Source: a virus (Duplodnaviria > Caudoviricetes). Taken from it: a stretch of 24,672 nucleotides of DNA. Shown in pieces: positions 1-24,672 of this stretch. The position numbers were made by a program, and so were the translations under genes. The notes under the pieces are model-generated. The model had not been told where the DNA came from. It saw only the letters and a program-made list of their open reading frames with translations, and ran no database searches. Positions within the stretch are counted from its first letter, which is position 1. Each line of letters begins with the position of its first letter. The DNA is taken from positions 1-24,672 of the IMG/VR virus record IMGVR_UViG_3300025390_000037. One strand, given 5' to 3'.

Positions 1-2
1 AT

Positions 3-281
3 ACGTTTTCGGATGGGCTTTACTGCAAGAAAATGACAATCCCTAAAGGCTATGTCGCAGGGATGCACAAGCACAAGTACGCACACCTTAGTATTTTGGC
101 TAAAGGTAAGGTAAGAATTAGCACAGACGATTATAATAAAGAAGTAATTGCACCCTTTTGTATTAACATTGAAGCAGAAAAGCATCACATGATTGAGGCT
201 TTAGAGGATTCTGAATGGTTTTGTATTCATGCAACAGACGAAGTAGACGATGTTGATGATTTTTTGATTTCTAGGAGTTAA
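3..281 (+). CDS. Cupin-like phage protein, 5' truncated by window edge
   Basis: Frame is open from position 3 (TFSDGLYCKKMTIPKG...HKHKYAHLSILAKG...HHMIEALEDSEWFCIH). His-rich cupin-like pattern; true start lies upstream of the window. Confidence 0.6.
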   Translation, partial: TFSDGLYCKKMTIPKGYVAGMHKHKYAHLSILAKGKVRISTDDYNKEVIAPFCINIEAEKHHMIEALEDSEWFCIHATDEVDDVDDFLISRS

Positions 282-283
282 TT

Positions 284-1105
284 ATGCCTTTTGCATTTAT
301 AGCTGATGCAGTAACAGGAGCAAATCCTCTTACTTTACTTGCGGGTGCTAATGTTGTTAGCGGATTACTTGGTGCTAATGCGTCCAAGAGTGCAGCTCAG
401 ACCCAAGCCAATGCAGCTTCACAAGGTCAACAACTCTTACAACAGAATTTTCAAAATCTGCAACCCAACTACACGCCCTATATGCAAACAGGGCAAACAG
501 GGTTGAATCAGTTAAACAATCAGTTGGGATATTTGTCCACTCCAACTCAAACCTATCAACCGATGGGTCAAGCGCAATTTAATGCAAACCTAGCACCTAA
601 TTATCAGTTCCAATTGGGTCAAGGTCAAAACGCAGTAAACGCAGCAAGCAACGCAACAGGTGGTTTGATTGGTGGTAATGCGTTAAAAGGACTTGAGGAT
701 TACACTCAAAACTATGCGTCTGGTGCTTATCAAAATGCTTTAACAAACTATATGGGCCAACAAGCTCAACAGTTTAACCAAGGACAAGCACAACAAACCA
801 ACATCTATAACCGTTTGGCAGGAATAGCGGGGATTGGTCAAAATGCAGTTAGTGGACTTTCTAATCTTGCTACTGGCAATGCTACCAACATTTCTAATTT
901 GGGTGTTGGTGCAGCTAACGCACAAGCAGCGGGAACAGTAGGCGCTTCAAATGCTTTGACAGGTGCATTAACTGGTGCAACCAACGCAAATTATTTAGCA
1001 TCTTTATTAAATCCTAATGGAGCTAATGCTAGTAGCTCTGGTGGTTATAACTTAAATGCACCTGGAGGAATTGCAAGTTATTTCCAAACAGGGAGTGAAG
1101 TATGA
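284..1105 (+). CDS. Putative DNA ejection/internal virion protein (P22 gp7-like position)
   Basis: 273 aa, rich in Ala/Gly/Gln/Asn (GANASKSAAQTQANAA...). First of three coupled genes upstream of the tail gene, as in P22-like podoviruses. Confidence 0.65.
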   Translation: MPFAFIADAVTGANPLTLLAGANVVSGLLGANASKSAAQTQANAASQGQQLLQQNFQNLQPNYTPYMQTGQTGLNQLNNQLGYLSTPTQTYQPMGQAQFNANLAPNYQFQLGQGQNAVNAASNATGGLIGGNALKGLEDYTQNYASGAYQNALTNYMGQQAQQFNQGQAQQTNIYNRLAGIAGIGQNAVSGLSNLATGNATNISNLGVGAANAQAAGTVGASNALTGALTGATNANYLASLLNPNGANASSSGGYNLNAPGGIASYFQTGSEV

Positions 1106-2583
1106 CAACAACAGTTAATGCAAACTTTTCTGATGTAGCGTCTAAAGTTAATCCTCCACAAGGAATGAGCCTTGGGGATATGCTTAACATGGCTCGTGGT
1201 GCTCAAGCATATCAACAATCAGAACAAGCTAATCCTCTTGCATTACAAAAAGCACAAGCTGATCTAATTAGTGCTCAAATTGGTGCAAAAAAAGCACAAG
1301 GTACATTAGAACCAGAAATTGAAAAAGCTAAATTGGCTACTGAACAAGCAGGTTACGAAGCTAATACTAAAAAAATTGAAAACATAAGGGCGCAAATTTC
1401 TAATCATTCTAGAAGTTTGTTGAAATTAGCTGCTTCTGATGAACCGTTAACGCCTGAAAAATTAAAAGAATGGACGTTAGAAAGATTAAAAAATACAAAT
1501 GCAACTCCTGAAGCTATAAATCAAGAATTAGCTTATTTGCCAAAAACAGGAACTGATGCAGAATTAAGAAAGTTTATTGCTAGGCACGCAACAGATTCAT
1601 TGGATGCTGAAGCGCAATTAAACAAACTTTATCCTGCAGCGACTATGGTTAGTGCTGGTGGTAATATTACACCAAGGCAAATGGGTAATGAAGCATTTAC
1701 AGGAATAAAACCAGGTACTGCAGTTGGGCCATCTATTGCTATTACGCCAACCCCAGGCACTACAACTGTTAATGGTGTTGTTGGTCAATACGATGCGAAC
1801 GGTAAGTTTGTACCTTTTGATGTTCAACCATCAGGCGCTACTGTTGCACCTAGTGCTATGCCAAATGTCGCACCACAAGGGGCAACACAAAAACCTACAA
1901 TTAGCAAAACTTCATTACTGCAATTAGATGAGCCTACATCAAGAGGCCAATTAAATGACCAAGAAAAAACTAGATATGCAACTGGTGAAGAAGATTACAA
2001 AGCATCAGGTGAAAGAGCACAAATTGCACAAGATGCCAAATTAGCTGCAAGACAAATTAAACGTTCCTTGGCTGCATCTTCAGGTAGTAAAGCTGGTCAA
2101 GTTGTTAGGGATGCAGGTCAAATGTTTTTTGGCAATACTGAACTTGATACTTTGGTTAAGAATTTGGCAGAACAACAAGTTAGACAATCAGCGCTTATGG
2201 GTTTGAAATCTGTTGCTGCTGAACAAGACTTAAAGACTGCAAATGGAACTGATAAAGTTACCAATGAAGCCTTGGCTCACATTGTTGAAAGAGCAGAAGC
2301 AACCAACCTTGCTGCTGAAAAATACAATGCTGCATCAGCTAAATTGCAAGATAAGTATGGTAAAACTAAAGCATTTCTTAATACTGACAACTTTAAAAAG
2401 GCATGGTCACAAAACTATGACCCTGTTGCTTTTATTATTCAAAATACAAATCAACAAAATATTCCACAAAAAGACAAAGACACTATCATAGATTACTACA
2501 CATCTGGTATGAGTCAAAGTCAATTAGATCAATTGGCCACTAAGATGAAAAACCTCAAACGACTAGAACGTGGAGATTTCTGA
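1102..2583 (+). CDS. Putative DNA ejection protein (gp20-like position)
   Basis: 493 aa, helical and Ala/Gln/Lys-rich; ATGA overlap with the previous gene. Function inferred from synteny only. Confidence 0.5.
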   Translation: MTTTVNANFSDVASKVNPPQGMSLGDMLNMARGAQAYQQSEQANPLALQKAQADLISAQIGAKKAQGTLEPEIEKAKLATEQAGYEANTKKIENIRAQISNHSRSLLKLAASDEPLTPEKLKEWTLERLKNTNATPEAINQELAYLPKTGTDAELRKFIARHATDSLDAEAQLNKLYPAATMVSAGGNITPRQMGNEAFTGIKPGTAVGPSIAITPTPGTTTVNGVVGQYDANGKFVPFDVQPSGATVAPSAMPNVAPQGATQKPTISKTSLLQLDEPTSRGQLNDQEKTRYATGEEDYKASGERAQIAQDAKLAARQIKRSLAASSGSKAGQVVRDAGQMFFGNTELDTLVKNLAEQQVRQSALMGLKSVAAEQDLKTANGTDKVTNEALAHIVERAEATNLAAEKYNAASAKLQDKYGKTKAFLNTDNFKKAWSQNYDPVAFIIQNTNQQNIPQKDKDTIIDYYTSGMSQSQLDQLATKMKNLKRLERGDF

Positions 2584-4595
2584 TGCCATTCGATAATGAT
2601 GATCTTGATCCAGATGTAGTTGCAATTCGTAAAAGAAATGCAGTTTCACAAATACCTGTGGGCAAAAGCCCAATGTCAGGTAAAAATCCTCAGTTACAAC
2701 CTGAAGATGATTACGATTATGAAAAAGATGTTGATGTTTCAGCATTAAAAAAAAGAAAAGCTAAACCTGCAGAAGAAAAAGATTTAGGTGGGTTTCTGCC
2801 ATCATGGTTAAAAGGTGGCGGTGAGGCTGGCTTACATACCATTGCATCTGCTTTATCATACCCTGCTAGTGCAGTTGCTGGCATTTATGGTACGTTGACA
2901 AGTGGCAAATTTGGAACTCAAGCAGGTGTTCAAGCTGGTGAAGAATTAGCTCAAAAAGTTCAAAGAAGTATGCAAAATGCTGGAACTCAACCAACAACTG
3001 AAGAAGGCAAAGCAATACTAGAAAGTTTAGGCGAAGGTTTTGAAGCATTTCATGCCCCACCTGTTTTTCCAGAAGCTGAAGGTTTAAGAATTAGTCGAGA
3101 ATCAGCTACTGTTGGTGGACAAACTGCCAAACAACAATTGCAAGCACAATTTGGTAATTTAGTACCAAAAGTAAGAATTGAAAAAGCACCAAGCGGATTG
3201 CAAAGTGCGGGCGCTGCAGCAACCACTAACCCTGCTATTATCAAAGGCAATATTGATGCTGCAATAGCTAACGCATCTCCTGAATTACAAAATCATATTA
3301 AATCACAAGCACCTGAAAACGTTAATTTAAATGCTTTAGAAACAAGAGCATTAGAAGAAAAACATGGTGTTAATTTATTAAAAAGTCAAAGAACAGGTAA
3401 TACACAAGAATATTCCGAAGCATGGAATAGTCGTGGTAAAAATGGTTTACAAGAAGATTTTGCTCAACAACCAAAACAACTTGCTAAAGCGTTTGAAGAA
3501 TCTAAAATTAGAAATTCACCAGATATTAGTTCTGAAGCTGATGCCTCAGAATTGGGTCAACATATTATCAATGGTTTAGCAGAAACTGATAAACGTAGAG
3601 TTCAAAGTATTGATTCTGCATATAGAAAGTTTCGTGATGCTTACCTTGAATCAAAACAAAAAGCTGGTTTACCTATTGAAAGTGATTTTCCTGTAAATGG
3701 TAAACAGTTTTTAGAAAACGCAAATAAAGCGTTAATTAAAGAAGGGGCACAATTTGATGTTCCTGAACCAATTCAAAAACTTTTAGACTTAATTAAAAAT
3801 AATGATGGTAAATTAAATTACCAAGAATTTTTAAATTTAGACAAAAGATTGGGTGTTGCACAAAGAGAAGGTGTTGGTAGTCAAAGAGCAGCAGCTAAAA
3901 TTCTTAGAAATGAATTAAATAATATTGAATTAGGCGAAGAAGCTGCAGATTTACAACCTTTGTATTCACAAGCCAAAGCATTAGCAAAAGAAAGATTTGA
4001 TACTATTGAATCTAACCCTGCTTATGCAGCAGCTATTGATGCAGCTGAAGATGCAAAATTATCTCGTGATGGAGTTAGTTTAGCAGCAGATAAGTTTCAC
4101 AAAAACTTCATTTCTAATTCAAGCCCAGAAGCAATTAGAAGATTAAAAGGTGAATTGCCACAAGATCATATAGCACATCAAGCTATTGCTTTTGGGGAAC
4201 TTGAAAGAGTTAAAAGAGCTATAACAAATGCCAATGAATCTAGAATTAAATCTGACCAATTTGCTGAGTTTTTAAAGAACAATAAGTCAAAATTGAGAGA
4301 ATCATTAAGCCCAGAAGCCATGCAAGATGTAATGGAAATTGGTTTATTGAATAGCAAAATTGGCAAACCAGAAGCGGGCACATTTAATTATTCAAATAGT
4401 TATAGTGCTTTATTGTCTGATTTAGCTAAACAAGGTTTATTAACATTGGGTGAGGCTAAATTGGCTGGTGCAACAGGTGGCGTTTCTATTCCTTTGGTTG
4501 GTGCTGGCAAATCTTTGGTGCAAAAATATAGCAAAGAAGCATACGCAAATGAACAAAGAAACCCTTTGGCAGGATTAACTAAGGAAAACAAATGA
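2583..4595 (+). CDS. Putative large DNA ejection protein (gp16-like position)
   Basis: 670 aa helical protein, translationally coupled. Function inferred from synteny only. Confidence 0.5.
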   Translation: MPFDNDDLDPDVVAIRKRNAVSQIPVGKSPMSGKNPQLQPEDDYDYEKDVDVSALKKRKAKPAEEKDLGGFLPSWLKGGGEAGLHTIASALSYPASAVAGIYGTLTSGKFGTQAGVQAGEELAQKVQRSMQNAGTQPTTEEGKAILESLGEGFEAFHAPPVFPEAEGLRISRESATVGGQTAKQQLQAQFGNLVPKVRIEKAPSGLQSAGAAATTNPAIIKGNIDAAIANASPELQNHIKSQAPENVNLNALETRALEEKHGVNLLKSQRTGNTQEYSEAWNSRGKNGLQEDFAQQPKQLAKAFEESKIRNSPDISSEADASELGQHIINGLAETDKRRVQSIDSAYRKFRDAYLESKQKAGLPIESDFPVNGKQFLENANKALIKEGAQFDVPEPIQKLLDLIKNNDGKLNYQEFLNLDKRLGVAQREGVGSQRAAAKILRNELNNIELGEEAADLQPLYSQAKALAKERFDTIESNPAYAAAIDAAEDAKLSRDGVSLAADKFHKNFISNSSPEAIRRLKGELPQDHIAHQAIAFGELERVKRAITNANESRIKSDQFAEFLKNNKSKLRESLSPEAMQDVMEIGLLNSKIGKPEAGTFNYSNSYSALLSDLAKQGLLTLGEAKLAGATGGVSIPLVGAGKSLVQKYSKEAYANEQRNPLAGLTKENK

Positions 4596-5452
4596 GCGTC
4601 AATCTTTCCCCCATATTTAACGCAGTTGCACAGACAACTACGACAGGATTACCTTTGAGTGGTGGTTTGCTTTATACATATCAAGCAGGTTCAACCACAC
4701 CTTTGGCAACATACTCTGATAGCGCAGGTACGATTGCTAACACCAATCCTTTGACTTTGGGTACTGATGGTAGACCCCAAGTCGAAATTTGGCTTCAGTC
4801 TGCTTACAACTACAAGTTTTTGTTGACTGATGCGTTGGGTAATCAAATTGGTACATACGATAATATCTCAGGATTATCTAGCTACTATGGCCCATCAACT
4901 GCAGTAACTTCTGTTACAGGCACAAGCCCCATCAATGTAACGTCTGGGGTTACACCTAACGTATCGTTATCAGGTGTAATTGCTCGTGCAAATGGTGGAA
5001 CTGGCGTGTCTAGCCCCCCAGTATTTTTTGCTCACCAATCCATTGCTCAATCATTTACGACTGCAACATTAACGGTCGTGACGTATAACGTGGTTGACTT
5101 TGATTCAAATAGTTATTTTGTTAGCTCAAATAACTCATTCACACCTTTGATTGCAGGGTATTACCAAGTTAACGTTTCATGTACTTTTGCATCAACAACG
5201 ACAGGTTACCAATGTGGAGTTGGTGTGTCTGTGAGTGGTACTGTTAAAGACTATAACGTTGCTGCTAGTTCTGTTGTGGGTACAGGTGGTACAGATGGTA
5301 CTACTCCTGTTTGCTCAACAATTGTTTACTGTAATGGTACGACAGACTATATTCAAGGAGTTGCTGCTCAATCATCAGGGGGCACAATTTCTAGTGTCAC
5401 AGGTTTAAGTAATGCGACCACATTCTCTGTGGCATTTTTAAGAGGTGCATAA
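4592..5452 (+). CDS. Tail fibre/receptor-binding protein with virion-attachment N-domain and C1q-like beta C-domain
   Basis: N-terminus GLPLSGGLLYTYQAGSTTPLATYSD...NTNPLTLGTDGR is typical of podophage tail attachment domains. C-terminus VFFAHQS...FDSNSYF...FTPLIAGYYQVN resembles a C1q/TNF-like fold. Confidence 0.65.
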   Translation: MSVNLSPIFNAVAQTTTTGLPLSGGLLYTYQAGSTTPLATYSDSAGTIANTNPLTLGTDGRPQVEIWLQSAYNYKFLLTDALGNQIGTYDNISGLSSYYGPSTAVTSVTGTSPINVTSGVTPNVSLSGVIARANGGTGVSSPPVFFAHQSIAQSFTTATLTVVTYNVVDFDSNSYFVSSNNSFTPLIAGYYQVNVSCTFASTTTGYQCGVGVSVSGTVKDYNVAASSVVGTGGTDGTTPVCSTIVYCNGTTDYIQGVAAQSSGGTISSVTGLSNATTFSVAFLRGA

Positions 5453-5652
5453 TGGATGTTGACCCAATTCAATATGGACAGTTGATTGCTAAAGTTGATA
5501 TGCTTGAGAGTCAAGTGTCTGAGATGTCACACGACATTAAATGCTTATTGGCTATGGCAAACAAATCCAAAGGTGGCCTTTGGGCAGGCATGGCAATAGC
5601 ATCATTGATGGGTGGCGTGGTTCATTTCTTTGCTGAAAAGTTTCTAAAATGA
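5452..5652 (+). CDS. Small membrane protein (coiled coil plus C-terminal TM), lysis-cassette associated
   Basis: 66 aa with hydrophobic GGLWAGMAIASLMGGVVHFF; lies between the tail and lysis genes. Confidence 0.55.
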   Translation: MDVDPIQYGQLIAKVDMLESQVSEMSHDIKCLLAMANKSKGGLWAGMAIASLMGGVVHFFAEKFLK

Positions 5653-6155
5653 TTGATCCGATTTCAGCTTTTGCGATGGCTCAAGCTGCAATTAGTGGTG
5701 TCAAGAAGTGCGTTGAGTTATACAAAGAAGCCAAAGAAGTTGGCGCTGATGTGGTTGAGATTACCGCAGAAGTCACAGGTCACATAGGTTCCTTTATGGA
5801 ACATAGTGAGACAATGGCTAAAGCGGTTGAGGAATCTAAGAAAACACCCCCAAGTAGGGGGGAAAGTCTCAACAAGCGTGCTTTTGACAACATAATGAAG
5901 TTGCGTCAATTGCAAGAAGCGGAAAAAGAGCTAAGAGAGTTCCTGATTTACCAAACACCAGGTTGGGGCGCTATTTGGACAGAGTTTGAAGCGGAGAGAG
6001 CGAGGCTCAGAAAGGAGCAAGAATCCGCAGAGCGTGAGGCAAAAAAGCCGCAATGGACGCTTTACGAAAGCGCCAAGAACTCATTGATAAATACAAGGTC
6101 AGAGTGGTCGTTAGCATCGGTATTTTGTGCCTTGTCTTGGAATTCGTTGGGTTGA
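5649..6155 (+). CDS. Lysis-region coiled-coil protein, 0-frame product (168 aa); the -1 frameshift product would end at 6211 (187 aa)
   Basis: ORF track. Slippery A_AAA_AAG at 6041-6047; the -1 frame stays open to TGA 6209-6211. Confidence 0.7.
   Translation: MIDPISAFAMAQAAISGVKKCVELYKEAKEVGADVVEITAEVTGHIGSFMEHSETMAKAVEESKKTPPSRGESLNKRAFDNIMKLRQLQEAEKELREFLIYQTPGWGAIWTEFEAERARLRKEQESAEREAKKPQWTLYESAKNSLINTRSEWSLASVFCALSWNSLG
6041..6075 (+). promoter_or_regulatory. Candidate programmed -1 ribosomal frameshift signal
   Basis: Correctly phased heptamer A AAA AAG (6041-6047), 6-nt spacer, then hairpin TGG-A-CGCTTT-acg-AAAGCG-CCA (6054-6075). Confidence 0.7.
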
Positions 6156-6207
6156 TGTACTGGGTACGTCAAGATTACTTAAAAACTAAATATCATTTGG
6201 AGAGTGT

Positions 6208-6705
6208 ATGAGCTGGATTGAACAAATTGCCCCCACAATTGCTACTGCTTTGGGTGGCCCTTTAGCTGGTTTAGCCGTTGATGCGGTGTCTAAGGCCATC
6301 GGTGTAGACCCTAAAGACGTACAAGACACCATCAATACTGGTAAGTTATCTGCTGAACAAATAGCTTCTATCCAACAGGCTGAATTGACTTTAAAGACCA
6401 AAGCTCAAGAAATGGGTTTGGATTTTGAGCAATTGGCGGTCAATGATCGCAAGTCTGCAAGGGATATGCAGATGACAGTTAAGTCATGGATTCCCCCTAT
6501 ATTAGCCATTGGGATAACAATTGGGTTCTTTGGTATTATGTATGGCATGATGTCTGGTCATGTTCAGTCATCTGAGGCGCTTATGATACTTCTAGGTTCT
6601 TTAGGGACTGCTTGGACAGGAGTTATAAGTTTCTATTTTGGTTCTTCTGCCTCTAGCCAAGCCAAAGATCAGTTATTGCACCAATCAACACCTGTAGCAA
6701 AATGA
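6208..6705 (+). CDS. Holin-like membrane protein
   Basis: N-terminal APTIATALGGPLAG, DRKSARDM motif, two C-terminal TM segments ending in FYFGSS; directly upstream of the endolysin. Confidence 0.65.
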   Translation: MSWIEQIAPTIATALGGPLAGLAVDAVSKAIGVDPKDVQDTINTGKLSAEQIASIQQAELTLKTKAQEMGLDFEQLAVNDRKSARDMQMTVKSWIPPILAIGITIGFFGIMYGMMSGHVQSSEALMILLGSLGTAWTGVISFYFGSSASSQAKDQLLHQSTPVAK

Positions 6706-7133
6706 GTACACTAACCACACACTTCACTTTAGAAGAACTAACCCATACTGACCATCGTGAACTTGACAACACTCCAAATGAAACTGAGAAAGCTAATCTT
6801 ATGCGATTGGCAGTCTTTTTGGAAGATGTCAAGACATTACTTGGCGGTGCTCCAATTATGGTTAACTCAGCGTTTAGGTCTAAAGCAGTTAATGACTCTG
6901 TTGGAAGTAAAGATACTTCTCAGCATAGGGTTGGTTGTGCTGCTGACATCCGTGTACCTGGCCTCACTCCTGACCAAGTAGTACAGAAAATCATCGCATC
7001 TGATCTTGGATATGACCAAGTGATTAGGGAATTTGATCGTTGGACTCACATTTCTGTGCCTAACAATGCCTATGATAAACCACGAAAAATGGCGCTTATT
7101 ATTGACAAACAAGGCACAAGGAAGTACAGTTGA
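6702..7133 (+). CDS. Endolysin, peptidase M15 family (Zn peptidase)
   Basis: HFTLEEL start, SAFRSKAVN, SQHRVGCAAD (SxHxxGxAxD) and WTHIS zinc-ligand motifs. Confidence 0.88.
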   Translation: MSTLTTHFTLEELTHTDHRELDNTPNETEKANLMRLAVFLEDVKTLLGGAPIMVNSAFRSKAVNDSVGSKDTSQHRVGCAADIRVPGLTPDQVVQKIIASDLGYDQVIREFDRWTHISVPNNAYDKPRKMALIIDKQGTRKYS

Positions 7134-7153
7134 GACTCAGTTGCCAAACTTTT

Positions 7154-7179
7154 AAGGGGAATTCTTTCCCCTTTTTTTT
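7154..7179 (+). terminator. Rho-independent terminator
   Basis: AAGGGGAA-ttct-TTCCCCTT stem followed by a T run, just after the endolysin stop. Confidence 0.85.
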
Positions 7180-7216
7180 GCCTTAAAACTGTCACACACA
7201 AAAGTGACAATTAGTT

Positions 7217-7636
7217 ATGCAAATCAAAATCATAGATGCAACTGTTATAGAGAACTATGATCTTTTGAATGATCTTCAAAAAGAGTGTTTGCCCCATGAT
7301 GATTTATATAACGTATTAGATGGATGGTGGTGGATAGCTTATGACAACGATCTCCCTATTGGATTTAGTGGTCTTGTTCGCTCTAAACGTTGGAGCGATA
7401 CTGGTTATTTTTGCCGCGCGGGTGTTGTTAAGCGATACCGAGGCAAAGGAATACAAAAAGACCTTATCAGAGTTAGAGAACGCAAGGCTAGGAAGCTAGG
7501 CTTCAACTGGATCATCACAGACACAACTGATAATCCTCCATCGTCTAATTCTCTTATTTCATGCGGTTACAAACTATTCAACCCCTCTATTCCTTGGGGG
7601 GGACGTAGAACTCTTTATTGGAGAAAAAGACTGTGA
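7217..7636 (+). CDS. GNAT-family acetyltransferase
   Basis: Acetyl-CoA binding motif AGVVKRYRGKGIQKDLI and C-terminal NPPSSNSLISCGY. Confidence 0.85.
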   Translation: MQIKIIDATVIENYDLLNDLQKECLPHDDLYNVLDGWWWIAYDNDLPIGFSGLVRSKRWSDTGYFCRAGVVKRYRGKGIQKDLIRVRERKARKLGFNWIITDTTDNPPSSNSLISCGYKLFNPSIPWGGRRTLYWRKRL

Positions 7637-8583
7637 AATACTATTCTGACGAAGAATTTATCATGTTGTTTCAGTTGTACAAAAGCCCTAGCGTAATGGC
7701 TTCTGAGCTTGGTATGTCTGAAAGGGCAATATACGCTCGTAGAAACGCTCTAGAGGGCCGATATGAGATTCAGTTAGAAACCGTAGAGGCTAAGAATAGG
7801 GTTGAGCCAAAGCCTCCTAGACTTGATTTAGGCATATTGAACGGCACAGTCATTGTTTTCTCTGATGCACACTTTTGGCCTGGCATCCGTACAACTGCCT
7901 ATGATGGATTGATTTGGGCCATCAAGAATATGGAAAATGTCAAAGCAGTCATTAACAATGGTGACGCATTTGATGGAGCTAGTATCAGTCGCTTTCCTAG
8001 AATTGGGTGGGATAAAACACCATCTCTCGTTGACGAGGTTAAAACGTGCGAGATAGCTCTTGGTGAAATAGAAGACGAAGCCAAAAGGGTTAACAAAAAT
8101 GTTAAGTTGATGTGGCCTTTGGGCAACCATGACGCTAGATTTGAGAATAAATTAGCTGCTAATGCGCCTCAATATGAGCACATTAAAGGGTTTAGCTTAA
8201 AAGACCACTTCCCTGCTTGGCATCCATGTTGGTCGGTTTGGCTAAATGAAACCGTAATCGTGAAACATCGTTGGAAAGGTGGCACACACGCTACTCATGC
8301 CAATACCCTTAATTCTGGTGTTTCTATGGTTACAGGGCATCTACATAGCCTCAAAGTAACCCCATACGATGACTATAACGGTACACGATACGGTGTGGAT
8401 ACAGGGACGTTAGCAGAGCCTACAGGCCCACAGTTTGAGAATTACCTAGAGCACGCACCGACCAATTGGAGGTCGGGTTTTGCTATACTTACGTTTCACA
8501 AAGGTGTATTATTGTGGCCTGAAGTGGTAAAAGTGTACGATAAAGACCACATCGAGTTCAGAGGACAAGTTATAAAGGTCTAA
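7633..8583 (+). CDS. Calcineurin-like metallophosphoesterase with N-terminal HTH-like segment
   Basis: SDAH, GDAFD, GNHD and GHLH motifs; N-terminal SVMASELGMSERAIYARR is HTH-like. Start is probably GTG 7633 (GTGA overlap); the ORF track gives 7618. Confidence 0.85.
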   Translation: MKYYSDEEFIMLFQLYKSPSVMASELGMSERAIYARRNALEGRYEIQLETVEAKNRVEPKPPRLDLGILNGTVIVFSDAHFWPGIRTTAYDGLIWAIKNMENVKAVINNGDAFDGASISRFPRIGWDKTPSLVDEVKTCEIALGEIEDEAKRVNKNVKLMWPLGNHDARFENKLAANAPQYEHIKGFSLKDHFPAWHPCWSVWLNETVIVKHRWKGGTHATHANTLNSGVSMVTGHLHSLKVTPYDDYNGTRYGVDTGTLAEPTGPQFENYLEHAPTNWRSGFAILTFHKGVLLWPEVVKVYDKDHIEFRGQVIKV

Positions 8584-8584
8584 C

Positions 8585-8806
8585 ATGACAAACTTTAAGA
8601 TTACCCAAACTAAAAATAAACCCACTAAAGGTGAAGTTTACGAAGTTATTCGTGAGCACAAAAAGGAACGTGAAAAAATCATGGCGCTTGAAAAAGAATT
8701 GCGTGCCCATGAGAAGACAGACATGACTCACGCACATCCAATGCACTCACCTAGTGCAACAGTTCACGGTCAAACCCAAGCCCCATTACCTAACATGAGA
8801 AAGTAA
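8585..8806 (+). CDS. Hypothetical protein
   Basis: 73-aa ORF coupled to the previous gene; convergent with the leftward operon. Confidence 0.6.
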   Translation: MTNFKITQTKNKPTKGEVYEVIREHKKEREKIMALEKELRAHEKTDMTHAHPMHSPSATVHGQTQAPLPNMRK

Positions 8807-9052
8807 TCGGTCAATCGTAACGTTTAGGGCATTCAATTCTTCCATCTTTTGGATAGCCCACATACGTTTCTGACCATGCCATCCCATGATTGGCCCTTGG
8901 TGGCAGTCTTTACATAACGCAACACAGGTATAGGTCAAGCCTTGTTTTATATGGTGGGCATCCGATGGGCCACTTGCATCACAGACCGAGCAAGGTAGCT
9001 CTTTAACCCTACCTAAGTGCTCACGTTCACGCTTAGTGAGCTTGCTATTCAT
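8786..9052 (-). CDS. Zn-binding HNH-like nuclease (Ref/DUF968-like)
   Basis: LPCSVC...DAHH...VALCKDCH pattern; probable start MNSKLTK at 9052. Confidence 0.7.
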   Translation of the reverse strand: MNSKLTKREREHLGRVKELPCSVCDASGPSDAHHIKQGLTYTCVALCKDCHQGPIMGWHGQKRMWAIQKMEELNALNVTIDRLLSHVR

Positions 9053-9374
9053 GGGAACGGATTCCAAGCCTCTCAGAAGCCTCTCTGGTGCGAAATATAT
9101 CAATGGATAACCTAGAGGCCTCAAGTTCGTATTTAAGCGTTTCCTCGACCTTTACAGCGTCTACAAGCTCGTTTATGGTCTGAGCGTACAACTCACTAGC
9201 GTAAGCCTCACGTTCTTGGGCAGAAACTTGGGTGTAGCCATTTTCCAACGCATCACGCATCGCATGGGCTTTGATGGTCTTTAATTTCATCTCAGCGCCT
9301 ATCCGTCTAGATTTAGCACTTGCGTACACACTAGCGTTTAGGGCTATAAATTCTGCGTGTTTTTCAGGGTTCAT
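9045..9374 (-). CDS. Hypothetical helical protein (possibly UvsY-like)
   Basis: 109-aa coiled coil with SAQEREAYAS; the family call is tentative. Confidence 0.5.
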   Translation of the reverse strand: MNPEKHAEFIALNASVYASAKSRRIGAEMKLKTIKAHAMRDALENGYTQVSAQEREAYASELYAQTINELVDAVKVEETLKYELEASRLSIDIFRTREASERLGIRSHE

Positions 9375-9649
9375 AGCGCATCCACAAGTTTAAGCACCCT
9401 AATGGCTGACTCAATGTCGGTCACAATAGCCAACGTTCCCCCAGGCCATTTTCCGTGGAATGTAATTTGGTCTTCAGTAAGGTTGTTTTTGCCAAACTTG
9501 ACTTCCATCAAGATGGTATGTCTCTTATAGCCAACAAGCAGATCAGGAACACCTTTACCCACAGTTGCTAGGGAAACCACAAAAGCACCGTGATCTCTCA
9601 GAGCTTTAACGATTTCAACGTGATTCTGATCCACTCGTGCTGCTCTCAT
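9371..9649 (-). CDS. VRR-NUC / PD-(D/E)XK nuclease
   Basis: GVPDLLVG...MEVK catalytic motif followed by LTEDQITFH. Confidence 0.8.
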   Translation of the reverse strand: MRAARVDQNHVEIVKALRDHGAFVVSLATVGKGVPDLLVGYKRHTILMEVKFGKNNLTEDQITFHGKWPGGTLAIVTDIESAIRVLKLVDAL

Positions 9650-9815
9650 TTTCTAATTCCTTAATTCTCGCTGCAATGGCCTTACCTAACCCTGTAAATA
9701 GACCTGTTGGGTCTTTCTCCATGATCCCAACTTGGTATCGTGCGTGGTCAATCCAACCTGGCATCATGGCTAGACGTGCGTAATGGTCAATAAATTGCTC
9801 AATTTCAAACATCAT
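9615..9815 (-). CDS. Hypothetical protein
   Basis: ORF probably starting MMFEIEQ at 9815, overlapping the methyltransferase stop (ATGA). Confidence 0.55.
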   Translation of the reverse strand: MMFEIEQFIDHYARLAMMPGWIDHARYQVGIMEKDPTGLFTGLGKAIAARIKELENESSTSGSESR

Positions 9816-10548
9816 TCTGAGAGTATATTCCATGCAACTGCTGCCACTCTAGGAACTTGTCCATTGCCAATGGCTTTAAGTCTGTCCACTCTAGAGGCCA
9901 TCCCATTAACCACTCGACCCACGTTGGGTTCAACCGGCCATCCGTAGTTGGCTCTAAGCTCATCACCACTTCTCCAAGATTGCTTTTCCAATGTTGGTTG
10001 GTCGGGTCTAGATGTCTGCTGATTGCGTGTCTTGAATCCTGGCAAACTGGTGTGGGCCACTTCTTTTGCGACAATCCAAATTCTATCTCTCTGATGTGGC
10101 GCTCCAATGTCACCTGCTCCCAACACTCCCCATCTCGCATTAAACCCCATTGAGGCCAAGTCTCCAAGAACTCGTCCAAGCCCCCTAGAAGTGAGCATTG
10201 GTGAGTTTTCCACAAAGACGTGCTTTGGTCGTACCTCGTGAATGATGCGAGCCATTTGTCCCCACATTCCTGATCGTTCTCCGTCAATTCCTGCGCCTTT
10301 TCCTGCTGCTGAGATGTCTTGGCATGGAAATCCTCCCGAAACAACGTCAACAATTCCTCTCCACGGTCTTCCGTCAAAGGTTTTAACGTCATCCCAAATC
10401 GGGAAAGGCGGGAGAAGACCGTCATTTTGTCGGGCGCACAATACGCTTCCTGGATAGGCTTCCCATTCGACTGCACAGACTGTTCGCCATCCGAGCAAAT
10501 GTCCCCCAAGTATTCCTCCACCAGCGCCTGCGAAAAGAGCCAACTCAT
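9805..10548 (-). CDS. Overlapping alternative-frame protein, putative methyltransferase beta-like chain (TRD plus motif IX)
   Basis: 247 codons open across the MTase gene. C-terminal WPTP...GRLNPTWVEWLMGWP resembles C5-MTase motif IX. ATG directly follows the upstream gene's stop. Confidence 0.72.
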   Translation of the reverse strand: MSWLFSQALVEEYLGDICSDGEQSVQSNGKPIQEAYCAPDKMTVFSRLSRFGMTLKPLTEDRGEELLTLFREDFHAKTSQQQEKAQELTENDQECGDKWLASFTRYDQSTSLWKTHQCSLLGGLDEFLETWPQWGLMRDGECWEQVTLERHIREIEFGLSQKKWPTPVCQDSRHAISRHLDPTNQHWKSNLGEVVMSLEPTTDGRLNPTWVEWLMGWPLEWTDLKPLAMDKFLEWQQLHGIYSQNDV

Positions 10549-10552
10549 TCAT
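9812..10552 (-). CDS. C5-cytosine DNA methyltransferase, catalytic (alpha-like) chain
   Basis: Motif I LFAGAGG, IV GGFPCQ, VI VENS, VIII HQRDR and X LKAIGNGQVP; no recognisable motif IX. Confidence 0.92.
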   Translation of the reverse strand: MNELALFAGAGGGILGGHLLGWRTVCAVEWEAYPGSVLCARQNDGLLPPFPIWDDVKTFDGRPWRGIVDVVSGGFPCQDISAAGKGAGIDGERSGMWGQMARIIHEVRPKHVFVENSPMLTSRGLGRVLGDLASMGFNARWGVLGAGDIGAPHQRDRIWIVAKEVAHTSLPGFKTRNQQTSRPDQPTLEKQSWRSGDELRANYGWPVEPNVGRVVNGMASRVDRLKAIGNGQVPRVAAVAWNILSE

Positions 10553-10914
10553 TTACCCATCCTTAATGCTTGTAATTTAGCTTTGATTTCTTCAGGCATA
10601 GGCACAACTTGTTTGGAGTGCTCCTCTAAAGCCTTTAAGAAGGTGTTTTCTGGGACTTTTGGGGCGATTTCAGGAACTTCTGCACCATCCCATCGTTGTT
10701 GGTTCAAATAAACGCTTGGAGCAGGTATAAACGCACCGTTATCCTTGCGCCATTGATCGGTTGTTTTCATCCACTCAACGTGCTTGATGATCTGATCGCA
10801 ACACGACTCACAATAGCTTTTAGCCCAGATCGCTAGGCATTTTGATTTGCCCCCTTTTCTAGGTGACTTAGGCCAAGCGTTCCAAAATCTATCAAATCCT
10901 GATTCAAATAACAT
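10549..10914 (-). CDS. Phage replication protein (initiator C-terminal-like domain)
   Basis: FDRFWNAWPK...K...W and FIPAPSVYLNQQRWD, typical of lambdoid replication-initiator C-terminal domains. Confidence 0.7.
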   Translation of the reverse strand: MLFESGFDRFWNAWPKSPRKGGKSKCLAIWAKSYCESCCDQIIKHVEWMKTTDQWRKDNGAFIPAPSVYLNQQRWDGAEVPEIAPKVPENTFLKALEEHSKQVVPMPEEIKAKLQALRMGK

Positions 10915-11021
10915 TCTTTTTCCTTAATGACTTCATACTTGCCACAACTTTCACAATTCCAAACTTGTCCTGCTTTGACTTCATGTTGTTTGACAATTCC
11001 TCCACAACTACATAACCTCAT
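10833..11021 (-). CDS. Small Zn-ribbon hypothetical protein
   Basis: CSCGG...CESCG; AAGGA-like RBS upstream on the minus strand. Confidence 0.45.
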   Translation of the reverse strand: MRLCSCGGIVKQHEVKAGQVWNCESCGKYEVIKEKECYLNQDLIDFGTLGLSHLEKGANQNA

Positions 11022-11036
11022 AATTAGTCCTTAAAG

Positions 11037-11045
11037 TTATCCACA
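11037..11045 (+). promoter_or_regulatory. Consensus DnaA box
   Basis: TTATCCACA in non-coding DNA upstream of the replication gene; single copy here. Confidence 0.35.
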
Positions 11046-11071
11046 ATGGTGCTTTTTGGTGAACGTTTGAG

Positions 11072-11432
11072 CAAAGCATAGCCTAACCGTACCAAAACGA
11101 GTTTCGCTCTATGCCTTGATGGGTGCTTTTCGGAGCCACGTCATCGCATTGCACTATGCCAGACTATTTTCAACCACCACGCTCTAGCAATTCGCCCACG
11201 TTCCCTGATCTGGTTTGCTCGTGTTTCAGGGTATCTCGTACACAACCACCGACGTACCGCATTGTGTAGTCCAAAAGCAAAAACCCCATAATTCACTCTG
11301 TGGTCTTGGCTCTTGGCGAGAGCAACAGCAAAACGTATGACGCTAATCAAAAGTTCCGCTTGCTGTCTAGCAAGACCACACAGAAAACTATGGGGTTTTA
11401 TCATTAGCGTCTACGTCCGATGCCACTCAGAC
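11072..11432 (-). ncRNA. Candidate structured non-coding RNA / leader
   Basis: Nested inverted repeats: 11280-11290/11389-11399, 11300-11308/11371-11379, 11309-11323, 11325-11331/11360-11366, 11239-11245/11262-11268, 11203-11208/11226-11231, 11072-11081/11109-11118 and 11415-11432. G-U pairs favour the minus strand. Confidence 0.55.
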
Positions 11433-11440
11433 GGTTTGGA

Positions 11441-11641
11441 TTATACATCAGCTTTTTTTTTAGCGGTGCGGATAATTATTGTTTTCACACGATCTCTGTC
11501 GCACAAATCCAACTTTTTCATTTTTAATTGATATTTCACGTTGCAATCATCGCAAGGTGAGACAACTTCACGAGCCAAACGAGCTAGTTCTACCCAACTC
11601 CTAAAGTGTTCGTAACTGGGAAAGCATTTTGGGTAATCCAT
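11441..11641 (-). CDS. Small Cys-containing hypothetical protein
   Basis: 66 aa, PKCF...SPCDDC...C; first gene of the leftward operon. Confidence 0.6.
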   Translation of the reverse strand: MDYPKCFPSYEHFRSWVELARLAREVVSPCDDCNVKYQLKMKKLDLCDRDRVKTIIIRTAKKKADV

Positions 11642-11674
11642 TTTTCCATCATAAAGTGTTGTAAATTTATTTAA

Positions 11675-11694
11675 TATTAGGGTAATCCCTAATA
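11675..11694. promoter_or_regulatory. Palindromic operator-like site in the divergent promoter region
   Basis: TATTAGGG-taat-CCCTAATA perfect 8-bp inverted repeat in an AT-rich gap; TTGACA at 11703-11708. Confidence 0.6.
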
Positions 11695-11749
11695 CAAATA
11701 TGTTGACAATGATTTAAGATTCACTTGCGTTAACAAAAAGGAGAACGCA

Positions 11750-11854
11750 ATGTCAAGGACTGAAGCCAATCAGATTTTGAGTAATTGGAAGCATGGGATG
11801 ATTTATCCCTTGTACATAATTAACCAGGCTCTAATGACTACAGGTGACCTATGA
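11750..11854 (+). CDS. Small hypothetical protein (34 aa), not in ORF track
   Basis: AAGGAG RBS at 11738-11743; MSRTEANQILSNWKHGMIYPLYIINQALMTTGDL; stop overlaps the next ATG. Confidence 0.7.
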   Translation: MSRTEANQILSNWKHGMIYPLYIINQALMTTGDL

Positions 11855-12093
11855 CAGAAGTTGAAAGCCTCCAGTTTGAGTTGAAGAATATTCAAGAATT
11901 ACTTTTTGAATATGCGATGGAACTTAACCGAAAACAAGCTATCATTAACAGACTGACCAAAGCGCCTTTATCTGACGAACGTTTATACTCTTTGTACAGA
12001 CATTCGATGGATTGGAGAAAGTTTGCTAGGGATGTTGAGAGAGAGCATGGTATCGGAGAACCAGAGCTAGAGGAAGACAGTTACTACGATTAA
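11851..12093 (+). CDS. Hypothetical protein
   Basis: 80-aa ORF with ATGA coupling. Confidence 0.65.
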   Translation: MTEVESLQFELKNIQELLFEYAMELNRKQAIINRLTKAPLSDERLYSLYRHSMDWRKFARDVEREHGIGEPELEEDSYYD

Positions 12094-12122
12094 CGCCCGC
12101 AAGGGACTTTTAAGGAAACATT

Positions 12123-12314
12123 ATGATTGACACAGGCAAAGTCGTGATCGGTAAATTTTACGAGCCACGCAAACCACACACCATCACCCAAGAAGAAGAA
12201 CTCATCAAGTTCATATTGACCGCTAAGACAAAACCATTGTCTGAGGTTGTTCTTCCTTACATCTACGCAACCGCACTATTTGTTCTAGCTCTAGATTTAT
12301 TTTTCTGGAGATAA
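12123..12314 (+). CDS. Small membrane protein
   Basis: AAGGA RBS; C-terminal TM segment VVLPYIYATALFVLALDLFFWR. Confidence 0.65.
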   Translation: MIDTGKVVIGKFYEPRKPHTITQEEELIKFILTAKTKPLSEVVLPYIYATALFVLALDLFFWR

Positions 12315-12315
12315 C

Positions 12316-12519
12316 ATGAACGCAGAATACTGTATTGCCAATGCCAAGCAATTGGCAGAGATGTACTACGCACTAGAAGACACAGACTATTCAAGACGAA
12401 TGGGCTACATCTATCGCATTGGTATGCTTGAGAGCTACCTAAGAACTGCGTTTCAAGAAATAGAAATCCTCAAAGACACATTGTCTGATTTAGAACAATT
12501 AATGAAGGTGACTGAATGA
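12316..12519 (+). CDS. Hypothetical protein
   Basis: 67-aa ORF with GGAG RBS. Confidence 0.65.
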   Translation: MNAEYCIANAKQLAEMYYALEDTDYSRRMGYIYRIGMLESYLRTAFQEIEILKDTLSDLEQLMKVTE

Positions 12520-13064
12520 AAAACATAGCAACGGCCTTGGTAAAGGCACAAAAAGAGTTTGGCCCTGCGCTAAAGACATCTACCAACCCACACTTTAAAT
12601 CACGTTATGCTGACTTGTCTGCGTGTATTGAGGCGGTAATTGATGGGTTAAATAACAACGGTATTTTCTTGACTCAAAGACTAATGTCAAACGATGCTGG
12701 AGTTAACGTACAGACCGTATTGCTCCATGAGAGTGGTGAGATGCTTGAGTGTGGAGATATATTTATCCCTGCCAACAAACACGATGCCCAAGGGTTTGGG
12801 TCTGCCCTGACCTATGCTAGACGCTATTCGCTAATGTCTGCTTGTGGGATAGCTCCTGAAGACGATGATGGTAACGCTGCGGTGCGTAAGACCACTGTGA
12901 ATGAGAGTGTAATGATAGATCACATTACCAACATCAAGAGTGTGAGCAATGTGAACGATTTACAGGTTGCGTACAAAGACGCTTACCAAGCAGCTCAAGG
13001 TGATGCAGTATGGCAGAAAAAGATTATTGCAACCAAAGATGAGATGAAAGCGAAGTTCAAATGA
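12516..13064 (+). CDS. erf: ERF-family single-strand annealing recombinase
   Basis: NPHFKSRYADL and the signature QGFGSALTYARRYSLMSACGIAPEDDDG. Confidence 0.92.
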   Translation: MKNIATALVKAQKEFGPALKTSTNPHFKSRYADLSACIEAVIDGLNNNGIFLTQRLMSNDAGVNVQTVLLHESGEMLECGDIFIPANKHDAQGFGSALTYARRYSLMSACGIAPEDDDGNAAVRKTTVNESVMIDHITNIKSVSNVNDLQVAYKDAYQAAQGDAVWQKKIIATKDEMKAKFK

Positions 13065-13249
13065 AAGCATTTCCACTTCAATTTAAATGGGATAAAGAAT
13101 TTGATGGTTATAACGGCATGGATTTGCGAGACTGGTTTGCTGGTCTTGCTTTACCAGTAATCATGCCCGACAACAGAGCATATCCAATGGATGCGGCAAA
13201 AGCGGCATATGAGTTTGCAGACGCCATGATGAAAGCGAGAGAAAAATGA
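13061..13249 (+). CDS. Conserved small phage protein
   Basis: GMDLRDWFAGLAL...AYEFADAMMKAR motif common in phages. Confidence 0.75.
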   Translation: MKAFPLQFKWDKEFDGYNGMDLRDWFAGLALPVIMPDNRAYPMDAAKAAYEFADAMMKAREK

Positions 13250-13404
13250 TTGACGAAGATGTTGTACACGAGTACAGGATGCTAGAACAAGCACAGAGAA
13301 ACTACAGATATTTGTTAAACAGAGCACCACATTGTCGTGACCCAGAGCACCCTGGTTGCGAGCGATGTGAAGAAACAGAGGAGTGGGACGATGAGGTTAT
13401 TTAA
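13246..13404 (+). CDS. Small Cys/His protein (52 aa), not in ORF track
   Basis: ATGA overlap; MIDEDVVHEY...HCRDPEHPGCERCEE. Confidence 0.6.
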   Translation: MIDEDVVHEYRMLEQAQRNYRYLLNRAPHCRDPEHPGCERCEETEEWDDEVI

Positions 13405-13567
13405 TGTTGACTTGGATAAGAACGGTGAATTGTGGGTCAAGCCTACAGATGAATTCAATACGTTTGAATCTGAGGAAAAGAGAGAGTTTTACAAATTGTT
13501 AAAAGAGATAATGTCGCAGTATTACTACGATGAATTGGCAGCAGATATATTAAAGGACAGAAAATGA
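13391..13567 (+). CDS. Hypothetical protein
   Basis: Probable start MRLFNVD at 13391 after GAGGAG. Confidence 0.55.
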   Translation: MRLFNVDLDKNGELWVKPTDEFNTFESEEKREFYKLLKEIMSQYYYDELAADILKDRK

Positions 13568-13749
13568 GAATTAACGTAAACAAGTCTGAGTTGATAAAAA
13601 TGATTGTGTCTTACATGGAGATGGTTCACCAGTTTGAGCCTGATGACTTTGCACACATTGTTTTTTACGATGAAAAGATGGACAAGCTCGATATTGACTA
13701 TGTTGGGATTAGCTATGTATCCGATGAAGCAAAGCGAACTGATATTTGA
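13564..13749 (+). CDS. Hypothetical protein
   Basis: 61-aa ORF with AAGGA RBS. Confidence 0.55.
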   Translation: MRINVNKSELIKMIVSYMEMVHQFEPDDFAHIVFYDEKMDKLDIDYVGISYVSDEAKRTDI

Positions 13750-13996
13750 TGGCGCTGACTACGATCACGAGCGTGATAGTCAAAGGCTAACAGGTCAACT
13801 ATTGCGAGTGAAAGAAGCTATCAACGATGGGAGATGGTATACGCTTAAACAGTTGAGCGAGATTACTGGTGACCCTGAAGCGAGTGTAAGTGCTCAGTTG
13901 AGGAATCTTAGGAAACCTAGATTTGGGGCTTACACGATCAACAAACGATACATCAAAGCGGGTTTGTACGAATACGCTTTACAAAAGGATTACTGA
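13724..13996 (+). CDS. Winged-HTH DNA-binding protein
   Basis: WYTLKQLSEITGDPEASVSAQLRNLRK HTH pattern; start probably MKQSEL at 13724. Confidence 0.7.
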   Translation: MKQSELIFDGADYDHERDSQRLTGQLLRVKEAINDGRWYTLKQLSEITGDPEASVSAQLRNLRKPRFGAYTINKRYIKAGLYEYALQKDY

Positions 13997-14223
13997 TGAC
14001 TAAAGAAGAAATTATAGAAATGGTTAGAGTGGCTGGAGGTTATAGCCCTGAAAAGTATCCAGATGAATGGCGTTTGGATGTTGACGATTTATCACGTTTT
14101 GCCAAACTAGTAGCAGAAAAAGAACGTGAAGAATGTGCAAATATTTGTGAATATTATGAGGATTACGCTAAAGGTGATACCAATTACCATGCAACACTAA
14201 TCCGAGCAAGGGGACAAGAATGA
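13996..14223 (+). CDS. Small phage protein, MTKEEII...AEKERE.CA...IRARGQE family, copy 1
   Basis: Paralog of 14390-14638. Confidence 0.75.
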   Translation: MTKEEIIEMVRVAGGYSPEKYPDEWRLDVDDLSRFAKLVAEKEREECANICEYYEDYAKGDTNYHATLIRARGQE

Positions 14224-14393
14224 CTGAACAAAAAACAGGATTTACTATTTATAAACCACCTAAACCAGTTGGTTATTGGTGTTTGTATGGAGGTGGACAT
14301 ACAACAAAATTTGCAATGTATGCAAAACCTACTAATGAACAAATCAAAAACACAACAGAATTGTTGGGATGGATTTGGGAGGATGCAAAATGA
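14220..14393 (+). CDS. Hypothetical protein (57 aa), not in ORF track
   Basis: MTEQKTGFTIYKPPKPVGYWCL...LLGWIWEDAK; ATGA overlaps at both ends. Confidence 0.7.
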   Translation: MTEQKTGFTIYKPPKPVGYWCLYGGGHTTKFAMYAKPTNEQIKNTTELLGWIWEDAK

Positions 14394-14638
14394 CTAAAGA
14401 AGAAATCATTGAGATGGTTATGCAAATAGGTGGATGTGAAAGACCAGAGGATGATTCACCTGCATTAAAAATGTTTATAGACTTTGCCAAATTGGTAGCA
14501 GAAAAAGAACGTGAGGCGTGTGCTGAAATTTGTGATGGTTTTTACTTATCATGGATAGACATACAAGGTAGATATGAATTCATGGGTGAGGGAGCAAGCG
14601 AATGTGCTGGTGCAATCCGAGCAAGGGGACAAGAATGA
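14390..14638 (+). CDS. Small phage protein, same family, copy 2
   Basis: Starts MTKEEIIEMV at 14390 after GGAGG. Confidence 0.75.
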   Translation: MTKEEIIEMVMQIGGCERPEDDSPALKMFIDFAKLVAEKEREACAEICDGFYLSWIDIQGRYEFMGEGASECAGAIRARGQE

Positions 14639-14853
14639 CTGACGAAGACTATCATTTAGATGCTAGGTCTTATTTAATCGGTTTGTTTGATAAAAAGCCT
14701 TGGGTAGGACTGACGGAAGATGAGATTCATGAGTGTTTTGAGGAATGTTGCAATCTTAAAGTTGTTGACCCGAAAGGCGGTGTTAGAGGAAGCGTAAACA
14801 TTTTTGATGTGGGTATGGCAATTGAAGCCAAGCTCAAGGAAAAGAATACATGA
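14635..14853 (+). CDS. Small phage protein (WVGLT...IEAKLKEKN family)
   Basis: Start MTDEDY at 14635 with ATGA overlap. Confidence 0.7.
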   Translation: MTDEDYHLDARSYLIGLFDKKPWVGLTEDEIHECFEECCNLKVVDPKGGVRGSVNIFDVGMAIEAKLKEKNT

Positions 14854-15479
14854 GTGATGTAGAACAAAGAACGGAGGCTTGGCATTTACAACGATTAGGC
14901 AAAGTTACGGCCTCAAGGGTTGCAGATGTCATAGCCAAAACCAAATCAGGGTACTCAGCAAGTCGTGAGAACTATATGGCACAGTTGGTGGTTGAAAGAC
15001 TCACTAATAAGCCAAGCGAGGGTTTTACCAACGCTGCGATGCAATGGGGTACTGAGACAGAGCCACTTGCTAGAGCTGCCTATGAGCTTCACAAGGGAAT
15101 TTTGGTTGAGGAGGTAGGGTTTATTGACCATCCAACGATTGAGATGTCTGGGGCTTCTCCTGACGGCTTTGCAGGGGATGGATTGATAGAGATCAAGTGT
15201 CCCAACTCAGCAACGCACATTGACACATTGGTCAAGAACAAGATTCCTGACAAATATGTGCCTCAAATGGTGTGGCAGATGTTGTGTACAGGTCGGACTT
15301 GGTGTGATTTTGTAAGTTTTGATCCGAGGATGCCTGAAGATTTGCAGCTTTACATCCAAAGATTGAACTTAGAGCAACTTTATGCCAAGTCGTTGGAAGA
15401 AGAAATTAGACAGTTTTTGTTAGAAGTTAGTGAAAAAGTAAACATTTTAAGGAGTTTAAATGTCAAGAACGCAATATGA
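14850..15479 (+). CDS. YqaJ / lambda-exonuclease family recombination nuclease
   Basis: QRTEAWHLQRLGKVTAS, MQWGTETEP, GASPDG, IEIKCP and Y..QM motifs. Confidence 0.92.
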   Translation: MSDVEQRTEAWHLQRLGKVTASRVADVIAKTKSGYSASRENYMAQLVVERLTNKPSEGFTNAAMQWGTETEPLARAAYELHKGILVEEVGFIDHPTIEMSGASPDGFAGDGLIEIKCPNSATHIDTLVKNKIPDKYVPQMVWQMLCTGRTWCDFVSFDPRMPEDLQLYIQRLNLEQLYAKSLEEEIRQFLLEVSEKVNILRSLNVKNAI

Positions 15480-15696
15480 AGTGACCGCAATTGTTGGGTC
15501 TTATACCAATGCAAACGGTGAGAAAAAGAACAGATACCAAAGAATTGGGTCGGTCATTGATACTAAAAATGGATTGATGTTAAAACTAGACCTTATGCCT
15601 TTGACTGACGAGCATTGGAATGGTTGGGCATATTTAAATGTACCCAAGCCAAAAGAGCCAAAAGAGCAGTTTGAGGATAGTAGTATTCCATTTTGA
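15460..15696 (+). CDS. Small SSB-like protein
   Basis: Beta-rich 78 aa with acidic C-terminal EDSSIPF tail; follows the exonuclease. Confidence 0.6.
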   Translation: MSRTQYEVTAIVGSYTNANGEKKNRYQRIGSVIDTKNGLMLKLDLMPLTDEHWNGWAYLNVPKPKEPKEQFEDSSIPF

Positions 15697-15709
15697 TTTG
15701 TGATATAGT
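15681..15709 (+). promoter_or_regulatory. Possible extended -10 promoter for the late/packaging operon
   Basis: TGaTATAGT at 15701-15709 upstream of the AAGGA RBS of ORF 15760; -35 is weak. Confidence 0.35.
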
Positions 15710-15759
15710 AAAAGCGCTACAAGAGTAGTGTTTTTTGCAAAGAAACAAAGGAATTAAAA

Positions 15760-16095
15760 ATGGGTTATCCAAAAATGGAAAAAATGCCTAAGGGCGTTAT
15801 GTCATCAGATATGACTGGTGACAAAAAGGTTAGCGTTCCTAAAATGGACAAAGAGAAGTTTGTGCCTGGCGCATCTGGTGAGAAGATTCCTAAGGGAGCT
15901 TTGAGCAGCGACACAAGTGGTGAGCGTAAGATGCCCATCGAAGGTGGAGTTGGCATGGGTAAAGCAGACGGTATTGGTATGCGTGAAGCATCACACATGG
16001 GCCATCACGATGGACGCATGGGTGAGATGAAGGGTAAGGTTTCAGAAGAATCTTGCTACGATCACAAGCGTTACGATCACGTTCAAGATATGTAA
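15760..16095 (+). CDS. Met/Gly/Lys-rich hypothetical protein with internal repeat
   Basis: EKMPKGVMSSDMTGDKK and EKIPKGALSSDTSGERK. Confidence 0.7.
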   Translation: MGYPKMEKMPKGVMSSDMTGDKKVSVPKMDKEKFVPGASGEKIPKGALSSDTSGERKMPIEGGVGMGKADGIGMREASHMGHHDGRMGEMKGKVSEESCYDHKRYDHVQDM

Positions 16096-16104
16096 AAAGC
16101 GAAA

Positions 16105-16132
16105 CCCCTAGAAGATTGCAGTCTTTTAGGGG
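16105..16132. terminator. Intergenic hairpin (terminator or processing site)
   Basis: CCCCTAGAAGAT-tgca-GTCTTTTAGGGG; no clear U tract on the + strand. Confidence 0.45.
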
Positions 16133-16156
16133 CTTCTAGCCAACACAAAAGGAGTT

Positions 16157-16399
16157 GTGATGGATAGTAATTGTAAGTCATGTCGTTATTTCTTGGGTAA
16201 AGATACACTAGGGCAATGTCGTAGGTATCCTGTCTATCAAAACAGACATGAGAACGAATGGTGTGGAGAATTCGAGAATAGAAAATATTCCGATGAACCC
16301 ACGCCTATTCCTACTTTTGAGAGCATGGCGAGGGAACTAACGAGTTTACCTATGTACCAAGAGCCAAAGAAACGTGGGAGGCCAACAAAAAATGCTTAA
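16157..16399 (+). CDS. Small Cys-rich phage protein
   Basis: CKSCRYF...CRRYP...WCGEF, with C-terminal KKRGRP AT-hook-like motif. Confidence 0.7.
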   Translation: MMDSNCKSCRYFLGKDTLGQCRRYPVYQNRHENEWCGEFENRKYSDEPTPIPTFESMARELTSLPMYQEPKKRGRPTKNA

Positions 16400-16649
16400 A
16401 CCTTTGAGAGATCGAGTGGTTGTGAAGCCGTTGGTCAGAAACATATCTGACATAATCTATGTTGATAATAAAGAACCCTTTAATGAAGGTACTATTGTTG
16501 CTATTGGGCCATTGGTCGATCAGGCAATGGTTGGTGACTTTATTAAGTATGGGAACGGTGATTATCTTAACTGGCCTGTTCAGAGAATAGACGGTCAAGA
16601 CTATCAAATTATCCAAGAGGCAGATATATGCGCCATTCTAGAGGAGTGA
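16392..16649 (+). CDS. groES: GroES/Cpn10 co-chaperonin
   Basis: MLKPLRDRVVVKP, GTIVAIGP, VGD and YQIIQEADICAILE; start at 16392. Confidence 0.85.
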   Translation: MLKPLRDRVVVKPLVRNISDIIYVDNKEPFNEGTIVAIGPLVDQAMVGDFIKYGNGDYLNWPVQRIDGQDYQIIQEADICAILEE

Positions 16650-16651
16650 TT

Positions 16652-16816
16652 ATGTTTGAGACTACAGACAGAGATTTCAGATACGAAGTTGCACGTTACG
16701 CTATTGACCAAGTTGGCCCTGAAACAACAGATTGGGTAGAGTTGGCTGACTTGCTAGTAGCTTTTGCTGAAGACGAGATTGAGTGGGAAGAAGACGAGGA
16801 AGATGATGGCGAGTAA
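16652..16816 (+). CDS. Acidic small hypothetical protein
   Basis: GAGGAG RBS; start MFETTD. Confidence 0.6.
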   Translation: MFETTDRDFRYEVARYAIDQVGPETTDWVELADLLVAFAEDEIEWEEDEEDDGE

Positions 16817-16970
16817 ACCTGGACTTTATGCAAATATCCACGCTAAACAGGCTCGGATAGCAGAGGAGAAGGCCAAAGGTGAGAAGGTAGAGCGTATGCG
16901 TAAACCTGGCACTAAAGGCGCTCCTACTGCTAAAGCGTTCAAAGATAGCGCAAAGACGGCAAAGAAATGA
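16803..16970 (+). CDS. Small basic phage protein
   Basis: KPGLYANIHAK...MRKPGTKGAPTAKAFKDSAKTAKK. Confidence 0.7.
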   Translation: MMASKPGLYANIHAKQARIAEEKAKGEKVERMRKPGTKGAPTAKAFKDSAKTAKK

Positions 16971-17239
16971 AAAAACACGACAAACCTATTGAGCATAAGA
17001 CCACAGGGAAAGGTAAGACCTACAACCCTACGGACAAAGGCGCTGGTATGACTGCCAAAGGAAGGGCAGAGTACAACGCTAAGAATGGCTCAAACTTGAA
17101 AGCACCTGCCCCAAACCCCAAGACTAAAAAAGACGAGGGGCGTAAGGCATCTTTTTGTGCCCGCATGGAAGGGGTAGTAAAGAACGCTAAAGGGCCTGCA
17201 GAAAGGGCTAAAGCATCATTAAAGAACTGGAACTGTTAA
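16967..17239 (+). CDS. Small basic phage protein (DUF6321-like)
   Basis: GMTAKGRAEYN...GSNLKAP...RKASFCARMEG...WNC. Confidence 0.7.
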   Translation: MKKHDKPIEHKTTGKGKTYNPTDKGAGMTAKGRAEYNAKNGSNLKAPAPNPKTKKDEGRKASFCARMEGVVKNAKGPAERAKASLKNWNC

Positions 17240-17392
17240 ATGCCACTAATCAAAGGTAAGTCTGAGAAGACTCAAAAGAAAAACATCGAAACCGAAGTAA
17301 AAGCCGGTAAACCCATCAAACAAGCGGTAGCGATCAGTTACGCCATCAAACGTGAAGCAGTTAAAAAGACAGAAAAGAAAGGTAAAAAATAA
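17240..17392 (+). CDS. Small basic protein (50 aa), not in ORF track
   Basis: MPLIKGKSEKTQKKNIETEVKAGKPIKQAVAISYAIKRE... Confidence 0.7.
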   Translation: MPLIKGKSEKTQKKNIETEVKAGKPIKQAVAISYAIKREAVKKTEKKGKK

Positions 17393-17550
17393 TGTTTAAC
17401 TTTACACATTCAACCCAAGAGGTTAATTTGGTCATCCAAGCACTTGAGCACAAGATTAGAGACTTGACTGAGTTGTTGAACAAAATGGTTCAGAACGCAC
17501 AAGCTCAAGCCCCCAAGCCTGAAGTTCAAGAAGCACCAAAGGCTGAATGA
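17392..17550 (+). CDS. Small coiled-coil protein (52 aa), not in ORF track
   Basis: MFNFTHSTQEVNLVIQALEHKIRDL...; TAATG and ATGA overlaps. Confidence 0.65.
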   Translation: MFNFTHSTQEVNLVIQALEHKIRDLTELLNKMVQNAQAQAPKPEVQEAPKAE

Positions 17551-17939
17551 TGCCAGGAGGACGCCCAACCGATTACGATGAGTCATTCTGCGATAAAGTC
17601 GTGGAGTTGGGCGCTATGGGTAAGTCTGTAGAGCAAATAGCCAAAGAACTAGGCTTTGCTATTAGAACTTTATACTTATGGAGAGATACTTATCCACAGT
17701 TTATGCAAGCCTTAAACACAGCTAAGGAATTAGAGCAAGCATGGTGGGAAGATCAAGCTCAAGCGTATATGTTAGAGCACAAAGATGGGCCAAAACTGAA
17801 CGCAACATTGTGGTCTAGGTCGATGGCTGCTAGGTTTCCTAAGAAGTATAGAGATAACTCTAAGATTGAGTTGACTGGTGAAGGTGGAGCGCCATTGATT
17901 CCACACATACAAGTTAGTTTTGTAAAGCCCAATGAATGA
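17547..17939 (+). CDS. terS: Terminase small subunit
   Basis: GRPTDY start, HTH (SVEQIAKELGFAIRTLYLW), directly upstream of terL. Confidence 0.85.
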   Translation: MMPGGRPTDYDESFCDKVVELGAMGKSVEQIAKELGFAIRTLYLWRDTYPQFMQALNTAKELEQAWWEDQAQAYMLEHKDGPKLNATLWSRSMAARFPKKYRDNSKIELTGEGGAPLIPHIQVSFVKPNE

Positions 17940-19212
17940 AATTCAAGAGGCGATAAGTAGGGCAGAGTTTCCCCAAAAACTCCAATGTTTATTTGTTCCT
18001 GAAAAAGCTCGCTATCGCACGATCTATGGCGGTCGTGGGGGTGGCAAATCTCACTCGGTCGCAAAAGCGCTATTGGTCAAGGGAGCAATGGCAACCTTAC
18101 GCATTTTGTGTGCTCGTGAGTTCCAAACGTCTATTAGGGATTCTGTACACAAACTACTGTGCGACCAAATCGAGTTATTGGGTTTGTCAACGTTTTACGA
18201 AATAACCCAAAATTCTATACGAGGTAAAAATGGTACAGAGTTTGCCTTTGTTGGGTTGAAGAATAACATTGCTAACGTAAAATCATTTGAAGGAATAGAC
18301 ATTTGTTGGGTGGAGGAGGCCCAAACGGTTTCAAGAATGTCATGGAACATATTGATTCCAACGATCCGAAAAGAGGATTCTGAAATATGGATCACGTTTA
18401 ACCCAGAGTTAGAAACGGACGAAACCTATCAACGCTTTATTGTCAATGCGCCTGAAAATTCCGTAGTTGCCAAGGTCAATTGGTCTGACAATCCTTGGTT
18501 TCCTGAAACGCTACGACTAGAGAAAGACGCACTAAGAGCAAGAGACCCAGAGGCCTATAACACGGTTTGGGAGGGTCTATGTAGGCAAACGGTAGATGGC
18601 GCTATCTTTGCCAAAGAAATCCAATTTGCAGAGCTAGATGGGCGCATCACTAGAGTGCCTTATGACGCTACAAAGCCTGTACACGCCATTTTTGACCTTG
18701 GGTGGAGTGATGCTACTGCCATTTGGTTTATGCAGTTTGTAGGCATGGAAAATAGGCTTATAAGGTACTTTGAGACTAACCAAGAAACCATGTCTAGCAT
18801 CCTCAATAAGATGCAAGGATTTGGGTATATCTACGATACTTTGTGGCTACCCCATGACGCAGAGAACAAAACTTTGGCTGGAAATGGTCGAAGTATTGAA
18901 GAAATTGTACGAAATTTGGGTTATAAGACTAGAATAGTGCCTAAAGTACCAATTGTGGATTCCATTAACGCTGCGAGAACTATTTTCAGTAACTGTTACT
19001 TTGATCGTGAGAACTGCCATCAAGGGCTAGAAGCTCTGAGGCATTATCGCTATGAAGTAGACCCTGATACTGGGATGTTCTCTAAGACGCCTTTACATGA
19101 CAATTACAGTCATGGAGCAGATGCGTTTAGGTACATTGGGCTAATGATTAGCGAGCCTAAAAAAGTCGTTAAGAAAGCGCCTGTAAATATTCAATCTTCT
19201 TGGATGGGTTAA
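17932..19212 (+). CDS. terL: Terminase large subunit (PBSX-like)
   Basis: Walker A YGGRGGGKS, Walker B ICWVEEA, TFNP, nuclease DLGWSD and HGADAFRY. Confidence 0.95.
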   Translation: MNEIQEAISRAEFPQKLQCLFVPEKARYRTIYGGRGGGKSHSVAKALLVKGAMATLRILCAREFQTSIRDSVHKLLCDQIELLGLSTFYEITQNSIRGKNGTEFAFVGLKNNIANVKSFEGIDICWVEEAQTVSRMSWNILIPTIRKEDSEIWITFNPELETDETYQRFIVNAPENSVVAKVNWSDNPWFPETLRLEKDALRARDPEAYNTVWEGLCRQTVDGAIFAKEIQFAELDGRITRVPYDATKPVHAIFDLGWSDATAIWFMQFVGMENRLIRYFETNQETMSSILNKMQGFGYIYDTLWLPHDAENKTLAGNGRSIEEIVRNLGYKTRIVPKVPIVDSINAARTIFSNCYFDRENCHQGLEALRHYRYEVDPDTGMFSKTPLHDNYSHGADAFRYIGLMISEPKKVVKKAPVNIQSSWMG

Positions 19213-19214
19213 AC

Positions 19215-21293
19215 ATGGTAGATGATCTTGAATCTAGCGACTTAATAGCAGACGCACAAGCCTTTTTGCACTTATGTGTAGAGGCAGATATGATGAACCG
19301 TACTGAGGCGCTAGAAGACCTTAGATTTAGCGCTGGTGACCAATGGCCTGTTGAGATTCAAAACTCACGCACTTTAGAGTCACGCCCATGTCTAACTATT
19401 AACAAGGTAGACGCATATTGTCGACAGATTACTAACAACATACGCCAACAACGCCCACGCATCAAGGTTCATGGTGTAAACAATGAATCTGATGAGAAGA
19501 TGGCAGACATCCTCACCGGCATTTGTAGGCACATCGAGGTCAACTCAGACGCAGACCAAGCCTATGATAACGCTGCAGACTACGCAGTTCGCATGGGTTG
19601 GGGTTTTATTAGGGTCAATACAGACTATGTAAGAGAAGATTCTTTTGACCAAGAAATCTACATCAAGTCAATAATGAACCCATTTACGGTTTATTTTGAT
19701 CCTAATTCCATATTGCCTGACGGTTCAGACGCAGAGAAAGTTCTAATTACTGAGGTTATTTCTAAGAAGCAATTTAAGGATATGTACCCTGACGCAGACG
19801 AGGGTGTTCAGTTCAACCAAAGGGGAGCTGGGGACACAAATGCAGAATGGGTGATGAAAGAAGATATTCGCATCGCAGAATACTTCTATACAGTACGCAC
19901 AAAAACCAAGTTATTGCTTTTGGCAGATGGGTCAAAAATATACAAAGACTTGTATAAAGGTGACCCAAATTTAATCATCGACCAAAGGGACACGGTCAAG
20001 AAAGAAATCCGTTGGGCAAAGCTCACAGGGATGCAAATCCTAGAAGAAGGCGTGTGGGCAGGTCGTTATATCCCTATCGTTCCTGTTTACGGTCACCAAT
20101 TGATCGTTGAGAACAAGCGCAAAAAGTTTGGTTTGGTGCGCCAGGCTAAAGACCCACAAAGGATGTACAACTTTTGGCAAACGTCAATGACTGAATCCGT
20201 GGCTTTAGCGCCTAAACCTAAGTGGTTGTTGGCAGAAGGTCAAGACGAGGGCCATGAGAACGAGTGGGCACAAGCTAACGTTAAATCTGCGCCTGTGCTC
20301 AGATATAAGCAAGTGGACATCGAGGGCAGACCAGCTCCTGTTCCTACTCGCATCCAACCTGAAGCGCCTCCTGCGGGCATTATGACCGCCTCTGCCCAAG
20401 TTTCTATGGACTTGCAAGCAGTTATTGGCATTGTTGATCCTAACCAATTGCCCCAAGGTAACATTTCAGGCAAGGCTTTGAACGGTCAACAACAACAAGT
20501 TGATTTGTCAAACTACCACTTTTACGACAATTTAACTCGTTCTATTCGTCACATTGGTAAAATCATCCTAGATTTAGTGCCTAAGATTTACGACACAGAG
20601 CGTGTGATGCGTATCATTGGTGACGATGGTAAGCCTGACTTGGTGACCCTAAACACACCTGGAACTGACGAGTTTGGCATCAATAAGATACTGAATGACG
20701 TAACGGTTGGTGAGTATGATGTGGTGATGGACACAGGCCCAGGGTATAACTCCAAGCGCCAAGAGGCAGTTCAAGCCATGATGCCCTTGTTTAGCGCAGA
20801 CCCACAACTTATGCAAGTCGCTGGTGACTTATTTATTCGCAATATGGACTTCCCAGGTGCTCAAGTCATCGCAGATCGTTTGGCAGTCAATAACCCATTG
20901 GCTAACATTGACAATAAATCTGCTATTCCCCCACAAGTTCAGATGCAATTGGCTCAGTCTCAACAACAAACTCAAGCCTTGCAACAACAGATTCAACAGT
21001 TGCAGATGGCTATGAAGCAACGCCAAGACATTGAAAGTGTCAAACAAGACGCAGAAACTAAGCGTGAACTCATGCGTCAGACTGCCAAGGCGCACAACAC
21101 AGAATCTATGCTTGAAGCTCGTGTACACGATGTGAACACCAAAGCAATTACAAGCCAAAACAAGACAGAAATTGAGTCAATCATGGAGTTGTTGTTGCAC
21201 CACATGGACACAGGGCGTTTAGAGCGTGAAATCGCTGCTAGAAACGCTGAACAGTACCAATATGCAAACCAATCTGTTCAATCCATAAGTTGA
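19215..21293 (+). CDS. Portal protein, P22-like
   Basis: GDQWP, RPCLTINK, KDPQRMYN, ISGKAL, YDVVMDTGPGYNSKRQE and a Gln-rich C-terminal coiled coil; start probably MVDD at 19215. Confidence 0.92.
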   Translation: MVDDLESSDLIADAQAFLHLCVEADMMNRTEALEDLRFSAGDQWPVEIQNSRTLESRPCLTINKVDAYCRQITNNIRQQRPRIKVHGVNNESDEKMADILTGICRHIEVNSDADQAYDNAADYAVRMGWGFIRVNTDYVREDSFDQEIYIKSIMNPFTVYFDPNSILPDGSDAEKVLITEVISKKQFKDMYPDADEGVQFNQRGAGDTNAEWVMKEDIRIAEYFYTVRTKTKLLLLADGSKIYKDLYKGDPNLIIDQRDTVKKEIRWAKLTGMQILEEGVWAGRYIPIVPVYGHQLIVENKRKKFGLVRQAKDPQRMYNFWQTSMTESVALAPKPKWLLAEGQDEGHENEWAQANVKSAPVLRYKQVDIEGRPAPVPTRIQPEAPPAGIMTASAQVSMDLQAVIGIVDPNQLPQGNISGKALNGQQQQVDLSNYHFYDNLTRSIRHIGKIILDLVPKIYDTERVMRIIGDDGKPDLVTLNTPGTDEFGINKILNDVTVGEYDVVMDTGPGYNSKRQEAVQAMMPLFSADPQLMQVAGDLFIRNMDFPGAQVIADRLAVNNPLANIDNKSAIPPQVQMQLAQSQQQTQALQQQIQQLQMAMKQRQDIESVKQDAETKRELMRQTAKAHNTESMLEARVHDVNTKAITSQNKTEIESIMELLLHHMDTGRLEREIAARNAEQYQYANQSVQSIS

Positions 21294-21351
21294 CAAAATA
21301 AGCATTTCGTGTTAAAAACACAAAACCTTACCTATGAGGTTCATAGGGTAA
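21290..21351 (+). promoter_or_regulatory. Possible promoter and leader hairpin of the scaffold gene
   Basis: TTGACA 21290-21295, 17 nt, TAAAAA; hairpin CCTATGA-ggt-TCATAGG at 21331-21347 before the GAGGA RBS. Confidence 0.4.
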
Positions 21352-21367
21352 ATTCTTGAGGAAACTC

Positions 21368-22237
21368 ATGTCTGAAAAAGAAGCGAGCCAAGTGCTCACA
21401 AGTGAAAATTCTGGTGATTTTTATGCTCAAAAATTGGGTTTAGCTAACGAGACACCTGTAGAAGCTGCAGAACCTACAGAACCTCCAAAGAGTGAACCTG
21501 AAGCGTTAGAAGAACCAAAACCAACAGAAGAACCGAAGCCCAATAAACTTGAAAAGAGGTTTTCTGACATAACAAAGCAACGTGAGATGGCTCGTCAAGA
21601 AGCTGAACGAGAGCGTCAACGTGCTAGTGAGTTGGAAGCTAGGTTGAGAGAACTTGAGGCCAAGATTTCGCCAAAGCCTAATCTTGATGAGGAGCCAAGG
21701 CCTGACCAGTTTCAGGACGCATTTGAGTATGCAAAGGCTTTAGCTGAGTTTTCAACCGAGAAAGCGTTAAAGCAACGTGACCAGCAAGAGGTAGAGAGAA
21801 GGCAAGCGGAGGAACGTGCCAAAACATTTGAGGCATGGAACAAACGCCAAGCAGAGATCAAAGCCGAGTTGCCTGATTACGATGACATGATTGCATCTAG
21901 TGAGGTTGTTGTGAGCGACCAAGTTAGAGATGCGATTTTCGAGAGTGATGTAGGCCCAAGAATCCTATACCACTTAGCAGAAAATCCTGAAATAGCTGAA
22001 AAGCTAGGCAAGATGTCAACGCTAGGCGCTTTACGAGAAATTGGGAAGTTAGAGGCAAGGCTTGAAAAAGCTCCTCAAGAAGAAGTGAAACCTGTTGTGA
22101 AATCAAACGCACCGAAACCGATTAGCCCTATTCGTGCTTCTAGTGCTGCTACAGATACCAATGTTGACTCCAATGGTGAGTTTCATGGTACTTATCAGCA
22201 ATGGAAAGAACAAAGACAGGCTAAGAAGATTAGGTAA
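21368..22237 (+). CDS. Capsid scaffolding protein
   Basis: Acidic/Pro-rich N-terminus, long coiled coil and basic C-terminal tail; lies between portal and capsid genes. Confidence 0.85.
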   Translation: MSEKEASQVLTSENSGDFYAQKLGLANETPVEAAEPTEPPKSEPEALEEPKPTEEPKPNKLEKRFSDITKQREMARQEAERERQRASELEARLRELEAKISPKPNLDEEPRPDQFQDAFEYAKALAEFSTEKALKQRDQQEVERRQAEERAKTFEAWNKRQAEIKAELPDYDDMIASSEVVVSDQVRDAIFESDVGPRILYHLAENPEIAEKLGKMSTLGALREIGKLEARLEKAPQEEVKPVVKSNAPKPISPIRASSAATDTNVDSNGEFHGTYQQWKEQRQAKKIR

Positions 22238-22266
22238 AACTTTTTTCTTTTTAAAGGATATAAATC

Positions 22267-22419
22267 ATGGCAAATAATCTGCTTACCATATCCAAGATCA
22301 CCAATGAAGCGTTGATGGTCTTGGAAAATGAGTTGACTTTTACATCAGAGGTCGATAGAAATTACGATGACCAATTTGCGGTTGTCGGAGCTAAAATCGG
22401 TAATACCGTAAACGTCCGT
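22267..22419 (+). CDS. Major capsid protein (P22 coat-like), exon 1
   Basis: AAGGA RBS; MANNLLTISKITNEALMVLENELTFTSEVDRNYDDQFAVVGAKIGNTVNVR followed by TAA; missing from the ORF track. Confidence 0.9.
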
Positions 22420-22641
22420 TAAGAGTCTGCGGACGAAAAACCCTTTCTGATTGACTTGGACGCCTAGAAGTAGGTTACAAGGGGCAAGCAAGAGAAATCT
22501 GTGCAGCCTGAACGACTAAGTGAAGGGGCGCTAAAGAAATTTAGTGATGCGATAGTCTGACCTACCGTATAACAAAGGAAGCGGTAGAGAGAAATCCGAA
22601 GCGGTTTCTCCCGCAGAGATGCGAGTAACAATTGACCTGTG
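22420..22641 (+). ncRNA. Group I self-splicing intron (222 nt, no ORF)
   Basis: P1 CGTCCGT/GCGGACG with U-G at the splice site; P10 GTCT/AGAC; P3 CCCTTTC/GAAGGGG; P7 GACTA/TAGTC; P8 GAAA hairpin; P9 helices; terminal G at 22641. Removal restores the reading frame. Confidence 0.9.
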
Positions 22642-23742
22642 AGACCAGGTCGCTTTATCGGTACAACTGGCCCTGCTTTGAACGTTGAAGACTTCAACGA
22701 GACTAGCGTTCCTGTGACTTTGAGCACTCAATTCCACGTTGACACTCAATTCACCACGCAAGACTTGGCTTTGTCTCTCGATATGTTTAGCGACCGTGTG
22801 CTTAAGCCCGCAGTTGCAGCTATCGCCAACAAGATTGACCGTGACGGTTTGGTCATGGCTAATCTGAACACCGCCAACATCGTTGGTACACCTGGTACAC
22901 CTCCCACAGGTTTGATTACATACTTGACTGGTCAAGCGTATTTGGACTCTGAAGGTGCTCCTCGTGACGGACGTAGATCATGTATCGTTGAGCCTTTCAC
23001 TTCTGCAACCATTGTTGACTCATTGAAGGGACTTTTTGTTCCCCAAGAGGCAATTGGCGAGCAATACAGGAAAGGGCTTATGGGCCGAGACAGCGGCGGC
23101 ATGAACTGGCGTCTCGATCAAAACGTTGTAGCCCAAGGTTTTGGATTCTGGACAGGTTCTACTGCTGGTTCTATCACCGTTAACGGTTCTAACCAAGGTC
23201 TCGCATCAGGTTGGGCGCAAACTTCTACCATCAACATTACTGCAACTGCAACAGGTACATTGAACCCTGGTGACGTTATCAATTTTGCTGGTGTGTACGC
23301 AGTTAACCCCCAAAACCGTCAAGCGTATGGTTCTAACAAGTTGCGTAATTTTGTTGTTAAATCAGCAGTTGCGTTGACTAACGGAAACACAAGCGTGACA
23401 GTTAGCCCCGCTTTGATCTACGGTGGACAGTTCCAAAACGTAACTGCTTCTCCCACATCAGGCGTTGCAGTAACACCTTACCAAATCGGTGTGTCTTCCA
23501 ACTCTGTGTACTCTCCCCAAAACATTATCATGCACCGCAATGCTTTCACATTGGCAGTCGCTGATCTTGAGTTGCCCGAGGGTGTTCACTTTGCTGGTCG
23601 TGCAAGCGACAAGGAAATTGGATTGTCAATGCGTGTTGTGCGTCAGTACACCATCAACAATGACTCAATCCCAACTCGTCTTGACGTTCTTTATGGATGG
23701 GCACCGCTCTATCCTGAACTCGCTTGCAGAGTTGCAGCTTAA
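22642..23742 (+). CDS. Major capsid protein (P22 coat-like), exon 2; spliced product 417 aa
   Basis: RPGRFIG...LKPAVAAIANKID...GDVINFAGVYAVNP...RLDVLYGW is typical of P22 gp5-like coats. Confidence 0.92.
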   Translation, partial: RPGRFIGTTGPALNVEDFNETSVPVTLSTQFHVDTQFTTQDLALSLDMFSDRVLKPAVAAIANKIDRDGLVMANLNTANIVGTPGTPPTGLITYLTGQAYLDSEGAPRDGRRSCIVEPFTSATIVDSLKGLFVPQEAIGEQYRKGLMGRDSGGMNWRLDQNVVAQGFGFWTGSTAGSITVNGSNQGLASGWAQTSTINITATATGTLNPGDVINFAGVYAVNPQNRQAYGSNKLRNFVVKSAVALTNGNTSVTVSPALIYGGQFQNVTASPTSGVAVTPYQIGVSSNSVYSPQNIIMHRNAFTLAVADLELPEGVHFAGRASDKEIGLSMRVVRQYTINNDSIPTRLDVLYGWAPLYPELACRVAA

Positions 23743-23763
23743 TTAACCCAAGGAGATTAAATT

Positions 23764-24204
23764 ATGGCAAATCCAGGACCAGCAACCACAGTAAGCAATC
23801 ACCCACAAAACTTGGCTACAAACCAAGCGTTGCGTTTGATTGCATCTGCACAATCCGTTAACTTGTCACAAGCCGGTGATACCGCTATGACAGTTATTGA
23901 CGTTAGTAAATTTGTACCAGTTAGCGTAATCATCACCAATGGCTTGAACTCTAGTGGTAACACAACCACTATTGCTACTGCTACTGTTGGCGTTTACACA
24001 AACACAGGTGCAACAGGTTCGACCGTATTGACTACCGCTGCTTTAACTAGCAACACAGGTGGCCCTTATGTGACAATCTCTAGCGCAACAAATGCAAACA
24101 CCGCTATTTCTAGCTTCTCCAATATGTACGTTAATGTTGGAACTACGATTGCAGCGACTTGTGACGTATTTGTTTATGGCTATGACCTCACATTTTTACC
24201 TTAA
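23764..24204 (+). CDS. Putative capsid decoration/structural protein
   Basis: AAGGAG RBS; Thr/Ala-rich beta protein directly after the coat gene and before a terminator. Confidence 0.6.
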   Translation: MANPGPATTVSNHPQNLATNQALRLIASAQSVNLSQAGDTAMTVIDVSKFVPVSVIITNGLNSSGNTTTIATATVGVYTNTGATGSTVLTTAALTSNTGGPYVTISSATNANTAISSFSNMYVNVGTTIAATCDVFVYGYDLTFLP

Positions 24205-24223
24205 TTTGTGAGTAAATAAGGAA

Positions 24224-24253
24224 AAGGCCATCCTCAAAAGGGGTGGCTTTTTT
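24224..24253 (+). terminator. Rho-independent terminator
   Basis: AGGCCATCCT-loop-GGGGTGGCTT followed by a T run. Confidence 0.8.
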
Positions 24254-24294
24254 CGCTTTTAAGATACAATAAATCATTCTTTAAAGGAATAACC

Positions 24295-24618
24295 ATGTCA
24301 AAAACTACCATTTGTCGTGGAAATGTTATAGCGCATACAATTTGCCAATTAACATTACCCGCCACAACCTTTTCTACTACAACCACAGAAGTTACGATTG
24401 CTTGCCCTGGTGTTAAAGCCACGGACAAGATTCAAGTTCAAGTTGACGCAGCGATGACTGTAGGTGTTGGTATTGGCAATGCTTATACAAACGCAGACAA
24501 TCAAATTACTGTTCGTTTGATGAACTTGACAGGAACTTCAGTAACACAAGCTGCTGCTACATTGTTGGTTAGCGTTAAATCTTGTGAAGATAATCCTTTG
24601 CCTGTTAACGTGGTCTAA
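24295..24618 (+). CDS. Putative virion structural protein
   Basis: 107-aa beta-rich ORF with AAGGA RBS in the head module. Confidence 0.6.
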   Translation: MSKTTICRGNVIAHTICQLTLPATTFSTTTTEVTIACPGVKATDKIQVQVDAAMTVGVGIGNAYTNADNQITVRLMNLTGTSVTQAAATLLVSVKSCEDNPLPVNVV

Positions 24619-24620
24619 AA

Positions 24621-24672
24621 ATGTCAAATACATCAGTATTTAGAATTGCTGGCCCAACTAGCGCTATTAGTG
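24621..24672 (+). CDS. Partial ORF running off the window
   Basis: MSNTSVFRIAGPTSAIS..., starting 2 nt after the previous stop. Confidence 0.55.
   Translation, partial: MSNTSVFRIAGPTSAIS

What the first reader, a model, noticed from the sequence alone, without database searches (positions are those of the whole stretch)
5649..6211. Candidate programmed -1 frameshift in a lysis-cassette gene adding a transmembrane tail
Seen: GCA AAA AAG gives A_AAA_AAG (6041-6047) in the correct phase, followed after 6 nt by a hairpin (6054-6075). The -1 frame reads KKAAMDALRKRQELIDKYKVRVVVSIGILCLVLEFVGLMYWVRQDYLKTKYHLESV. It continues the coiled coil, adds a clear TM helix, and ends at TGA 6209-6211 overlapping the holin-like ATG (ATGA), as most genes here do. 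The 0 frame stops at 6155 and leaves a gap. Established: A_AAA_AAG plus a 3' stem is the dnaX/IS-type -1 signal, and phage frameshifts are best known in tail chaperone and capsid genes. Inference: two isoforms (168 and 187 aa) made at a fixed ratio, possibly tuning lysis or translational coupling to the holin.
Basis: partly seen in the sequence, partly recalled or inferred. Interest (0 to 1): 0.78.

Follow-up and report, generated by a model that had tools for sequence, protein, structure and literature searches.

The report
Frameshift toggles phage protein's membrane anchor
A gene just ahead of this freshwater phage's cell-bursting genes carries its membrane anchor in a second reading frame behind a slippery run of A's that distant relatives keep at the same spot, so it very likely makes both a soluble and a membrane-anchored form of one protein, whose role in lysis is still untested.

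Summary
Confirmed and strengthened. A_AAA_AAG (6041-6047) is in phase, and the -1 frame adds 54 residues with one transmembrane helix. Among 293 anchored loci, 188 put this tail in the -1 frame and 96 encode it in frame. All 105 distinct split contexts have xxA_AAA_AAR exactly 22 codons after a conserved Trp; 1 of 65 in-frame contexts does. Split relatives reach down to 34% identity and are not one clade. Selection acts on the -1 frame, there is no conserved start for a separate gene, and no indel appears in contigs from 8 runs. The 0 frame stays open at least 23 codons in every split lineage (in-frame controls: 5 of 33), so unshifted translation also matters. A6/A7+G lineages tend to keep a 3' hairpin (ribosomal signal). 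A larger lineage has nine A's in two phases and no excess folding, which suggests transcriptional slippage, as in dnaX. The lysis role is inferred from gene neighbours only; nothing was measured. I found no paper on this family. The scan earlier noted frameshifts in other lysis-cassette genes on other DNA, but none in this family.

The parts
5649..6155 (+). 0-frame ORF, 168 aa: predicted soluble form (shared 133 aa plus a 35-aa tail)
   Evidence: PHROG 32327 (unknown function) E 1.1e-9
5649..6047 (+). Shared N-terminal 133 aa: predicted three-helix bundle and start of a long stalk helix
   Evidence: AlphaFold2 model of residues 1-130, pLDDT 90, helices 4-30, 36-65, 74-102, 106-129
6041..6047 (+). 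Slippery heptamer A_AAA_AAG (run of 6 A), 22 codons after the conserved Trp110
6054..6075 (+). Predicted 3' stem-loop, -9.1 kcal/mol, 6 nt after the heptamer
   Evidence: clade-level folding excess at this position; fails a strict published rule as I implemented it
6047..6211 (+). -1 frame extension, 54 aa plus stop; basic stalk, TM helix, short C-terminal tail; stop overlaps the next ATG (ATGA)
   Evidence: homologous to the in-frame C-terminus of P0154 (E 5e-7) and in gap-free register with L029/L027
6104..6160 (+). Predicted transmembrane helix in the -1 frame (extension residues 20-38)
   Evidence: Kyte-Doolittle mean 2.42
6048..6155 (+). 0-frame tail, 35 aa, poorly conserved in sequence but kept free of stops for at least 23 codons in all split lineages
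5452..5652 (+). Upstream 66-aa ORF with a hydrophobic C-terminus; its stop overlaps the start of the split gene
   Evidence: weak PHROG 37133 (unknown function)
6208..6705 (+). 165-aa membrane protein, PHROG 1544 (unknown function); holin-like by indirect link only
   Evidence: the gene in the same slot of L017 hits holin PHROG 3427 (4e-16) and PHROG 1544 weakly (3e-4)
6702..7133 (+). Endolysin, peptidase M15
   Evidence: PHROG 894 E 1.4e-33; PF08291
7154..7183 (+). Intrinsic-terminator-like hairpin and T run after the endolysin
   Evidence: consensus match only

Best explanation
The gene at 5649-6211 carries its membrane anchor in the -1 frame behind a conserved A_AAA_AAG, and it very likely uses a programmed -1 ribosomal frameshift to make a predicted soluble 168-aa form and a predicted membrane-anchored 187-aa form, probably as an accessory lysis protein. 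Shown from sequence: the split, its fixed position, selection on the -1 frame, and selection against early stops in the 0 frame. Inferred (about 0.9): the site is recoded in vivo. Inferred (about 0.85 given recoding): in this clade the slip is ribosomal, with two Lys-tRNAs re-pairing while the 3' hairpin slows the ribosome; the anchored form would be the minority product. Predicted: the anchored form is a cytoplasmic three-helix bundle on one long helix that ends in an inner-membrane TM, N-terminus inside; this is what in-frame relatives make as their only product. Most speculative (about 0.55): the anchored form acts with the holin/spanin/endolysin module, and the shift sets its dose against an excess of soluble form that shares its interaction surface and would damp or time it.
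For: Split conserved: 188 of 293 anchored loci are split and 96 in frame; all 105 distinct split contexts have xxA_AAA_AAR at Trp+22, against 1 of 65 in-frame contexts. Of 65 further loci, 8 are split, all at the same site, including two new lineages. Identity to the window's N-terminal domain is 68-100% (clade A), 47% (C) and 34-48% (B). Downstream variation falls on third positions of the -1 frame (A 0.27/0.19/0.47; B 0.36/0.24/0.50); amino-acid identity over 22 codons is 61% in -1 against 41% in frame 0 (A) and 48% against 34% (B). No conserved start in the -1 frame: ATG in 2 and TTG in 3 of 20 clade A contexts, none in 23 B or 2 C. The 45-nt window just after the heptamer is the most over-folded of 17 windows in clade A (mean z -2.28, 9 of 12 lineages below -1.5), and all 6 distinct clade D contexts fold there at -10.8 to -12.9 kcal/mol. 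0-frame stops in the first 22 codons: 0 seen, 4.8 (A) and 10.0 (B) expected over distinct sites; control segments match expectation; in in-frame homologues 51 seen, 46.3 expected, and 28 of 33 lineages stop before codon 23. The next ATG lies at -4, -1 or 0 from the -1 stop in 19 of 20 clade A contexts. Endolysin lies within three ORFs downstream in all 12 clade A and B loci whose neighbours were scanned, with 7 different best-hit endolysin PHROGs. Cultured Limnohabitans phage DC31 has an in-frame homologue three genes before its endolysin. A_AAA_AAG is among the most shift-prone motifs in E. coli (PMC4066793, passages).
Against: No expression data of any kind. The hairpin is not one conserved structure: RNAalifold finds no consensus stem; a hand-set 13-pair stem is 74% paired but its covariation does not beat shuffles (50 of 500); the window and 7 of 12 clade A lineages fail a strict hairpin rule that 7 of 32 clade B lineages pass. 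The window has no SD-like element 6-17 nt upstream. Without stimulators these motifs shift about 0.3%, at most 3.7%, in E. coli (PMC4066793), so the long form could be scarce. The 0-frame tail is not conserved in sequence. Clade C is followed by terminase, and several in-frame members (L027, L032, L038, L063) have no lysis gene among the neighbours scanned, so the lysis link is not universal. In-frame relatives do without a short form at this site.
Confidence: 0.6

Rival explanations
1. Same recoding, but the short product is an inert by-product. The shift only throttles the anchored protein and the coupled translation of the next gene, and the 0 frame is kept open to keep ribosomes on the mRNA and avoid polarity on the downstream genes.
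For: The 0-frame tail varies freely in sequence. In clade C both frames run about 93-95 codons and end at the terminase start; L300 has an 84-codon 0-frame tail. In-frame relatives need no short form.
Against: Throttling could be had more cheaply with a weak start. The split is kept, or regained, at one codon position between bundle and anchor in several lineages, which fits a useful cut point for a soluble domain.
Confidence: 0.25
2. The protein is recoded as described but is not a lysis factor; it is a late membrane protein with another job (for example superinfection exclusion or membrane tethering of assembly) that sits at the end of the late operon.
For: No known lysis family matches (PHROG 32327 unknown function). 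Clade C abuts terminase, and several in-frame members lie among non-lysis genes.
Against: It stays directly before the lysis module across swaps of holin, spanin and endolysin families in clades A, B and D, in L300 and in DC31.
Confidence: 0.2
3. At the window's site the frame change is made by RNA polymerase adding one A, not by the ribosome.
For: Clade B has exactly nine A in 81 of 83 distinct contexts, in two phases, without excess folding; nine A is the length at which bacterial polymerase slips efficiently (PMC5009743, PMC1088944, passages). The family therefore may use this route.
Against: The window's run is six A, ends in a G that is invariant, and keeps the tandem-slip phase in all clade A, C and D contexts, with a 3' folding signal.
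Confidence: 0.07
4. The TM tail is a separate 52-aa gene starting at ATG 6053, overlapping a 168-aa gene.
For: The window has this ATG in the -1 frame.
Against: ATG in 2 of 20 clade A contexts and no ATG/GTG/TTG in 23 clade B or 2 clade C contexts; the tail is the in-frame C-terminus of homologues; it would not explain the invariant heptamer.
Confidence: 0.03
5. Assembly error, pseudogene, or DNA-level phase variation in the A run.
For: One clade B contig (L212) has a tenth A that restores the frame while 97% identical neighbours have nine, so run-length variants or errors occur there.
Against: 45 clade A loci all have six A; no indel in contigs of 8 runs; an exact-match scan of the viral contigs for a seven-A version found 0; purifying selection on the -1 frame across divergent lineages.
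Confidence: 0.02

Closest known systems
dnaX tau/gamma recoding (E. coli A_AAA_AAG -1 ribosomal; Thermus thermophilus nine-A transcriptional slippage; split-type dnaX with poly-A)
   Same: Same heptamer with a 3' stem; two products with a shared N-terminus; orthologues that appear to swap between A_AAA_AAG and a nine-A run (PMC3711429, passages).
   Different: Unrelated protein, in a phage late operon; no SD stimulator in the window; the shift adds a membrane anchor; in-frame single-product relatives are common.
Tail assembly chaperone G/GT of lambda and other long-tailed phages
   Same: Phage late gene, -1 shift gives a minority C-terminally extended product at a set ratio (PMC5009743, passages).
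   Different: Not between major tail and tape measure genes; the phage has a podovirus-like terminase, portal, scaffold, head and ejection module; the extension is a TM anchor; no chaperone family match.
E. coli copA -1 frameshift (soluble chaperone and membrane ATPase from one gene)
   Same: One gene gives a soluble N-terminal domain and a membrane protein by -1 frameshifting (PMC5009743, passage).
   Different: Opposite polarity: in copA the shift makes the short soluble form; here it makes the anchored form. Unrelated proteins.
Ebola virus glycoprotein gene (soluble form unedited, transmembrane form after one added A)
   Same: Same logic: default soluble product, anchored product after a one-base frame change at an A run (PMC5009743, passage).
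   Different: Eukaryotic RNA virus, viral polymerase; no homology. Analogy only.
Frameshift-linked lysis genes: MS2 coat/lysis; Lactococcus phage lysin from two overlapping genes (Shearman 1994)
   Same: Frame change tied to a phage lysis function (PMC10885494, passages and reference titles).
   Different: Different genes (ssRNA phage lysis peptide; a lysin). Shearman 1994 seen as a title only; a 1987 reference title credits MS2 lysis expression to termination at the coat gene instead.

Membership tests
Bacterial -1 programmed ribosomal frameshift (dnaX/IS3 type) | X_XXY_YYZ heptamer in phase at the frame junction | tested here: met
   A_AAA_AAG 6041-6047; 105 of 105 split contexts
Bacterial -1 programmed ribosomal frameshift (dnaX/IS3 type) | Motif conserved beyond amino-acid need, with a selected -1 ORF behind it | tested here: met
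Bacterial -1 programmed ribosomal frameshift (dnaX/IS3 type) | 3' stimulatory structure 4-10 nt after the motif | tested here: inconclusive
   Hairpin at 6 nt, -9.1 kcal/mol; clade A mean z -2.28; no single consensus or clear covariation; window fails the strict rule
Bacterial -1 programmed ribosomal frameshift (dnaX/IS3 type) | SD-like stimulator 6-17 nt upstream (optional in the class) | tested here: not met
   None in the window; GAGG at 17 nt in 15 of 20 clade A contexts against 23% background, possibly just Glu-Ala codons
Bacterial -1 programmed ribosomal frameshift (dnaX/IS3 type) | Measured trans-frame product from unaltered mRNA | not testable with these tools
   No RNA holder listed; no proteomics
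Programmed transcriptional slippage (T. thermophilus dnaX, IS elements) | Run of about nine or more A/T at the junction | tested here: not met
   Window has six A; met in clade B (nine A in 81 of 83, ten in 2) and L300
Programmed transcriptional slippage (T. thermophilus dnaX, IS elements) | mRNA length heterogeneity at the run | not testable with these tools
   No RNA reads available
Tail assembly chaperone G/GT | Position between major tail and tape measure genes | tested here: not met
   Neighbours are a 66-aa ORF, PHROG 1544 and an endolysin
Holin / antiholin / spanin families | Profile or fold match to a described lysis protein | tested here: inconclusive
   No Pfam, PHROG or NCBIfam lysis hit; fold matches are generic three-helix bundles
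Holin / antiholin / spanin families | Effect on lysis | not testable with these tools
   Needs expression or deletion
PHROG 32327 (unknown function) | Profile match over the N-terminal domain | tested here: met
   E 1.1e-9, residues 1-130 to profile 1-118 of 152

The most novel reading that the evidence does not exclude
A widespread, uncharacterised family of freshwater-phage lysis-cassette proteins has repeatedly switched between a plain anchored gene and a recoded gene at one fixed codon, using ribosomal -1 frameshifting (A_AAA_AAG plus hairpin) in some lineages and RNA-polymerase slippage (nine A) in others, to make a soluble and an anchored isoform whose ratio sets lysis timing: a recoding-based counterpart of the holin/antiholin dual-start switch.
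Probability: 0.3. Interest if true: 0.88.

Novelty: new variant of a known kind. Interest (0 to 1): 0.74.

Why it matters
Phage recoding is known mainly from tail chaperone and capsid genes. Here it decides whether a lysis-cassette protein has a membrane anchor, in a family with 434 representatives at 50% clustering and no described function. Databases hold the split members as short hypothetical proteins without their anchor. The family supplies natural controls (in-frame, A6G plus hairpin, A9) for asking why one gene uses two products and whether ribosomal and transcriptional slippage are interchangeable in phages. A cultured phage-host pair (Limnohabitans phage DC31) carries an in-frame homologue, which makes the protein's function testable.

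Tried and rejected
RNA evidence: no RNA holder listed; all runs laid were contigs, so raw-read run lengths were not seen. Complex prediction (copies of an in-frame homologue) was not available; nothing is claimed about binding. Fold: no Foldseek match in PDB at E<=0.001; BFVD gives only uncharacterised phage proteins; VIA-align best rows are syntaxin Habc-type bundles at Z 11.2, rmsd 3.1, 101 aligned, within the range of generic helical bundles, so the syntaxin-like layout is a lead only. ESM Atlas gave only unnamed viral clusters. Host: genome scans found none with the window-clade alignment and one in-frame homologue on a contig binned as Ca. Nanopelagicales; host unresolved, and its tRNA-Lys set was not checked; no tRNA in the window. 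A consensus hairpin for clade A was sought and not found. An SD stimulator was not supported for the window. The clade C hairpin is unsettled (z -3.8 under one null, -0.2 under another). A reversed-polarity site in in-frame members was considered: 5 of 65 in-frame contexts have any A_AAA_AAR nearby, at scattered positions; L027 has an A-rich stretch at the site, one lineage only. First trees could not settle one origin (p-AU 0.043); one search used protein-only labels and is not relied on. One search dropped 33 loci for lack of an anchor; re-anchored with a profile. Literature: searches listed no paper on this family or on a frameshift adding an anchor in a dsDNA-phage lysis cassette; only listings and abstract starts were seen for most hits, subscription journals are not covered, and supplements (for example cluster tables of PMC3711429 and PMC4066793) were not read.

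Full report
Setting. The window is one 24.7-kb contig of a tailed phage with terminase, portal, scaffold, major head and DNA-ejection genes, held by 20 freshwater metagenome runs, 6 of them possible sources. The gene in question lies between a 66-aa ORF and a PHROG 1544 membrane protein followed by an M15 endolysin and a terminator-like hairpin. It matches PHROG 32327, unknown function.

Observation. A_AAA_AAG at 6041-6047 is in phase; frame 0 ends at 6155 (168 aa); the -1 frame gives 54 more residues after the two lysines and stops at 6209-6211 over the next ATG. A -9.1 kcal/mol hairpin spans 6054-6075. Contigs from 8 runs show no indel at the site.

Relatives. I fetched 364 loci. Of the first 299 plus the window, 293 could be anchored on the conserved Trp with a profile: 188 have the TM tail in the -1 frame, 96 in frame, 8 are cut off, 1 (L127) carries a local duplication. 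Many loci are near-copies or the same contig from two collections, so I also counted distinct 180-nt contexts: 105 split, 65 in frame. All 105 have xxA_AAA_AAR at Trp+22; of the 65, only L212 does. The split set has three groups: A (45 loci with the window, 20 distinct; GCA_AAA_AAG, six A), B (134 loci, 83 distinct; 34-48% identical to the window), C (9 loci, 2 distinct; GAA_AAA_AAG). Profile search of 50% representatives gave 434 hits at E<=0.001; among 119 of the best 150 that could be anchored, 86 have a clear TM and several without one have KK at the same position. Two of these were followed to DNA as an out-of-sample check: of 65 further loci, 57 are in frame and 8 are split at the same codon, 7 in a new clade D (CAA_AAA_AAG) and L300 (nine A).

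Selection. Site codons are invariant in 20 of 20 (A) and 23 of 23 (B, first set), against 5 of 55 and 2 of 51 background columns. When the residue before the lysines changes (Ala, Gln, Glu, Leu) its codon still ends in A. Downstream variation follows the -1 frame. The tail aligns without gaps to the C-terminus of in-frame homologues. No start codon for it is conserved. These points exclude error, decay and a separate gene as general explanations.

The unshifted frame also matters. Its tail is not conserved in sequence, but no split lineage stops within 22 codons of the site: 0 stops against 4.8 (A) and 10.0 (B) expected over distinct sites, Poisson P 0.008 and 5e-5, with control segments at expectation. 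In in-frame homologues the equivalent off-frame has 51 stops against 46.3 expected, and 28 of 33 lineages stop before codon 23. Related lineages are not independent, so the P values are guides. In clade C both frames end at the terminase start. This fits either a needed tail length on the soluble product or a need to keep ribosomes on the mRNA.

Mechanism of the frame change. In clade A the 45 nt after the heptamer are the most over-folded of 17 windows (mean z -2.28, 9 of 12 lineages; next lowest -1.09 near the gene start), and clade D folds there too. The stems use different registers: RNAalifold finds no consensus, a hand-set stem derived from these sequences is 74% paired without clear covariation, and 5 of 12 A lineages, not including the window, pass a strict rule taken from PMC4066793. 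So the stimulator is probable, not shown. Clade B has nine A in 81 of 83 contexts, either as CAA/GAA_AAA_AAA_AGR or as YTA_AAA_AAA_AAG, that is, the same length in two phases; runs of nine or more A occur only once elsewhere in 103 kb of these loci, and folding is at background (mean z -0.22 and +0.49). Nine A is the known efficient length for bacterial polymerase slippage, and dnaX uses either route in different species (PMC5009743, PMC1088944, PMC3711429; passages). A_AAA_AAA also supports ribosomal shifting (PMC4066793), so the clade B route is a hypothesis (about even odds).

History. With DNA-confirmed labels only, the tree needs 5 changes, starred branches force at least 2, and one clade of split genes is rejected (p-AU 0.0006; 36 representative rows, three of them truncated by my start finder). 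An earlier 28-row test gave 0.043. Gain and loss cannot be told apart, and recombination among phages may blur the tree.

Protein. Models predict a three-helix bundle and, in an in-frame homologue, one 90-residue helix that includes the TM (pLDDT 90 and 92). The site lies in that stalk. Basic residues before the TM suggest N-in topology (positive-inside rule, recalled). No informative fold or family match was found.

Function. In the 10 clade A and 9 clade B loci inspected the gene sits directly before membrane, spanin or endolysin genes (output partly cut); PHROG scans confirmed an endolysin within three ORFs in the 12 of these tested, from 7 families, with holin PHROG 3427 or Rz-like spanins as next gene in some. 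Phage DC31 of Limnohabitans has an in-frame homologue in such a cassette; its paper has no mention of frameshifts (PMC12195039, passages). Clade C and several in-frame members lie elsewhere. I therefore favour an accessory lysis role at about 0.55 and give the throttle and non-lysis readings as rivals.

Novelty. The signal is of a known kind; the gene family, the soluble/anchored outcome and the apparent use of two routes are not in the papers my searches listed. The Atkins review's held text has no occurrence of 'holin' (first 300,000 characters). Earlier notes of this scan describe frameshifts in other lysis-cassette genes on other DNA; none matched this family by sequence. I did not check those notes and take no support from them.

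Verdict. Real and very likely programmed; new variant of a known kind; interest 0.74.

Noticed in passing
window 22420-22641: The major head gene (PHROG 283) is split into 22267-22419 and about 22642-23742 by a 222-nt insert that folds strongly (z -3.5), has a helix with a U-G pair at the 5' junction and ends in G; likely a small group I intron by recalled hallmarks, with no Rfam match.
   Followed up: partly
L080:2143-2190: In clade C the -1 stop (TAATG) and the 0-frame stop both overlap the start of the terminase large subunit; the 0 frame stays open 95 codons.
   Followed up: partly
L212 (site near 1880): A clade B contig with ten A that puts the anchor in frame while 97% identical neighbours have nine: assembly error or DNA-level slippage.
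   Followed up: partly
L027 (site near 2885): An in-frame sister of the window's clade has an A8 run and A_AAT_TTT at the homologous lysines; a -1 slip there would truncate the protein, the reverse polarity. One AT-rich lineage only.
   Followed up: no
window 9805-10552 (- strand): Two ORFs of 246 and 247 aa overlap almost fully in different frames; one looks like a cytosine methyltransferase by recalled motifs.
   Followed up: no
window 7217-8583: GNAT acetyltransferase and metallophosphoesterase (PHROG 221) follow the lysis genes behind a terminator.
   Followed up: no
L364: An in-frame homologue on a 60-kb contig binned as Ca. Nanopelagicales, while the cultured homologue infects Limnohabitans; host range of the family is unresolved.
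   Followed up: no

Follow-up and report, generated by a model that had tools for sequence, protein, structure and literature searches.

In the virus record analysed here, the reading frame of a P22-like coat gene breaks off after 51 codons and is taken up again 222 nt further on. This raises the question of what the insert is, whether it is removed from the mRNA, and how inserts of this type reach their sites. The window (the whole stretch of DNA that was analysed, 24,672 bases) is an entire linear virus record with an estimated completeness of 73%. We conclude with high confidence that the insert is a real and very likely functional, compact group I intron of the coat gene that carries no open reading frame (ORF), its splicing being deduced from sequence patterns together with group I chemistry.

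The interrupted coat gene

The features of the locus are as follows.

17547-22237 (+): packaging module upstream of the coat gene: terminase small, terminase large, P22-like portal, scaffold
22254-22258 (+): Shine-Dalgarno-like AAGGA, 8 nt ahead of the start codon, read from the sequence
22267-22419 (+): capsid exon 1, 51 codons from ATG 22267, last base U; phrog_283 profile positions 1-48
22420-22641 (+): predicted ORF-less group I intron, 222 nt; first codon an in-frame TAA, last base G; absent from 78 of 80 relatives
22642-23742 (+): capsid exon 2, 366 codons and stop; Pfam P22_CoatProtein (E 1.6e-30), phrog_283

The head module, from the small and large terminase through portal and scaffold to the coat, is P22-like. 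Both parts of the coat gene belong to the same major-head family: exon 1 matches phrog_283 over profile positions 1-48 (E 5e-8) and shares 90-100% identity with intronless relatives at their N-terminus, and exon 2 matches positions 64-382 (E 2e-62). Joined, the exons encode 51 + 366 = 417 aa. Elsewhere in the window, a GroES-like co-chaperonin gene (16374-16649, +) lies a short distance before the terminase genes. On the minus strand, ORFs of 247 and 246 aa (9805-10548 and 9812-10552) overlap almost totally in different frames; both match DNA methyltransferase families (phrog_1008, E 2e-24, and phrog_363, E 2e-65), and the arrangement is presumably akin to that of two-subunit methyltransferases with overlapping frames.

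The boundaries proposed in the initial annotation, with TAA at 22420-22422 after 51 codons, a closing G at 22641 and the frame back at 22642, agree with the sequence. Its expectation that the spliced protein would align contiguously with intronless homologues also held: precise removal restores the frame, and the exons join at exactly that point, with zero gap, in 78 of the best 80 related viral loci. All these 78 run through as one frame; the other two carry inserts of 215 and 222 nt. When a nucleotide profile of 35 intronless genes was used and U|G was not imposed, a single best junction was obtained for the window, after U22419 and after G22641, and the terminal G of the intron is thus placed uniquely without constraint.

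When metagenomes were scanned for 24 bases of exon 1, four matches were obtained, namely the window contig, two contigs with the same insert and one intronless allele. The insert is identical over 222 of 222 nt in the further contigs L341 and L343, and is therefore not an assembly slip. Among 119 exon-selected matches covering the window's site (site 153, in nucleotides of the coat gene of locus L020), 92 are intronless, 4 carry the window-type intron, 21 carry a sister type and 2 are cut off. The longest closed ORF in the window intron is 22 aa, which bears out the view that it is endonuclease-free. Its last three bases (22639-22641) are an in-frame GTG, so that ORF callers give a 367-aa coat protein without its N-terminus; 67 of the 76 family introns among the matches listed terminate in ATG or GTG.

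Predicted RNA fold and proposed splicing of the insert

The following RNA elements were assigned.

22413-22419 with 22429-22435 (+): P1, exon paired with guide, U.G at the 5' splice site; predicted fold, compensatory changes
22425-22428 (+): P10 guide, able to pair with 22642-22645 of exon 2; sequence, 4 bp
22441-22447 with 22522-22528 (+): P3, with the 5' strand of P7 and the P4-P6 domain inside it; two-sided changes in 6 of 7 pairs
22455-22458 with 22478-22481 (+): P4; only a one-sided U-A/U-G change
22462-22475 (+): P5 hairpin; two-sided changes in 4 of 5 pairs
22483-22485 with 22506-22508 (+): P6, with P6a and P6b; two-sided changes in 3 of 3 pairs
22512 and 22514-22518 with 22553-22558 (+): P7, C22513 bulged, crosses P3; invariant in 51 of 51 introns
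22529-22546 (+): P8 hairpin, followed by J8/7
22562-22623 (+): P9, P9.1 and P9.2 hairpins; fold z = -3.9; two-sided changes in 5 of 6 pairs of P9 and 4 of 6 of P9.1
22625-22630 (+): GUAACA motif close to the 3' end, conserved across the family; invariant alignment columns

The helix order is P3-P4-P5-P6-P7-P3'-P8-P7'-P9 with a P3/P7 pseudoknot; P3, P5, P6 and P9 covary, and P7 is complementary. The insert region is predicted to fold more stably than 200 of 200 shuffles (z = -3.0). All helices named in the initial annotation are present, P1, P8 and the three P9 hairpins appearing in predicted folds and P3 showing two-sided changes at 6 of 7 pairs, but its list lacked P4-P6 (22455-22508) and the P7 pair A22512-U22558 with the bulged C22513. 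The arrangement of A-U, bulged C and G-C in P7 is found in 51 of 51 introns, and G22514-C22557 is likely to be the guanosine site, by analogy with established group I chemistry.

Covariation was assessed on 51 distinct family introns with a 39-pair group I model drawn from the window row. Across these introns 97.3% of the cells are paired, whereas the value is 79% for shuffles and 38-46% when partners are slid, although the model was drawn from the same sequences, which favours it over the slid controls, and the relatives are not independent. Two-sided changes occur at 23 of the 39 pairs. P7 never varies and P4 (four standard pairs) varies on one side, so neither is backed by covariation.

The initial annotation expected a covariance-model match. 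None was obtained from the Rfam group I or II models for the window (E<=1), the insert region (E<=10) or eight relatives (E<=10). This does not refute group I membership, since covariation carries the case and the Rfam model RF00028 is reported to lack some subgroups, its seed containing no ID or IE introns (PMC11878797). In 76 of 76 family introns among the matches listed, J7/3 consists of the three bases AGU; P7 runs straight into P3', and there is therefore no P7.1 or P7.2. In subgroup IA, which includes the IA2 phage introns, these extra helices stand between P7 and P3'. The core motifs of the present intron may resemble those of subgroup ID. P7.1 and P7.2 are named as class features in the relevant passage of PMC3984707.

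The splice-site pairings follow the exons. In the window, the predicted P1 has 7 bp with a U.G pair at the 5' site. Anchored on U.G, P1 is 4 bp or longer in every one of the 51 introns and 5 bp or longer in 41 of them; the corresponding figures for 2194 cross-site control pairings are 42% and 18%. The first sample contains 12 distinct introns at site 153, all with identical bases at the seven exon positions, and only 13 of 78 intronless alleles, which are not independent relatives, are compatible with the site-153 guide. A compensatory change of P1 pair 7 from C-G to U-A is seen in L281 and L289 at site 153, and a similar one at site 143. P10 has 4 bp in the window; with a strict script, at least 3 bp were found in 24 of 51 introns versus 29% of controls. 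Moreover, intron lengths are spread over the three frames (21, 17 and 13 of 51) and all introns contain in-frame stops, so their removal is needed.

According to established group I chemistry, from which the roles of P1, P7 and P10 are taken, splicing may proceed as follows. P1 would set the U.G pair at the 5' site, where a free guanosine bound in P7 would cut. The terminal G would then enter the same P7 pocket while P10 aligns exon 2, and the exons would be joined. The intron is likely to be lost from the late mRNA by means of its own ribozyme, which would restore the 417-aa P22-like coat protein, and the in-frame TAA at the first base of the intron would stop ribosomes ahead of the core. Protein help is possible, given that four of eight Bastillevirinae introns are reported to be spliced only in infected cells (PMC11878797).

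Two other explanations of the insert were considered. It could be the remnant of an intron that no longer functions, in a defective phage, or an error of assembly, as the record is uncultured and partial; however, the same insert recurs in two further contigs, all core positions of the window intron match the family alignment, and both exons and the adjoining head genes are intact, which makes this very improbable. More improbable still is that the RNA stays unspliced and the ribosome hops over the insert, for which T4 gene 60 is the precedent, or that the coat consists of two products, a 51-aa peptide and a 367-aa protein started at GTG 22639: the stop right after codon 51 beside a hairpin and the in-frame GTG would suit such schemes, but no matching landing codon lies ahead of 22642, relatives have the gene interrupted at 15 sites (among the matches listed), as many as three times in one gene and in every phase, there would be no need of a covarying pseudoknotted core, and the 78 of 78 intronless relatives have one continuous frame.

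The intron family and its spread

The window intron, taken to be a functional group I intron, has many relatives. Core-motif scans of viral contigs gave at least 120 and at least 123 stretches in two samples, out of estimated totals of about 170 and 230, and a scan of species genomes gave 13. Among the matches listed, this coat gene alone contains at least 76 distinct introns of 215-281 nt at no fewer than 15 sites, with up to three per gene. In nucleotides of the L020 gene, the listed sites are 67, 116, 135, 143, 153, 221, 255, 311, 326, 612, 614, 1061, 1146, 1157 and 1172. The second sample, in which U|G was imposed, recovered 10 of the 15 and added no new site among its listed matches. In the first sample, U|G was among the near-best junctions in 75 of 83 calls and the top one in 36 of those; the remaining 8 of 83 were moved to U|G, among them L148, which proved wrong (mis-anchored) and was removed. 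In the second sample, L321 did not satisfy the end-motif rule. Apparent introns in the middle of the coat, which is rich in Thr, Ala and Gly, were discarded by requiring the P7 motif and a length of <=400 nt.

Several individual loci deserve mention. At sites 1157 and 1172, P1 contains a long hairpin extension that stays in frame for 13-14 codons (L085, L093, L098, L128 and L177). We had considered it a "spare exon" but, judged by eye, it is no more than a lengthened P1 hairpin that runs into a stop after those 13-14 codons. In L119 (oriented 854-2218), an intron comes after coat codons 28-362, and the exon downstream of it starts over at codon 110; this sequence would represent either a duplication that arose when two introns recombined or a chimera made in assembly. 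L208, a contig of a Burkholderiales genome bin, has this coat gene with a site-326 intron, which may be a weak hint of the host, or a case of misbinning.

The family extends beyond this coat gene, where loci were assigned by the flanking ORF and intron boundaries were not fixed. In a tally by hand of 160 long-flank loci among the matches listed, which are redundant, derive from search patterns that start from the window intron and include six assigned as duplicates without a scan, 70 belong to this coat, 47 to other major capsid families, 13 to tape measure genes, 7 to portal or terminase and 3 to anaerobic ribonucleotide reductase, leaving 20 without assignment. About 137 of the 140 assigned loci, again among the matches listed, adjoin virion genes. 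By blastn against 50,697 phage records, only two relatives with the window's intron were found, MW202674 and Roseobacter phage CRP-118, both unannotated, and further family queries hit no annotated intron beneath a match in those records. In MW202674 (L081:2448-2715), GenBank splits the intron-bearing coat into two coat CDSs plus a hypothetical protein within the intron. In the cultured phage CRP-118 (OR420741, L082:2490-2660), the unannotated family member lies between two ribonucleotide reductase CDSs. Judged from these comparisons, the window intron belongs to a lineage which Rfam does not detect and which occupies at least 15 sites of the coat gene as well as other capsid, tape-measure, portal and ribonucleotide-reductase genes.

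The sites have features in common. Among the 15 listed, the 5' exon ends in CCGU at 6 and in CCAU at 2, against backgrounds at U positions of 1.4% and 1.0% (binomial 4e-8 for CCGU). Guide and P2 are identical over 31 bases between sites 221 and 326 and over 26 between 1157 and 1172, and 18 bases of P2 are common to sites with different endings (255 and 326). Guide base five mismatches the exon at 221 and 1146 yet pairs at 116, 326 and 1061. The core tree mixes sites, requiring 21 changes where 14 are possible; it is reticulate and unsettled by bootstrap, and no order of events is drawn from it. The window intron and L001:1786-2000 are identical outside the P5-P6 block, which matches blocks at other sites, and this points to the exchange of modules by recombination between intron copies.

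The shared CCGU endings and guides fit guide-directed transposition. They also fit selection, given that only guide-matched insertions would survive in an essential gene. We tentatively favour spread by guide-directed reverse splicing and recombination between intron copies over endonuclease and other routes, while giving it something short of an even chance. The same pattern has been argued to reflect reverse splicing for the group I introns of fungal rDNA (PMC1299323), and direct in vivo proof of the RNA route of group I transposition is described as lacking in the passage of PMC3984707 that treats it.

A serious alternative, to which we give only a slightly smaller chance, is DNA homing by endonucleases that act in trans or have since been lost (collaborative homing), the shared exon endings being due merely to selection for sites that pair with the guide in an essential gene. 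Collaborative homing of ORF-less phage introns is published (PMC3984707, PMC10448857), and endonuclease VII, GIY-YIG or HNH ORFs occur beside or within distant family members. Selection alone would likewise predict guide-matched sites, and each of the 15 listed is located in a conserved stretch (window conservation >=0.9), yet 71% of all windows are conserved to this degree. On the other side, none of the 76 coat-gene introns among the matches listed exceeds 281 nt or has an ORF >52 aa, and no true gap >330 nt was found among 74 coat loci, the odd locus L119 apart. A nuclease domain is absent from nine representative downstream ORF clusters of intron-bearing coat loci, for which no reverse transcriptase was called either, and the scanned proteins of the window, a genome of 73% completeness, gave no call of a homing endonuclease or of a reverse transcriptase. 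Finally, the 3' exons of the CCGU sites differ and have no sequence in common. As a separate observation, the distant members L120, L143, L154, L209, L237, L250 and L263 have endonuclease VII or GIY-YIG ORFs within or just after the intron and are possible collaborative-homing pairs.

Core-less inserts and known systems

Some relatives carry short inserts without a core, neither kind of which is present in the window. Among the matches listed, an insert of 32-41 nt lies in codon 40 of the coat gene in 31 of 187 coat-bearing locus entries, and one of 11-12 nt follows codon 34 in 6 of 187. Both kinds have U before, G at the end and a complete core within 70 nt. The longer insert accompanies the sister-type site-153 intron in 21 of 21 cases and is found with none of 92 intronless and none of 4 window-type alleles. 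For example, L087 carries it at 1846-1885 (+), the full intron there being at codon 51; other loci are L086, L089, L091, L095, L097, L100, L101, L113, L172, L240, L269, L321, L335 and others. In its 15 distinct versions, a P1 of 7 of 8 pairs, a P10 of 4-5 bp and an anchor of 7-11 bp all follow exon changes. The anchor pairs with the exon just ahead of the full intron's P1, with a mean of 9.3 versus 5.7 with intronless exons. By analogy, the neighbouring core may excise this insert, and group I ribozymes are reported to perform such an excision in vitro, by trans-excision-splicing (PMC2532722). The shorter insert contains an in-frame stop and occurs only with the site-143 intron (L098:1875-1885 (+), L157:1874-1885 (+), L114, L159, L201 and L202). 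It may be a micro-intron removed by the ribozyme next to it; the downstream exon could supply a guide of 7 pairs, a weak indication, as 6 of 77 intronless alleles also allow it.

The widest reading of these data is that an undescribed compact group I lineage has specialised on phage virion mRNAs and reaches new sites in the abundant capsid transcript by guide-directed reverse splicing. At the same codon, the core of the sister introns would also excise a tethered core-less satellite of 32-41 nt that lies 34 nt ahead of it, and the 11-12-nt insert would be excised likewise at a site close by. As a whole we regard this reading as speculative and rather unlikely. If the neighbouring ribozyme does excise the core-less inserts, they would be a natural counterpart of the laboratory trans-excision-splicing (PMC2532722).

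The single window intron is ordinary in kind, and its importance rests with the family. The initial annotation implied that group I introns in capsid genes are rare; such introns are already published (PMC3706429, PMC2504315 Table 3, PMC7886860). The kind is therefore known, while the lineage, the density of its sites and its bias towards virion genes appear undescribed: in a literature search that mostly covered papers available without subscription, we found no account of this intron family or of core-less phage mini-introns. Reviews state, in the passages cited, that phage group I introns favour genes of DNA and nucleotide metabolism (PMC12350094, PMC11878797). This skew may partly be a detection bias, as the lineage missed by Rfam lies mostly by virion genes. 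In practice, gene callers split capsid genes that serve as phage markers. Furthermore, a single gene of 1.25 kb that offers at least 15 sites, some with the same guide and some with a guide that mismatches at one base, provides a natural donor-target set for in vitro tests.

Several known systems resemble the present one in part. The three introns in Twort orf142 are of subgroup IA2. Staphylococcus phage Twort orf142, too, has its three introns in one late structural gene, but this is a tail tube gene of another lineage (PMC11878797). In mycobacteriophage LittleE, the major capsid gene has an intron with U before and G at the end, whose splicing was shown by RT-PCR; unlike the window intron, it is about 820 bp long, has a putative homing endonuclease and occupies one site (PMC3706429), and blastn with the window intron did not match it at E<=1. 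The tail-gene intron of BAKA and Optimus (265 bp in BAKA) is, as here, ORF-less and in a virion gene (PMC3706429), and Lactococcus phage Tuc2009 has a group I intron in its major head gene (PMC2504315, PMC3706429).

Other parallels concern whole sets of introns. Those of Bacillus cereus prophages interrupt virion genes (tape-measure, terminase and tail-tube) and, as in the present family, related introns occupy different sites of one gene with adapted guides, and different introns share one site and the same guide; they are, however, IA1/IA2 introns at three sites in one gene, whereas the present family has no P7.1/P7.2 and at least 15 sites (PMC2504315). In crAss-like phages the MCP gene is likewise found in five pieces (Yutin et al. 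2021, PMC7886860), but those introns were found through endonuclease domains, while the present ones are ORF-less and in small P22-like phages. Jug phages also have many small group I introns (~206 nt), ORF-less by the thousand and with RNA support for 37 of 76; the reported examples, however, are in terL, nrdD and polymerase genes of 360-400 kb genomes (PMC12880540), in contrast to the small P22-like phages here. Finally, the fungal rDNA introns are, like the present family, endonuclease-free and located at different sites with only 4-8 nt of 5' exon in common (Bhattacharya et al. 2005, PMC1299323), but they reside in eukaryote rRNA and the present ones in phage mRNA.
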